In this document: positions 1 through 64,000 of the stretch, piece after piece | Layout of the letters: every line of letters begins with the position of its first letter | Numbering within the stretch: the first letter of the stretch is position 1 | NCBI GenBank assembly: GCA_965200245.1 | Contig: CBDATS010000004.1 | Span: forward strand, 192,001-256,000 | Direction: 5' to 3' | Length of the DNA stretch: 64,000 bases | Source of the DNA: a bacterium | GTDB lineage: Bacteria > UBA8248 | Notes under the pieces: model-generated | Told to the model about the DNA's origin: nothing | What the model saw: only the letters and a program-made list of their open reading frames with translations | Database searches by the model: none | Program-made: the position numbers and the translations under genes

Positions 1-1017
1 TACTTCATCTCGATCAACCGCAACAAGAAAAGCCTTACGCTCAACCTGAAAGACGAGCGCGGCAAGGAGATCCTGCGGAATATGATTCGCAAGAGCGACA
101 TCATCGTGGAGAACTTCCGGCCCGGTACGCTGGACAAGCTCGGCTTTCCCTGGGAGGAGATCCATCGCATCAACTCCGCGATGATATTCGCCTCGCTCTC
201 GGGCTTCGGCCAGACCGGCCCCAGAGTGAGCGAGCCCGGGTTCGACGTGGTAATCCAGGGTGAAGGCGGGATCATGAGCATCACCGGAGAGCCCGACGGC
301 CCACCCAACAAAGTAGGCGCATCCATCGCGGACATCACGGCAGGCATGCTCGCCGCCCAAGGGATCCTGCTTTCGCTCTACCACCGCGAGAAGACGGGAG
401 TGGGGCAGATGGTCGACATCGGCATGCTCGACGGGCAAGTGGCCCTGCTCACCTACCACGCGAACAACTACTTCGGAACCGGAAAACTTCCGCCCAGGCG
501 GGGGAACAAGCATCCTTCCATCACGCCGTATGAGACCTATGAATGCAAGGACGGGTACTTCAACCTCGGCGTGGGCAACGACAGCCTCTGGCGCAGGTTC
601 TGCGACGCCATGAGGCTGGGGGATATCAAGGAAGATCCCAAATTCGCCGTCAACAAGGACCGAGTGGACAATCGTTTGGAACTCCAGGAAATCCTCGACG
701 CCTTCTTCGCGGAGAAGACGGTGGGAGAGACGCTCGAGACCCTGCGGGTAGCGGGCATCCCCTGCGGCCCCATCAACAATCTTGCGCAGGTACTGAACGA
801 CCCCCAAGTGATCGCGCGTGAGATGGTGGTGGACATCGACATGCCCGTCGCCGGCCCCACGAAGGTGACCGGCGTGCCCATCAAGCTCTCGAAAACCCCG
901 GGCGCCGTCCGCACACCCCCGCCCTCGCTGGGCCAGCACACCGACGAAGTACTCGAATCCGTTCTCGGCATGGACGAGGCGCAAAGAAACGCCCTTCGAG
1001 AAGAAGGCGTGGTATGA
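1..1017 (+). CDS. Class III CoA-transferase (CaiB/BaiF family), 5'-truncated by the window edge
   Basis: Frame is open from base 1 (YFISINRNKKSLTLNLK); motifs ENFRPG, SLSGFGQTGP, GFD and ASIADITAG. Confidence 0.92.
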   Translation, partial: YFISINRNKKSLTLNLKDERGKEILRNMIRKSDIIVENFRPGTLDKLGFPWEEIHRINSAMIFASLSGFGQTGPRVSEPGFDVVIQGEGGIMSITGEPDGPPNKVGASIADITAGMLAAQGILLSLYHREKTGVGQMVDIGMLDGQVALLTYHANNYFGTGKLPPRRGNKHPSITPYETYECKDGYFNLGVGNDSLWRRFCDAMRLGDIKEDPKFAVNKDRVDNRLELQEILDAFFAEKTVGETLETLRVAGIPCGPINNLAQVLNDPQVIAREMVVDIDMPVAGPTKVTGVPIKLSKTPGAVRTPPPSLGQHTDEVLESVLGMDEAQRNALREEGVV

Positions 1018-1100
1018 GGTTTTTGCAATGGACATTTTCGGGCACTTTCCACGCCCCTTGGCGCTGATCTCCCGTCAGGCAATTTCGGGGGATTATTAAG

Positions 1101-1805
1101 GTGCGGATACCGGGCGTACAGATCGAAAAACCCAAATCCCTGAGCAAGATGGTATCCGAGCAGATTAAGGACGCTATCCTGAGCGGCATCTTCCAGCCGG
1201 GAGACAAACTGGTCGAGACGACGCTTACCGAATCCATTGGCGTGAGCAGAACGCCGTTGCGCGAAGCCTTCCGGGAACTCGCGGCGGAAGGCTACATCAC
1301 CGTCGTCCCACACAAGGGGGCGCACGTAAGCCTCGTGAGCGAGGATGAGGTTCTCGACATCTACGCCATCACGAGCGTACTGGAAGGTCTCGCCACGCGC
1401 CTCGCAACCCCAAACCTCCGCGAAGGCAGATCGAACGAGAAGCTCCAGGAACATTTCGAGCAGTTGAAGTGCCACCACGAGCGCGACGAGGTGGACGCCT
1501 ACTGGGCGGCGAACCGCGAATTTCACCACCACATCACGAGCGCTTGCGAGAACTCGCGCCTCCAGGAGCTCATTGAGAATCTGAGACAGCAGATCATGAA
1601 GACTCGCGTGGTGACGCTCCACGCGCCCGGGCGTCTCGACAGTTCCATGGACGAGCATGGTGAAATTCTTCAGGCCATTCTTGACGGCGAAGCGAGAGCT
1701 GCCGAACGCCTGGTGATCCGGCACCTCGAAATTCAGGGGAAATTCGTGCTGGACCTCATCAAGAAATCACCGGAAAACGAAAGCGATCCGACGGAGAACG
1801 ACTAG
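1101..1805 (+). CDS. GntR/FCD-family transcriptional regulator
   Basis: N-terminal HTH (PGDKLVE..GVSRTPLREA) and C-terminal FCD (NREFH..EHGEILQAI). Confidence 0.92.
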   Translation: MRIPGVQIEKPKSLSKMVSEQIKDAILSGIFQPGDKLVETTLTESIGVSRTPLREAFRELAAEGYITVVPHKGAHVSLVSEDEVLDIYAITSVLEGLATRLATPNLREGRSNEKLQEHFEQLKCHHERDEVDAYWAANREFHHHITSACENSRLQELIENLRQQIMKTRVVTLHAPGRLDSSMDEHGEILQAILDGEARAAERLVIRHLEIQGKFVLDLIKKSPENESDPTEND

Positions 1806-2030
1806 GCGAACACCTGCCGTACAACAAGTCCATCTTCCACCCCCAAGGCATCCGCCACGCCTGCCTACGGGAGACGACACCTGGCATTCTGCATTCACAA
1901 TCCCCGCGTCGAAGGCCGTTTCCTTTCCCATCACTGCGTGGGTCGTTCCACGAGAGCCCTCCCACAGCCCCCAGGCGTCAAGGCGGCGTGGTATTCATCC
2001 TGGTGGAGATTTAGCTGATCAAACTGATTT

Positions 2031-2471
2031 TCATGAGCTCTCCGTCCCTTCATCCACGACATGGAACGTGCTCTCCGCCTCTGCGACGGCACGGCCGTCT
2101 TCCGCCCTTATCGCCCTTCCCTCCAAAACGGCGAACCTTCCTTTTCGCTTCTTGAGCCTCCCCTCCAGGAGCAAGGGTGTGCCCACAGACAAGGGGTCAT
2201 GATAGCGAATCTCGCTTCTCGCCGAGTAGGCGCGCATACCCTTCAAAAACAGCCAGTTCGCCATCACGTCATCAAGCACGCTGAAGACGATGCCCCCGTG
2301 TGTCACGCCGTCGTAACCCTGGTGGACGGACTGCGGCGTGAACTCGGCGAGGCAAACATCGCCATCCAGCCGAAACGCGATTTTCAGGCCAATCGGGTTC
2401 GTGGTTCCACATACGAAACATCCGTCTGCGTCCGGACGCCCTCTTTCATCGGTCAATGGTTCGGTCTCCAT
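2031..2471 (-). CDS. PaaI-family hotdog-fold thioesterase
   Basis: CFVCG.NP.GL and HQGY.GVTHGG..LDD motifs; start placed at METEPL, downstream of the ribosomal-operon terminator. Confidence 0.88.
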   Translation of the reverse strand: METEPLTDERGRPDADGCFVCGTTNPIGLKIAFRLDGDVCLAEFTPQSVHQGYDGVTHGGIVFSVLDDVMANWLFLKGMRAYSARSEIRYHDPLSVGTPLLLEGRLKKRKGRFAVLEGRAIRAEDGRAVAEAESTFHVVDEGTESS

Positions 2472-2484
2472 TTCAGTTCGCTTC

Positions 2485-2518
2485 AAACAAAAAAGGAGAG
2501 CCTCCACGGCTCTCCTTT
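2485..2518 (-). terminator. Intrinsic terminator of the alpha operon
   Basis: AAAGGAGAGCC-TCCAC-GGCTCTCCTTT stem-loop followed by a U-tract on the minus strand, just after rplQ. Confidence 0.8.
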
Positions 2519-2542
2519 CAGGAGTGTCTCACATTCCAGTTC

Positions 2543-2965
2543 CTACACTTCGCCTTGCGCCTCTCTTCTTTTCCGGCGGCGTTCACGCCTCTCTTCTTCT
2601 CTCGTGGTGTCTCTGTCGACGAGTTCGAGGAGCGCCATCGGGGCACTGTCTCCCTGCCGGGGAAGAAGGCGCAGAATGCGGGTATAGCCGCCGGGTCGCT
2701 CTAGGTATCTCGGGGCGATGGTATCCATGAGCTTGGCAACCGCGGCGGGAGTCTTGAGATAAGAGGCCACCTGACGCCGTGCATGAAGCGTGCCCTTCTT
2801 TCCCGTTGTGATGATCCGTTCCGCGTGGCGACGAACCTCCTTGGCCTTCGCCAGCGTCGTTCGTACCCTCTCCTCGTCTATAAGAGAAGTAACCATATTC
2901 CTCGTCATTGCGTCGCGATGCTTCGAGGTGCGTCCCAGTTTTCTGCCGTGCCATCGGTGCCGCAT
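2543..2965 (-). CDS. rplQ: 50S ribosomal protein L17
   Basis: MRHR..GRKLGRT..HR, RPGGYTRI; operon position. Confidence 0.98.
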   Translation of the reverse strand: MRHRWHGRKLGRTSKHRDAMTRNMVTSLIDEERVRTTLAKAKEVRRHAERIITTGKKGTLHARRQVASYLKTPAAVAKLMDTIAPRYLERPGGYTRILRLLPRQGDSAPMALLELVDRDTTREEERRERRRKRREAQGEV

Positions 2966-2975
2966 CTGCCCAATC

Positions 2976-3995
2976 CTATTCTGTTTCGGAATCTTCCCCC
3001 TCGCTCAGGTTGAGCGGGGAGATATCCATATAGCCCAAATCCATGCCGAGGGATAAACCCATCCCGGTGAGAATATCACGAATTTCATTCAAACTCTTAC
3101 GGCCGAAGTTTCGCGTTTTCAGCAAATCGGCTTCTGTTTTTTGCACCAACTCACCCAACGTGCGAATGCGTGCGTTTTTCAGGCAGTTGTAGCTGCGAAC
3201 CGAGAGTTCAAGTTCTTCCACGCTTCTGCCGAGGCTCTCCACCATTCTTTGCTTGCGTTCATCCACCTTGGGCGCCTGAGGCGCCGCCTCTTCCTCGAAG
3301 TTAATGAATATCTGCAGGTTGTCCTTGAGAATCTTTGCCGCGTGGGCGACCGCGTCCAAAGGAACGACGGTTCCATTCGTCTCCACTTCGAGAATCAACT
3401 TGTCGTAGTCCGTAATGTCGCCCACCCGGGTCTTCTCCACCTGGAAGGTGCAACGGCGGATAGGAGAGAAGATGGAGTCTATCGGGATGAACTGCGGGCC
3501 GAGGGTCAAATCCACGTTTCTCTCCGCGGGCACGTAGCCGCGGCCGACGTTCGCCACGAGTTCCACGTCAAGGTCCGCTTCCTCGTTCATGTTGGCTATT
3601 TCAATGTCGGGAGTCAGCAACCTCACACCGGCCGGCACTTCGATGTCGCCCGCCTTGAACACGCCGGCGGAACCCGCATGCCGATAGTGCATGTGAACCG
3701 GCAGATTTTCCGATTCCACCTCGATGACAACATCCTTGAGGTTGAGGACGATTTCCGTCACATCTTCCATGACGCCCGGAATGCTCGAAAACTCGTGATA
3801 CACGCCCTCGATACGCACGCCCGTGAAAGCGGCCCCCTGCAGTGAAGACAAAATCACACGACGAAGCGCATTTCCCAATGTAACGCCATACCCGCGCTCC
3901 AGGGGTTCGGCGACAAAACGACCGAAAGTTTCGTTCAAGCTCTCCTGCTGCGGCTCCAAGCCGGCAAGTTTGACTAGCTCGGCAATCGCTGTCAT
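2976..3995 (-). CDS. rpoA: RNA polymerase alpha subunit
   Basis: [35 protein letters not shown]. Confidence 0.99.
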
Positions 3996-4060
3996 CTACT
4001 GGTCCTCCGTACGGCGGTTGACCACTTTTTGAAAGAAGTAGGTCGAAACAGGCTCGTGAT

Positions 4061-4693
4061 TTATTTGGAATACAGTTCCACTATTTGCTGTGCGTTGATG
4101 TCAACCTGGGAATCTACCAGAATCGGCGGCTCCAGGACGCGCGCCTGAAGGTCGGCATGATCCACGTCGAGCCAAGCGGGAGCACCTCGGACCTTCCCCT
4201 TCTCCGCGCTTTGTACGACCAACGCGATTTTCTTGCTTTTCTCCTTGATTTCGACGACATCGCCCTTTCGCACAGCAAACGCCGGACGATTCACTTTCCT
4301 GCCATTCACGCGAATGTGATTGTGAATCACCAACTGACGCGCCTGGTTGCGCGAATCCGCGAAACTCGCCCGGTATACGACGTTGTCGAGCCTGGATTCG
4401 AGCAGCGAAAACAGGTTGTCACCAGTGACACCCTTGCGCCGTGCTGCTTCCTTGTAATACAGCCGGAACTGTTTCTCCAGCACGCCGTATACCCGACGCG
4501 CCTTTTGCTTCTCGCGAAGCTGCAGTCCGTATTCGCTCAACTTTCCACGCGAACGCGCGGCACCGTGCTGTCCCGGCGGGAAACTACGTTTCTCGAAAGA
4601 ACATTTGTCACCGATGCAGCGGTCGCCCTTCAGGAAGAGCTTCATGCCCTCTCTACGACAAAGCCGACAAACCGAATCCTTGTATCGTGCCAA
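4061..4693 (-). CDS. rpsD: 30S ribosomal protein S4 (TTG start)
   Basis: [29 protein letters not shown]. Confidence 0.99.
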
Positions 4694-4718
4694 AATTCAA
4701 ACTCCCTCTTTCCGGGGT

Positions 4719-5120
4719 CTAGACCCGACGCCGCTTGCGCGGACGGCAACCATTATGGGGAATCGGCGTAACGTCACGAATGAGACTCACCTCGAGACCC
4801 GCGGCGGCCAACGAGCGAATCGCTGCTTCACGGCCCGAACCGGGGCCGCTCACGTATACCTCCACCGAGGTCACGCCCAAGTCCAACGCTTTTTTAGCGA
4901 CATCCGCGGCAGCCATCTGCGCGGCGAAAGGCGTGCTCTTGCGGGAACCCTTGAAGCCCTGCCCACCAGCCGTTGACCAGCAAACCACATTTCCGCCCGT
5001 GTCGGATATCGTGATGATGGTGTTGTTGAAGGTTGCCAGAATATGAACCTGCCCCTTGCCGATAACCCTTCGCTCACGTCGGCGCCTTCCGCCACGCTTT
5101 CCTCTATCCGCTTTCGCCAA
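4719..5120 (-). CDS. rpsK: 30S ribosomal protein S11 (TTG start)
   Basis: [26 protein letters not shown]. Confidence 0.99.
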
Positions 5121-5155
5121 TTGAAATCTCCTGCCCTATAGATGCGAAACCAAAA

Positions 5156-5530
5156 TCAGTTGTTTTTTTTCTTTGCGCCCACCGTCTTGCGCGGTCCCTT
5201 GCGGGTGCGCGCGTTCGTGTGGGTTCTCTGCCCGCGAACGGGGAGTCCGCGGCGATGCCGAAGCCCCCGGTAGGTGCCAATGTCCATGAGTCTTTTTATG
5301 TTCATGGTCACCCGACTCTTCAAGTCACCCTCCACCGCATAATCGCGCCCAATAATCTCGCGCAAGGCCTGCACATCGGCTTCGGTGAGGTCCTTCACCT
5401 TCGCGAAGGCGTCGACCTTCACTTCTTCCACTATCTTGTTCGCAGAAGTCCGACCAATGCCATAGATATACGTCAAGGCGATGTTGACGTTCTTGTCGTT
5501 GGGAATATCCACTCCGGCAATACGGGCCAT
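5156..5530 (-). CDS. rpsM: 30S ribosomal protein S13
   Basis: [26 protein letters not shown]. Confidence 0.99.
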
Positions 5531-5561
5531 TCGTGTTCTCCTTTATCTGCTTGCCATCGCT

Positions 5562-5675
5562 TCAGCCTTGCCGCTGCTTGTGTTTGGGGTTCGAGCACAA
5601 GACGCGCACGACACCTTTGCGGCGGATGACCTTGCATTTGTCACACATCGGCTTGACTGAACTTCTCACCTTCAT
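5562..5675 (-). CDS. rpmJ: 50S ribosomal protein L36 (Zn-ribbon C+ form; not in the ORF track)
   Basis: Manual translation: [37 protein letters not shown] (37 aa). Confidence 0.97.
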
Positions 5676-5704
5676 AGCCTGACTCCAAATCTCACTTCAA
5701 ACAC

Positions 5705-5992
5705 CTATTTATAGCGACTCGTGATCCGCCCTCTCGTCAAATCGTAGGGGGAAAGTTCTACTTTCACGCTGTCCCCCGGGAGAATCCGAATAAAGTGCAT
5801 CCGCATTTTCCCCGAGATATGGGCCAACACCTTGTGGCCGCCTTCTATCTCGACGCGAAACATCGCGTTCGGCAAAGGCTCCACAACCATTCCATCCACC
5901 TCTATCACACCTTCCTTGGGTGCCCTCTCCTCGCGCTCTATCTGATCGCGCTTTCTCTGCTTTCTGCTCCCCTGGCGTCGTGGTCTCCTCAT
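5705..5992 (-). CDS. infA: Translation initiation factor IF-1 (apparent basic N-terminal extension)
   Basis: [43 protein letters not shown]; ATG overlaps the map stop codon. Confidence 0.96.
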
Positions 5993-6744
5993 GCGGCAAG
6001 ACTCAGGATATCCGGGCCGTTTTCGGTGATGGCGACGGAATGCTCAAAGTGCGCGGAGAGTTTCCCGTCCGCGGTGACGACTGTCCATTCATCGCTCAAT
6101 ACCTTCACGTCATGCACACCCATGTTCAGCATCGGCTCAATCGCGAGTACCATGCCAGCCTTCAGTTCCGGTCCCGTACCGGGGTCGCCGAAATTCGGAA
6201 CCTGGGGCTCTTCATGAAGATTCGTTCCCACCCCATGTCCGACATAAGCACGAACCACCGAAAAACCGTCGTTCTCCGCGTACCTTTGGACAGCATGCGA
6301 GATATCAAACAAGCGGTTGCCTGGCTTGGCCTGTTCGATTCCCTTGAAAAGCGAATCCTCGCAGCATTTCAACAGCTTTTTTGCTTCGGGATCAATATCG
6401 CCCACCGGAAAAGTGACCGCATGATCCCCGTAGTAGCCATACAATTTGGCGCCGACATCCACGCTCACTATATCCCCTTCCTCAAGCTTTCTCCCGGAGG
6501 GCACTCCATGAACCACCTCTTCGTTCACTGAAGCGCATATCGTGTGCTGATAACCCCTGTATCCCTTGAAAGCGGGTACCGCTCCCTGCTCACGAATGAT
6601 CCGCTCCGCCAAGGCGTCCAGCTCAAGCGTCGTGATACCCGGCCGAATCGCGTTCTTCAGTTCCCCCATTACGCTCATCACAACGCGGTTGCTATCCCGC
6701 AAACGTTCTATCTCTTTTCGCGAACGCAAGATGATGGCCATCAC
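5989..6744 (-). CDS. map: Methionine aminopeptidase type I
   Basis: [31 protein letters not shown]. Confidence 0.98.
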
Positions 6745-7370
6745 GCAAGCACCTGGGCAATACCTTCCTCCACCCGCTGAGTGACTTCCTCGACACTACC
6801 CTCACCGTCGATTTCCGCGAGCTTGCCTTTATCGCCGTAAAACGCCACCAACGGCTCGGTATGTTCCTGATACACCTTGAGGCGCCGAAGCACCGTACTC
6901 GTCATGTCGTCCTCGCGCTGGTAGAGGTCTCCACCGCAAACGGAGCAAAGCGAGGTGTCCATGTTGGGGTAGACAGCGCCGCACTTCCTGCAGGTAAGCC
7001 TTCCCGCCAGTCGAGCCACCACGGCTTCGCTTGATACGTTCAGATAAATAACCACATCCACACTGTCAGGCAAGACCCTTTCCAAAGCCTGACCCTGTTC
7101 AATCGTCCTGGGAAAACCATCCAAGATGAATCCATTCTCACAATCCGCCCGGGAGATGCGTTCCTCGATCACCGAAATGATGAGGTCGTCCGGAACCAAA
7201 CGGCCCTGGTCGATGATGTCCCTCACCTGCTGGCCAAGGGCCGTTTTCTCCTCCACCGCCTGTCGCAACATATCCCCGGTCGATATTTCCGTCACCTGCA
7301 GGGATTTCGCCAGTCCGGCACCCTGGGTGCCCTTCCCCGAACCCGGAGGACCCAAAAGAATAATTTTCAC
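6741..7370 (-). CDS. adk: Adenylate kinase (Zn-lid type)
   Basis: GPPGSGKGTQ, STGDMLR, LDGFPRT, CRKC..CSVC lid; GTG start at 7370. Confidence 0.97.
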   Translation of the reverse strand: MKIILLGPPGSGKGTQGAGLAKSLQVTEISTGDMLRQAVEEKTALGQQVRDIIDQGRLVPDDLIISVIEERISRADCENGFILDGFPRTIEQGQALERVLPDSVDVVIYLNVSSEAVVARLAGRLTCRKCGAVYPNMDTSLCSVCGGDLYQREDDMTSTVLRRLKVYQEHTEPLVAFYGDKGKLAEIDGEGSVEEVTQRVEEGIAQVLA

Positions 7371-7371
7371 C

Positions 7372-8694
7372 CTAGCCCGCACGCCCCCGTATCCGCCCAC
7401 GGCGCAGAAATCCTTCGTAATTTCTCATCACCAGATGAGACTCGATTTGCCGCTGCGTATCCACCGCCACACCCACGACGATCAGGAGCGCCGTCCCTCC
7501 AAAGAAGAACGGCACGTTGAACCACTGGATCAGATAAGTAGGCAAAATGACAATGGCACTCAGGTAGATGGCCCCCAGGAAAGTGAGGCGGCTCAGGGTG
7601 CGATCGATAAAATCCGCCGTCGGGCGGCCTGGACGCCTACCTGGAATGAAACCGCCGTATTTCCTCAGGTTCTCCGCTACATCCATCGGATTGAAGATGA
7701 TGGCAGTATAAAAGTATGCAAAGAAAAAGATCAGTACGACCGTCAAGAGCACGTACCAGGTGCTCGGCGGTGTGAGTGCCGCGCTCAATTGCTGGAGCCA
7801 GTCCACGTTCGAGAACTGCGCGATAGTGGCAGGAAAAAGAATCATCGAACTCGCGAAGATCGGCGGAATAACACCCGATGTGTTTACCTTTAGCGGCAGG
7901 TGTGTTTCCTGGCCGCCCGCCATCCTCCGGCCCACCATCCGTTTCGCGTACTGAACACGTATTCGCCGCTGCCCCGCCTCGAACCAGACCACGAGGCCCA
8001 CGACGGCCACCATCCCCACCGCCAGCACTATCATCACGAAAGGCTGTAATTCGCCGGTCCCCAACAGGCGGAACGTGTTGATGATCGCACCGGGCAGGCC
8101 CGCGACGATACCTGCGAAGATGATAAGGGATATTCCGTTACCGATACCGCGCTCGGTAATCTGCTCGCCGAGCCACATGATGAACGAAGTACCCGCCACG
8201 AGGGTGAGGACTGTCATCAGGCGGAATCCCCAGCCCGGATCGGGAACCACGAGTGCTCCCGTGGGAGCGGCCATCTGCTCGATGCCGATGGCGATGCCGA
8301 AACCCTGCACGGTCGAGAGAAACACCGTACCATAGCGCGTGTATTGGTTGATTTTCTTGCGGCCCGAATCGCCTTCTTTTTTCAGGCGTTCGAGGTGGGG
8401 AACCGCGACAGTAAGCAACTCCAGGATGATGGAAGCGCTGATGTAGGGCATGATCCCCAGAGCGAAAATTGTCAACTGACTCAGGGCACCGCCCGTAAAG
8501 AGGTCGAAAAACTGCATGAGCGTGCCGCCTCCGCGGCTCAACTCGGCAAAAAAGGCCGCAAGCGCCACGGTATCGATTCCCGGTGTGGGGATATGCGCCC
8601 CAATTCGATAGACCGCCAGAATGCCGAGCGTAAAGAGAATCCTGTTTTTCAGCTCGGGAACCTGGAAGATGCTGGGAACACCGCCTTCCCTCAC
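7372..8694 (-). CDS. secY: Preprotein translocase SecY
   Basis: ALGIMPYISASII, GIGNGISLIIFAGI, FGGTALLIVVGV. Confidence 0.99.
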   Translation of the reverse strand: MREGGVPSIFQVPELKNRILFTLGILAVYRIGAHIPTPGIDTVALAAFFAELSRGGGTLMQFFDLFTGGALSQLTIFALGIMPYISASIILELLTVAVPHLERLKKEGDSGRKKINQYTRYGTVFLSTVQGFGIAIGIEQMAAPTGALVVPDPGWGFRLMTVLTLVAGTSFIMWLGEQITERGIGNGISLIIFAGIVAGLPGAIINTFRLLGTGELQPFVMIVLAVGMVAVVGLVVWFEAGQRRIRVQYAKRMVGRRMAGGQETHLPLKVNTSGVIPPIFASSMILFPATIAQFSNVDWLQQLSAALTPPSTWYVLLTVVLIFFFAYFYTAIIFNPMDVAENLRKYGGFIPGRRPGRPTADFIDRTLSRLTFLGAIYLSAIVILPTYLIQWFNVPFFFGGTALLIVVGVAVDTQRQIESHLVMRNYEGFLRRGRIRGRAG

Positions 8695-9203
8695 TCGCTT
8701 TTATCCTCCGGTTTAGCGGTGAGGACCACGATCTTGACGCTTCCGCCTGCGCTTTCGATCTTGCGGCGAGCCGATTCGCTGCATTTTTGCACCTTGAGAT
8801 GAACCGATCGATCGATCTCTCCCTTTCCCAGAAGCTTGACTCCATCCTTGGACACTTTGCGGATGAGGCCTGCGGACCGCAAGGCGTCGGCGTCGACGAT
8901 TGCCCCCTCAGCCAGCACACCCAGCCGTCCCACGTTCAATTCGGAGAATTCCTTTTTGAAGCGGTTGCTGAATCCGCGCTTCGGCAAACGACGCTGGAGC
9001 GGCATCTGGCCGCCCTCGAAACCTACCTTCCGGCTAAAGCCGGAACGCGATTTCTGGCCCTTGTGGCCGCGCGTCGACGTCTTCCCCCTGCCGGAACCCG
9101 TTCCGCGACCCAAGCGTCGCCGGGCCTTCACCGCCCCCTCGGGAGAGGACAAATCACCCAAGCCTGTATATGAGTTTTCCGGCTTCGTTTCGTTCTCGGA
9201 CAT
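8691..9203 (-). CDS. rplO: 50S ribosomal protein L15
   Basis: GRGTGSGRGKT.TRGHKGQKSR, FEGGQMPLQRRLPKRGF. Confidence 0.98.
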   Translation of the reverse strand: MSENETKPENSYTGLGDLSSPEGAVKARRRLGRGTGSGRGKTSTRGHKGQKSRSGFSRKVGFEGGQMPLQRRLPKRGFSNRFKKEFSELNVGRLGVLAEGAIVDADALRSAGLIRKVSKDGVKLLGKGEIDRSVHLKVQKCSESARRKIESAGGSVKIVVLTAKPEDKSE

Positions 9204-9216
9204 CTGAATACAAGGG

Positions 9217-9414
9217 CTAGGCCCCCTCCTCCACTTCTACGAGATGCTTGATCTTGAACACCATGCCACGGATGCTGGCGTTATCCGTCTTCACGACTGT
9301 CTGGTTAATCCGCCTGAGACCCAGCCCATGTAAAACGGCGCGCTGCTTCTTGTTTGAGCCAGACGTGCTCTTTCTCAAGGTGATTCTAATTTTTTCCTGC
9401 TTATCCGGCGCCAT
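9217..9414 (-). CDS. rpmD: 50S ribosomal protein L30
   Basis: LGLRRINQTV..DNASIRGM; operon position. Confidence 0.96.
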   Translation of the reverse strand: MAPDKQEKIRITLRKSTSGSNKKQRAVLHGLGLRRINQTVVKTDNASIRGMVFKIKHLVEVEEGA

Positions 9415-9422
9415 TTTTTCCT

Positions 9423-10100
9423 CTACTCTTTTTTCGCGTCGGCTTCTTCGGTCGCGCTTCCTTCGTCAGCACCACCAGCCTCTTCGGTAGCGGGGTCGCC
9501 ATCTGCGACATTTTCCGCAGTGGTCTCCGCATCCACCGCCGAGACTTCGGCATCTTCCGCCTGTGCACCTTCGGCTGCGCCATCGGTCAATTGAATCCCC
9601 CGGAGCGCGAAGACTTCCTGTTTATTGCGCAACGAGCACAAGCCCTGCAACGTCGCCTTGGCCGCGTTGTGCGGGTTGTTCGTGCCGATGCACTTCGTCA
9701 ATATGTCACGTACCCCGGAAACATCCAGAACCGCGCGCACGGGACCGCCTGCGATGACGCCCGTCCCCCGCGCCGCCGGTTTGAGCAACACGCGGCCCGC
9801 GCCGTATCTACCCATCGTCTGGTGGGGAATGGTCTCATGGTCGAGAGCCACCTTCACCATCGATTTGCGTGCCTTCTCCACACCCTTGCGGATGGCTTCG
9901 GGAACTTCGTTCGCCTTGCCCATCCCAAGACCGACCTGTCCCTTTCTGTCGCCGACGGTCACCAGGGCACTGAAGCTGAAGCGTCTGCCGCCCTTCACCA
10001 CCTTGGCCACACGGTTCACGTAGATGACCCGGTCGATGAATTCACGCTCTTCGGGATTCTCAGGCTCTCTGTCCCGGCCTCTTCTTTCCTCTCGCGCCAT
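9423..10100 (-). CDS. rpsE: 30S ribosomal protein S5 with acidic C-terminal tail
   Basis: [23 protein letters not shown]. Confidence 0.98.
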
Positions 10101-10480
10101 CAGAAACTTACCCCCGTGTCCCTCACGCTGTCAGCCAGCGCCTTCACGCGGCCGTGATAAAGATAGCCGTTGCGATCAAAAACCACTTTTTCCACACCCT
10201 TGGCCTTCGCGCGATCAGCCAGCAGTTTACCGACGATCACGGCACCCGCCACATTGCTCCCGCCAGCGTTCTCGGAACTCTGTGCCTCGGAAGCGAAATC
10301 CTTCTCGCGCGAGGAGGCCGATGCCAACGTCTGGCCCGAAACGTCATCTATCACCTGAGCGTAGATGTGCGCGCCACTCCTGAAAACCGTCAAGCGAGGA
10401 CGCTCGTTAGCCCCTCGACTCTTCTTGCGAATTCTCACCTTTCGCTTGAGCCTCGCCTCAAGTTTGCTTGATCGACCCAC
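10100..10480 (-). CDS. rplR: 50S ribosomal protein L18
   Basis: [28 protein letters not shown]. Confidence 0.98.
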
Positions 10481-10497
10481 TTCATGAACCTCCCGCG

Positions 10498-11043
10498 CTA
10501 CACACCGGCTTTGCCGACCTTGCGACGAACCGTCTCGCCCGCATAGCGGATACCCTTACCCTTGTACGGCTCTGGGGGCTTCACCTTCCGGATTTCGGCA
10601 GCCACCCAGCCTACCATCTGCTTGTCGATGCCCTTCACCTTGATCGCCGTGCGGTTGCGGTCGCTCTGCACCTCGAAGGTGATTCCCTCAATCGGTTCAA
10701 TGCTCACCGGATGGGAATATCCTACGTTCAGGACAACTCCCTCGCCCTTCGCCTCCACACGGTAACCCAAGCCTATGATCTCAAGTTCCTTCTCGAATCC
10801 CTTGGTCACGCCTTCGACCATGTTTGCGATTAGCGAGCGCGTGAGACCGTGCAGGGATTTATCCTGACGCGATTCGCTGACGCGCGTGACGACGATGTTT
10901 CCGTCGTCGATCTCCACCTTCGGCCTGTGGTGAAGCTCGAGTTCGAGTTCCCCTAAAGGTCCCTTGACGGAGATGTGACGTCCATCAAGCTTCACTTCCA
11001 CGCCCGAGGGTATGGAAATCGGCATTTTTCCGATGCGTGACAT
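10498..11043 (-). CDS. rplF: 50S ribosomal protein L6
   Basis: [18 protein letters not shown]. Confidence 0.99.
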
Positions 11044-11053
11044 TCAAACCACC

Positions 11054-11455
11054 TCACCAAATCTCACAAAGAACTTCACCACCCACGCCCAGATTTCTCG
11101 CTTCCTCGTCCGTCACCACGCCACTCGAGGTCGTAAGAATAGCGATTCCCATGCCGTTGAGCACCTTGGGAACCGACTCTTTGTCCACGTACACGCGACG
11201 GCCGGGCTTGCTGACACGCTTCAAACCGCTCAATACCAACTTTCCGTCCTGGGGCGGCTTGAGCGTCACCATAATTCGGGTCTGCCCCTTGGGGCCCGGC
11301 TCAATATCGTATCCCTTGATGTAGCCCTGGGACTTGAGAATGCCGACGACGCTCTCCTTGAGTTTGCTGCCGGGGATTTCTGTACTGTCATGACCCGCGT
11401 TCACCGCATTGCGAATGCGCGTGAGAAGATCGGCAATAGGATCCGTCATACTCAT
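11054..11455 (-). CDS. rpsH: 30S ribosomal protein S8
   Basis: MSMTDPIADLLTRIRNA, SKPGRRVY; true start 11455 (track ORF is over-extended). Confidence 0.98.
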   Translation of the reverse strand: MSMTDPIADLLTRIRNAVNAGHDSTEIPGSKLKESVVGILKSQGYIKGYDIEPGPKGQTRIMVTLKPPQDGKLVLSGLKRVSKPGRRVYVDKESVPKVLNGMGIAILTTSSGVVTDEEARNLGVGGEVLCEIW

Positions 11456-11471
11456 ATTCTTCGCTCTCCGC

Positions 11472-11657
11472 CTACCAACTCGACTTCGTGACTCCCGGAA
11501 TCTCGCCCCGAAGCGACAATTCCCGGAAGCAGATCCGGCAAATCTTGAAACGCCGCAAATAGCCCCGCGGGCGCCCGCAACGCTGGCAGCGATTGTACGC
11601 ACGTACGCCGAACTTGGGCGTTTTCTTCTGTTTCGCAATCAAGCATTTTTTCGCCAC
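11472..11657 (-). CDS. rpsN: 30S ribosomal protein S14 type Z (Zn-binding)
   Basis: 61 aa, RCQRCGR..CRICFRE. Confidence 0.98.
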
Positions 11658-11668
11658 TGTATTTCCTC

Positions 11669-12220
11669 TTAATTCACCCGGAAGGGAACACCCAATTCGC
11701 GAAGCAGCGCCCTTCCTTCCTCATCCGTGTTCGCCGAGGTGTTCAAGACAATCCCGATACCTCGGGATTTCTCCACCTTGTCGATGTCGATTTCGGGAAA
11801 AATAATCTGCTCGCGAATCCCCAGACTGTAGTTTCCTCGACCGTCAAAGGACTTGGAGCTCAAACCCCTGAAATCGCGCACGCGGGGAAGCACCACGTTT
11901 ACGAGGCGATCCATGAAATCCCACATCCGGGCACCACGAAGTGTCACCATCGCTCCGATGGGCATTCCCTCGCGTAGTTTGAAGTTCGCGATGGATTTCC
12001 TCGCGCGCGTGATAACGGGCTTCTGGCCCGCTATGCTCGTCAACTCGGCGACGCCGTTCTCAAGAGTCGCCGCATTCTGGACAGCCTCTCCAAGTCCCAT
12101 ATTCAGTGTTACTTTCACAAGCCGCGGAACCCGCATGACGTTGGCGTATTCAAACTCCTTGCGGAGTTTGTCCATGATTTCGTCACGGTAAAGCTGCAAC
12201 ATTCTGGGAACGTACGCCAT
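11669..12220 (-). CDS. rplE: 50S ribosomal protein L5
   Basis: [22 protein letters not shown]. Confidence 0.99.
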
Positions 12221-12244
12221 TTCGACTGAAATCCTTCTCTTTTT

Positions 12245-12595
12245 CTATACCGTATCGAGCAATTCACCGCTGTGATGCGTCACACGTACGTGTGCGCCAT
12301 CCTCAAGCCGTCTTCTGCGAATCCGGGCAGGCTGATTCGTCTTCGGGTCCACGGGCATCACATTGGAAATGTGAATTTTCCCCTCCCGCTCCAGGATGCC
12401 GCCTTGCTGGTTCCCCTGACTCGGTTTCGTGTGCCGTTTCACTATATTCACCTTCTCGACAATCACACGGTTTTCATTTTTCAGCACCTGAAGCACCTTG
12501 CCGGTCTTTCCCTTCTCGCGACCCGTGATTACCTGAACGATATCGCCCTTTTTCACATGCGTTTTTCTCGGATTCGAACCCATCTCGTTTCTCAC
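12245..12595 (-). CDS. rplX: 50S ribosomal protein L24
   Basis: [26 protein letters not shown]. Confidence 0.97.
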
Positions 12596-12960
12596 AGAAC
12601 CTCAGGAGCGAGGGAAACGACGCGCATGAAACGCTTACGCCTCAACTCGCGGGCCACGGGTCCGAAAATGCGCGTCCCCATCGGTTCGCGCGCCTCATTG
12701 ATGATGACGACCGCGTTGTCGTCGAAGCGAATATAAGTGCCGTCCTCACGCCCGGTCTCCTTCACGGTGCGAACGACAACGGCACGTCGGACTTCCCCTT
12801 TCTTTACCGGGCTGTTCGGTATGGCTTCCTTAATCGCCACGACGATTATGTCGCCGATTCGCGCGTATCGCCGGCGCGACCCGCCCAACACTTTGATGCA
12901 CTGGGCGCGCTTCGCCCCCGAGTTGTCCGCTACACCACACATCGTTTCAACCTGAATCAT
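12592..12960 (-). CDS. rplN: 50S ribosomal protein L14
   Basis: [27 protein letters not shown]. Confidence 0.99.
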
Positions 12961-12979
12961 TTTCCCTGTTTCCTACCTG

Positions 12980-13240
12980 CTATTTGCTGCGTTCAATCAC
13001 GTCCAGGAGACGCCAGCGCTTCCTCCGGCTGAGCGGCCTCGTTTCGATAATCCGCACCCTGTCTCCCGTATTCAGGGAGTTCTCCTCGTCATGAACCAGA
13101 TATTTCTTTCGCCTGCGCACGACGCGCTTGAAGGTCGTATGCTTGAAAAGACGCACCACCTCGACGGTGACAGTCTTGTCCATCACGTCGCTCACGACCC
13201 TGCCTTCGCGAACCTTCCGCCTGCCCCGAACCCGAGTCAT
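12980..13240 (-). CDS. rpsQ: 30S ribosomal protein S17
   Basis: GRVVSD.MDKTVTV, ETRPLSRRKRW. Confidence 0.98.
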   Translation of the reverse strand: MTRVRGRRKVREGRVVSDVMDKTVTVEVVRLFKHTTFKRVVRRRKKYLVHDEENSLNTGDRVRIIETRPLSRRKRWRLLDVIERSK

Positions 13241-13459
13241 CTAAGATTCCTCTCCCCAGGCGCCTGCCTGCTCGCTTTCCCGTTCTCGCTTGGAAGTCAA
13301 CACACGCGCCAAATCGCGCTTGAGTAGGCGGATGCGTGCTGTGTTGTCCAGTTGGCCCGTCGCCTTGCGAAAGTGAAGGTTGAACAACTCCTGACGCAAT
13401 TCCTTCTCCTTAAACCCGAGTTCGTCGTCACTCAATTCGAGAACTTCGCTGTATTTCAC
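13241..13459 (-). CDS. rpmC: 50S ribosomal protein L29
   Basis: ELFNLHF..ATGQL.N.ARIR; operon position. Confidence 0.96.
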   Translation of the reverse strand: MKYSEVLELSDDELGFKEKELRQELFNLHFRKATGQLDNTARIRLLKRDLARVLTSKRERESEQAGAWGEES

Positions 13460-13472
13460 CTAGTCACCCCCC

Positions 13473-13880
13473 TCATGAAGAGGTCACGATCCTGGTTTTG
13501 CACGGTAACTTTTGGGCAGCCAGACGGAGCGCCTCACGCGCGATGCCGTCGGCGACGCCGTCCATCTCGTAGAGGATTCTTCCGGCGCGCACAGGAGCCA
13601 CCCAATACTCGGGCGAGCCCTTGCCTTTGCCCATGCGAACCTCGGCCGGCTTCTTGCACATGGGTTTGTCCGGAAAAAGACGAATCCATATCCGTCCACC
13701 GCGTTTGATATAGCGCGTCATGGCGATACGGGCCGCTTCAATCTGGCGCGCCGTGATGTGCGCCGTTTCCAGGGTCTGAAGCCCGTAGGAGCCGAACGAG
13801 AGCGTCGAGCCGCGTTGGGCCTTTCCATCCAGACGCCCCTTTTGCATCTTCCTGAACTTCGTCCTTTTCGGTTGCAGCAT
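13473..13880 (-). CDS. rplP: 50S ribosomal protein L16
   Basis: [18 protein letters not shown]. Confidence 0.99.
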
Positions 13881-13900
13881 GTCTTACCTCTAAGCGCCCG

Positions 13901-14563
13901 TTACGATCCCAACGTCTGGGAGGGAATTCTTCTCGCCTGACGGATCATCTCGCCCCGGAATATCCAGACCTTTACGCCAATGATCCCGTACGTCGTCTTG
14001 CCTTCGGCGAAACCGTAGTCGATGTCCGCGCGTAAGGTCTGGAGTGGCACGCGACCCTCCCGGTACCATTCCGTTCGCGCGATCTCCGCACCCCCAAGCC
14101 TGCCGGAGCACTGAATCTTCACACCCTTGGCACCAAAGCGAAGGGCCGAGGTCACGGCTTTCTTCATGGCACGGCGAAAAGCGATCCGGCGTTCTAGTTG
14201 CATGGCAATGTTCTCCGCCACAAGTTGGGCGTCCATCTCCGCCTTGCGCACTTCCTTGATGTTCACGTTTACCTGACCGCCGGTGAACTCCTGCAGATCC
14301 GCCTTGAGCCTGTCCACCTCTGCACCGCGTTTGCCGATGATAATGCCCGGCCGCGCGGTCCAGATGTTGATGCGCGCGCGCTCGCTGGCGCGCTCAATCT
14401 CTACATTGCTTACGCCCGCGTGGGAGAGGCGTTCCTTCACGAAATTACGGATACGCAGATCGTCCAGGAGTCGGTCGCCGAAATTATGTTTGGCGAACCA
14501 TTGCGAATTCCAGGCCTTGGTAATGCCTACCCGAAAACCGATGGGGTGAACCTTTTGACCCAT
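13901..14563 (-). CDS. rpsC: 30S ribosomal protein S3
   Basis: [25 protein letters not shown]. Confidence 0.99.
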
Positions 14564-14572
14564 TTGTATCCC

Positions 14573-14908
14573 CTAATTCGCTTCGCCGATATCCACTCGA
14601 ATGTGGCAGCTTCTGTGCGTTACGCGACCGACACGCCCGCGCGCGCGCGCGCGGAACCGCTTTTGCACCGGGCCCCCATCTACCCGAACGCTCTTCACGA
14701 TGAGGCCTTCGGGATCGTCGTGCTCGCCCTTGTCGGTGGCGTTCGCAAGTGCGGAAAGAAGTACCTTCTCCATCACCCTGGCCGATGAGCGCGTGGACAG
14801 ACGCAAAAGGGTGAGAGCATCCGCCACCCGCTTGCCACGGAGCATGTCCGCTAACTGACGCGTCTTGCGCGGCTTGGCTCGGTAATATTTCAAAATCGCC
14901 TTGGACAT
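14573..14908 (-). CDS. rplV: 50S ribosomal protein L22
   Basis: KRFRARARGR; operon position. Confidence 0.97.
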   Translation of the reverse strand: MSKAILKYYRAKPRKTRQLADMLRGKRVADALTLLRLSTRSSARVMEKVLLSALANATDKGEHDDPEGLIVKSVRVDGGPVQKRFRARARGRVGRVTHRSCHIRVDIGEAN

Positions 14909-14945
14909 GTCGCTCCCTACCTTGCTTGGGCTTATCCACCCAAAC

Positions 14946-15230
14946 CTATTTCAATGTGACCTGTCGCTTCGTCATTCCCGAGTGCGAGCGGAACGTACGG
15001 CTGGGAGAAAAGTCTCCAAGCTTGAAGCCCACCATGTTCTCCGTCACGTTCACCGGCACGAACTTCTTTCCGTTATGTACGGCGAAAGTGTGGCCGACGA
15101 AATCGGGAATGATGGTGGAGCGTCTCGACCAGGTTCTGATCATCCGCTTCTCGCCGCTCTCATCCATCGCCTCCACTTTCCTCCGAAGATGATCGTCTAC
15201 GAATGGACCCTTGTGAAGAGAACGTGGCAT
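14946..15230 (-). CDS. rpsS: 30S ribosomal protein S19
   Basis: [18 protein letters not shown]. Confidence 0.99.
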
Positions 15231-15256
15231 CGCTATCCAATCTCCCTCGATTCCGG

Positions 15257-16087
15257 CTACCTGGACTTTCTTCGCCGCACGATGAATTTAGAAGAAGGTT
15301 TCCCCTTCTTCCGCGTCTTGTATCCTTTCGTCGGCTTGCCCCACGGAGTCACCGGGTGCCTGCCGCCCGAACTCTTGCCCTCTCCGCCGCCCAGGGGATG
15401 ATCCACCGGGTTCATAGCCACACCCCGTACGTTAGGACGGCGACCCAGCCATCGCTTGCGCCCTGCCTTACCAAGGCTCACGTTGCTGTGGTCAGAATTG
15501 CCCACCACGCCTATCGTCGCGTAGCAGGAGAGGTGAATCATGCGGACCTCGCCGGAGGAGAGCCGAAACTGCGCGTAACTTCCCTCCTTCGCCATGAGTT
15601 GGGCCCGCACACCCGCGCTGCGGGCAATTTGTCCGCCGCGTCCGGGCTTCATCTCGATGTTGTGGCACGTGGTCCCCAGCGGAATCCGCTCCACGGGCAA
15701 CGCATTGCCGACGCGAATTTCCGCGTCAGGTCCTGAACTTACGGTCGCGCCCACTTCCAAGCCGTCAGGCGCGAGAATATAGCGCTTCTCCCCATCGAGA
15801 TAGACGATGAGCGCCAGGCGCGCGGATCTGTTGGGGTCATATTCGATAGAGCGCACCTTACCGGGCACACCGGTTTTCTCGCGCCGAAAATCCACTATCC
15901 GGTAGCGACGTTTGTGGCCCCCGCCCCGCTGGTAGGTGGTGATTCGACCCCGATTATTTCTGCCGCCGGATTTCGACATCCCCTTGGTCAGGGACTTCTC
16001 GGGTCGATCGGTAGTGAGTTCGTCGCGTAAGAGAACATCCTGGAATCTTCGCCCAGGAGAAGTCGGCTTGTATTTTTTCACCGGCAT
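15257..16087 (-). CDS. rplB: 50S ribosomal protein L2
   Basis: [26 protein letters not shown]. Confidence 0.99.
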
Positions 16088-16104
16088 AACATGCGCCTCA
16101 AAAA

Positions 16105-16392
16105 CTAAGCTGATTCAAAAAACTCGATAGTGTCGCCTTCGCGCAGCGTCACAATCGCTTTTTTCCATGCGGGCTTTTGGCCCAGATAACGGCCCATGCG
16201 AACCTTCTTTCCTTGCACTCGCATCGTGTTCACACGCAGCACCGTGACGCCGAACAACTCCTGTACCGCTTTTTTGATCTGTATCTTGTTCGCTCCGACG
16301 GCGACTTCGAAAACAACCTTGTTCGCCATTTCCGTGCCTGCGATGCTCTTTTCCGTCACGCAGGGTCTGCGAATGATGGATGTGCTTTCCAT
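16105..16392 (-). CDS. rplW: 50S ribosomal protein L23
   Basis: [14 protein letters not shown]. Confidence 0.98.
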
Positions 16393-16395
16393 AAC

Positions 16396-17022
16396 CTAGC
16401 CCGCCAACCTTTTCAAGATGCCGTCGATCGCGCCCTTGGTGCAAACAAGATGTTCATGGCCCATGATGTCGTATACATTCAGACCCTCAGGGCGCATCGG
16501 CCTCGCGCCATGGATGTTTCTCGTGGCCAATTCGAAATTCCGCTCGCCACCATCGTCCACGATGAGTGCCTTGCGTCCCAGATTGAGGTTCTTGATAACC
16601 TCCTTCATGAGACGCGTCTTGGGCTCCGGCAGACTGAGGTCGCGCACAATGAGCAGCTTTCCCTCTTTCCATTTGAGATTGAGGACGCTCCTGAGCGCGC
16701 CGCTCTTCATCTTCTTATTCATCTTCTGGCTGTAATCGCGGGGCTTGGGTCCGAAGGTGGTGCCCCCGTGTCGCCATATCGGTGATTTCACGTCGCCCGC
16801 GCGTGCACGTCCACCGCCCTTTTGGCGGAAGGGCTTGGATCCCCTGCCATGCACTTCCTTGCGCGTCAACGTGGAATGCGTACCTGCACGACGCGATGCG
16901 AGTTGCGCCTTTACCATCTGATGGATCAGATGCATCTTGACCTGCCCGTCAAATACGGACTCGGGCAAATCCATCTGTTCCACCACCGCACCTTCGAGGT
17001 CATACACATCGATTTGGGGCAT
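16396..17022 (-). CDS. rplD: 50S ribosomal protein L4
   Basis: KPFRQKG.GRARAG, GGTTFGPKPRDY. Confidence 0.98.
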   Translation of the reverse strand: MPQIDVYDLEGAVVEQMDLPESVFDGQVKMHLIHQMVKAQLASRRAGTHSTLTRKEVHGRGSKPFRQKGGGRARAGDVKSPIWRHGGTTFGPKPRDYSQKMNKKMKSGALRSVLNLKWKEGKLLIVRDLSLPEPKTRLMKEVIKNLNLGRKALIVDDGGERNFELATRNIHGARPMRPEGLNVYDIMGHEHLVCTKGAIDGILKRLAG

Positions 17023-17030
17023 GTCGATCC

Positions 17031-17744
17031 TCAATTGCCTCGCGCGGCCCGCTTGGAGGCCTTCAAGGGATTCAGGCTTCTTGCTTGCTCTTTGGGTTTC
17101 TCCAGCCCGCCCCTGTTACCTTTGAGGCTCCTGCGTAAAACCACAAATCCATTGCTCGCACCGGGCACGGCACCCCTGAGCAGAAGCAAATTCTGCTCGG
17201 GGATGATATCCACTACCAGAAGTCCCTGGGTGGTGACCTTCTCGTTCCCCATTTGACCCGGCATTTTCTTGCCCTTGATGATCTTCGAGGGATAGGCAGA
17301 GGCTCCCATCGCCCCCGGCAGGCGATCGAACATGCCGCCGTGAGATGCCGGACCGCCGCCGAATCCATGGCGCTTCATCACGCCGGCAAAGCCGCGGCCT
17401 TTGCTCGTACCCGTTACGTCGAGCCTGTCGCCGCGATCGAATATCGTCACATCGACAAGGCTACCTGCCTCAAGTTCCGCGTCCTCATCATCAAGCGGAA
17501 CTTCCCTCAGGTAGCGAAACGGCTGTGTTTTCGCTTTTTGAAAATGGCCCAAGGCTGCTTTCGAGAGGCCCTTCTCCTTTCGAGGCATGTACCCGAGCTG
17601 AACAGCCGCATAACCGTCGTTTTCCTCGGTCTTTCTCTGCACGACAGTACAAGGACCCGCCTCGACCACCGTTACCGATATGGCTCCGCCATCCGGTGAG
17701 AACACCTGGGTCATCCCGATTTTTCGGCCAAGTAAAAATTGCAT
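17031..17744 (-). CDS. rplC: 50S ribosomal protein L3
   Basis: GRKIGMTQVF, SKGRGFAGVMKRH, GAVPG. Confidence 0.99.
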   Translation of the reverse strand: MQFLLGRKIGMTQVFSPDGGAISVTVVEAGPCTVVQRKTEENDGYAAVQLGYMPRKEKGLSKAALGHFQKAKTQPFRYLREVPLDDEDAELEAGSLVDVTIFDRGDRLDVTGTSKGRGFAGVMKRHGFGGGPASHGGMFDRLPGAMGASAYPSKIIKGKKMPGQMGNEKVTTQGLLVVDIIPEQNLLLLRGAVPGASNGFVVLRRSLKGNRGGLEKPKEQARSLNPLKASKRAARGN

Positions 17745-17757
17745 TACATCATCCCGT

Positions 17758-18066
17758 CTAGTTCAGCTTGATCTCGACGTCCACGCCGGCCGCGAGTTCC
17801 AGTTTCATGAGCGCATCCACCGTCTGCTGCGTGGGCTCCATGATGTCCACGAGTCGCTTATGCGTCCGGATTTCGAACTGCTCTCTCGATTTCTTGTCGA
17901 TGTGCGGACCACGCAACACCGTATACTTGTTGATGGAAGTAGGCAGCGGCACTGGCCCCACGAGCGAAGCACCTGTTCGCTTCACCGTATCGACGATTTC
18001 ACCCACGGACTGATCCAGCAGGCGGTGATCGTAGGCCTTCAGTCGAATCCGAATCTTTTGGCTCAT
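17758..18066 (-). CDS. rpsJ: 30S ribosomal protein S10
   Basis: [23 protein letters not shown]. Confidence 0.99.
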
Positions 18067-18087
18067 CTTCTCGCGCTATCCTTCCAT

Positions 18088-19302
<1,215 letters not shown>

Positions 19303-19337
19303 GAGAGGGCGACTCGCCCTCTCCTGAAAGTAAACGT

Positions 19338-21443
19338 CTATACCGCCTCGACTACCGTGCCGGCGTTTTTCGCCATCAGTTCCTCGGAAAGTTGCCGTGG
19401 CATTTCTTCGTATCGACCGAACTGCATGGTGTAGGTTGCCCTGCCCTGGGTCATCGACCTTACGTCGGTTGCATAACCAAACATTTCCGAAAGCGGAACG
19501 GAGGCATTCACCACCTTGGCGCCCGCCCTGTCTTCCATCTCGCGAATCCGCCCTCGTCGGGAGGTGAGATCTCCCATGACGTCACCCAGAAAGTCCGAGG
19601 GACAAACGACTTCCATATCCATGATCGGTTCCAGCAGGACCGGCTTCGCCTTCTTCGCAGCTTCCCGGAAGGCCATGGAGCCTGCGATTTTGAAGGCGAT
19701 CTCCGAACTGTCGACCGCATGGAACGACCCGTCGAAAAGCGTGACCTCAATGTCGAGCAACGGATATCCGGCCATAACGCCGTTTTCCATGGCTTCCCTG
19801 ACACCGTTCTCGACCGCCGGAATGTATTCCCTTGGAACCACGCCACCTACAATCTTGTTGACGAACTGAAAACCGCCGCCGGGAGCAAGCGGTTTGATGG
19901 TAATCTCCACATCCCCGAACTGGCCGCGTCCACCGGACTGGCGTACGAAGCGACCCCTCGCGGTGGCCTCAGCCCGAATCGTCTCGCGGTAGGCGACCTG
20001 GGGTTTGCCCACGCTGGCCTCCAGCGCGAATTCGCGGAAAAGCCTGTCCACCAGAATCTCCAAATGCAACTCGCCCATGCCGGAGAGGATAGTCTGCGCC
20101 GTTTCTTCATCCGAGCACACCCGGAAGGTCGGGTCCTCATCGGATAGCCTCGCCAGGGCGTTGCCAAGCTTGTCTTGGTCCGATTTCGTTTTCGGTTCCA
20201 CGGCGATGGAGATGACAGGTTCGGGGAAGTTGATAGTTTCAAGAAGGATAGGATGAGATGGAGCGCAGAGAGTATGGCCCGTTTTGGCCTGTTTGATGCC
20301 CAGGGCGGCGACGATGTCGCCAGCGTGGGCCTCCTGTATCTCCTCGCGCTTGTTTGCGTGCATGCGCATGAGGCGTCCTACGCGTTCCTGCTTGCCGGTG
20401 ATCGTGTTCAGCACGGAAGAACCCGATTTCAGCACGCCGGAGTATATGCGAATGAACACCAACTGGCCCACATAGGGATCCGTCATCACCTTGAAGGCGA
20501 GCGCGCAGAGCGGCTCTTCGTCCGAGGGCACTCTTTCCTCAGGCTTTCGGCCCAGTTCCAAATCTTCATCCGACAATTCAGCCTGAACAGGGGGAATATC
20601 AAGAGGAGAGGGAAGATATTCGACGATTGCGTCGAGAAGGAGTTGAACACCCTTGTTCCTAAACGCAGAGCCGCATACGACGGGAACGAATTCACCGCAG
20701 ATCGTTCCCTGCCGGATCGCGGCCCGGATCTCCTCGGGAGCAATTTCCTCGCCTTCCAAGTATTTCTCCATCAAAGAATCGTCGAACATCGAGAGCGTGT
20801 CGAAAAGCTTTTCCCTCAAATCATCGGCTGCGGCCCGGACCTCCTCGGGCACTTCTGACTCTTCGTAGGATGCACCCATCGGGTCGTCGAACACCCGTGC
20901 CTTCATGGTCACGAGATCGACCATGCCCAAAAAGTTCTCCTCCGCCCCGATGGGCAGTTGAAGCACAAGCGGGTTTGCCGCGAGGCGCTCCCTCACTTCC
21001 TCGACCACCCTTTGGAAATCGGCACCCGTCCTGTCCATCTTGTTGACAAACACGAGCCGGGGCACGCCGTATTTCTCCGCCTGCCGCCAGACGGTCTCGC
21101 TTTGCGGCTCCACGCCACCAACGGCACAAAAAACCGCCACCGCGCCGTCCAGGACGCGCAGGCTTCTCTCCACCTCGGCCGTGAAGTCCACGTGGCCAGG
21201 CGTGTCGATGATGTTAATGACGTGATCTTTCCAGGCGCAGCGCGTCGCCGCGGAGGTAATGGTGATGCCGCGTTCCTGTTCTTGCGCCATCCAGTCCATG
21301 GCGGCCGCGCCATCATGCACCTCGCCCATCTTGTGGGTCCTGCCCGTATAGAACAGGACGCGCTCGGTCGTCGTCGTCTTGCCGGCATCAATGTGTGCCA
21401 TGATGCCGATGTTTCTCGTATTCCTGAGCGCTTCGCTGGGCAC
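19338..21443 (-). CDS. fusA: Elongation factor G
   Basis: [24 protein letters not shown]; likely GTG start at 21443. Confidence 0.99.
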
Positions 21444-21463
21444 GGTCTTACCCTTCCCTCGGC

Positions 21464-21931
21464 CTACCAACGATAATGAGCGAAGGCCTTGTTCGCCTCC
21501 GCCATGCGGTGTGTGTTTTCTCTCAGACGAACAGCGCCACCCGTATCGTTCGCTGCGTCCATGATCTCGGCGGCGAGGCCGTTCGCAATCTTCCTGTCCC
21601 GGCTGCGGGCGTTCTGAATGATCCAGCGGATGCTGAGTGCCGTGCGCCTGTCGGGTCGTACTTCCACAGGCACCTGATAGGTGGCGCCACCCACACGCCT
21701 GGAGCGAACCTCCAGAGCAGGCTTCACGTTGTCCATGGCACGCTTGAAGACCTTGATGGGGTCTTCCTTCATCTTCTCCTCCACCACGTCCATCGCTCCG
21801 TAGAATACCCGTTCGGCCAAGCTCTTCTTCCCCTTGAGCATCAAGGAGTTAATAAACTTGGTCACAAGCCGGTCATTGAACTTCGGATCCGGCAAAACGG
21901 TTCTTTTCGTAGCCCTTTTTCTTCTCGCCAT
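21464..21931 (-). CDS. rpsG: 30S ribosomal protein S7
   Basis: [24 protein letters not shown]. Confidence 0.99.
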
Positions 21932-21956
21932 GGAAAATGAATCTCCTTACTGCCGC

Positions 21957-22328
21957 CTACTTCGGCTTTTTCGCCCCGTATTTGGAGCGTCCGTTGCGGC
22001 GCGCTTCCACACCCACACTGTCAAGAGTTCCCCGGACGACGTGATAGCGAATGCCAGGCAGGTCCTTCACACGCCCGCCACGAATCAAGACGATGGAGTG
22101 TTCCTGCAAGTTGTGTCCCTCACCCGGAATATAGGTGGTCACCTCCATTCCGTTGGTAAGGCGCACACGCGCGACCTTCCTGAGTGCTGAGTTCGGCTTT
22201 TTGGGCGTCGTCGTGTACACGCGCACGCAAACGCCGCGCCTCTGGGGACAGTTTCGCAGCGCGGGACTGTCGGTCTTCGTGTGAATCCGCTTGCGTCCCT
22301 TGCGTATCAACTGGCTTATCGTCGGCAC
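21957..22328 (-). CDS. rpsL: 30S ribosomal protein S12
   Basis: [20 protein letters not shown]. Confidence 0.99.
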
Positions 22329-22528
22329 CGTTCACTCCGAATCGTTAGATAACTGCCTCAAAAATCCCGCACCTTCAAGACCAAAGCGTTCTCCACCCTC
22401 ATCTCAGGGCACTCAATTCGTTCCTCGGCCTAGCCCTGAGACGGGTCAGCCAAATATTCATAATAATTTCAATTGCTTGCAAGGTTCTACGACTTCAAGA
22501 ACCTAGCACGCCAGACAACGAAGCGGCG

Positions 22529-22556
22529 ATTATAGCCCTACACGCGCTCTTGTCAA
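22529..22556 (-). promoter_or_regulatory. Sigma70 promoter of the str/S10 operon
   Basis: Perfect TTGACA-N16-TATAAT on the minus strand, ~200 nt upstream of rpsL. Confidence 0.85.
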
Positions 22557-22583
22557 CCTAGGGTGATGAAAAAAATACATATT

Positions 22584-25500
22584 TCAAGGGGTTATTCCAA
22601 GGATATCCCCCTCTTCCGCCGCAGGGGCCCTGTTGTCCTCTTCCTCGTCGATAATCGCGGGAATATCGTCCGTGATGGGCGCGAGTTCCACCTCAGGAGA
22701 CACAAGTTCCACCTGCTGATAGCGCCGCGCACCCGTGCCCGCAGGAATCAACCTGCCCATGATGACGTTCTCCTTGAGCCCCTGTAGGAAATCCACCTTG
22801 CCGGAAACCGCCGCCTGCGTGAGCACACGGGTGGTCTCCTGGAAGGAGGCCGCCGAGATGAAGCTGTCCGTGGAGAGAGAGGCGCGGGTGATGCCGAGCA
22901 GGATGGGTCGGCCCGTCGCCGGGGTTCTCCCCTCTTCTTCCGCCTCCTGGTTACGGCGCTGGAACTGTTCGCGCGTCACCTGTTCACCGATGACGAGGTC
23001 AGTCTCTCCAGGATCGACGACCTCAAGCCTTCTGAGCATCTGCCGCACGATAATCTCGATGTGCTTGTCGTTGATGTTCACGCCCTGGAGCCGGTACACT
23101 TCCTGTACTTCGTTGACGAGATAGTTCTGCAATTCATTCTCGCCGAGCACCGCCAGAATGTCGTGGGGGTTCACCGCGCCGTCCATGAGCGGTTCGCCCG
23201 CACGGACGTAATCCCCTTCCTGCACGTTCACGTGCTTGCCTCGGGGGATGAGGTAATCGCGCTCATCGCCTTCTTCGGAGACAACCATGAGGCGACGCAT
23301 GCCACGCTGGGTACCCGCGAACTTCACGTGTCCGTTAATCTCGGAGATCACAGCGTTTTCCTTGGGTCTGCGCGCTTCGAACAACTCGGCGACGCGCGGC
23401 AGACCGCCTGTGATGTCCTTGGTCTTCGAGGTCTCGCGTGTGATCTTGAAGATGATGTTGCCCGCTGAAATCGCCTCCCCCTCCTGTACGCTGATATGCG
23501 CCCCGGCCGGCAGGGGGTACACGGAAATTTGCTCGCCCGCTGCATCGAGAAGAGCGGCACGCGGCTGGAGCTTCTCGTCGGCGTGATCGAGTATCACCCG
23601 GCGAGAGAGACCCGTGATCTCGTCGATCTCTTCTTGCATTGTGAGGCCCTCGATGACGTCGATCAACGTGATGGTCCCCTCTTTTTCCGCCATGATGGAA
23701 AACGTGTAGGGATCCCACTCCAGGAGAATCTCTCCCTCGCTCACCCGGGAGTTTTCCCTCGAGCGAACATAGGCACCGTAGACTACCGGGTAGCGCTCGC
23801 GCTCGCGTCCCGTCTCGTCGCAGATGGCGATCTGCCCGTTGCGGTTCATGTTAATCATATCGCCTTCCTTGCTCGTGATGATCCGCAGGTTGATGTACTT
23901 CACGAAACCCTCGCGCTTGGCCTCTACCGTACTCTGTTCACCCGCTCTCGTGGCCGTACCGCCGATATGGAACGTGCGCATGGTAAGTTGCGTGCCCGGC
24001 TCGCCGATGGACTGGGCGGCAATGACGCCAACAGCTTCTCCCACCTCCACAAGATGGCCCGTGGCCAGGCCGCGTCCGTAGCATTTCGAGCAAACACCCG
24101 TCAGGGACTCGCAGGTAAGCACCGAGCGAATGGTGACCCGCTCCACACCTGCGTTTTCGATGAGGCGCACCTTCTCCTCGTTGATTTCTTCGCCTGCCGC
24201 GCAGAGAATCTCGTTGTTGAAGGGGTCCTTGATATCGTTCAGGGCAATCCGGCCGATGATACGCTCGCCCAGCGTCTGGATGATCTCACCACCCTCGACG
24301 AGAGCGCTCATCTCGATGCCGTTGATGGTCCCGCAGTCTTCCTCGTTGATGATGATGTCCTGGGCCACATCCACGAGGCGGCGCGTCAGATACCCGCTGT
24401 TCGCCGTCTTGAGCGCGGTATCCGCCAGGCCCTTGCGCGCGCCGTGCGTCGATATGAAGTACTGGAGCACGGAGAGACCCTCGCGGAAGTTCGCCGTAAT
24501 TGGCGTTTCGATAATCTCGCCCGAGGGCTTGGCCATCAGGCCCCGCATTCCGCCGAGCTGACGCAACTGGGCTGTGCTGCCCCGCGCACCCGAGTCGGCC
24601 ATAATGTAGATGGGATTGAAGTCGAACGGCTGGCCCTCCTCGCCGCCGGGCCCGCTCATCGCGGTCTCGTCGTCCTGTTCGAGCACCTTGAACATCTCGC
24701 CCGAGACTTCCTCAGTCACGTGCGACCAGATGTCGATGATCTTGTTGTAGCGCTCCCCGTCCGTAATCAGACCTTCGCGGTACTCTTTCTCGACCTCAAG
24801 CACCTCGCTGCGGGCATCTTCCGTGAGTTCGCCCTTGCTGGAGGGCACCTTCATGTCGTCGATAGAGATGGAAATTCCCGCCTGCGTCGCGTGCGTGAAG
24901 CCCAAGTTTTTGAGCGCGTCCAGGAACGTCACCGTCTTCGAACGGCCCGCCTTCTCGTAGCAGGTGGCAACGAGCCGCGTGAGTGCACGCTTGTCCATGA
25001 CGCAGTTCGCCGCCTCGAATGGAACGCCCTCGGGTAAAATTTCATAGAGCAGCACTCGCCCGACGGTGGTCTCCACCAACTCGTCTCCCAGACGAATCCG
25101 AATGCGTGTCTGCAGACCCACCTCGCCCTGATCGAATGCAATTCTCGCCTCACCCACGTTTCCAAACACATGGCCCTCTCCCTTCGAGCCGCCTCTCGGC
25201 TTCGTCAGGTAGTAGCAGCCCAGAATGATGTCCTGACTGGGCACAGCGAGAGGCATACCGTTCGCCGGCGAGAGAATATTGTTGGCCGAAAGCATCAGCA
25301 CGCGCGTCTCCTCCACGGCCTCCACCGAAAGGGGTACGTGCACCGCCATCTGGTCACCGTCGAAATCCGCGTTGAACGCCGCGCACACAAGAGGATGTAC
25401 GCGGATGGCCTTGCCTTCAACCAGGATCGGCATGAACGCCTGCATTCCGAGGCGATGCAACGTGGGTGCACGATTGAGAATTACCGGATGGTTGCGAACC

Positions 25501-26747
25501 ACCTCCTCAAGCACGTCCCAGACCTCGGGCCGCTCCTCCTCGACCATCTTTTTGGCCGCCTTGATGGTGGCGACCAAGCCTTTTTCCTCCAGACGATTGA
25601 AAATAAACGGCTTGAAGAGTTCGAGCGCCATCTTCTTCGGCAGGCCGCACTGGTTGAACTTGAGTTCCGGACCAATGACGATTACCGAACGCCCCGAGTA
25701 GTCCACGCGCTTGCCCAGAAGGTTCTGACGGAAGCGACCCTGCTTTCCCTTAAGCATGTCGGAGAGGCTTTTGAGCGGACGCTTGTTCGGGCCGCGGAGC
25801 AGACGTCCCCTGCGACCATTGTCAAACAGCGCGTCGACCGCCTCCTGGAGCATGCGCTTCTCGTTTCGGATGATGATGTCTGGCGCCCGCAACTCCTGGA
25901 GCCTGAGCAGGCGGTTGTTGCGGTTGATCACCCGGCGGTAGAGATCGTTCAGGTCGCTCGTGGCGAAGCGGCCGCCGTCGAGCGGCACGAGGGGTCGAAG
26001 TTCGGGCGGCAGCACGGGGATGACTTCGAGTATCATCCACTCGGCACGGTTGCCCGAATTCTTGAAGGAATCCACCACTTTCAGGCGCTTGATAAGTTTG
26101 CGCCGCTTCTGGAGGTTCGAGGTGTCGCGAATCTCCGCCTTGAGCGCCGCGGAGAGCGCTTCGAGGTCCAGTTGGGTGAGCAGTTCGCGAATCGCCTCCG
26201 CACCGATGCCGATTTTATACTCGTCCTCGTCGTATTCCTCATATATCTTTCGGTATTGCTCCTCGGTGAGGAGTTCGTATTTCTTCAGATCCGTCTCGCC
26301 CGGGTCGATGACGACATGGTTCTCGAAATAGAGAATCCGTTCCAGTTCGCGCAACGTCATGTCGAGCATGTTGCCAATGCGGCTGGGAAGGCCCTTGAAG
26401 AACCAAACGTGAGAGACCGGGGTGGCCAGTTCGATGTGGCCCAAGCGCTCGCGGCGCACTTTCGAGGAAATGACCTCGACGCCGCACTTCTCGCAAACCA
26501 CGCCCCTGTACTTCATCCGCTTGTACTTGCCGCAAAGGCACTCATAGTCCTTGACGGGGCCGAATATGACGGCGCAGAAAAGCCCGTCCCGTTCGGGCCT
26601 GAACGTGCGGTAGTTGATGGTCTCGGGCTTTTTCACTTCACCCGAAGACCAGGCGCGAATAGTATGCGGAGAAGCGATGCGAATACGTATCGCGTCGAAA
26701 GAAACGGGGTCCTTCGGCTTTTCGAATAAGTTCAAGTTGCTGTCCAA
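22584..26747 (-). CDS. rpoC: RNA polymerase beta' subunit
   Basis: [12 protein letters not shown], Zn-finger CLCGK..CEKC; TTG start at 26747 behind an AAGGAGG RBS. Confidence 0.99.
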
Positions 26748-26831
26748 TTCAACCCTCCTTGGGAATATGCGCGTCATCCCTTGGGCGACGGTCGATGGAA
26801 CCGCCAAACAAACAGGCTCGATAATTCAACT

Positions 26832-29800
26832 TTAGCTTGGCGCCTCGCCGCTCTCTATCAGCTCGACGTCGAGGGCGAGGCTCTGGAGTTCCTTCATCAG
26901 CACGTTGAAGGACTCGGGCAGACTCGCCTCAAGGGAGTTCTCACCCTTCACGATGGATTCGTAAATTCGAGTACGGCCAGAGACGTCGTCGCTCTTCACC
27001 GTCAGTATCTCCTGGAGCGTCTTGGCGGCGCCATAGGCCTCAAGTGCCCAAACCTCCATCTCGCCGAGGCGCTGCCCTCCGAACTGTGCCTTGCCGCCGA
27101 GAGGCTGCTGCGTCACCAGCGAATACGGACCCGTCGAGCGCGCGTGAATCTTGTCGTCCACGAGGTGGTGGAGTTTTAACATGTAGATCATCCCCACCGT
27201 GACTTTCTGCTCGAAGGGCTGGCCGGACTTACCGTCATAGAGCTGGGTTTTGCCGTAGGGGGGCAACTCGGCCTCTTCCGTAAATCGCACGATGTCCTGT
27301 TCCGTAGCACCGTCGAAGACAGGAGTCGCGAAATGCTTGCCGAGAACCTTCGCGGCCCATCCCAGGTTCGTCTCCAGTATCTGGCCGACGTTCATTCGCG
27401 AGGGCACGCCGAGGGGGTTCAATACAATCTCGATGGGAGTACCGTCCTCAAGATAGGGCATATCCTCTTCGGGAACGATGATGGATACGACCCCCTTGTT
27501 CCCGTGGCGACCGGCCATCTTGTCCCCCACCTGGAGCTTGCGCTTCATCGCCACGTAGACTTTCGCCATCTTGAGAACACCGGGGGGAAGTTCATCGCCA
27601 CGCTGAAGCTTTGCTATCTTCTCTTCCAAAATGCTTTCGAGAAGTGCCACCTGCTCGGTCGTGTGATCAGCCATGGTCTTGACCTGATCAAGTAAATCCC
27701 TCTCGACGGGCAGGTTCAGAAGGTTCACGCCGCTGAAACTCGCGAGGCCTTCCGCGTTCAACTCCTCCCCCGCGGAGAAGAATTTCTCGCCCGACCTGGG
27801 GTGCACCACGTCAGCTAGAGCGTGCTGGCCGATGAGCAAAGAGCGGATTCTGGCGTCACCCTCTTCAAGCAGGATGCGGATTTCATCTCCATAATCCTTC
27901 TCCAGCCTGTTGATCTCCGCCTCTTCGATCTGAAGCATGCGCGCGTCCTTCTCCGCGCCACGCCGGGAGAATACCCGAACCTCCACAGCGGTACCCTCGA
28001 TACCCGGGGGCACCCTGAGCGAGGAGTCGCGGACGTCACCCGCCTTCTCGCCGAAGATGGCTCGCAGAAGCTTCTCCTCGGGGCTGAGCTGTGTCTCTCC
28101 CTTGGGCGTGATGCGCCCGACGAGTACGTCTCCCGGGCTGACCCGCGCGCCCACGCGAACGATGCCGCTCTCATCGAGATCGCGCAACGCCTCTTCACTC
28201 TGGTTCGGGATGTCACGCGTAATCTCTTCGGGACCCTGCTTCGTGTCGCGCGCCTCTATCTCGAACTCCTCGATGTGCAAGGAGGTATAAATGTCTTCCT
28301 TGACGACTTTCTCGGAGATGACGATGGCATCCTCGAAGTTGTAGCCGTTCCAGGGCATAAAGGCGACGAGCATGTTCCTGCCCAGGGCAAGCTCGCCCTG
28401 GTCGGTGGAGAAGCCATCCGCGATGATCTCTCCTTTCTTCACCTCCTGGCCCACATGGACGATGGGTTTCTGGTTGATGCATGTATTCTGGTTCGAACGG
28501 CGATACTTCACCAAATTGTGGATGTAAACGCCCTCTTCGGCCAGGTTGCCCGCTTGTTCCTTCGCACGAATCACGATTCTGGTCGCGTCCACGCTCACTA
28601 CCTGACCGTCGCACTTCGCGATGACGACCGCGCCCGAGTCCCGCGCTGCGATGCCTTCCATGCCGGTGCCGACGAAGGGCGCTTCGGGCTGCAGGAGGGG
28701 AACCGCCTGGCGCTGCATGTTCGAACCCATGAGTGCGCGGTTTGCGTCATCGTTCTCCAGGAAGGGAATCAGGGAGGTGGCCACGCTCACCAACTGCTTG
28801 GGTGAAACGTCCATGTAATCTACCTGCTCGCGGGGCACCATGACGAATTCGCCGCTCGTCCTCGCCGAGACAAAATCGTTGACAAGGTTTCCCTTCTCGT
28901 CCACGGGCGCGTTTGCCTGAGCGACCTTATACTTGTCCTCATCGATCGCGGAGAGCCATTCGACGGATTGGTTCACGCGCCCGTTCACCACCTTGCGGCA
29001 GGGCGTCTCGATGAATCCGTACTGGTTCACGCGTGCATAGGTGGAAAGACTCGCTATGAGTCCGATGTTTGGACCCTCGGGAGTCTCGATCGGGCAAATG
29101 CGGCCGTAGTGGGTGGCATGGACATCACGCACCTCGAAACCGGCCCGATCACGCGTCAACCCGCCGGGGCCCAGAGCCGAAAGCCTGCGCTTGTGGGTGA
29201 TCTCCGAAAGTGGATTCGTCTGATCCATGAACTGGCTCAACTGGCTGGAGCCGAAAAACTCCTTCACCGCCGCCGTTATCATTTTGGAGTTGACCAAGTC
29301 TCGCACCAGCAGGTTGTCCATATCCTGGATACTCAGCCGTTCGCGGATGGCGCGCTCCATGCGCACGAGACCAACACGGAACTGGCTTTCGAGCAACTCG
29401 CCCACCGAACGCACACGCCTGTTGCCGAGGTGATCGATGTCGTCCACCGTGCCCTGGCCGTGGCGAAGTTCGATGATGTAGCGGACCGTGGCGGTGACGT
29501 CGTTGAGCGTAAGCGTCCTCTGATCCAGCGGGAGGTTCAGGCCGAGTTTCGTGTTCAGCTTGAGCCGCCCGATGCGCGAGAGGTCATATCGCTTCGAGTT
29601 GAAGAAGAGATTCTCGAAAAGAAGACGCGCCGTTTCCTTGGTCGGCGGATCTCCCGGGCGCAGGCGCTTGTATATCTCGACGAGGGCGTCTTCCTGCGTC
29701 TCACACTTATCCGAAGTCAGGGTATCCCGGATCGTCCTGTCCGCGCCCACGCCGGAAACATAGAGAATGGCCAGCTTGGGGATTTTCCTGTCGCGCAGGG

Positions 29801-30878
29801 CGGCGAGAACCTCAGATGTTATCTCGAGGTTCGTGTCGAAAAGCACCTCTCCGGTTTCGGGATCTGGCACTGGCTGGGCCAGAATACCCCCGACGACTTC
29901 CTCGTCCTTGAGTTCAAGGTTTTCGACGCCTGCGGCCTGAAGCTTCCTGAGCGCGGCGCGCGTGAACTTGCGTCCGGATCGCAGGACGAGTTCGCCCGTA
30001 TCGGGCAGGACGATGTCCTCGAAAATCCTCTGGTTCACCATGAGTTCGGAAAGCTTCTTGTAGTAGGCGTCTCTTTTCTCGTCGTAGAAGAGTTCCTCAC
30101 TCTGATAGAAGGAATTGAGAATGTCGTCCTTGTCCAGGCCGAACGCGCGCAGCAGGATGGTGACGGGAAGCTTGCGGCGTCTGTCTATCCGGACGAAGAG
30201 CAGGTCCTTGCTGTCGAATTCAAAATCGAGCCAACTCCCACGGTAGGGGATAAGCCTGGCCGTGAAGGCCGATTTTTCACTGGGCTTCGCCTTGTCTGCG
30301 CTGAAGAAGGCGCCCGGGGAGCGGTGCATCTGGCTGACGACGACCCGCTCCGTGCCGTTGATGATGAAGGTGCCATTCTCCGTCATCAGGGGGATTTCCC
30401 CCAGGTACACCTTTTGCTCCTTCACCTCGCGGACGCGGCGTTCCTTGGTCTGCTCGTCGCGTTCGTATACCGTGAGGCGCAGCATGAAGCGAAGGGGCGC
30501 GACGAAGGTCATTCCTCTCTGGCGGCATTCATCAACCTCATGTTTTTGACGGCAGAAGACTTCCACCCCGTCATCGTCCTTCACGCCGGTGCCGCCTATG
30601 CCGGGATACTCCTCGCCCCTCGACTCCCAGACGCCTATTTCATAACCAAGGTATTCGAGCGTCACGTTCTCGGCGGCGTCGGAGATGGGAAACACGCTGC
30701 GGAATACGCCTTCCAGCCCCTCGTCCGTCCGACGCTCCGAGGGATTCGTTTCCCACTGGAGAAACCGCTCGTAGGAAGAAAGCTGAGTGTCGATCAAATT
30801 CGGAATATCGATAACCGCAGGTATAGAGGCGAAATCCTCACGAACCCGACGGCCGTTCTTGGCATTTTTTATGTTCAT
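26832..30878 (-). CDS. rpoB: RNA polymerase beta subunit
   Basis: [46 protein letters not shown]. Confidence 0.99.
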
Positions 30879-30971
30879 ATTGGCTCACCTCAAGAAAGTG
30901 GGGGCGACTCAAGTAATGCGCCGACCCCGTATCAACCGCAGGGATCGGGTCATCTGCATCCCGGGTGAGCT

Positions 30972-31355
30972 TTATGTGATCTCTACCTCCGCACCGACTT
31001 CCTTAAGTTTCTCGGCGGCAGCTTCGGCGTCTTCCTTGGGAACCGCCTCTACGACGGCCTGGGGTGCGCTTTCCACCAAGTCTTTCGCCTCCTTGAGACC
31101 AAGGCTGGTCAATTCACGGACGGTCTTGATAACCTTGATTTTTTCCGAACCAAAAGATTTGAGGGTGACGGTGAAATCGGTTTTCTCCTCCGCCGCTTCG
31201 CTCGCGTCGCCGCCCGCCGCCATTCCCGCTCCAGCCATCATCATGGGCACCGCCGCGGTTACGCCGAACTTCTCCTCAAGCTCCTTGACGAATTCGCTCA
31301 ACTCCATCACCGTCATATTTTCAATGAAATCGATAACTTCCTCTTTTGTCGCCAC
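30972..31355 (-). CDS. rplL: 50S ribosomal protein L7/L12
   Basis: [20 protein letters not shown]. Confidence 0.99.
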
Positions 31356-31459
31356 AATTCGCCCTTTCCTCGCATGCGCAACAAACCATCGACCAGATTA
31401 CGGCCATTTTATTTTGGGAAATTTCATCGTTTTGCCCATTCCAAGGGCAATCCATCATG

Positions 31460-32023
31460 CTACACCTGTTCTTGTTTTTTGGCAATGGCGTCGACAACAT
31501 TTATGAACTGTGAAATGACGCCGTTCAGAACCCTCGGCAGACCCGCGACAGGAGCCTGCAATGCGGATAGCAACATCGAGAGCAGTACTTCGCGCGATGG
31601 CAGGTCCGCGAGCGACTCTACCTCGGCGGCTTCGAGGAATCTGCCGTCCAGAACCCCGCCCTTGATCGCACCGGCGGACTCTGCTTTTACGAATTCCTTG
31701 AGTAACTTGGCGGGCGCCGCCGGGTCGCCGTCCGTCGTCACGATGGAAATCGGACCGACAAGCCTTCCGCGCAATTCCTCGAAGGCCGTACCGTCCGCCG
31801 CGCGTTCGGTGAGCGTATTCTTAACCACGGATAGCCGAACACCGACCTCGCGCGTCTGACGCCTGAGCGATGTCATCTGCGCGACACTCAGCCCGCGATA
31901 GTCGAACAGCACCAAGGACGTGCTCTCGTTGAAGCGGTTCAAAAGCGCTTCTACCGCCTCCACTTTATCGGCGCGTGCGGCCTTGCCTGTCGCCAGCCTC
32001 CCCTGCTCCACAACTGCTGCCAT
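31460..32023 (-). CDS. rplJ: 50S ribosomal protein L10
   Basis: DYRGLSV, VVKNTL, LADLPSRE. Confidence 0.97.
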   Translation of the reverse strand: MAAVVEQGRLATGKAARADKVEAVEALLNRFNESTSLVLFDYRGLSVAQMTSLRRQTREVGVRLSVVKNTLTERAADGTAFEELRGRLVGPISIVTTDGDPAAPAKLLKEFVKAESAGAIKGGVLDGRFLEAAEVESLADLPSREVLLSMLLSALQAPVAGLPRVLNGVISQFINVVDAIAKKQEQV

Positions 32024-32035
32024 TTCAGGGCCTCC

Positions 32036-32740
32036 TTATTTCAGTGCCGCGAGAAGAGACTGGTGGTCAACCTTTACGCCGGGCCCCATCGTGCTGGAGA
32101 TGGTGAGACCCCTGAAATACACCCCCTTGCTCGCCGCGGGTTTCGCGCGAACGAGCGCGTCCACGACCGCCGCGACATTCTCGGAAAGCGCCTTTTCCTC
32201 GAAACTCACCTTTCCGACCGGAGCGTGAATGATGCCCGCCTTATCCACGCGATATTCCACCTTGCCCGCCTTGATCTCCCGGACCATACGGCCCACGTCG
32301 AAAGAGACAGTTCCCGATTTCGGGTTGGGCATCATCCCACGCGGCCCGAGCAGTCGTCCGAGCTTGCCTACAACGCTCATGACATCGGGGGTCGCTACCA
32401 CGCGGTCGAACTCCATCCAGCCGCCTTGAATCTTCTCGGCCAGATCGTCTGCTCCCACATATTCGGCGCCCGCTTCTTTCGCCTCGGCCACCTTCTCGCC
32501 TTTAGCGAACGCCACGACGCACTCCTCCTTGCCGATGCCGTTGGGCAGAACGACGCTCCCCCTGACCATCTGATCCGCGTGGCGCGGGTCCACACCGAGC
32601 TTGGCGGATATCTCGACCGTCTCGTCGAATTTCGCCGAAGATACCTCCTTCACGAGGCCGACGGCCTCAGAGAGAGGATGCAGCTTCCCCCTGTCGACCC
32701 GTTCCTTGGCCTGTGTGTAATTCTTGCCGTGTTTTGGCAT
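32036..32740 (-). CDS. rplA: 50S ribosomal protein L1
   Basis: [21 protein letters not shown]; true start MPKHGK at 32740. Confidence 0.99.
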
Positions 32741-32808
32741 TTGCCTGCTTCCTCCTTCGTGGTTCGAACGACGCCTGGCACTGACGCCTTCCACCTTGAT
32801 TCGAAAAA

Positions 32809-33234
32809 CTATCCGCTGACCTCGATGCCCATACTCCGGGCCGTGCCCTCGATGATACGGACGGCCCCTTCGAGGTCGGCGCTGTTCAGGTCGTCTTTCT
32901 TGGTTTCCGCTATCTCTTCGAGTTGTTTGCGCGTCACGCTGCCCACACCCTCGCGCCCGGGTTCGGAGGAACCCTTCGCCAGGGCGGCGGCCTGCTTGAG
33001 GAGGGCCGAGGCGGGCGGACTTTTCATGATGAAGGTGAAGCTCTTGTCCGCGTACACCGAGATCACGACCGGTATGATCGTACCTTCCCTGCCCTGAGTC
33101 TGCGCGTTGAAGGCCTTGCAGAATTCCATGATGTTCACGCCCTGCTGGCCGAGTGCAGGCCCGACGGGCGGGGCGGGATTCGCCTGGCCTGCCGGAATTT
33201 GAAGTTTGATGATGCCGACCGCTTCTTTCGCCAT
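32809..33234 (-). CDS. rplK: 50S ribosomal protein L11
   Basis: [21 protein letters not shown]. Confidence 0.99.
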
Positions 33235-33332
33235 TTTCCCCTCTCGAACAATCCAAGCCCAGAGCATCGCCCGGGCTTCCTTTATTTCTATTTCCCGGAG
33301 GCGGCGAACTGCGCGCCCCGGCTTGATTTCGC

Positions 33333-33860
33333 TTACACTTTCTCCACCTGGAGCATCTCAAGTTCCACGGGCGTTGCGCGACCGAAGATGCTGACCATGA
33401 CCTTGAGTTTTCCTCGATCGGCGTGAACCTCATCGATCTCGCCGGTGAAGTTCACGAAAGGTCCGTCTATCACGCGGATGTTCTCGCCTTTTTCGAAATC
33501 GATCTTGGGCTTGGGCTTCTCGGCTTCCCCGCTCATCTGCTTTAGGATGTTCTCCATCTCGGATTCCGAGAGAGGACTCGGAGCGGTCCCACCCAGAAAA
33601 CCCGTCACCTTCGGCGTGTTCTTGACGATGTACCAGGTATCCTCGTCGCACTCCATGCGGATCAAGATATAGCCGGGGAAGAACTTCCGGGAACTCGTGC
33701 GCCTCTTGCCCCCCTTGACCTTTACCACCTGCTCGGTGGGAACCACGATTTCCTCAAGCTTCTCCTCGTATTCCTTCCCGCGAAACTGCTCTTCAATCGA
33801 GCGCTTCACCTTGTTTTCGAAACCCGAGTAGGTGTGCACCACATACCAGTTCATGGACAT
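33333..33860 (-). CDS. nusG: Transcription factor NusG
   Basis: [19 protein letters not shown] motif, [11 protein letters not shown]. Confidence 0.99.
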
Positions 33861-33874
33861 GCCGAATTCCTGAC

Positions 33875-34090
33875 CTAGAAACCAAAATTGAGAAAATAGC
33901 TGACGGCTCGGGACAACGCCAAATCGACGAGCCCCAGATAAATCGCAATGATGAACACGAACACAAGGGCGACAGCAGTTTGCGCCGCCGTCTGGCGCAT
34001 ATCGAGCCATGTCACGCGTTTCGCTTCGCTCTGCACATCGCGCAGAAAGGTGCGCCCCTGATGAACCCAGCCCATTACCTTGTTATTCAT
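33875..34090 (-). CDS. secE: Preprotein translocase SecE
   Basis: E.KRVTW motif plus one TM helix, located between tRNA-Trp and nusG. Confidence 0.93.
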   Translation of the reverse strand: MNNKVMGWVHQGRTFLRDVQSEAKRVTWLDMRQTAAQTAVALVFVFIIAIYLGLVDLALSRAVSYFLNFGF

Positions 34091-34150
34091 CCATCCATTC
34101 TCCGCTGCTGCTCCGGGCCTTTCCCAACCAACTCTCGTCTACCGAATTCA

Positions 34151-34226
34151 TGGCAGGCCAGGAGGGACTCGAACCCCCAACCGCCGGATTTGGAGTCCGG
34201 TGCTCTGCCAATTGAGCCACTGGCCT
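34151..34226 (-). tRNA. tRNA-Trp (CCA)
   Basis: Cloverleaf, anticodon arm CCGGA-CT-CCA-AA-TCCGG, GTTCGA, encoded CCA end. Confidence 0.97.
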
Positions 34227-34253
34227 GTGAAAACCTTTTTCTGCTTCCTGAGA

Positions 34254-35468
<1,215 letters not shown>

Positions 35469-35666
35469 AAAAATACCTTCAGGGAGAGAGGAACCATTTC
35501 CTCCCTTCTACCTTACCATTCCCGAAAAACGCACTTTATACCCACTCGGCTGAAATCTTGTCCATCGCCACAGGGAAAATCGGCAAAACCCAGAGAGCGC
35601 AAGGCGTTTCATACAAATTACAAGATAATGCACAAACCTCAAATTATCAATGAATCTCACCCGCCC

Positions 35667-35742
35667 TGGAGCCCACGACCGGACTTGAACCGGTGACCTC
35701 TTCCTTACCAAGGAAGTGCTCTGCCGGCTGAGCTACGTGGGC
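35667..35742 (-). tRNA. tRNA-Thr (GGT)
   Basis: Anticodon arm CTTCC-TT-GGT-AA-GGAAG, CCA end. Confidence 0.97.
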
Positions 35743-35919
35743 CGACTACACCAAGGGCTCGCGAACGTCATTTATTTCAGCCGAAGCAACCTCATCGAAT
35801 GATGAAACCGGAGAGGCGTTCCGGGCGAATAATACAACTTATTCCGGCCAGGGCAACCCCAAAAGCCGAAAGTCACATGAATCAAACAAATACCAAGGCG
35901 GAAAATCCCCGACTCGTCC

Positions 35920-35995
35920 TGGAGCGGGAAACGGGGCTCGAACCCGCGACCCTCAGCTTGGAAGGCTGATGCTCTACCATCTGAGCTATTCCCGC
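35920..35995 (-). tRNA. tRNA-Gly (TCC)
   Basis: GCGGGAA acceptor, TCAGC-CT-TCC-AA-GCTGA, CCA end. Confidence 0.97.
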
Positions 35996-36041
35996 CTCTA
36001 AATCCAAAGCGCACGTCTCGCTCATCACAATATTCATCTTA

Positions 36042-36126
36042 TGGTGGGGAGGGGAGGATTCGAACCTCCGAAGGCTGAGCCGTCAGATTTACAGTCTGAT
36101 CCCTTTGGCCACTCGGGAACCTCCCC
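36042..36126 (-). tRNA. tRNA-Tyr (GTA)
   Basis: TCAGA-CT-GTA-AA-TCTGA, long variable arm, CCA end. Confidence 0.97.
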
Positions 36127-36288
36127 TGGAAACCAAGCCCAACAAAACAAACATAAATGCTATCAGAAAATTTCGCGGAAACCATCTGTTCCCCGAAACC
36201 GCCGCATCCATCCAAACCCGTAAAGAGATAACGCAGGCGACTTTCAGCCGGATTATCTGCTGCGGGGTCCTAAAGGCGCGTCCCGCCG

Positions 36289-36364
36289 TGGAGCTGGCGA
36301 GAGGACTCGAACCTCCGACCTGCTGATTACAAATCAGCTGCTCTACCAGCTGAGCTACGCCAGC
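36289..36364 (-). tRNA. tRNA-Thr (TGT)
   Basis: GCTGA-TT-TGT-AA-TCAGC, CCA end. Confidence 0.97.
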
Positions 36365-36379
36365 CCGCAAAGGCGGGTC

Positions 36380-36408
36380 AAATTAGGCCCACCCGCGCAC
36401 CTTGTCAA
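36380..36408 (-). promoter_or_regulatory. Sigma70 promoter of the tRNA-tuf operon
   Basis: TTGACA-N17-TAATTT followed by a GC-rich discriminator, directly upstream of tRNA-Thr. Confidence 0.75.
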
Positions 36409-36495
36409 GCCCCTCCCTTTTGTGAAAGCGAAAACAGGAAACGTGCGCCTGGGGTTCTGCTCCCGGAAAACCGGGCCAATCGCGAGGAAGGTTGC

Positions 36496-37260
36496 TCAGG
36501 TCCGATTCGTGCCCTCGTCTTCTCCTCCATTCACGCGCAAGCCATGGAGCAGGATGGCCGTGGCGACGGAGGCATTCAGCGAAGACACCACCCCCGCCTT
36601 GATGGGAATCCGAACGCGCACGTCGCAGTTTTTGAGAACGAGCGGCCGCACCCCCCTGCCTTCCGCCCCGATTACCAGGCAACAGGGTCGGGGCAAGTCG
36701 TCGACGCCGAGTATTCTATCTCCTTCTGCGTCCGCCGCCAGAACCCAGTAGCCCGCCTCTTTCAGAGACGAGACGGCACGTGCCAGATTCGTCACTCGTG
36801 CGAGGGGCACGACCTCCAAGGCACCCGCCGCTGCCTTCGCTACGACGGGGGTCAAGCCCACGGCGCCATCCTTCGGCCAGACGACACCACCCGCCCCAAG
36901 GGCCGCAGCGCTTCTCAAGACAGCGCCGAAATTCCTTGGATCCTGCACACCGTCGAGCAGCAGAATCGGCGGTGCCTGTGCGGGCTGGGCATCGATGAGT
37001 GCATCGAGCGAGAGAAGAGGGGTAGGGTAAACTTCCGCCACCAGGTTTTGATGCTGCGCCGAGGCGGCGACTTTCGAGAGTTGTCCAGAGTCGAGCACCT
37101 CGACGGGAACCCCCTGCGCCTCGGCAAGACGCACCGCCTCGACCACCCGACGACTCCGACGACCTTCCGCGACAAGGAGCCGCCTTACCCGAAGCGGTCC
37201 GCGCACAAGAGCCGCCGGCACGCTGTGCGCACCGCAAACGTATTCGGGTTTCAGTTTCAA
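36496..37260 (-). CDS. rlmB: 23S rRNA Gm2251 methyltransferase (SpoU family)
   Basis: LDGVQDPRNFGAVLRSA, IGAEGRG, SLNASVA; follows cysS. Confidence 0.93.
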   Translation of the reverse strand: MKLKPEYVCGAHSVPAALVRGPLRVRRLLVAEGRRSRRVVEAVRLAEAQGVPVEVLDSGQLSKVAASAQHQNLVAEVYPTPLLSLDALIDAQPAQAPPILLLDGVQDPRNFGAVLRSAAALGAGGVVWPKDGAVGLTPVVAKAAAGALEVVPLARVTNLARAVSSLKEAGYWVLAADAEGDRILGVDDLPRPCCLVIGAEGRGVRPLVLKNCDVRVRIPIKAGVVSSLNASVATAILLHGLRVNGGEDEGTNRT

Positions 37261-37330
37261 GAGTTATGCCCTGCGGTGATGGGATGTGACCCGGCTGGTG
37301 CGCAAACTTCGGCTCCGCCTGCGTGCGTCG

Positions 37331-38794
37331 TCACGGCACCCTTCGCTTCCAGAGGGTGCCGCCGGGGCTGTCTTCCAGGACGATGCCGGCCGCCGCGAGT
37401 TCTTCCCGGATACGGTCGGCTTCGGGAAAATCCCTGCTCGCACGCGCCTTGGCGCGACGTTCGAGCAGCGCTTCAATCTCCTCATCGCGAAAGACTCCGT
37501 TTTGACCATCTTCTCCATCGGGGAGTTGCGCGCTTGCGGCGCTTCTGAACCAATCCTCGGGCGAGTGGGCAAACAGGCCCAGAACCTCACCCACTTCCTC
37601 AAAAACCTCGCGTGCAGGCTGCGCCGCAGATTCGGGCAACGCGCCCGCCACGTTGATGAAGCCGTTCACCCTTCGCGCGAAATCGAAGAGATGGCCCAAG
37701 GCGCGCGCGGTATTGAAATCGTCGTCCATCGCTTCTATGAACTGGGAGCGAAAGGCGGTGACCTCTTCCTCCACCCGCTCGCGCCAGCCTCCGGTATCTC
37801 CTCCGCCGTTTCTGGCGAGCCTGAGCCGCACGTTGTAGAGCCGGTCGAGTCCCTTTCTCGCGTCACCCACCACCTGATCCGAATAATCCACCGGATGCCT
37901 GTAATGTGTCCCCAGGAGAAAGTAGCGGATCACCTCGGCGGGGTGTTCCTCCAGAATCGTTTTGATGGTGAAAAAGTTCCCCTTCGACTTGCTCATCTTC
38001 TCGTGCTTGATCTGCACGAAGCCGTTGTGCACCCAGTAGCGCACCCACTCGTGACCGAAGCAGCCTTCGCTCTGCGCGATCTCGTTCTCATGGTGGGGGA
38101 ACACCAGGTCTTCCCCTCCGCCGTGGATGTCGAAGCGTTCGCCAAGGTAGCGACTCGACATGACGGAGCATTCGATGTGCCAGCCGGGACGGCCCTGCCC
38201 CCAGGGACTATCCCACTCGGGTTCGCCGGGCTTCGCCGCCTTCCAGAGGGCGAAATCAAGTGGGTTGCGCTTGCCCTCGTCCGATTCGATACGATGGCCC
38301 GCCTCGAGTTCTTCGATGTTACGCCCCGAGAGCTTTCCATAGTCCGCGAATTTCTCGATGTCGTAGTAGACATTGCCCGCGTACTCGTAGGCGATACCCT
38401 TGTCGATGAGCTTCCCGATCATCTCGATCATGCCCTCGATGTTCTCCGTGGCGCGCGGAGCGACATCCGCCCGATGGACGCCGAGCGCATCCATATCCCT
38501 ATAGTATTCGGCAATGAATCTTTCAGTCAGATCGCCGATGGGAATCTTCAGGCGCCGGGCACGGGTGATGATCTTGTCGTCCACGTCCGTGAAGTTGCAC
38601 ACGAAAAGGACATCAAAACCACAGTATTCGAAATAGCGGCGAATCACGTCGAAGACGATGGCGGCGCGCGCGTGGCCGAGATGACAGTGGTCGTACACTG
38701 TCACCCCGCAGACATATATTTTCACGCGGTTTTCTTCCAGGGGTTCGAAGGGTTCTTTCTCCTTCGTCAACGTGTTGTATAGCTGAAGGACCAA
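37331..38794 (-). CDS. cysS: Cysteine--tRNA ligase
   Basis: [27 protein letters not shown]. Confidence 0.99.
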
Positions 38795-38886
38795 ATGTAT
38801 TTCTCCAGAATCCGCGTGAATTCAGACGTGAAACATGCACTTCGGGCAACATTCAGGTGGAATTTGTCATGCCCCGCCGATGCGCG

Positions 38887-39369
38887 TCAAGGAGATTCCT
38901 CGCTGATCGTACAAACCGCGTGCGCAGCGACGCCTTCCTCACGACCTGCAAAGCCAAGACCCTCGCCCGTCGTCGCCTTGACCCCCACCCTGTCAAGCGG
39001 GATACCCAGGATGGAGGAGATGACCTCGCGTATCTTCGGAATGTGGGGGGCGAGTTTCGGCCTTTGCGCCACGACCACGGAGTCCACGTTGCCCGGCTCC
39101 ATGCCGCGTTCAGCGAGAAGCGCCACGACACGCGCGAGGAGCACCCGGCTGTCCGCGCCGCGATAGGCCTCGTCCGTATCGGGAAAGTGCGAGCCGATGT
39201 CGCCCAGGGCCGCCGCGCCCAGAAGCGCGTCGATGATGGCATGGATGAGGGCGTCGGCGTCGGAGTGCCCGGCGAGGCCACGGTCGTGGGGAATCTCCAC
39301 CCCGCCAAGAATGAACTTTCTACCCGCCTCGAAACGGTGGACATCGTAGCCTACACCGACGCGCATCAC
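38887..39369 (-). CDS. ispF: 2-C-methyl-D-erythritol 2,4-cyclodiphosphate synthase
   Basis: [21 protein letters not shown]. Confidence 0.98.
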
Positions 39370-39383
39370 GCGGAAGCCTCCGC

Positions 39384-40130
39384 CTAGGTACGTTGTTCGA
39401 GTTCCATCAGCCGCGCCGCGCGCTCCATGTCTCCCGGCGTCGTCACCTTGATATTCTGCACGCTTCCTGCAACGAGCTTCACTCGTGCGCCGACAGCCTC
39501 GAGCAGGGCAGCCTCGTCGGTTCCCTCGAAACCACTTGCCTCGGCCCGCACCATCGCGCGCGCGAGCAACTCGCGCCGCGCCACCTGGGGCGTCTGGGCG
39601 AGCCAGAGACCCTCGCGCGGGCGTGTGGTCTCTATGAATCCCTCTGCGTCACCCACCTTCACCGTATCCACCACGCGAAGAGCGGCGATAGCAGCACCCG
39701 TCTCCGACGCGCCGATGAGGCACCTCTTCAGTAACTCGGCAGTCACGAGGGGCCGCGCCCCGTCGTGCACAACCACCCAGGAGACGTTATCGCCCAAGGA
39801 GTTGAGAGCGTTCCGAACCGAATCCTGGCGGCTTGCGCCGCCCTCGACGACCTGGACGGGAACGCATAAGCCAACGGGAAGATCGGGCGGGTCTAAACCG
39901 GGGGGAAGTGCCACGACGACACGGCCCACGAGATTAGAGCGCGCAATCCGCAAAAGGCAATGGTGGAACAGGGGTTTTCCGGCAAGGCTCTGGAACTGCT
40001 TCGCCACCGCGCCCGGCAGGCGGAGGCCCTTGCCCGCGGCGGGGACGATGAGTGCCACTTCATCCGGTTCCGGCAACGAACGAGAAGCGCGCGCAGGTTC
40101 ACCGGCTGTTTCGGTAGAGTTCCGCTTCAT
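39384..40130 (-). CDS. ispD: 2-C-methyl-D-erythritol 4-phosphate cytidylyltransferase
   Basis: [28 protein letters not shown]; start position uncertain. Confidence 0.96.
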
Positions 40131-41163
40131 CTCGTATTTGCGCAAATATCATCCGCCCGGCGGTGGTCTGCAGGACGCTTGTCACCGAAACGGGAATCTG
40201 ATCGCCGATCCGGTCCTTGGCGTTGTCCACCACCACCATGGTTCCATCGTCGAGATAACCGACGCCTTGATTGTATTCCTTGCCTTCCTTGATGACGAAG
40301 ACGCTCATCTCCTCGCCGGGCAAGACGACCGGCTTCACCGTGTTGGCCAGTTCGTTGATGTTCAAGACCCGCACCCCTTGCAGTTCGGCCACCTTGTTCA
40401 GGTTGAAATCGTTCGTCATCACCTTGCCGCATATCTCTTTCCCCAGGAGCACTATCTTCGTATCCACCTCCTTCACGCGGGGGAAGTCGGCCTCAATGAT
40501 GTCGATGTCGAGATCCTGGTTCTGTTGAATCCGCTGCAGGACATCAAGGCCGCGGCGTCCACGGTTTCGCTTCAGGGAATCGGATGAATCCGCTATCTGC
40601 TGCAGTTCCTTGAGTACGAACTGGGGCACTACCATGGGCCCTTCGACGAAGCCCGCCTCGCAAATATCCGCGATGCGCCCGTCTATGATGACACTCGTAT
40701 CGAGAATCTTCGCGTGGTGGTGTTTCTTGGCGCCCGGAGTTTTCTCCATAGGCGGCAGAAGCTGTGAAAACTGGCTTCCCGCCGCCGAACCGAGAAAAAT
40801 CCCGAGACCGCTGAGGAGTAGACCGAAGAAGGCGTCCGCGAGTGGGCGCACGCCCGCCGAAAACGCATCACCAACGAGAGCACAAATCAGCAAGGTGGCC
40901 AGAAGGCCGAAGAGCAGGCCCGCCGCCCCGCCGACCAGAACGCCGAACCTGAGCTTGCCGAGTTCTCTGGCGAGCACCAGCAACAGAACACCCGCCAAAG
41001 CGCCTGCAGCCAAACCGACGGCCAAACCCGCCATGCCCATGGCTCCCAAGAGCGCCGCACCCATCACGCCGCAAAGGACGATGAACAGAACGCCTAAAAT
41101 CAGGTGCAGGTAATTGAGGCTCGCTTTCTTCTCCCTTGGTATCTTGTGGATGGATTCATTCAT
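40099..41163 (-). CDS. Membrane PIN/TRAM-domain protein (YacL family)
   Basis: N-terminal TM helices, LDTSVIIDGRI, TNDFNLNKVA, GYLDDGTMVVV; upstream of ispD. Confidence 0.95.
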   Translation of the reverse strand: MNESIHKIPREKKASLNYLHLILGVLFIVLCGVMGAALLGAMGMAGLAVGLAAGALAGVLLLVLARELGKLRFGVLVGGAAGLLFGLLATLLICALVGDAFSAGVRPLADAFFGLLLSGLGIFLGSAAGSQFSQLLPPMEKTPGAKKHHHAKILDTSVIIDGRIADICEAGFVEGPMVVPQFVLKELQQIADSSDSLKRNRGRRGLDVLQRIQQNQDLDIDIIEADFPRVKEVDTKIVLLGKEICGKVMTNDFNLNKVAELQGVRVLNINELANTVKPVVLPGEEMSVFVIKEGKEYNQGVGYLDDGTMVVVDNAKDRIGDQIPVSVTSVLQTTAGRMIFAQIRDEAELYRNSR

Positions 41164-41389
41164 CTACAGTTTCCTCCACGAAATGTTTCCAGAACGAAAA
41201 TAAAGATTATTAAATACTAGATTCCCTTTGTGTCATAAGCATTACGGGCAGTAGAAAAATCGCCAACGCCCAGGAAACGACCCCTTCGGGATGTTCCGCA
41301 CCCCGCAAATCAAGTTCTCCCCTACCGCTTGAATAGCTTGCAGCGGCCGTCAAGCATGCCGGATGCGCTCTCCCAACAAATCAAGATGG

Positions 41390-41875
41390 CTACTCCTCAT
41401 CCAGAATGAAATCACCGCTTTTTCCGCCTGTTTTCCTCACCAGTCGGATTCCAGAGAGCACCATACCCTTGTCCACCGCCTTGCACATGTCGTAGACGGT
41501 CAGGCCAGCCACGCTCACGGCAGTCAAAGCCTCCATCTCCACACCTGTTCTGTCCTTTGCGCGCACCGCGGCTTCGATGCGTAGAAACCCCAGCGACTCA
41601 TCCGCCGAGAAATCGATTTCCACACTGGACAGGCGCAGGGGATGACACATGGGAATCAGGTTTGCGCATTGTTTCGCTGCCATGACGCCCGCGATTCGCG
41701 CCGTTCCCAGTACGTCTCCCTTGGGTATTCCGCCTTCAACAATCAGGTGCAGGGTTTCGGGTGCCATCTCGAGACGGCCGCGCGCCACGGCTTCGCGCCG
41801 GGTGACTTCCTTTTCCCCGACATCCACCATCCGGGCTTGGCCCTTCTCGCCAACGTGAGAGAGTTCCTGGGACAC
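41390..41875 (-). CDS. moaC: Cyclic pyranopterin monophosphate synthase
   Basis: MVDV..K, LIPMCHP, TGVEMEAL, YDMCKAVD. Confidence 0.98.
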   Translation of the reverse strand: MSQELSHVGEKGQARMVDVGEKEVTRREAVARGRLEMAPETLHLIVEGGIPKGDVLGTARIAGVMAAKQCANLIPMCHPLRLSSVEIDFSADESLGFLRIEAAVRAKDRTGVEMEALTAVSVAGLTVYDMCKAVDKGMVLSGIRLVRKTGGKSGDFILDEE

Positions 41876-42034
41876 GGACTACACCTCCCGAGCAAACCGA
41901 CGAAGCGGGACATTTCACTTCACGGGTGGATTCTCCAAGTTCATCATACAACAGGTTGTCGAAACATTAAAGGAAAATACAAACCATGGTTTTGAAAGGG
42001 AAAAGGACAGTTTGTGTTACAAAAACATCGTCCC

Positions 42035-42589
42035 CTAGAGTTTTGCCAAGGTGAGACCCTGTTGTTTCTGGTATTTGCCCTTCTTGTCGGCGTAGGAAGT
42101 CTCACACTCCTCGTCGCTCTCGAAAAACAACACCTGAGCGATACCCTCGTTCGCGTATATCCTGGCAGGCAGGGGCGTGGTGTTGGACACCTCGAGGGTG
42201 ACAAAGCCCTCCCACTCGGGCTCGAAGGGTGTAACATTGACGATGATGCCACAACGCGCATATGTGCTCTTGCCCACGCAGACGGTGAGCACACTCCTGG
42301 GAATACGGAAATATTCCACCGTCTTGGCCAGGGCGAAGGAATTGGGCGGAATGATGCAGGTGTCCGCCTTTACATGGACGAGCGAGCGCTCGTCGAAATT
42401 TTTGGGATCCACGATGGTGGAGTTCACGTTCGTGAAGATCATGAACTCATCGGCGATGCGGATGTCGTAGCCGTAGGAGGAGACGCCGTAGGAGATGGCA
42501 CCCTCGCGCACCTGCTTGTCCTCGAAGGGTTCTATCATGCCACGCTCGCGCGCCATCTTCGATATCCACTTGTCCGATTTTATCGACAT
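42035..42589 (-). CDS. dcd: dCTP deaminase
   Basis: [25 protein letters not shown]. Confidence 0.98.
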
Positions 42590-42699
42590 CGCGTGAACCT
42601 CTACCTTCCCGGGAGAACCTCGAAAACTTCCATTCCATCCGAAACCGAATATGAGCGATGCGCAGCGATTCGGGGGATGAAAATCCAGGACACGTAATA

Positions 42700-42738
42700 T
42701 CCAAGGGTGAGGAGAGACCGACTCTCCTCACCCTTGGA
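42700..42738. repeat. Perfect 17-bp inverted repeat
   Basis: TCCAAGGGTGAGGAGAG-accga-CTCTCCTCACCCTTGGA. Confidence 0.9.
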
Positions 42739-42941
42739 CGATCTTCCCCGTCCGCCCGAAACGGGGTCGATCTCGCAAGCGTGTCTGTAGCTCGAAACGA
42801 GAGAGACGCGCATGAGATTCGCTTTGCTCACAGTGTTTCCAGAAAAAGCAAATAAACACAATATATAGTGCCACGTCAACGATCTTTTGGGACTAGAGCA
42901 CAATTTCTCGTGGATAGCCCGTGGAAAAACAGGGGATATTC

Positions 42942-42962
42942 GGGGGGGGGGGGGGGGGGGGG
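42942..42962. repeat. Homopolymeric G tract (21 nt)
   Basis: Read directly from the sequence. Confidence 0.95.
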
Positions 42963-42998
42963 ACTGTGAATAACGCACACAGCCCGTTGTGAACGGGC

Positions 42999-43847
42999 CT
43001 ATTTGAAGCGATCCACGTGAATCTTGACTTTCGCCCCTTCGCGCAGGCGCCTGAGAAGCGCCTCGTAGTTCTCGCTCCGCTTGATTTCCGAATAAACGAG
43101 CCTTACGTCGTCCTTTACGTCCTCAAACCTAGCGTCGGCGGCATTCACGCGCTCGATCACCCGTATCACTTGCCAGCCGACGGAGGTACGAATCGGTTCG
43201 CTCGGCTGGCCGATGGGCAATTTGAACGCCACGTCCTCAAGCGCCTTGTCCAGAGCGCCCCGCTCGGCCGTGCCCATCATCCCACCCGCCTCGCGCGTAG
43301 CCTCGAAGATGGAACGCCGCCTCGCCACTTTTGCGAAGGGTTCTCCTTTTCTCAGTTCGGCGACGGTGTCCCACGCATCCTGCTCGGTCTTGAGTACAAT
43401 ATGGGCCAGTGTGACCGACTCCTTGCGACGAAAACGCTCCTTGTTGGCGAGAAAGAAATCGCGCAACTGCTGCCCGGTTGCGCCCGTCGCCTCGGCACCC
43501 TGTCTCACGAATTCCTCGATGACGAGCCTTCGCTTGAGACGATCAACCCTTTTGCGTATCGCAGGCAATTCATCCACTTTCCGGCGGAGCGCCTCCTGGT
43601 ACAGGAGTTCCCCCTGCACGATGCCTTCCAGGAACTGCTCCTTGTTCTGGCGGATGCGGATACGCACGGCAGGAGCCAACTGTTTGAGTCTCTCCTCTAT
43701 TTCCCCCAAGGTGAACTTTTGATCGTTCACCTCGATCACGACCTGACCCATATCTTTCCCGGAGAGGGCGTTTTCCCCGGACGCCCCTTCGGCGAGCGGA
43801 CAGCCGAAAAACAAAATCGCCGCGAGCAACGCGAATATCCTTTTCAT
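42999..43847 (-). CDS. Exported PpiC/parvulin-type peptidyl-prolyl isomerase (PrsA/SurA-like)
   Basis: Signal peptide MKRIFALLAAILFF; AHIVL, FAKVARRRS, GG.MG, SEPIRT.VGW.VI. Confidence 0.88.
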   Translation of the reverse strand: MKRIFALLAAILFFGCPLAEGASGENALSGKDMGQVVIEVNDQKFTLGEIEERLKQLAPAVRIRIRQNKEQFLEGIVQGELLYQEALRRKVDELPAIRKRVDRLKRRLVIEEFVRQGAEATGATGQQLRDFFLANKERFRRKESVTLAHIVLKTEQDAWDTVAELRKGEPFAKVARRRSIFEATREAGGMMGTAERGALDKALEDVAFKLPIGQPSEPIRTSVGWQVIRVIERVNAADARFEDVKDDVRLVYSEIKRSENYEALLRRLREGAKVKIHVDRFK

Positions 43848-43960
43848 ATCCGCCTCATCCCTCTCGCCTGCGAGGCTCGAAAAACCATTCCCGAAAACCA
43901 GCCTTGAATATAACCGGCAAACGCCGAAGAGCGAAAATTGTCTTTCATCATCAGAAGCAT

Positions 43961-44923
43961 TCAAATGAAATAGCTGAACATCAGCGCCAGATAGTACCCG
44001 TATACGGCCGCAAACACAAATCCAGCACCACGCCCGAGCCTGCGCCTCCATACGGCGAGAAACAAAAACATCAGCATCAGGAGAAGCATGAACGGAAAAT
44101 CCAGAACGAACGATTGCCGTTCGATTCCCAGAGGTGCGATGAGCGATGCTCCGCCGAGAACCCAGGCGATGTTCAGTATGTTTGCTCCCAGCACGTTGCC
44201 CACGGCCATGTCCCCATGTCCGTTCAACGAAGCGGAAACCGCCGTTACCAGTTCGGGCAGCGAGGTACCTACGGCCACGAGCGTAAGAGCGATGATTAGT
44301 TCTGGAATTCCGAGGGCGCGGGCCAGATGTGCAGCGTTCTGCACGAGCAGAACGCTGCCGAGCACGACCGCTACCGATCCGGCGATGAAACGCAGCCCGA
44401 TATACTGCTTTTCCCGGTCGATCATCGCACTCGCGAAATCAAAATCCGTCCATGTCCCCCGCTTCATCATGAACCACAGGTATACCCCGACCATGGCGAA
44501 CAAGACCATGCCTTCCACCCGCGAGAGTTCTGCATCCCAGGCCAGGGAAAGGAGCAGCACGCCCAGCATCAGCATGAAAAGGCCTTTGGGCAAAACATCT
44601 TCGCGGGTAAGGGACACCGGCTCAAGCAGGAACGCTACTGTCAGTATGAGTCCAATATTGCATATGGTCGAACCAACCGCGTTTCCCACGGAAGTGGCCG
44701 GATGACCCAGCCAGGCCGCGATGACGGAGACGCTGAATTCGGGAGCCGTCGTCGCCAGGCTCATCAGGGTTGCGCCGACGATGACTTTGGGAACGCCCGT
44801 GATTTCGGCGATGCCCACCGCACCATCGGTAAACCAGTCTGCACCCTTCGTTATGACAAGGAGGCCCGCGGCGAAGAAGATAAAATTCGCCCAGATGGGA
44901 AAAGTCGCGAAGTATGCTTCCAT
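43961..44923 (-). CDS. Ca2+/Na+ antiporter (YrbG family)
   Basis: Two alpha repeats: ATTAPE/GNAVGS and GTSLPE/GNVLGAN. Confidence 0.93.
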   Translation of the reverse strand: MEAYFATFPIWANFIFFAAGLLVITKGADWFTDGAVGIAEITGVPKVIVGATLMSLATTAPEFSVSVIAAWLGHPATSVGNAVGSTICNIGLILTVAFLLEPVSLTREDVLPKGLFMLMLGVLLLSLAWDAELSRVEGMVLFAMVGVYLWFMMKRGTWTDFDFASAMIDREKQYIGLRFIAGSVAVVLGSVLLVQNAAHLARALGIPELIIALTLVAVGTSLPELVTAVSASLNGHGDMAVGNVLGANILNIAWVLGGASLIAPLGIERQSFVLDFPFMLLLMLMFLFLAVWRRRLGRGAGFVFAAVYGYYLALMFSYFI

Positions 44924-44974
44924 GCCCGAGAAGCGTCCTTTATATGGCGCCAGCACCGAATTGCCGGGGAGCCG

Positions 44975-45760
44975 TCATTCCCCCTGGAACCGGGGCTTTC
45001 TCTTCTCCAGAAACGCGGCGATACCTTCCTGAAAGTCCCGGCTGACGACAGTCTCGGCCTGCGCGGACGCCTCCGCTCGAAGCGCCATCGCCGCATCGAG
45101 GCCGCCCGAGGCACGAACCAGTTTCTTCGCCGCGCGAAGCGCGATCGAGGGTCCCTCGGCGAGCCTTCTTCCGAAGGCTGTCGCATTTTCCATGAGCGCG
45201 TCGTCGTGATGAACCGAGCGAACGAGTCCGATGGCCAGCGCCTCGTGTGCGTCGATGACGTCGCCCGTCAGTATCATTTCCAGGGCCTTGGCACTCCCTA
45301 CCACCCGGGGCAGAAAAAACGTGCCCCCGCAATCGGGGACCAGCCCAATCTTCGAGTACACCTGCCCGAACGACGCGCCCTCGCCCGCCAGGCGGATGTC
45401 GCAGGCCAAAGCGATATCACATCCTGCGCCCACGGCGAAACCATGGACGGCGGCTATCGTCGGGCAGCGAACCTCGTGGAGTTTCACCAGCGCCCGTTGA
45501 TAGTCCGGCCAGAGGAACTCCTCCATCCGCTCCCCGGCCCGGATGCGCGCCTCGATTTCCTTCAAGTCCCCGCCCGCGCAGAATGCGCGCCCCGCTCCAC
45601 TCAGGACCATCGCGCGGATGTCAGGTTCGTCGCATCGCTCGCACACCTCGTATAGGTCTTTCGCCATCCGACGGTCGAGCGCGTTGAGCGCATCGGGACG
45701 ATTGAGCCGCACGAAGGCAAGGCCGTTCTCCTCCTCGAAATCGATGGTTTTCCACGTCAT
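44975..45760 (-). CDS. Enoyl-CoA hydratase/isomerase (PaaG-like)
   Basis: NRPDALNAL, AFCAGGDL, GAGCDIALACD, KIGLVPD.G. Confidence 0.92.
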   Translation of the reverse strand: MTWKTIDFEEENGLAFVRLNRPDALNALDRRMAKDLYEVCERCDEPDIRAMVLSGAGRAFCAGGDLKEIEARIRAGERMEEFLWPDYQRALVKLHEVRCPTIAAVHGFAVGAGCDIALACDIRLAGEGASFGQVYSKIGLVPDCGGTFFLPRVVGSAKALEMILTGDVIDAHEALAIGLVRSVHHDDALMENATAFGRRLAEGPSIALRAAKKLVRASGGLDAAMALRAEASAQAETVVSRDFQEGIAAFLEKRKPRFQGE

Positions 45761-45964
45761 GTTTCGTTCTCCCGTAATCTCCTTTTCCGATTGATGTGGA
45801 AAAAAATTTTTATTTTTCCTAGAATATGGGATATCTTCCGAAGTTGGAAGGAAGAGGCACATCGCAATCCGGGAAACACGCCGGAAGCATCTGTGGATGT
45901 TACGACCAGCGCCCGATGGGTTCCGGGCAGTTGCGAGCGCGGAATCCTGATTAAGGGGTGAAAA

Positions 45965-46588
45965 ATGGAATCACCGGACTCTGTCATCAAGATATATGAT
46001 CGCTGGGGCAAATTCTACGACCTCGTATTCAAGAACGTGTTCAACGAGGGCAGAAACGTCTGTGTCGATATGCTCGACCTCCAGCCGGGCGAGAAACTGC
46101 TGGAAGTGGGCGTGGGCACCGGACTCTCCCTGCCGCTCTACCCGTCGACTTCCGAGATCATCGCCATCGACATCTCTTCGAAAATGCTCGAGAAGGCGAA
46201 AGAGAAAGTCGAGAAGTTCGGCCTCGGCAATGTAAGGCTCGGCGTCATGGACGCGCAGAACATGGAGTATACGGACAACACCTTCGACTGCGTCACCGCC
46301 TGCTACGTGGTAAGCGCGGCCCCCGATCCGCACAAGGTCGTCTCGGAGATATGTCGCGTGTGCAAGCCGGGCGGGCGTATCGTTTTCATCAACCATTTCA
46401 AGAGTCAGAAATTCCTGCTGGCGAAGTTCGAAGAACTCATCAACGGTGTTTGCAAGAAATTCGGCTGGGAGACCACCCTGGACCTCGAACCTCTGCTCGA
46501 GGCGAACAACCTGACTCTCGAACGCCAGGAGCGCGTGAACATCTTCGACTACTGGCGCGCGGTACTCTGCATCAATCCCGACAAATAA
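45965..46588 (+). CDS. Class I SAM methyltransferase, PmtA-like phosphatidylethanolamine N-methyltransferase
   Basis: YDRW..FYD.VF, LEVGVGTGLSLP.Y, RVCKPGGRI...NHF. Confidence 0.8.
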   Translation: MESPDSVIKIYDRWGKFYDLVFKNVFNEGRNVCVDMLDLQPGEKLLEVGVGTGLSLPLYPSTSEIIAIDISSKMLEKAKEKVEKFGLGNVRLGVMDAQNMEYTDNTFDCVTACYVVSAAPDPHKVVSEICRVCKPGGRIVFINHFKSQKFLLAKFEELINGVCKKFGWETTLDLEPLLEANNLTLERQERVNIFDYWRAVLCINPDK

Positions 46589-46651
46589 CCTCATTGGCCA
46601 CCACTCCAATGGCCCGGTGCGTGGCGCAACCGGCCACCCGGCTTAAGTGAA

Positions 46652-47560
46652 ATGAATCTCGAACCGAACACCTATGGCGTATTGCTCGGTGCGATAGCCT
46701 CGGCCGCATGGGCGGTTTTCGTCTATTTCATCAAGCGCGCGCTGATGAACGCACCGGTCCTCAAGGTCACCGCCGCCGTCACGACCACAAACGCCGTTCT
46801 CGTAACGCTCATCGCTATCGGCTTCATCTCGATCGACGATTTTCAGGGCGCCACCAAGTCCACTCTGATGTTCGCCTTCATCGCAGGCTTTTTTCATATC
46901 GGCATCTCGCGTTCGTTCTACTACCGCGCCATCCACCGCATCGGGCCCAACCGAGCCATCCCCATCGCGCTGACGTATCCCGTCGTCACGGCCGTGGGGG
47001 CGTCGTTCATGCTTGGGGAGACGCCGACGATCTCCATCTTCACCGGTCTCGCGATTCTCCTTGTCGGCATCACGCTCATCGTTCAGGCCGAACCATCCCG
47101 GGATGCGGAATCGAGCGAGCACGGCGCGAGATGGAAGCTCTTCGGCTGGATTTCCGCGGGCGTCACCTCGCTCTTGTGGGGCGTAGCAGCTATTTTCTTC
47201 AAAAAAGCGTCCCTGAACCTCCATCCTCTCGCCACCACCGTGATAGCGCTCTGGGTCGGGTCTGCCACCGCCACGCTTCTCATGGCACTCGACAGGGGAG
47301 AGGAATCGCGCGGATCCATTCCCGCTTCGGCCTGGATGTGGATTTTCGCCGCGGCCGTTTGCCAGTCGATCGCCGTACCTTTTTATAACTTCGCGTTCGT
47401 CTACACGCTGTCCGTGCGCGTGACGGCCCTCGTTTCCGCCCAGCCTCTCATCGTCCTGGTGCTAGGTTGGCTATTCCTGCGCGAGATGGAGAACATCACA
47501 CCCCGGCTCGTCCTAGGCGCACTCCTGACCGTCGCAGGCACCATATTCGTCATCATATAA
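46652..47560 (+). CDS. EamA/DMT-family transporter
   Basis: ~10 TM helices in two EamA repeats. Confidence 0.88.
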   Translation: MNLEPNTYGVLLGAIASAAWAVFVYFIKRALMNAPVLKVTAAVTTTNAVLVTLIAIGFISIDDFQGATKSTLMFAFIAGFFHIGISRSFYYRAIHRIGPNRAIPIALTYPVVTAVGASFMLGETPTISIFTGLAILLVGITLIVQAEPSRDAESSEHGARWKLFGWISAGVTSLLWGVAAIFFKKASLNLHPLATTVIALWVGSATATLLMALDRGEESRGSIPASAWMWIFAAAVCQSIAVPFYNFAFVYTLSVRVTALVSAQPLIVLVLGWLFLREMENITPRLVLGALLTVAGTIFVII

Positions 47561-47667
47561 AGTATATTAAGTCGAGAAAGGGTTCTCTTCTCCCCCTCGG
47601 GATGCTACTCTTGGACCTCCAATCACCCAGAAAAAATTCTGAAATCTTATCCGACAAGGAGAACAAA

Positions 47668-48144
47668 ATGAGCGAAGTCATTCACGTCACTAAAGCCCGG
47701 ATTGTCAAGGAACCCGGCAGGGGTATGAAGACGGGCTATCTCGACGCCTTCCCTGAGGACCCGATTCCCTACGGCATCCACGGAGGCATCAAGAACTTCT
47801 ACAAGGCCGAAACCGAAGAGGAGCGACCAGCCACGCTGGATCACCTCGCAGCCGCCGTCGCCGGGTGACTGACGGGCAACATGGGAGGCGCGCTGGATGC
47901 GCGCGGAATCAAGAGCAGCCCAGACAATCTCGTGGCAGAAGTGGAAGGCATCATCGAAAACGTGGACGGCATGGCCTTGGTCACCAAGATCAAGGTTCAC
48001 TACAAGTGCCGCATCCCCAAGGGCAACCGAGAAGAAGCAGAGCGCGCCCTCGCCGTGCACGAGAAGGGCTGCCCGGCCAGCCAGAGCGTGCAGCGGGGCA
48101 TCGCGGTCGAATATACGGCGGAGTTCGAAGAAGTGGACGAATAA
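47668..48144 (+). CDS. OsmC/Ohr-like thiol peroxidase, probable selenoprotein (UGA=Sec at codon 67)
   Basis: AAGGAG RBS and ATG at 47668; in-frame TGA at 47866-47868 in LAAAVAG*LTG; frame continues to HEKGCPASQSV and TAA at 48144 (158 aa). Confidence 0.85.
47888..47904 (+). promoter_or_regulatory. Candidate bacterial SECIS hairpin
   Basis: GCGCGC-TGGAT-GCGCGC stem-loop; loop starts 25 nt after the UGA and has G at its second position. Confidence 0.65.
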
Positions 48145-48373
48145 ATGGTGTGGGGGGCACCCCTCTCTCGTGATACGGTAAAATCCTGCACGGTCAAGCG
48201 CGGACCTGGACTTCTCGCTTTGCATGCAGCACCCGATTTTGCCTGTGTGGCAGTCCTTCCCCGGGGCTGCCGCAAGGTTTTCGGGCCGCCCGTACCACCA
48301 TATCGAGCCTTTGTTTCCTTCAGAGCAGATACACCGATCCACCACTATGATTCATTCTGGTTTTCAGGCTTTC

Positions 48374-50203
48374 CTACACGAACACGATACCGTAGCGATA
48401 CCGCCGGTCGATCGCCCACGCCATGCACAGGGAGAACCCGGCCAGGAGAGCGAGTCCGACCGCCTGTTCCCAGGTACCGACGAGCAACGCGCCCGCAAGG
48501 AACATCAACGAGAAAACGAAGACACTCAAGGCCAGCCACAGACCCGCAAGAGCCAGCATGGGCGCCGAACGCAAATCCGGCCCGCGAACCCGGTTCCATG
48601 CGCCCGGCGGACGTACTTTGAGCCAGAACATCCGCAAGACATCGGAGCGCACAGGTCTCGTGAGAAGCGTAACTGTCATCATCACCACGAAACCGACGCC
48701 CACTTCCGCCGCCAGCAAAACGGGAAATTCGGGCGGCTTCCCCCCCCAATGGAGATAGAGGGCGGTCACGCCTGCGGCGAGCATCCCTGAAACTTCCGTC
48801 CAGGCGTTCGCACGCCACCACAGCCAGCGCAGGATCACCGGAAGGCCCAGCCCCGCTCCGAGTGAAATGTGGAACTTCCACGCCACCTCGAGACTATTGA
48901 TCTGCCCTGCCACGGCGAACGCGCCGAGCGCCATTATCAACACGCCCAGGCGGCTCACGAACAAGACTTCCCTCGTGCCCGCTTTTTTTCGAATGAATCG
49001 TGCATACATGTCGTTCACGAGATAGCTCATCCCCCAGTTCAGGTGCGTGTCTACCGTGCTCATGAACGCGCCCAAAAGACCCACTATCACCAAACCCAGC
49101 ACCCCCGCCGGAAGGAGTTTCTCCATCAGGAGGGGATAGGCGGCCTCTCGGTCGGCCAGAATTTTCGCCTCTATCGTACCTGGGAGCACATCCATCCCTT
49201 TGGGGACCAGAATCAGGCTCACGAGGCCGACCAATATCCACGGCCAGGGTCTCAAGACGTAGTTCGCCACCGTAAAGAGGAAAGCGCCCGCTTGAGCGTC
49301 CCTCGGCGAGCGCGCCGAGCACAGCCTCTGTCCGATGTAGCCGCCGCCGTCGGCATTGTTGTGTGCCCACCAGACGACGAACAGGTATATCAAAATCACT
49401 TGCGCACCCGCCCATCCCGCACCCTCGGGTGGAAAGAAGGAAAGAATTTCCGCGGCACCTTTGGCGCCGTAAATCTCACCCAGCTTCACGCTCAGGCCGG
49501 AGAGCCCGCCCACAGCTTCCACGGCATACCAGGCGAAGAGACAACTGCCCGCCATCGCTATCAAGAACTGGAAAAGATCGGTGAGCATGACGCCCCTTAT
49601 TCCGCCCGCACTCGAATATGCCGCTATCATCAAGACGAGCAGAGCGACCGTTACGCTCTCGTTCACGCTACCCATCGTGAGTGCGGCGGGCCAGTTCGCC
49701 TGTATCGCCGCCCAGAGGGCAGGCGGGAGAACCTTCTCCCACTTGAGGAAGGGCTCGGCTATCTTTGCCATGGCACGAAACACCCAACCCAGAACGATCA
49801 GGTTCACGATGAGGGAGGAATAAACGGCCTTGAAGCCGCGCAGGAACGCGCCGGGTCCGCCGCCGTAGCGCAACTCGATGAGTTCGGCGTCGGTCACCAC
49901 GCCCGCGCGCCGCCACAGGGGGGAGAAGAAGACCGCGACACCTACGTTGCCGATGACCCACGCCCACCAGAACCAGTTCCCGGAAATCCCGCGCTTCGCG
50001 ACGATACCGGCCACGACGAGGGGGGTGTCGGAGGCGAAGGTGGTCGCCACCATCGAGATTCCAATCCACCACCAAGGGAGGCTGCGCCCTGCCACGAAGT
50101 AGGAAGCCAGGCTCTTCGATGCCGAACGAGAGGTGATCGTGCCGACCAGCAGCGCGAACGCGATGTAGGCGAGGATGAATGACCAGTCCAGGGCAGAGAG
50201 CAT
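48374..50203 (-). CDS. Sodium:solute symporter (SSS family)
   Basis: YFVAGRSLPWW, SMVATTFASDTP, AFMSTVDT; ~14 TM helices. Confidence 0.93.
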   Translation of the reverse strand: MLSALDWSFILAYIAFALLVGTITSRSASKSLASYFVAGRSLPWWWIGISMVATTFASDTPLVVAGIVAKRGISGNWFWWAWVIGNVGVAVFFSPLWRRAGVVTDAELIELRYGGGPGAFLRGFKAVYSSLIVNLIVLGWVFRAMAKIAEPFLKWEKVLPPALWAAIQANWPAALTMGSVNESVTVALLVLMIAAYSSAGGIRGVMLTDLFQFLIAMAGSCLFAWYAVEAVGGLSGLSVKLGEIYGAKGAAEILSFFPPEGAGWAGAQVILIYLFVVWWAHNNADGGGYIGQRLCSARSPRDAQAGAFLFTVANYVLRPWPWILVGLVSLILVPKGMDVLPGTIEAKILADREAAYPLLMEKLLPAGVLGLVIVGLLGAFMSTVDTHLNWGMSYLVNDMYARFIRKKAGTREVLFVSRLGVLIMALGAFAVAGQINSLEVAWKFHISLGAGLGLPVILRWLWWRANAWTEVSGMLAAGVTALYLHWGGKPPEFPVLLAAEVGVGFVVMMTVTLLTRPVRSDVLRMFWLKVRPPGAWNRVRGPDLRSAPMLALAGLWLALSVFVFSLMFLAGALLVGTWEQAVGLALLAGFSLCMAWAIDRRYRYGIVFV

Positions 50204-50290
50204 GTGCGCGTCTCTAAGATGGGGCAGACTTTGCGCGCATCCTACACGGATATGATTATGCGATACAGCAGACCTTCAGTCTCACGACGC

Positions 50291-50323
50291 AAAAACGCCC
50301 CGCACTGCGTACGGGGCGTTTCA
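50291..50323 (-). terminator. Intrinsic terminator (repeat copy A)
   Basis: Minus strand AAACGCCCCGTA-CGCAG-TGCGGGGCGTTTTT. Confidence 0.8.
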
Positions 50324-50374
50324 TGCAAAAGAGGACAGGCAAGCCGTCGACTGCCTGAACGGCCTGTCTCCAGA

Positions 50375-51538
50375 TCAGCGAGCCACGAAAGTGCGGTGCA
50401 CCCAACGGTTGTTCCCGCGCCGGACTTCCATGTACAACGCTTCGTCCGCCATGCGCGTTTCCAGGTTCATGCCGCCCGGCATAGCTCTCGAAACGGACTT
50501 CGCGGCACGCGCGGCATCGATGAACGCGGCGACCTCGGCAAGCGTCGGCTGTTTGCGTTTGCGCACTCCTGTTTCCGCGATGGCCTCCGTCGCAGCTGCC
50601 CTCAACTGGCGCGGCCACACCTTCCGGAACAGATCAGGGCTTCCGAACTCATCGCCGCTATTGAGCCGGCCACCAACTGCGAAGACATATCCCACTGCGT
50701 CGGGGTGCGCATCCAGCAGACTTCTCAAGGCTTTTTCATAGTCCACGAGGGCCGAGGCGAGGCACTTGTTCTCCAGGGACAACTGGAGGCTCGTGCGCGA
50801 GCGCCTGTCGGTGACCCGCGCCCCCACGGTCATGCCCAACGAATCCTGCACCATCCCGACCGACCGCCAGACTTCATTCTGAAGTGATCGGCCACTCGCT
50901 CGCCGACGCGCCCCCTGTGAAATTCCCGACCCAATTCGTATCCCTGACATCCCGATTCGATCGGCCTCGTGAACGGTCTCGATCCCCATTCTTTTCAAAA
51001 TTGCAATCTTGCCGGCCCGCGAGGGCATGCGGTATGCGGATGCCGAAAACTCGCTCACCTTCTCACGGCCGCGACCTGCCCATCTTCCCGACTCGACACA
51101 AAAGGCGCCTATGGGGAGGTAGCCCGAATGCGGGGGGATGATCTGGCTGGTGACCAGGACGCGGTCCTGCTTGCCTCCCTTGACGATGTCGCCTGCCTGA
51201 ATGAAAACTTCACGAGCACCCAGATTACGGACCATGAGTTGCTTGACGTTGCCGGTTTCGATGACCTTGACGAGACCCTCCTTCATCGCCTCGTCCAGGG
51301 TGACCGGCGTGGGACCCGTGCCTCGGCCCTCGCGGTGAATCAGATAGACGGTGAGATTGTTCTGCGTGTAGGGACCACTCAAGCGATAGTCTTTCATTGC
51401 CTTGGCAGAAGCCGTAGCAGGCGGCAGCCCGATTGCGATTACACACGCGGCTAAAACAGCGGCACCATACCCCATCAGCAGTCCAGAAGTCGCCCGCACC
51501 CGGCTGAAAAGGCGCGTTTTCGAAAACTCTGTGTGCAT
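50375..51538 (-). CDS. Exported ARPP-1/DUF6569-like protein
   Basis: Signal-like N-terminus; NLTVYLI, TLDEA, GDIVKGGKQDR and FCVESGRW motifs recalled for this family. Confidence 0.72.
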   Translation of the reverse strand: MHTEFSKTRLFSRVRATSGLLMGYGAAVLAACVIAIGLPPATASAKAMKDYRLSGPYTQNNLTVYLIHREGRGTGPTPVTLDEAMKEGLVKVIETGNVKQLMVRNLGAREVFIQAGDIVKGGKQDRVLVTSQIIPPHSGYLPIGAFCVESGRWAGRGREKVSEFSASAYRMPSRAGKIAILKRMGIETVHEADRIGMSGIRIGSGISQGARRRASGRSLQNEVWRSVGMVQDSLGMTVGARVTDRRSRTSLQLSLENKCLASALVDYEKALRSLLDAHPDAVGYVFAVGGRLNSGDEFGSPDLFRKVWPRQLRAAATEAIAETGVRKRKQPTLAEVAAFIDAARAAKSVSRAMPGGMNLETRMADEALYMEVRRGNNRWVHRTFVAR

Positions 51539-51706
51539 GGATTAACTCCTCTCTTACCGCTTGAAGCTGGCGGCGTAATCTCCTCCAAATCGATCAACAG
51601 CTGTTCACACAAGTTTTCACGTCATCCCGAACTTGTATTTATGACTTGGGCAGGTTCCCTCGATTTAACTTCCGGCTGTGCCGCGAGAGAGCACTTCCCA
51701 AGGCGA

Positions 51707-51739
51707 AAAAACGCCCCGCAGTGCGTGCGGGGCGTTTCA
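51707..51739 (-). terminator. Intrinsic terminator (repeat copy B)
   Basis: Minus strand AAACGCCCCGCA-CGCAC-TGCGGGGCGTTTTT. Confidence 0.8.
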
Positions 51740-51770
51740 GGAGAGAAGAATCTCTGGTTGGTATGTTTGT

Positions 51771-54017
51771 CTAGTTGTGGTTTCCGTTCGTCTTCAGTCG
51801 GCCCAGGACCTCCAGCACGTGATCAGGCGTGATGGGAATACGCGTGATGCGCGCGCCTATCGCCTGACCCGCGGCACAGGCCACTGCCGCAGCTCCTGCC
51901 GTGCAGGGAGGCTCGCCGATGCCCTTCGCACCGTAGGGACCGAGGCCCTCACCGGATTCCAGGATCACATTGTCCCACTCGGGCGTATCTACCGAGGTGG
52001 GGATGAGGTAACCGTGGAACTCGTTGTTCAGGAGCGCACCCTTTTGCGTGAGTACCTCTTCGGTCAGGGCATGGCCGACACCCATCATGGTGCCGCCCTC
52101 GAACTGCCCTTCCACGTGCTGCAGGTTGATGGACTGGCCCACATCGTGTCCCGACCAGTAGTTGAGTACACGAAGTTCGCCCGTATCGACGTTCACCTCG
52201 ACTTCGGCCGCGTGGATGCCGAACACATAATCCATCCAGCCGCCCGCGTCGCCGTATTGCTCGTTGCCCTCATACTCGTGCACGCCGAGCTTCGTCTTGC
52301 CCACGGTATGGAGATCGATCCCCATCTTCCTGCACTGGGTCACGGCCTCTCCGAAGGAGACTCCACGTTCCTCGGAGGCTTTCACGTAAGCGCGCCCGTC
52401 TCGAATATCCAGGTCATCGGGGTTCGCTTCCAGAAGCTCCGCAGCGCCTTTGAGGATTCTGTCTTTCAGTTCCGCCGAGGCGCGATAGCACGCACCGCCC
52501 GAGATCATCGTCTGGCGACTTCCCGCAGTTACGCCCACGAGCGGGGTGACGTGAGAATCCGACATCGTCACCGTCACGTCTTCGAGTGTTATCCCCAAAG
52601 CCTCGGCGGCTATCTGGCGGTTCGTCTGCATCTGGCCGGCGCCTACGTCCGATGCACCCGAGCGCACGCTCACGCTGCCATCCTCGTCAACGCCAACGTA
52701 GACCTCACCTTCGTTTCTCGGCCTTCCGTATCCGCCGATATTGGCAACCACGCCGACGCCCACGCGCCAGGGGCCGTGGTCTTTCTCGGGCACCCGGCCC
52801 GCCGGGCGGCCGATGAGCTTTTTCGTCTCCTCGACCAGTTCGGGCAACATCACGCGAGAAGGCACGGGCTGGTTCTGCATGAGGGTCTCGCCCTTGGTGA
52901 TGAAGTTCATCTCCCGAAACTCGAGCGGATTCATACCCAACCGCGCGGCGAGTTCATCCATCTGCGCCTCATAGGCGAAGCACACCTGGTTCGCGCCCAC
53001 GCCGCGCATCGCCTCGGTGAAGGGATTGTTCGTCCTGACGGCGCGTGCGCGGCCCCGTGCGTTCGGGATTTCGTAGGGGCCGCCGCTCACTACGAGCGCG
53101 CCCAGTAGCAAGCCCTTGCTGTTGGCCGTGTAGCCGCCAGCATCGCCGATAATGTCGATTTCGGTAGCAGTAAGCCTTCCGTCTTCCGTAGCACCCGTCT
53201 TGTATTTCATGAGGAAAGGGTGTTTCTTACTGCCCGTGTTCATGGTTTCTTCTCGCGAATAGGCCATGCGCACGGGTCGCTCCGTACGGATCGATAAAAG
53301 CGCCATGAAGGCACCGAGGAGGGGGTGCTCCTTGCCGCCGAACGCGCCGCCCAGCATCGGACAATCATAACGCACGCGACTCAGGGGCAAGTTCAGCGTC
53401 CGCGCTACGTTCTGGTAGTTTTCGATCATCTGCGTGGGCACACGGATGTTTACCACCCCACGTTCGTCCACCCAGGCGACGCCGCCTTCGGGCTCGATGA
53501 AGGCATGATCCAAGCAGGCAGAGAAATAGGTATTCTCGACGATCACGTCCGCCTCGGCGAAGCCCGCCTCGATGTCTCCCTTGTCCGTCTTCCAGTCGCA
53601 GACCACTTCGCCTTCCTCGAGCGTGGTGAAGTCATACGCACCGGGCAGCGGATCATAGGCGACACGCACGAGCGAGGCCGCCTCTTCGGCTAGGTCCCGC
53701 GTGTCGGCGGCTACGAGCGCTATGGCGTCGCCGATGTCCAGAACGACGTCATCAGCCAGCACAGGGAAATCAGGATATCGGCCCGCATTCAGCCCGGGAA
53801 TGTCCTTCGCTGTGAGGACGCAGTGTACCCCCGGAAGGGCGAGTGCCTCACTCGTGTCTATTTCCAGTATCCGCGCAGGTGTCATAGAGGCACGGACGGC
53901 TTTCCCGTAAATCTCGCCCGGCATATGGAAATCATCGCCGTAGACCGTATCGCCGACCGCCTTCGCCAAGGCGTCTTCTTTCGTCGGCGACGCGCCGACA
54001 TGCGTCAACTGAGCCAT
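51771..54017 (-). CDS. Xanthine dehydrogenase-family molybdopterin-binding subunit
   Basis: GGAFGGK, AMRGVG, TAGSR, EGQFEGG, GAKGIGEPP. Confidence 0.93.
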   Translation of the reverse strand: MAQLTHVGASPTKEDALAKAVGDTVYGDDFHMPGEIYGKAVRASMTPARILEIDTSEALALPGVHCVLTAKDIPGLNAGRYPDFPVLADDVVLDIGDAIALVAADTRDLAEEAASLVRVAYDPLPGAYDFTTLEEGEVVCDWKTDKGDIEAGFAEADVIVENTYFSACLDHAFIEPEGGVAWVDERGVVNIRVPTQMIENYQNVARTLNLPLSRVRYDCPMLGGAFGGKEHPLLGAFMALLSIRTERPVRMAYSREETMNTGSKKHPFLMKYKTGATEDGRLTATEIDIIGDAGGYTANSKGLLLGALVVSGGPYEIPNARGRARAVRTNNPFTEAMRGVGANQVCFAYEAQMDELAARLGMNPLEFREMNFITKGETLMQNQPVPSRVMLPELVEETKKLIGRPAGRVPEKDHGPWRVGVGVVANIGGYGRPRNEGEVYVGVDEDGSVSVRSGASDVGAGQMQTNRQIAAEALGITLEDVTVTMSDSHVTPLVGVTAGSRQTMISGGACYRASAELKDRILKGAAELLEANPDDLDIRDGRAYVKASEERGVSFGEAVTQCRKMGIDLHTVGKTKLGVHEYEGNEQYGDAGGWMDYVFGIHAAEVEVNVDTGELRVLNYWSGHDVGQSINLQHVEGQFEGGTMMGVGHALTEEVLTQKGALLNNEFHGYLIPTSVDTPEWDNVILESGEGLGPYGAKGIGEPPCTAGAAAVACAAGQAIGARITRIPITPDHVLEVLGRLKTNGNHN

Positions 54018-54042
54018 TGTCTCCTCCAATATTTTGAAAGAG

Positions 54043-55041
54043 CTACCCTCGCAGGGCCGCTACGTCCAGGACCTCGCCCGTCACAGCACTCTGCACGACT
54101 GCCTCGAGCACGGCAACGACCTCGAGTCCTTCGGGTCCGCCCGTCTCGGGAGTGGCCTCGCCGCGGATGCACTTGCAGAACTCACCCATCTCGTCCGCCA
54201 GGGCGTCTCCGCCCACGACCTCAACCTCGGTGCGCGCCTCCTCGCCCACTTTGGCTACGTAGAGCTTTCCGCCCTCTTCTTCGCTGTAAGCGCGCATTTT
54301 CGTGCCGAAGGCTGCCGTGTCACAGATCTTTGGAACGACGAAAGAGGAGCCGATGTGGCCTAGCGGGCCACTCTCGTACTCGATGATGATGTTCGTCGCA
54401 TCGTCCAGGTTCGTCTTGCCGAGCAACTTCTTGCTGAAGGCAGCCACACGCTTCGCGGGACCTGCCAAGTACTGAAGGTTGTCGATCATGTGGACACCCA
54501 GGCCCGTCATGGAACCCGCAGGGCATTCGGTGGGGTCATTGCGCCAGCCCGACCTGGCTTCGAAACCCATGGGCAGCGAAAGGTTGGCCTCAAGTTGATG
54601 CACTACTCCGAGTTCACCCGCATCGATCATCCGCTTGATCTCGCGATTCGCGCCGAAGCGGCGGCGGTGGTGTCCAACCTGCAGGGTGACGTTCGCGGCG
54701 GAAGTTGCCTCGACCGCCTTTTTGGCCTCATCGACGGTGAGGGTGAGCGGCTTCTCGACAAACACGTGCTTGCCTGCCGACGCTGCCGAAGAAATCATGT
54801 CCAAATGCGTGGAGTGAGGCGTCGCGATGATGACGCCTTCGACCTCCGGGTCGTTCCATACTTCATCCAGACTACCTGCCATCCGGCAGCCGTGTTTCTC
54901 TGAAAACGCCTTGCGAGCCTCCTCGCTGCGCGCGAAACCCGTCACCACCTCGCCCGAACCACTGCGGTTCAGGGCGTCCACCAGAACGCCGCCCCACCAG
55001 CCAAGACCGATAGAGGCAAGTCGCACCTTTTCATCAGCCAT
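54043..55041 (-). CDS. Gfo/Idh/MocA-family oxidoreductase
   Basis: IGLGWWG, ATPHSTH, GKHVFVEKPL, GVHMID. Confidence 0.93.
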   Translation of the reverse strand: MADEKVRLASIGLGWWGGVLVDALNRSGSGEVVTGFARSEEARKAFSEKHGCRMAGSLDEVWNDPEVEGVIIATPHSTHLDMISSAASAGKHVFVEKPLTLTVDEAKKAVEATSAANVTLQVGHHRRRFGANREIKRMIDAGELGVVHQLEANLSLPMGFEARSGWRNDPTECPAGSMTGLGVHMIDNLQYLAGPAKRVAAFSKKLLGKTNLDDATNIIIEYESGPLGHIGSSFVVPKICDTAAFGTKMRAYSEEEGGKLYVAKVGEEARTEVEVVGGDALADEMGEFCKCIRGEATPETGGPEGLEVVAVLEAVVQSAVTGEVLDVAALRG

Positions 55042-55183
55042 GATTCGACTCCTCATTTACCGAATGGATGAATTCGCGGCGTTCCATGGAACATCGCGTC
55101 GAACAGACACCGCATGATTTTGTGCAGGCCGCACCATAACCCAACAAGGTGTACTTGAAAACCACGCCCGAGAAAAACAGGTC

Positions 55184-55215
55184 AAAAAAAACCTCCTCCC
55201 GTCTCCGGGAGGAGG
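55184..55215 (-). terminator. Strong intrinsic terminator
   Basis: Minus strand CCTCCTCCCG-GAGA-CGGGAGGAGG-TTTTTTTT (GNRA loop). Confidence 0.88.
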
Positions 55216-55336
55216 CTCTCGCAAGGGGTAGTTGCGAGATGTATGATTGCGTGGCGGAGGAGTGCCGACCCGATCAGCTACCCCTCTCGCCAGCCTGCCG
55301 GGGCGTGCCGCCTATGAACGCCCCGACCGGCTTGCT
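55184..55336 (-). ncRNA. Candidate sigma54-dependent structured sRNA (~150 nt)
   Basis: Bounded by a -24/-12 promoter and a terminator; several GC-rich stems; no AUG in the predicted transcript. Confidence 0.65.
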
Positions 55337-55346
55337 CTTATTATCT

Positions 55347-55362
55347 TGCAAGCACCGTACCA
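55347..55362 (-). promoter_or_regulatory. Sigma54 (-24/-12) promoter
   Basis: TGGTACGGTGCTTGCA versus consensus TGGCACGNNNNTTGCW; exact GG-N10-GC spacing. Confidence 0.8.
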
Positions 55363-55390
55363 TTTTTTATTTTTCGGAAAAGTCTTTATA

Positions 55391-55403
55391 TATCAATGAA
55401 TTA
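55391..55403 (+). promoter_or_regulatory. IHF-binding site
   Basis: TATCAATGAATTA is a perfect match to WATCAANNNNTTR, in an AT-rich stretch upstream of the sigma54 promoter. Confidence 0.7.
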
Positions 55404-55513
55404 CAATTCTGCGCAGGCCCGCCGAATTGCCACTTTGTCACAAGTCACCGGACAACGACGACAAAACGTCATGGGAAAAAATCAATTTCAATTCCGTGGG
55501 GGAATTCTTCTCT

Positions 55514-56128
55514 TCATTCAGAAGCAGCTGATTTTTCGGGAAAGGCGTCCAGCGCCTTGGAAACGGCCGCCTTCATCTCGTCTCCGTGTGCAAGCGCCGT
55601 CGTCGCGCGGACTTGCGATTCCCACAAGGTATCCTCAGAGTTCAGGTCGAGAAAGTGTATCTCGACCCGCGCGGCGCAAACTTCTACGTCCTCGCAGGAG
55701 CGCTCGCCCGCCGCTATCGCTACCGCCTGTGCGCCGGTATCCCTGAGCGCCGAAAGATGGGCCTCAGCGATTTTTCCTTCTTTGTTCAGCAAATCGTCCG
55801 TTTTCTTTTTTTCGAGTTCCCTGGGCCAGCGGACGACCTGATAGCCCTTTGCAATCAAGACGTCCCGAATCAGGAAGGCGCCCTCAATCAGTTCGATCCT
55901 CCTGCCCTTCGGCGCTTCTATACCCGCCTTCTTGTAGACGTCGCGGAAAAGCCCCGTCCAATCGCTCGGATATTGGAACGGGGCGACAGTGAGGCGCGCA
56001 AGCGCTTGTATCTTCACAGGTCGTGCGATGACCTGCCTCACGGACAACTCATAGGCGCACCCCGCCATAAGGAGAAGCGACAGCACCGCAGGCAAAAGCG
56101 GAAGCCTCGACGCGAAGCTCTTCATCAT
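55514..56128 (-). CDS. Hypothetical lipoprotein
   Basis: MMKSFASR followed by a hydrophobic stretch and lipobox LMAGC; ATGA overlap with the upstream gene. Confidence 0.75.
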   Translation of the reverse strand: MMKSFASRLPLLPAVLSLLLMAGCAYELSVRQVIARPVKIQALARLTVAPFQYPSDWTGLFRDVYKKAGIEAPKGRRIELIEGAFLIRDVLIAKGYQVVRWPRELEKKKTDDLLNKEGKIAEAHLSALRDTGAQAVAIAAGERSCEDVEVCAARVEIHFLDLNSEDTLWESQVRATTALAHGDEMKAAVSKALDAFPEKSAASE

Positions 56129-56838
56129 CGGTCGCTCCATGCGATTCGCTCCACCCAGTCGAGGAGCAACGCATATACGTCCCAACTCTCGCTCCAGATG
56201 GAGGAGGCGTATGAGACCGCCATCCCCCAGCCTCCCACAGAGACCAACGTCGCACCGCCGATACAAACGAGGTCCAAAAAGAAGATGAAGACCCAGGAGA
56301 AAACGCGGCCTCCGCGCGCAAGATCGGGTTGCGATGCGCCCAACGCCCGCAACGTCATGAGTACATGCAGGCAAAGCGTGAAGCCGGAAAGAAACGCTAC
56401 AGCCTGCGGAATCCATCCGTATGCCAGAGCCCAATTGAGCAGCGCGCCCAAGAGCAGGACGACGACCGTCAGCAGCGGGAAAAAGTAGGGCGCCAGTGTA
56501 ATCAAGGGGTTCGTGCCGCTCAGACCCACCTTACCGCTGCCGCGTCCTACCTCGAACGAACTCACCTTCTTCCCCGTGAGCAGGGCAAAAGCCAATTGCG
56601 TGAATTCGCGCACGAAGGCGTAGAGAAATTCAGGGGGCTTCAGCCTGTGCCAGACAGAGTAGGCAGCCACGCCTGCCAGGAAGACCCAACCTTCGGTCGC
56701 GGGCAGATACGAACCTGTGCCACTCGCGAAAAAGGCAGCCGGGAGGTGCGTCCCGAACGCGAGCATCGCCCCCCAGCAGGAGGGCAACAGGAGTACAGTG
56801 ACCATCCAGGCCAGGAGTCTCAACAGAAAGGACTTCAT
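56125..56838 (-). CDS. Membrane protein of M50-like (zincin) peptidase type, HExxH motif degenerate
   Basis: Multi-TM; REFTQ..ALLTG.KV..F.V....G.V....N.LI.LAPYFFP. Confidence 0.65.
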   Translation of the reverse strand: MKSFLLRLLAWMVTVLLLPSCWGAMLAFGTHLPAAFFASGTGSYLPATEGWVFLAGVAAYSVWHRLKPPEFLYAFVREFTQLAFALLTGKKVSSFEVGRGSGKVGLSGTNPLITLAPYFFPLLTVVVLLLGALLNWALAYGWIPQAVAFLSGFTLCLHVLMTLRALGASQPDLARGGRVFSWVFIFFLDLVCIGGATLVSVGGWGMAVSYASSIWSESWDVYALLLDWVERIAWSDR

Positions 56839-56961
56839 TCACTCACTCGTTCAGTTCCTCGGGCGAAGAGGCGAACGTAGGGCAAGAATGGCTTATATGC
56901 CGCTTCCCGGCAAGGCGAGAACCCGCAAACCCGATCTCGTCGGCATATTGCCAAAAAAATC

Positions 56962-56991
56962 TTGACACATTATATTTAACTACATGGTTAA
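56962..56991 (+). promoter_or_regulatory. Promoter with overlapping ArsR-type palindromic operator
   Basis: TTGACA at 56962; palindrome TTAAC-tacatg-GTTAA at 56976-56991. Confidence 0.65.
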
Positions 56992-57033
56992 TAATCAAGC
57001 CTTTTCATGAACTACTCAATACAGGAGCTTCCC

Positions 57034-57552
57034 ATGAACGGCGCGAAAATGATTGCCTACACCTTCGAAATGAGCGACGGACTCGTCCGGCGAGCGTTGA
57101 AGGGCCTTGATGATGCGGACCTCCTGAAACGGCCCAGCGACCAGGACAACCCCATCGGCTGGTTGATGTGGCACAAAACGAGAGTCGAGGATTGTGCCTT
57201 TGCAGCCGTCGCCGGAAAGGAGCAGGTCTGGATCGCCGGGAAATGGCACGAGAAATTCGAGATGGACGCAGACCCGAAACAAATCGGCTTTGGAGACTCG
57301 CTCGAACAGGTCATGAACCTCAAATTCACGAAACAAGATGTTATCGATTACGCCAACGCCACCCGGGCACGCACGCTTTCCACTCTGGAATCAATTTCGG
57401 TGGAGGACCTCGAAAAGGAGATTACCGACATCGGAGGCAACGCGATCAAGATCGGAGACTATCTGGGCAGGGTTGCCGTCGACTATCACCACCATTGCGG
57501 ACAGATTTGCTATCTCAGGGGATTTATTACCGGATTCGGTTGGGCGTTTTAG
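57034..57552 (+). CDS. DinB/YfiT-like metal-dependent protein
   Basis: NPIGWLMWH..ED and HHHCGQI.YLR; AGGAG RBS before 57034. Confidence 0.85.
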   Translation: MNGAKMIAYTFEMSDGLVRRALKGLDDADLLKRPSDQDNPIGWLMWHKTRVEDCAFAAVAGKEQVWIAGKWHEKFEMDADPKQIGFGDSLEQVMNLKFTKQDVIDYANATRARTLSTLESISVEDLEKEITDIGGNAIKIGDYLGRVAVDYHHHCGQICYLRGFITGFGWAF

Positions 57553-57618
57553 TTCCAACCCGATCGATGGGCGACCGAGGAGGTCAATCACAACCGAGGA
57601 AGGAAGGTTCCCCGACAC

Positions 57619-57954
57619 GTGAAAACAGAAGCAGGTCTCGACGCCACTTTCTCCGCGCTTTCTGACCCCACGAGGCGGGCCATACTATCACGGCTCTTCC
57701 GGGGGGAAGCCACCGTGACCAGTATTGCTGCACCATTTGATATTTCCTTGCCGGCGATCTCCAAACACCTGCGCGTCCTTGAGCGCGCCGGCTTGGTTCA
57801 CAGGGAAAAAAGGGGCCGCATCCATCACCTGCGCCTTGAGGTCGAACCGATGCGCAAGGCGTCGGAATGGCTGGATTTCCACCAGCGATTCTGGGAAGGG
57901 GGATTCGATACCCTCGCCCGCTACCTCGAAGAAAAAACAGACATGGAGAATTGA
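57619..57954 (+). CDS. ArsR/SmtB-family regulator
   Basis: FSALSDPTRRAIL, SLPAISKHLRVLERAGLV. Confidence 0.93.
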   Translation: MKTEAGLDATFSALSDPTRRAILSRLFRGEATVTSIAAPFDISLPAISKHLRVLERAGLVHREKRGRIHHLRLEVEPMRKASEWLDFHQRFWEGGFDTLARYLEEKTDMEN

Positions 57955-57957
57955 AGA

Positions 57958-58401
57958 ATGCCCGAGACGAACAGTACCCTTGTCATCAAGCGAACCTTCC
58001 ATGCACCACGGGAGAGAGTCTTCGCTTCGTGGACGAGGGCCGAGGAACTCAAGGGTTGGTGGGGAACGGAGGGCCACACCGTGCCCAACGCCGAGATGGA
58101 TTTCAGGGAAGGAGGAAAATTCCGCGTCGAGATGCAGACCGATGAGGGGGAGTCTTTTTATCTAAACGGCGCGTTTTTGGAAATCAATCCGCCTGAACGG
58201 CTCGTCTTCACATTCCGGTGGGAGCGGGGGGAGTGGAACTATCCCGAAACCCGGGTGAGTGTTGACTTTCTGGACAAGGGCGACGAGACCGCCATCCTCC
58301 TCACCCACGAGGGATTCCCGGACAAGAACATGCGAGACGAACACCAAGAGGGCTGGGGCGAGTGCCTCGATAACCTGCACACGAATCTGGGAGGGAGATA
58401 G
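57958..58401 (+). CDS. SRPBCC/AHSA1-domain ligand-binding protein
   Basis: RTFHAPRERVFASWT..WW, PPERLVFT, GWGECLD. Confidence 0.92.
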   Translation: MPETNSTLVIKRTFHAPRERVFASWTRAEELKGWWGTEGHTVPNAEMDFREGGKFRVEMQTDEGESFYLNGAFLEINPPERLVFTFRWERGEWNYPETRVSVDFLDKGDETAILLTHEGFPDKNMRDEHQEGWGECLDNLHTNLGGR

Positions 58402-58554
58402 GAAACCTCGAAGGATTGTGATTATGCTGCCCTGCTCTCTTTTGCTCCCGGAAAAATCAATGTAGGATACGCACTCTCTATTTCGATCTCAAAGTATCCG
58501 GCATCCATACCGACTGCGTACGCGGTGAGCAGGATGCGCACGAACTCCTCCTGG

Positions 58555-59946
58555 ATGGAGCAACTCACTTTGGAAGCGCGCGTACTTTCTCCTTGCGGTG
58601 TTATCGGATCGGGTTTCCCCGAAAGTTCCTTCGAGCGCGGATTGTCCATGATGCCTCACGTTATCGCCTGCGACGGCGGATCGACGGACAATGGACCGGC
58701 CTTTCTTGGCGCCGGAAAACCGAATTTCTCCCGCTCGGCGACCAAACGCGATCTCAAGCTCATGCTGAAAGGGCGCGAAAGACTGGGCGTTCCAGTTATC
58801 GTGGGCTCGTGCGGCACGGCGGGTGGAGACGCAGGTCTCGAGTGGATGCGCGACATTTGTCTCGAGATCGCCCGCGAGGAGGGCCTGAGCTTCAACCTCT
58901 CTCTGGTTCGCAGCGAACAGGATAAAGAATATCTAAAGAAAAGATACGAAGAGGGCCGCATTCAGGCGCTCGATCCGGCTCCTCCGATCGATGAGGAAAT
59001 AATCGACAACAGCGCGCACATCGTGGGTATGATGGGAGACGAGCCCATCGCCCGGGCGCTCGACGAGGGAGCGGACGTCGTACTGACGGGCAGGGCTTCT
59101 GACACTTCTGTCTTCGCCTGCCACCCCGTGCGAATGGGTGTGGACAGGGGCCTCGCCTGGCACGCTGCGAAGATACTCGAATGCGGCGCAGCCTGCGCGG
59201 TGCATCGCGCCCGGCCAGACGGCTGTTTCGCCTGGATTCGCGACAACCATTTCGTGGTCGAGCCGCTCAATCCACAGATGTACTGCACCCCGCAGAGCGT
59301 GGCCTCGCACACCCTATATGAAAACACAGACCCATTCTATATCACCGAGCCGGCGGGTGTTCTCGACACAAGTTGCTCGGCATACTCGGCCGAGAGCGAG
59401 CGCGCCGTGCGCGTGGTGGGTTCCGAGTTCCACACGGCCGAGCGTTATTCCATCAAGCTCGAAGGGGCGGAACTCGTTGGCTACCAGTCAGTGATCATCG
59501 GTGGGGTGCGCGATCCCATGATTCTCAAACAACTCGATTCCTGGCTCGAGGGCATCCGGGAAGGCTTCGCGGTGCGTGTTCAGGAAATTTTTCCCGACCG
59601 CGGTTCTGCGCCCGCCTACCATCTCACCATCCGCGTGTTCGGGCGCGACGCCGTGATGGGGACGCTCGAACCCGAAACAAGCTGTCTTCCCCACGAGGTG
59701 GGCGTGCTCTTCGAGGTGACGTCCGAGGATCAGGTATCCGCCAACACGATGGCGTCCACGTTAGCCCACTTTGCGCTTCACTACCCCATCCCCGAGTGGA
59801 GTGGTCTCATTTCGACGCTGGCGTTCCCTTTCACGCCTGCAGAAATCGAGAAAGGCCCCGTCTACCGCTTCAATCTGAACCACGTTGTTTATCCCGACGA
59901 CCCCTATGAAATGTTTTCCACCGAGATGATGGAGGTGGCGAACTGA
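58555..59946 (+). CDS. AtuA-like (DUF1446) protein
   Basis: IACDGGSTD.GP..LG.G, GRASD, WHAAKILECGA, AHTLYEN-like motif (SHTLYEN); start 58555 or TTG 58570. Confidence 0.82.
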   Translation: MEQLTLEARVLSPCGVIGSGFPESSFERGLSMMPHVIACDGGSTDNGPAFLGAGKPNFSRSATKRDLKLMLKGRERLGVPVIVGSCGTAGGDAGLEWMRDICLEIAREEGLSFNLSLVRSEQDKEYLKKRYEEGRIQALDPAPPIDEEIIDNSAHIVGMMGDEPIARALDEGADVVLTGRASDTSVFACHPVRMGVDRGLAWHAAKILECGAACAVHRARPDGCFAWIRDNHFVVEPLNPQMYCTPQSVASHTLYENTDPFYITEPAGVLDTSCSAYSAESERAVRVVGSEFHTAERYSIKLEGAELVGYQSVIIGGVRDPMILKQLDSWLEGIREGFAVRVQEIFPDRGSAPAYHLTIRVFGRDAVMGTLEPETSCLPHEVGVLFEVTSEDQVSANTMASTLAHFALHYPIPEWSGLISTLAFPFTPAEIEKGPVYRFNLNHVVYPDDPYEMFSTEMMEVAN

Positions 59947-60260
59947 TGGCCACACTCGGCGAACTCGCAAAGCTCATCCGTTCGAAGAACGCAGGGCCCT
60001 TCAACCTCACGTTCGACGTCATGTTCGATGAGGAAAAAACCTATCGACACGTGGTGGAATCGAACGTCCTTACCAAGGAGGTATTCTGCCGCCTCTACAA
60101 TCTCGCGGAGGACAGGGTGCTGCTCGTTCATCACGACGCCGCGCGCGCGATCAAGGTATCAATCCCCCGTCACGTGTTTTCCTGCGACCTTGAAGACGGC
60201 GACTGCTACGGCGGACAGCAGTTCGGCCTCCTCGTGGGTATCGAAGTCCCGGATCCGTAA
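59946..60260 (+). CDS. DUF4387-like small protein
   Basis: IRSKNAGPF.LTFD and D.YGGQQ; TGATG coupling to the upstream gene. Confidence 0.82.
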   Translation: MATLGELAKLIRSKNAGPFNLTFDVMFDEEKTYRHVVESNVLTKEVFCRLYNLAEDRVLLVHHDAARAIKVSIPRHVFSCDLEDGDCYGGQQFGLLVGIEVPDP

Positions 60261-60281
60261 GAAAAAACTGGAGAAAAGAAA

Positions 60282-60890
60282 ATGGCTGTTCACACGACTG
60301 CAGACGAAATACGAGCGCTTTTTCCGGAACTGGTGCAAATCGAAGACCCCGCATTGCGCGACGGGGTGGTCGACATCTGGCTCGATCTGGCCGCAGAGAC
60401 CGACTGGGACCGTTTCGAGGACATTCCGAAAAACCTGAAAAATGAAAAACACATGACACTCATCGGCCACGTTCAGGGCGTGACGAGCATAGCTGTCACC
60501 ATGGCCGATCTTGTCAAGAAACTCCACGGGATAGAGGTTGACCGCGACCTGCTCATCGCCTCGTGCGTTTTGCACGACATCTCGAAACCGCTCGAATCCG
60601 CGCCAAACCCCGGGGGACCTCCCACGGGAAGCGATGTGCCGCCAGGGAAAACCACCGAGTTCGGCGAGAAAATTCAGCATGGGGTCTACGGGGCACACAA
60701 GATATGGGAGAAAGGATTGCCCAAAGCGCTCGAACTGGCACATCTCGTCATTACCCACACGCGCGCGAGCAATACGCGCTCCCAAAGCTACGAGGCCGCA
60801 CTTCTTTTCTACGCAGACTGGGTGGATTCGGACGCGGGTATCGTCTTGGGTGGAGGGACACCCCTCGCCTCGAAATGGGTGGAGGAGTAG
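60282..60890 (+). CDS. HD-domain phosphohydrolase
   Basis: H..(LIGH), LHDISK, QHG, THT and YAD metal ligands. Confidence 0.85.
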   Translation: MAVHTTADEIRALFPELVQIEDPALRDGVVDIWLDLAAETDWDRFEDIPKNLKNEKHMTLIGHVQGVTSIAVTMADLVKKLHGIEVDRDLLIASCVLHDISKPLESAPNPGGPPTGSDVPPGKTTEFGEKIQHGVYGAHKIWEKGLPKALELAHLVITHTRASNTRSQSYEAALLFYADWVDSDAGIVLGGGTPLASKWVEE

Positions 60891-60923
60891 ATACGACCGC
60901 TGAGGTGTCTCCCGGAATCCCTG

Positions 60924-61826
60924 TCATTTTCCCCACACAATCGCGAACGCGCCGATTACGGACAGGGCACCGCCTATCACGATGCGCATCGTGATCTTCT
61001 CCAGTCTTTTCAGGAACAACCACGAGAAGACGATAACCCACAAAACAGAGAGGCGGTTGATAGGTATCACCTGCACCACTTCTCCCCTCCTGAAGGCCGC
61101 CCAGAGGCAAAGGGCGGCCGTCGTATTCGCGGCCACCCCGCACGCAATCGTCACGAGTCCCCTGGGACTCCAGTTCTTCGCCCCTTTTTCTTCTTTCGTG
61201 AACGGCATCGCGGCAAGGAGCAATGCCGTCGCCGTAATGGTGGATATCGCGATTCCCAAAGATTCGGAAGGCATGATGGCGAGAGCGTATTTTCTGAAGA
61301 CGAACGTCAGGGAAAACAGGAAGGAAGCCACGACCGGCACGAGAAAATAGATGAGAACGACATTCCGTGCTTCGGGCCCTTTTTTGCCGGATTCGCGTTC
61401 ATGGACCAGAAGAACGGCCCCGACCATGATGGCTATCGTGCCGACGGCCACGCCCGCGGTGAACTGCTCCCCCAATATGAAAACGCCCATGAACGCAGAC
61501 CAAACCAGGATAGACTGCACCATAATCTGCGTCCGGGCCAAGCCGATCAGCCGCATCGACCAAAAAATCATGTAGCGTCCAATAGAACTGCCGAATATTC
61601 CGATGAGCATGAACCAGATAAAGGCCTCCAGGTGCCATGCGACTCCTTCGTCCCACAAGAGATAGAGCGCGACAGCCAGCGTCGCAGTGAGGGCGTTCAT
61701 CGAAATGGCCGCAATCGCAGGCCCGATGTGGAGAAGCGCCTTCCGATAGAATACCTGGGAGATGGCGACAAAAAACGCCGCTATGAACGACAAGAGATTC
61801 GGGTGTAATGACTTGAGCAAGACCAC
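60924..61826 (-). CDS. EamA/DMT-family transporter
   Basis: ~10 TM helices, two repeats (ILGEQ, LFLKRLEKI). Confidence 0.87.
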   Translation of the reverse strand: MVLLKSLHPNLLSFIAAFFVAISQVFYRKALLHIGPAIAAISMNALTATLAVALYLLWDEGVAWHLEAFIWFMLIGIFGSSIGRYMIFWSMRLIGLARTQIMVQSILVWSAFMGVFILGEQFTAGVAVGTIAIMVGAVLLVHERESGKKGPEARNVVLIYFLVPVVASFLFSLTFVFRKYALAIMPSESLGIAISTITATALLLAAMPFTKEEKGAKNWSPRGLVTIACGVAANTTAALCLWAAFRRGEVVQVIPINRLSVLWVIVFSWLFLKRLEKITMRIVIGGALSVIGAFAIVWGK

Positions 61827-62046
61827 CCCATGAAGAAACGATTTGTTCGGCGATGCCAGATAATCCAGCCGCCAAAAAAGACATTATGCCCGTCTTCCAC
61901 TCATCTTGTTCGTGACACCCGAAAACCCATCTGCGGCCCTATCCGGCCAGCCTCGCACGGGGACAAAAGAAAGGACCCACTGGAAAGGACCCGACAATCA
62001 GAACGATTCCCGAAATGAGCACGCGGGAAAATTTTCCGATTTCACC

Positions 62047-63942
62047 TCAGGCGGGAGGATAACCCAAGCCGACGAGAGCCTCCTCGATTTCAGACAGGAT
62101 GGCCGGATCGTCGATAGTGGCCGGCACCCTGTATGCCTCTCCATCTGCGATGCTCGCCATCGTCCCCCGCAAAATCTTGCCCGAGCGCGTCTTGGGCAAG
62201 CGGTTCACCACCGTAGCCTGGCGGAATGAGGCGACTGCGCCGATCTTCTGGCGAACGAGCTGGACCACCTCGCCGACGATGTCTTCGTCGTTTCTATCAA
62301 CGCCCGCCTTGAGCACCAGGAAGCCGAGCGGAAGTTGGCCCTTGAGTTGATCCTTCACGCCGATAACAGCGCACTCAGCCACGTCGGGGTGGGCCGATAA
62401 CACCTCTTCCATCCCGCCCGTCGAGAGTCTGTGACCCGCCACATTGATAATGTCGTCCGTCCTCGACATCACGTAGACGTAGCCCTCCTCATCCATGTAA
62501 CCGGCATCGCCTGTCTTGTAGAAACCCGGGTATTCACTCAAATAGGAGTCGATGAAGCGCTCGTCCGCGTTCCACAGCGTGGGCAGGCACCCAGGCGGCA
62601 AGGGAAGCCTGACACACAGCGCGCCCATCTGTCCCGCTCCAAGCTCGCGGCATTCCGTGTCCAAAACCTTGAAATCGTAGCCGGGCACCGCTTTGGAGGG
62701 TGAGCCGTACTTGACTGGCATATGCTCGATTCCCATGGGATTCGCCAACATCGGCCAGCCGGTCTCCGTCTGCCAGTAGTGGTCGATAACGGGAACCTGC
62801 AGGTGCTGTTCCGCCCATTGGATCGTGTCCGGATCCGAGCGTTCGCCTGCCAGGAAAAGAATGCGGAACCTGTGGAGATCGTACTTTTTCATGAGTTCGG
62901 CGTCCGGGTCGTCTCGCTTGATAGCACGGAACGCCGTGGGCGCGGTGAAGAAAACCTCCACTCCATGCTCGGAAATGATGCGCCAGAAAACACCTGCATC
63001 GGGTGTCCCCACAGGCTTGCCCTCGAAAAGGATGGTGGTACAACCGTGAAGGAGCGGTGCGTACACAATATAGGAATGCCCCACAACCCAGCCGACATCG
63101 GAAGCGGCCCAGAATACCTGCCCCGGTGATACGTCGTACACGTTTTGCATTGACCATTTGAGAGCCACCATGTGACCGGCGTTGTCCCTCACCACTCCCT
63201 TGGGCTGGCCCGTCGTTCCCGAAGTGTAAAGAATATACAGTGGATCCGTGGCGGCAACGGGCACGCAGGCCGCTGGTGAAGCGTCACCAAGCGCATCGTT
63301 CCACTCGACGTCACGACCTTCGATGAGTTCCGCCTCGACCTGTGAGCGCTGGAGAATGATGCACTTTTCGGGTTTCACGCTGGATATGTTGATCGCCTCA
63401 TCAAGCAGTGGTTTGTAAGCGATGATGCCCGAGGGCTCGACCCCACAGGATGCGGAGATCATGAGCTTAGGTTTCGCATCCTCTATACGCGTGGCCAGTT
63501 CATTCGGCGCAAAGCCCCCGAAAACGACCGAATGCACCACACCGATGCGCGCGCAAGCCAGCATGGCGATGGCGGCTTCGGGCACCATCGGCATATAGAT
63601 GATGGCGCGGTCTCCCTTTTCCAACCCCTGGGCCTTGAGGGCACCTGCGAAATGCGCCACCAAATGCTGCAATTCCCTATAGGTTATCTTTTCTGTGGAA
63701 CCACCCGTGATGGGCGTGTCGTATATCAGGGCGAGTTGTTCCCCTCGCCCTTCTTCGACATGCCGGTCGACCGCGTTATAGCAGGTGTTGACCTCTCCTC
63801 CAGTAAACCAGCGATAAAAGGGCGGGTTCGAGTCATCAAGCACTTTCTCCCACTTCTTATACCAGTAGATTTCCTCCGCGGCTTCCGCCCAGAATGCTTC
63901 CGCCTCCGAGAGGGAACGGCCGTGAACCTCTGCATAGCCCAT
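62047..63942 (-). CDS. prpE: Propionyl-CoA synthetase
   Basis: LYTSGTTGQPKG, DHYWQTETG, LPKTRSGKILR, GKPVGTPDAG. Confidence 0.88.
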   Translation of the reverse strand: MGYAEVHGRSLSEAEAFWAEAAEEIYWYKKWEKVLDDSNPPFYRWFTGGEVNTCYNAVDRHVEEGRGEQLALIYDTPITGGSTEKITYRELQHLVAHFAGALKAQGLEKGDRAIIYMPMVPEAAIAMLACARIGVVHSVVFGGFAPNELATRIEDAKPKLMISASCGVEPSGIIAYKPLLDEAINISSVKPEKCIILQRSQVEAELIEGRDVEWNDALGDASPAACVPVAATDPLYILYTSGTTGQPKGVVRDNAGHMVALKWSMQNVYDVSPGQVFWAASDVGWVVGHSYIVYAPLLHGCTTILFEGKPVGTPDAGVFWRIISEHGVEVFFTAPTAFRAIKRDDPDAELMKKYDLHRFRILFLAGERSDPDTIQWAEQHLQVPVIDHYWQTETGWPMLANPMGIEHMPVKYGSPSKAVPGYDFKVLDTECRELGAGQMGALCVRLPLPPGCLPTLWNADERFIDSYLSEYPGFYKTGDAGYMDEEGYVYVMSRTDDIINVAGHRLSTGGMEEVLSAHPDVAECAVIGVKDQLKGQLPLGFLVLKAGVDRNDEDIVGEVVQLVRQKIGAVASFRQATVVNRLPKTRSGKILRGTMASIADGEAYRVPATIDDPAILSEIEEALVGLGYPPA

Positions 63943-64000
63943 ACTTATTCCTCCAAGCCGAAAATGCGTATCTCTTAGTGAATCATCATATTTGTCTGGA

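Follow-up and report, generated by a model that had tools for sequence, protein, structure and literature searches.

OsmC and Ohr proteins reduce peroxides by a two-cysteine mechanism. They use catalytic Arg and Glu partners and form homodimers, with the active sites located at the interface. Selenocysteine (Sec) versions of the fold have been in print since 2005, when an 'OsmC-like protein' family of three Sargasso Sea sequences, assigned to COG1765 and bearing the motif UxxT, was described (PMC1088965). The family was found again, with the motif UxxT, in the GOS data (PMC2398784), and an OsmC-like selenoprotein under COG1765/PF02566 appears in reviews from 2022 and 2026 (PMC9312934, PMC13188914), in the latter again with UxxT. 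The NCBI model of this catalogued family is NF041052, 'OsmC-related (seleno)protein', of the COG1765/YhfA type.

The window, that is the whole stretch of 64,000 nucleotides analysed here, contains at 47668-48144 what we read as one intact OsmC/Ohr-fold selenoprotein gene, with UGA-67 decoded as Sec through a hairpin at 47888-47904; the probability of this reading is about 0.86. The protein shares with NF041052 the PF02566 superfamily, a Sec in place of Cys on the equivalent helix (AAVAG-U-L versus AALAF-U-L), a second Cys near the C-terminus and a coding-region hairpin after the UGA. At the level of models, however, the two are far apart. The window protein scores 18.7 bits against an NF041052 cutoff of 95, whereas the true member P0270 reaches 166.9 bits, and the best E-value among 32 members of the window's family is 9.7e-08, compared with 2.5e-49 for P0270. 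BLASTP of the window protein against P0270 returns only a short alignment with E = 6.7, in which the two Sec residues stand opposite each other. The motif also differs: P0270 reads U-L-M-T (UxxT), whereas the window's family reads U-[L/M]-T-G with the Thr at +2, in the variants U-L-T-G-N and U-M-T-G-T. The low model score, the BLASTP value and the non-UxxT motif argue for a separate lineage of the OsmC fold. By these comparisons of sequence, the window's family is a lineage apart from NF041052, with a common fold and Sec at the equivalent catalytic position. The original prediction cited reports of OsmC-like selenoproteins; such reports exist, but the family that they describe is a different lineage.

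The two families co-occur in the Rokubacteria MAG represented by L024, where a bona fide NF041052 selenoprotein gene, that of P0270, is located 1.5 kb from the OsmC-type copy:

L024:1125-1634, minus strand: second OsmC-fold gene, with an in-frame TGA at 1416-1418 (...SAALAF-U-LMTQ...), motif UxxT

A long bulged hairpin (-19.4 kcal/mol) follows directly after the UGA of this gene, which as called consists of a 95-aa C-terminal piece only.

Among cysteine enzymes, OsmC proper is the closest. The best sequence match is the OsmC peroxiredoxin 1ukk (phmmer E 7.7e-05, profile E 3.3e-07), and identity to the OsmC peroxiredoxins of Thermus thermophilus (1ukk) and E. coli (1qwi, 1nye) is 18-24%. Both Cys positions align, with Sec in the window protein where these enzymes have the peroxidatic Cys. 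Against the OsmC model TIGR03562, the window protein scores 29.2 bits with a cutoff of 85.8, and the best of the 32 members gives E 1.1e-08. The match to Ohr (TIGR03561) is more distant, at 20.8 bits with a cutoff of 88.85; the Ohr structures 1n2f, 1zb9 and 6eb4 have the fold in common (Foldseek E ~1e-07 to 1e-06, TM 0.63-0.70) and likewise the two-Cys layout. All 32 family members fall well short of every curated model of an OsmC subfamily, in agreement with the divergent subfamily that had been proposed. Sec peroxiredoxins and glutathione peroxidases, in which Sec attacks the peroxide, are alike by analogy, but they have a thioredoxin fold and no homology to the window protein; the Sec-peroxiredoxin motif is TxxU (PMC13188914). 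No published description of the window's subfamily was found in the literature searched, and the 111 families of BSepDB could include it.

Gene and predicted protein

Under the standard code, the frame is split into two ORFs, 47467..47868 and 47881..48144, which lie in the same frame. The original prediction joined them from an ATG with a strong ribosome-binding site, through the TGA, to a TAA, and placed a GCGCGC/TGGAT/GCGCGC hairpin with its loop 25 nt past the UGA; the sequence bears out each of these elements:

46652-47560, plus strand: EamA-family transporter gene, upstream (Pfam EamA E 2.1e-30)
47656-47661, plus strand: Shine-Dalgarno-like AAGGAG, 6 nt before the ATG, read from the sequence
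47668-47670, plus strand: start codon ATG, read from the sequence
47668..48144, plus strand: predicted selenoprotein coding sequence; 158 codons with UGA-67 counted, followed by the stop codon TAA (48142-48144)
47866-47868, plus strand: in-frame UGA, predicted Sec67 codon at the peroxidatic position
47879-47898: region of an alternative hairpin (alignment columns 14-33), in loci L043-L066 and similar
47888..47904, plus strand: candidate SECIS hairpin, 6-bp G:C stem, loop UGGAU
48070-48072, plus strand: TGC codon of Cys135 (motif GCPAS), the predicted resolving residue

With TGA translated as U, the read-through product has 158 residues, including ...TLDHLAAAVAG-U-LTGNMGGAL... and ...HEKGCPASQSV.... 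Its predicted identity as an OsmC/Ohr-like protein is upheld by a domain match and a fold that both cross the TGA. Pfam OsmC (PF02566) matches residues 52-149 with E 2.8e-13 and 50.6 bits, against a gathering score of 27.5. AlphaFold2, supplied with the 32-sequence family alignment, folds the protein into one compact domain (pLDDT 95.9 for the entire chain, pTM 0.88), in which residue 67 lies within helix 56-78 and Cys135 where helix 121-134 breaks off before helix 136-141. A Foldseek search of the PDB with this model gives 63 matches at E <= 0.001, and all of the 30 best listed are OsmC, Ohr or OsmC-like proteins. The best among those listed are 1ukk (Thermus OsmC; E 1.1e-09, TM 0.70/0.77), 1nye, 1qwi and 2onf (Ta0195; TM 0.76/0.85), aligned over 150-157 columns; the segment ahead of the TGA is therefore part of the OsmC fold. 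At the sequence level, the N-terminal 55 residues show no alignment with solved OsmC proteins by phmmer or the family profile.

Both predicted catalytic residues, the UGA at the peroxidatic position and Cys135 as its resolving partner, fall on the catalytic cysteines of solved OsmC proteins. In the sequence alignment with 1ukk, AAAVAG-U lies opposite AAAHAGC and KGCPAS opposite EGCPVS; in 1qwi, too, the Cys opposite C135 belongs to a GCPVS motif, and the family profile likewise places U67 and C135 on the Cys pair of 1ukk, 1nye, 1qwi, 2onf and 1ml8. Only four columns of the 32-member family alignment are invariant, namely U/C67, L76, R79 and C135, with D58 nearly so. Cys135 is conserved in 32/32 aligned family members, and its codon, at +68 from the UGA, in 80/80 sequences. 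As judged from these alignments, the protein has the OsmC fold, and its Sec67 and Cys135 match the catalytic Cys pair of solved OsmC.

We infer that Sec is inserted and that the protein acts as a peroxidase, as well as its substrate, reductant and dimer state, and propose the following mechanism. SelB carrying Sec-tRNA-Sec would bind the coding-region hairpin at 47888-47904 and insert Sec at UGA-67. The selenolate of Sec67, on the long active-site helix, would then attack a hydroperoxide, as suggested by OsmC homology, and become a selenenic acid. Cys135 of the GCPAS motif would resolve this intermediate into a selenenyl-sulfide with residue 67, and a thiol or lipoyl reductant would regenerate the enzyme.

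Decoding of the UGA codon

A locus scan restricted to one genome per species gives 294 pattern matches, of which 251 are confirmed by tblastn; the best 80 are kept, and all are TGA forms. At protein identities of 56-95%, these 80 loci (best 80 of 251) carry TGA at the aligned codon without exception, which makes 81/81 with the window counted. Their MAG labels are Nitrospinota, Methylomirabilota/NC10, Rokubacteria, Tectomicrobia and, in one case, Armatimonadota. Ahead of the TGA, Gly -31, His -29, Pro -13, Thr -11 and Leu -10 are among the residues identical in 81/81 sequences, with variable codons. The many residues fixed before the TGA despite codon variation show that both halves are selected as protein in one frame.

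Two protein searches supply 268 database relatives. The majority, 161, match the C-terminal part only, in 143 cases from query residues 68-73 onwards; a further 24 match the N-terminal part only, 20 of them ending at residues 64-66. The remaining 83 span the site and have at the Sec column Cys (62), Gly (5), Arg (4), Ser (4), Trp (3), Ala (2), Phe (1), Asp (1) or a gap (1); the Cys total includes P0002, whose gene call contains a frameshift. Published practice asks of a selenoprotein at least two Cys homologues at the UGA (PMC1088965), and here there are the 62 spanning relatives and, in the tree described below, 41 full-length Cys forms. Either a conserved TGA or a Cys had been expected at position 67, and the two together account for all of the loci and most of the spanning relatives. 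The family offers naturally occurring Sec and Cys variants of a single small enzyme that is easy to model, and so lends itself to studying what a peroxidase gains from selenium.

The prediction that pipelines would miss the gene is also borne out. The 143 C-terminal fragments starting just past the TGA include P0004, the window's own 87-aa gene call. Members appear in NCBI and JGI with a length of 86-90 residues, under the names 'OsmC family protein', 'hypothetical protein' or 'organic hydroperoxide reductase OsmC/OhrA', and such short members under generic names indicate that current pipelines do not recognise the family. In hundreds of genomes from nitrite oxidisers, sponge symbionts and methane oxidisers that depend on nitrite, the gene is on record as a pair of pieces that mean nothing by themselves. 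With annotation this fragmentary, the peroxide defences and the selenium demand of these bacteria are under-counted.

Insertion of Trp, Cys or Gly at UGA-67 without selenium, through a suppressor or near-cognate tRNA or a reassigned code, is quite unlikely. It would accommodate the few relatives with Gly (P0003, P0175, P0196, P0227, P0265) or Trp (P0126, P0166, P0258) at the column, and also the fact that no Sec machinery is seen in the window or in the flanks of the 80 loci. The code of the window nevertheless appears standard, as had been claimed. The 24 window genes supported by Pfam stop at TAG (12), TGA (8) or TAA (4), and the sole tRNA-Trp seen in the window has the anticodon CCA; together, these two observations indicate that the code is not reassigned. 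The prevalence of Cys at the column is the Sec/Cys pairing characteristic of selenoproteins, and the constraint on silent sites beyond the UGA, described in the next section, points to an RNA signal acting in cis. P0003 sits inside a clade of TGA-bearing genes in the FastTree phylogeny, and because of this nesting its Gly is most simply a gene call made with TGA=Gly. More generally, the Gly and Trp relatives look like calls under TGA=Gly or TGA=Trp codes and not true substitutions.

As for the machinery, a Pfam scan detects no selA, selB or selD domains among the 38 window ORFs, and Rfam and tRNA scans detect no tRNA-Sec in the window. In 17 of the 80 loci, the 90 ORFs scanned around the gene encode no Sec machinery, and tRNA scans of all 80 loci (best 80 of 251) are negative for tRNA-Sec. 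Among 27 single-TGA read-through candidates in the window, the OsmC-type gene is the only one in which a domain extends across the TGA. Several of the lineages concerned are reported to be rich in selenoproteins: the BSepDB top ten includes three UBA8248 MAGs, labelled Nitrospinota/Nitrospinaceae by NCBI, with 48-54 selenoprotein genes (PMC13326102), and a Methylomirabilota MAG with 63 is cited in a 2026 review (PMC13188914).

It is very unlikely that UGA-67 is a true stop and that the products are a 66-residue N-terminal peptide, an 87-residue OsmC fragment starting at Met72 (ATG 47881), or both. Public gene calls do match such fragments (143 C-terminal and 20 N-terminal, P0004 included), and TGA does work as a stop elsewhere in the window. 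Against this, the N-terminal 66 residues supply strands 10-35 of one confident OsmC fold, and this part aligns with full-length OsmC structures in the comparisons over 150-157 columns. Met72 is not conserved, being Leu in Methylomirabilota-type sequences; the Cys-containing relatives are single full-length proteins; and any fragment would be missing one member of the catalytic pair. It is scarcely credible that the locus is a pseudogene, has recently acquired a nonsense mutation, or owes its TGA to an error in sequencing or assembling a TGC/TGT codon: a lone in-frame stop in an otherwise intact gene fits such an event in one genome, but the TGA is shared by 80/80 independent assemblies (best 80 of 251) from several phyla, and protein-level conservation runs on both sides of it.

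Candidate SECIS hairpin

Bacterial SECIS elements usually lie with a spacing of 16-37 nt. In the window, GCGCGC at 47888-47893 pairs with GCGCGC at 47899-47904, closing the loop UGGAU at 47894-47898. The spacing from the UGA to the first loop base is 25 nt, and loop positions 2 and 3 are G; the hairpin occupies the place where bacterial SECIS elements lie, with a small loop that contains G. Across 74 distinct sequences, the inner four stem pairs are kept in 74, 74, 71 and 66, and the outer two in only 56 and 47. Pairing cells amount to 87.4% in these sequences, compared with 6.5-70.9% when the partner strand is slid by 1-3 columns.

The codons over the hairpin are conserved beyond what the protein requires of them. 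Ala +8 is GCG in 81/81 sequences and Ala +11 in 73/81, whereas other conserved Ala codons are mixed and mostly GCC. Asp +10 is GAT in 34/35, Gly +6 is GGA in 37/41, and Leu +9 is CTG or CTA only. Codons +8, +11 and +9 have the three lowest silent-site entropies among 42 conserved degenerate columns. Of 122 six-codon windows, the one from +5 to +10 has the smallest value (0.38 versus a median of 0.86), so that the minimum of silent-site variation in the whole gene falls at codons +5 to +11, in the hairpin region.

Folding energy does not set the region apart. Compared with dinucleotide shuffles, the native sequence is not above chance over 66 nt (z = -0.89, 39/200 shuffles as good) or over 45 nt (z = -1.29, 26/200 as good). 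Among 500 synonymous recodings per sequence, it is no more stable than the recoded versions, with z +0.45 for the window and a range of -2.06 to +1.02 over 19 sequences. RNAalifold on the 74 sequences finds two consensus pairs only and no covariation. Rfam gives no SECIS or other relevant match at the gathering threshold over the whole window; at E <= 10 over 47600-48200, its sole match is a chance snoRNA (E 1.1). Because the folding energy is within chance, the significance of the hairpin derives solely from silent-site conservation. For comparison, 12.6% of BSepDB entries have no canonical SECIS (PMC13326102).

In Methylomirabilota-type sequences, the minimum-energy fold is usually another hairpin, formed by alignment columns 14-20 with 27-33, with a G-rich loop of 6 nt located 17 nt past the UGA. 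The hairpin of the window's clade is formed by columns 23-28 with 34-39, and both hairpins overlap an invariant GCGCU. About half of the family seems to use the 14-20/27-33 hairpin instead. The pattern is read as an RNA-level constraint centred on the invariant GCGCU, with a surrounding stem that appears to differ by clade, and the SECIS may shift its position within one family. Existing knowledge of how Sec is encoded is unchanged by the OsmC-type gene; what the family offers is a case of a SECIS seemingly differing between clades around a fixed core.

Family history and gene neighbourhood

The FastTree phylogeny comprises 131 rows (80 Sec, 41 Cys, 10 other), with 50 of its 124 forks unresolved. 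It leaves out L041, which is cut by a contig end, the frameshifted P0002, and 31 more spanning relatives whose length does not fall within 140-175 aa or which fail to cover residues 35-145. The window falls within an all-Sec clade of 42 rows with support 99. The next clade, of 88 rows, is mixed, with seven Cys forms scattered among the Sec forms. At least three Sec/Cys changes are needed in the family, a minimum on a weak tree because many forks are unresolved.

A broader account of the family can be offered tentatively, at somewhat less than even odds. It would be a second OsmC-fold selenoprotein family, independent of the UxxT family, widespread in Nitrospinota, Methylomirabilota/Rokubacteria and Tectomicrobia, and systematically truncated by gene callers. 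Its SECIS would have moved between two overlapping hairpins that share the invariant GCGCU, with the loop 25 nt past the UGA in the window's clade and 17 nt in the Methylomirabilota type, and the family would have undergone at least three Sec/Cys switches.

Rokubacteria and Methylomirabilota MAGs carry two gene types, ~80% and ~59% identical to the window. The Methylomirabilota MAG SMAG_U16276 holds three family loci (L027, L030 and L079). The protein of L046, labelled Nitrospinota, is identical to that of L045, from Methylomirabilales, and L055, labelled Armatimonadota, is nested among Methylomirabilota. The pattern of these six loci suggests paralogues together with binning or labelling inconsistency in public MAGs.

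The OsmC-type gene follows the EamA transporter gene, as the original prediction stated, and may be co-transcribed with it; the gap between the two is 107 nt. A scan of 45800-48500 for promoters and terminators finds no promoter-like site, and terminator-like sites occur on the minus strand only, at chance level. In the 17 sampled loci, EamA is upstream in two (L001 and L020 only), and no gene neighbourhood is conserved across phyla. The order methyltransferase, EamA and OsmC-type gene, with a convergent SSF transporter, is common to close relatives only.

Other genes of the window can be placed beside these. A gene for a molybdopterin-binding subunit of the xanthine-dehydrogenase family (51771-54029, minus strand) is adjoined by one for an ARPP-1 domain protein (50375-51538, minus strand); in L035 and L039, a molybdenum-enzyme gene of the xanthine-dehydrogenase family is located directly downstream of the OsmC-type gene. 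An ArsR-type regulator gene and an AHSA1/SRPBCC-type gene at 57619-58401 were considered as one read-through gene and rejected, as their Pfam domains do not span the TGA. The ArsR-type gene stops at the TGA at 57952-57954, and the AHSA1/SRPBCC-type gene begins 4 nt further on in the same frame. Two ORFs of 392 aa on the minus strand, 18092-19270 and 34258-35436, flank the rpoBC/ribosomal-protein region. By their position, next to a 710-aa ORF (19338-21470) and a tRNA cluster (34151-36364), they look like a duplicated tuf.

Follow-up and report, generated by a model that had tools for sequence, protein, structure and literature searches.

A candidate sigma-54-dependent, stand-alone small RNA gene conserved in one family of Nitrospinota-labelled bacteria

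The Qrr RNAs (LuxO and sigma-54), CrcZ/CrcY (CbrB, sigma-54 and IHF) and NrsZ (NtrC and sigma-54) are small RNAs driven by a REC-type bEBP together with sigma-54, and each sRNA is the main output of its signalling system; CsrB, which titrates CsrA, is a precedent for an RNA that works as a protein decoy. The layout that appears closest to the one described here is that of GlmY/GlmZ of the Enterobacteriaceae, which includes the GlrK/GlrR two-component system, sigma-54, several activator sites and IHF; GlmY and GlmZ are two homologous sRNAs, one of which can be without sigma-54 control, and the two-component system co-occurs with the sRNAs (PMC4152352). Sigma-54-dependent non-coding RNAs of Desulfovibrio vulgaris Hildenborough are targets of DVU0653, DVU0679 (Dv_sRNA2), DVU1419 and DVU2359; they are of unknown function, were found by comparative genomics and DAP-chip, represent the main or only target of their regulators and adjoin the regulator genes in two of the four cases (PMC3333781, PMC4641369). 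A literature search found no sRNA and no sigma-54 regulon described for Nitrospinota.

In the 64-kb stretch of bacterial DNA analysed here (the window, to which all coordinates refer), a gap of 457 bp between a lipoprotein gene and a GFO/IDH/MocA oxidoreductase gene (GFO) contains, on the minus strand, two enhancer-like dyads, an IHF-like site, a sigma-54 promoter and a predicted G+C-rich RNA ending in an intrinsic terminator (Table 1). We read this arrangement as a genuine sigma-54-dependent, stand-alone non-coding RNA gene with a predicted product of about 153 nt, and put the probability of this reading at roughly three in four. The RNA most likely represents a new sRNA family, outside any described RNA family and conserved in one family of Nitrospinota-labelled bacteria.

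Table 1. Positions in the window of the flanking genes, the DNA elements and the segments of the predicted RNA
Feature	Position	Strand	Basis or remark
Lipoprotein gene	55514-56125		Lipobox LMAGC
Distal enhancer dyad (UAS 1), TGACGTTTTGTCG	55459-55471	-	Direct reading of the sequence
Proximal enhancer dyad (UAS 2), TGACAAAGTGGCA	55428-55440	-	Form TGNCA-N3-TGNCA; direct reading
IHF-like site, TATCAATGAATTA (+ strand)	55391-55403	.	Inside A/T-rich spacer; direct reading
Sigma-54 -24/-12 promoter, TGGTACGGTGCTTGCA	55347-55362	-	Direct reading
Predicted +1, A	55336	-	12 nt past the C of the -12 GC
Whole predicted sRNA, 153 nt	55184-55336	-	G+C-rich
Helix H1, RNA nt 5-45	55292-55332	-	MFE fold; 13-nt loop UUCAUAGGCGGCA
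Helix H2, RNA nt 46-84	55253-55291	-	MFE fold; sequence nearly invariant
Single-stranded linker, ACGCAAUCAUACA, 13 nt	55240-55252	-	Unpaired in MFE and centroid folds
Helix H3, RNA nt 98-120, C-rich loop AACUACCCCUU	55217-55239	-	MFE fold and alignment
Intrinsic terminator, CCUCCUCCCG-GAGA-CGGGAGGAGG, then U8	55184-55216	-	Sequence and MFE fold
GFO/IDH/MocA oxidoreductase gene	54043-55041		Other flank of the 457-bp gap

An initial annotation of this DNA had pointed out a -24/-12 element, which proved to be the sole match of the sigma-54 pattern TGGYAYRNNNNTTGCW in the window (0.08 matches expected; at least one match in 8 of 100 shuffles), and the transcription start that it predicted nearby coincides with the A listed in Table 1. 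The two related minus-strand dyads that it reported are in place, with a start-to-start spacing of 31 bp; the dyad pattern alone is not rare (six matches in the window, 6.16 expected), and its weight therefore lies in position and conservation. The GNRA-capped terminator described there was also recovered, with a stem of 10 bp and a G.U closing pair, a GAGA loop and U8; a simple terminator scan did not return it, and sequence, fold and alignment fold all show the hairpin plainly. The one consensus match to a sigma-70 promoter for the RNA (55396-55369, 9/12) overlaps the IHF-like site, and it was set aside, its -10 part not being conserved among relatives.

Set beside GlmY/GlmZ, the locus shares a kinase and a REC-type bEBP (here a candidate pair), a sigma-54 promoter, several upstream sites and an IHF-like site, as well as a homologous second RNA that can be without a sigma-54 promoter, the co-occurrence of the two-component system with the RNA, and an RNA composed of stem-loops, a single-stranded stretch and a terminator. 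It differs in that the locus RNA has no sequence or structure match to these Rfam families, the upstream sites are of the form TGNCA-N3-TGNCA, whereas the GlrR sites are TGTC-N10-GACA, and the candidate two-component system is not adjacent, being located on another contig in the source genome and 20-50 kb away in many relatives; in addition, RapZ was not found in the source genome, and the bEBP scores best to AtoC, not to GlrR. The likeness to the D. vulgaris RNAs consists in a bEBP-type sigma-54 promoter ahead of a non-coding RNA; these RNAs belong to a different phylum, and they were compared by description only. The class of control (a candidate REC-type bEBP plus sigma-54) would be the same as for Qrr, CrcZ/CrcY and NrsZ, from which the locus RNA is distinguished by the lack of an Rfam match and of repeated A-rich or GGA motifs, by its lineage and fold, and by the Hfq and CsrA/Crc-type partners, which were not found.

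Searches with the 4227 covariance models of Rfam 15 did not reveal any family at the gathering score in the window besides five tRNAs located elsewhere in it, in agreement with the initial annotation, which had recognised no Rfam family; the GlmY/GlmZ, Qrr and CrcZ models gave no match. A permissive search of positions 55050-55560 (E-value up to 10) returned six weak matches, all far below the cut-offs and mostly to the terminator (nse_sRNA, anti-hemB, CRISPR-DR25, Vax2os1, ar14 and mir-127). The DNA search, conducted in 61 genomes including the source genome, detected the region in all 22 other genomes of the genus and in 31 of the 36 family genomes, and no match was found in the 24 genomes outside the family. 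A covariance model (R1), built from the 5' domain of the RNA, scores the locus RNA at 103 bits and detected the RNA in 36 of the 41 other family genomes, with the following distribution by genus: g1, 22/22; g9, 4/4; g2, 5/5; g8, 2/2; g4, g6 and g7, 1/1 each; g3, 0/1; g5, 0/4. No match to R1 was found in nine genomes of three other families of the phylum. Both the DNA search and R1 point to one RNA copy in the source genome.

In g3 (genome G024), the miss corresponds to a contig that breaks off some 220 nt upstream of GFO and whose end carries an apparent 3' half of a terminator; the sole real absence of the RNA is thus that in g5, a genus whose genomes are small (2.0-2.2 Mb), A+T-rich and streamlined. 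Genome G037 of the sister family contains a homolog of the lipoprotein (34% identity) and a 58% bEBP homolog, and neither the RNA nor a sigma-54 element was found downstream of its lipoprotein gene. A scan of named species genomes for the exact core pattern returned 65 loci, 26 of which are true homologs by BLAST, labelled "uncultured Nitrospinaceae bacterium" (3), "Nitrospinota bacterium" (4), "Candidatus Tectomicrobia bacterium" (2) and "bacterium" MAG (17); the remaining 39 were dismissed as chance matches in unrelated G+C-rich genomes, and no Desulfovibrio records occur among the 65. Homology to the Desulfovibrio Dv_sRNA2 was considered and dropped, as the BLAST-confirmed named homologs carry Nitrospinota labels and kinship with Desulfovibrio is therefore wrong as to lineage.

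The conservation in related genomes to which the initial annotation had looked is evident, promoter, dyads and RNA structure being kept across a whole family. The promoter census drew on the 170 nt preceding each of 44 distinct copies; strict TGGYAY-N5-TTGC occurs in 37 of these copies, 23-33 nt ahead of the RNA, and the other seven are five promoter-less forms of a second copy ("copy 2", described below) and the loci L016 and L084, which carry the same insertion. At least one dyad of the TGNCA-N3-TGNCA type is located within 165 nt upstream in 35 of the 37 promoter-bearing copies, and at least two in 23, against a genome background of 0.17 per kb and strand. In 28 of these promoters, the proximal dyad lies at -76 to -78, counted from the T of the TGG in the -24 element. 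The distal site has the form TGACGA(T/A)TTGTCG in g1, at -106 to -109 from the -24 element, and TG(C/A)CACNCTGGCA (TGCCAC-N-CTGGCA) in g2 and g7, at -129 to -131. This architecture of promoter and dyads is retained in the most divergent genera. The perfect IHF consensus claimed earlier fared less uniformly: TATCAATGAATTA does agree with the IHF consensus WATCAANNNNTTR, but the strict form occurs in just six of the 44 distinct copies, and it is the TTGA(T/A)A core alone that is conserved in position: relative to the -24 element, 23 of the 37 promoters have it at -33/-34 and six more at -28. The source genome has IHF-alpha-like and IHF-beta-like genes scoring just under the equivalog cut-offs (partial sequences were tested), and the use of IHF at the promoter is presumed.

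The RNA fold is supported by covariation. The predicted 153-nt RNA has a folding energy of -89.5 kcal/mol, compared with -58.7 +/- 3.6 in 200 shuffles (z -8.58), and RNAalifold modelling of 35 distinct full-length sequences predicted H1, H2 and the terminator, with 17 of 45 pairs held through two-sided changes. Among 71 model matches (41 distinct), 95.0% of the cells of the named structure pair, compared with 37-52% when the partners are slid, and there are 12 two-sided pair changes, compared with 3-5 in the slid controls, pair counts which come from an alignment fitted to the covariance model and so lean towards that structure; the covariation score is 0.268, compared with 0.03-0.09 in the slid controls, and the observed values were reached by none of 500 shuffles. 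The main carrier of covariation is H1, where nine of 16 pairs vary on both sides in the 41 distinct sequences; the 3' part of its loop UUCAUAGGCGGCA is invariant, including a core, GGCGGCACG, that never changes among the homologs. H2 has eight of 17 pairs without variation and three that vary on both sides, with 95.4% of cells paired. H3 is variable and absent in g2, g6 and g8, and its stem is preserved in locus L022 through a change from G-C to A-U. The terminator stem covaries in the alignment fold, pair 173-178 being GC in 28 sequences and CG in six.

The 3' part of the RNA has a different composition: from the linker through to the terminator's 5' arm it is rich in pyrimidines (mean 0.68 versus 0.48 in the 5' domain), the linker retains CACG..AUYAU across the alignment, and 32 of 35 distinct homologs contain CAU in this 3' module. 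Anti-SD-like sequences were counted in the 3' module of 35 of 35, a number inflated by the paired terminator arm. The linker ACGCAAUCAUACA is a candidate base-pairing region.

The initial annotation had supposed an activator encoded elsewhere and had called for a check of rpoN and bEBP genes. The source genome contains rpoN (201.6 bits) and only two full bEBPs, both located outside the window. One of them, a REC-AAA-HTH protein of 459 aa, adjoins a PAS histidine kinase of 741 aa on contig C5, and the other, a GAF-AAA-HTH protein of 520 aa, is encoded on contig C4. The best scores of the REC-bEBP and the kinase are to AtoC (473 bits, equivalog cut-off 714, NCBIfam) and AtoS (230 bits, equivalog cut-off 646, NCBIfam), respectively, and the likeness of the pair to AtoSC is confined to architecture. 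In the kinase, two transmembrane segments flank an outer domain of about 265 aa (with a weak dCache hint), followed by PAS-HisKA-HATPase.

Orthologs of the REC-bEBP (67-87% identity) are found in every RNA-bearing genus and also in G024, where the kinase is present beside it; one RNA-bearing genome, G034 (91% complete), yielded no REC-bEBP ortholog. In g5, the REC-bEBP ortholog is absent from four of four genomes, the best match (46-47%) being the GAF paralog, and the kinase is absent as well (26-29%, catalytic core only); the lipoprotein gene that adjoins the RNA elsewhere has been lost along with them. The GAF bEBP is present throughout, g5 included (61-66%), and in three of four g5 genomes a sigma-54 match lies about 5.5 kb downstream of the gene for this protein, as in the source genome, where this GAF-linked promoter has a different palindrome and is followed by a RimK-like gene and then by a gene of the aldehyde dehydrogenase family. 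Ten strict sigma-54 matches occur in the source genome, and only those of the RNA and the GAF-linked promoter are located in A/T-rich intergenic DNA. No dyads were found upstream of the kinase operon or at the other intergenic sigma-54 sites of the source genome, so that there is no second target against which the dyad motif can be cross-checked; the only dyad-pair cluster elsewhere in this genome (C4:1390950) lies inside a gene and was discarded. Elimination among two bEBPs, together with the co-loss in g5, makes the REC-bEBP and its kinase the probable activator; activation of the RNA gene by this REC-bEBP has, in our estimate, somewhat better than even odds, the assignment drawing on one loss event in a streamlined genus and on related genomes that are not independent observations.

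These features can offer a suggestion for the circuit. A membrane sensor kinase would perceive an extracytoplasmic signal and phosphorylate its partner, the AtoC-like REC-AAA+-HTH response regulator, which would bind both TGNCA-N3-TGNCA dyads, whose centres lie some 100 and 130 bp ahead of the start; an IHF-like bending of the A/T-rich spacer would then deliver the regulator to sigma-54 RNA polymerase at TGGTAC-N5-TTGC, and transcription would run from near 55336 to the U8 terminator (55184). The RNA would then act in trans, most likely with the CAU linker and the pyrimidine-rich 3' module pairing with ribosome-binding regions of mRNAs, and the invariant 5' domain (the H1 loop and H2) may serve as a specific seed or as a surface for protein contact. 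The signal, the action in trans and the targets in this chain are what we infer, and base pairing at ribosome-binding sites is proposed tentatively, at a little short of an even chance.

Possible targets were sought with RNAduplex, using the H1 loop, the linker and the H3 loop against positions -45 to +25 of 3584 crude ORFs. The best duplexes had energies of -24.4, -25.0 and -20.6 kcal/mol, respectively, and the minima obtained with ten shuffled seeds ranged from -20.8 to -27.1, from -17.9 to -22.6 and from -16.4 to -21.1; the scans were judged to give no signal beyond these controls. The duplex scans of the source genome did not reveal a convincing mRNA target, the three best leads having failed on follow-up. 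At the start of oppC (the oppB-oppC junction), a perfect 12-nt complement of the H1 loop also encodes the C-terminus of OppB (DPRIRL-stop); it is held in the g1 loci L139-L159 and breaks down in g3, g8 and g9 (-11 to -15 kcal/mol). A 12-nt complement of the linker upstream of mnmG, some 100 nt from the gene and within repetitive AT-rich sequence, was judged a chance match, and the best duplex of the linker was placed some 450 nt short of the next real gene, in a gap of about 660 nt whose only ORF is spurious. Searches for Hfq, CsrA and RapZ (RapZ-like_N) found none of them in the source genome, which is 95.8% complete, so no known partner protein backs a mechanism in trans.

The main alternative to base pairing in trans is a protein-sequestering or decoy role, in which the invariant H1 loop and H2 would titrate a protein and the promoter-less copy 2 would be a partner RNA. 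The conservation of these parts goes beyond the needs of pairing (the fixed pairs of H2 and the invariant GGCGGCACG), the failure of the duplex scans to give a convincing mRNA target speaks in the same direction, and two homologous RNAs, one driven by sigma-54 and one not, recall GlmY/GlmZ (PMC4152352); GlmY with RapZ provides a precedent for such a role. Invariant loops, however, are equally typical of base-pairing seeds, repeated loop motifs of the GGA type are lacking, most genomes, including the source genome, have a single copy, and the searches found neither RapZ nor CsrA nor Hfq in the source genome. We consider a decoy role unlikely. A further proposal, which seems quite unlikely, is a single-output module that evolved independently of enterobacterial GlmY/GlmZ, where the dCache-like/PAS kinase and the REC-bEBP would exist solely for this RNA, the lipoprotein would belong to an envelope-sensing pathway, the 5' domain would bind a protein and copy 2 would be a base-pairing or decoy partner.

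The surroundings of the RNA copies bear on the question of whether the RNA stands alone. GFO follows the RNA in 52 of the 56 RNA-holding loci, and the exceptions are one locus of 364 nt, one cut just past the RNA and two centred on copy 2. A second copy is located 5.5-7.5 kb downstream in five g1 genomes (G002, G010, G011, G012 and G016); in G002, G010 and G012, this copy 2 has neither promoter nor dyads, begins about 60 nt past the stop of the ARPP-1 gene and lies 140-240 nt upstream of the gene of an SSF symporter in the same gene cluster, and the source genome has both the ARPP-1 and the SSF symporter genes with no RNA copy between them. Given this strict synteny and the position of copy 2 ahead of the symporter, a role in cis still fits: the sigma-54 promoter would drive the GFO/IDH/MocA-XDH operon, and the RNA would be a 5' leader or attenuator that, together with its terminator, forms a conditional stop, relieved in a riboswitch-like manner or by protein-mediated antitermination, with copy 2 controlling the SSF symporter likewise. 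The arms of H2 (GAGGAG/CUCCUC) do resemble those of the terminator and alternative pairings can be drawn; in a direct reading of the fold and the alignment, the drawable H2/terminator alternative amounts to the 6 bp of GAGGAG:CUCCUC only, and H2 is invariant while the terminator sequence differs between genera, with no compensating change (L035 versus L069), so that a switch helix has no covariation support.

Other loci argue against a pure 5' leader. The second copy of G030 (g9), located on another contig after the gene of a TPP enzyme, has a complete sigma-54 promoter together with the two dyads; a convergent gene (TM/coiled-coil, GC3 0.91) has its stop about 45 nt beyond the terminator of this copy, ComEC comes next, and the co-oriented "ORF" beside this copy looks like an antisense artefact. 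The genomes of g5 keep the order of the membrane-protein, GFO and XDH genes under their own TGTTATAAT-type, sigma-70-like promoter, with both the RNA and the lipoprotein gene missing from the region. A promoter-bearing paralog without a co-oriented gene downstream and an operon that runs without the RNA thus disfavour a pure leader. The terminator, moreover, is strong and perfect (10 bp, U8), a conserved motif resembling TTTTCA-N17-TATGGT lies between it and GFO in g1, and no Rfam riboswitch matched; a role as a leader or attenuator appears decidedly unlikely, and a stand-alone RNA gene is the preferred reading.

The absence of AUG from the transcript, noted from the beginning, holds for GUG as well; a single UUG (55224) opens a frame of 55 codons that runs through the terminator, and neither the reading of the window nor the alignment of homologs revealed a conserved ORF in the predicted RNA. 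That a small protein is encoded here, the RNA structure being incidental, is scarcely credible even with this frame and with an SD-like GAGGAG ahead of a UUG in some relatives (GAUUGGG), since most relatives have CUG in place of the UUG at 55224, the GAUUGGG/GAUCGGG site varies and so offers no start that is conserved, the H3 region has indels of lengths not divisible by three, and substitutions preserve base pairs.

Most knowledge of Nitrospinota comes from metagenomes, and manipulating these bacteria is difficult. The proposed circuit, leading from a sensor kinase through a REC-bEBP and a sigma-54 promoter to one RNA in a genome with two bEBPs and two clear intergenic sigma-54 promoters, would be a simple one, and it would be a further, independent case of a pattern seen repeatedly, that of a two-component system whose output is an sRNA. 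The partners of the RNA may be new, because searches in this lineage did not find the usual RNA chaperones. The covariance model and the promoter motif can be used for annotating the family and for seeking the transcript in metatranscriptomes.

Two motifs of possible sigma-70 type lie near the RNA gene of the window. The only sigma-70-like match returned by a consensus scan overlaps the IHF-like site and is placed directly upstream of the sigma-54 promoter of the RNA, which is reminiscent of the overlapping promoters of glmY; in related genomes, the −10 part of this match is not conserved. The second motif (TTTTCA-N17-TATGGT), found past the RNA terminator, is conserved within g1, a genus with many RNA-bearing genomes, and not in other genera; it could serve as a weak sigma-70 promoter of the operon encoding a GFO/IDH/MocA oxidoreductase (GFO) and XDH.

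In two loci, L016 and L084, a duplicate of the RNA 5' end of about 20 nt and an insert of about 60 nt come after the sigma-54 promoter; next is a TATAAT box, with the complete RNA beginning about 7 nt later. This arrangement may provide a sigma-70 start alongside a 5'-extended sigma-54 transcript.

Genomes G012, G002 and G010 carry a second copy of the RNA, which is absent from the genome containing the window. This copy is flanked by an ARPP-1 gene (PF20208) and a gene for an SSF symporter; its upstream region retains the −12 TTGC, with the −24 GG lost or shifted. The pairing of the first helix of the RNA is preserved despite several double changes compared to the copy preceding the GFO-XDH operon.

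Coordinates of the features discussed in the text
Feature	Location	Strand	Details
Altered RNA locus	L016:1285-1583; also L084		G014-type arrangement
RNA copy 2	L102:7635-7783 (G012); L103:6242-6390 (G002); L104:9168-9316 (G010)		promoter-less
Motif GGTTTTCAAG..GTTGGGTTATGGTGCGG	window 55129-55163	minus	between RNA terminator and GFO start
Sigma-70-like match TTGATA-16-AAAAAT	window 55369-55396	minus	9/12; consensus scan
203-aa lipoprotein gene	window 55514-56125	minus	directly upstream of RNA
Sigma-54 promoter TGGCACGCATTTTGCT	contig C4:1171966 (L101/L169)	minus	outside window; sequence match
Repeat-rich stretch	contig C12:~300-700		9.6-kb contig
Repetitive, very A/T-rich stretch	C4:1257950-1258090	minus	just upstream of mnmG/gidA
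Gap of ~660 nt	C4:123650-124310 (L171:851-1508)		no credible ORF

Searches for the product of the neighbouring lipoprotein gene matched no Pfam or NCBIfam family. The gene was not found in four of four genomes of genus g5, which also do not contain the RNA, the sensor kinase and the REC-type enhancer-binding activator. Elsewhere in the window, five tRNA genes are clustered within 2.2 kb on the minus strand (34154-36364).

Only one other clearly intergenic sigma-54 promoter was revealed in the genome, on contig C4, with the palindrome ATCGTATAATAACGAT upstream and the gene of the GAF-type activator 6 kb away. Downstream, a leader of about 340 nt, for which no Rfam match was obtained, precedes genes encoding a RimK-like ATP-grasp protein and an aldehyde dehydrogenase family protein.

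The stretch on contig C12 combines TTAGTGAGYGCTCACTAA-type inverted repeats with CACGTTGCCCCCGTGGATGC in three tandem copies; two sigma-54-like matches occur close by, and the whole may belong to a mobile or phage-like element. The A/T-rich stretch of C4, containing several TATATA/TATAAT repeats, may be an origin-like region. The gap on the same contig separates a gene encoding a 296-aa protein from a gene for an MMPL/RND-type transporter. The linker of the RNA, a predicted single-stranded stretch, has its best duplex partner inside this gap (−25.0 kcal/mol), and the gap itself could correspond to an extended 5' UTR or to a further non-coding RNA.
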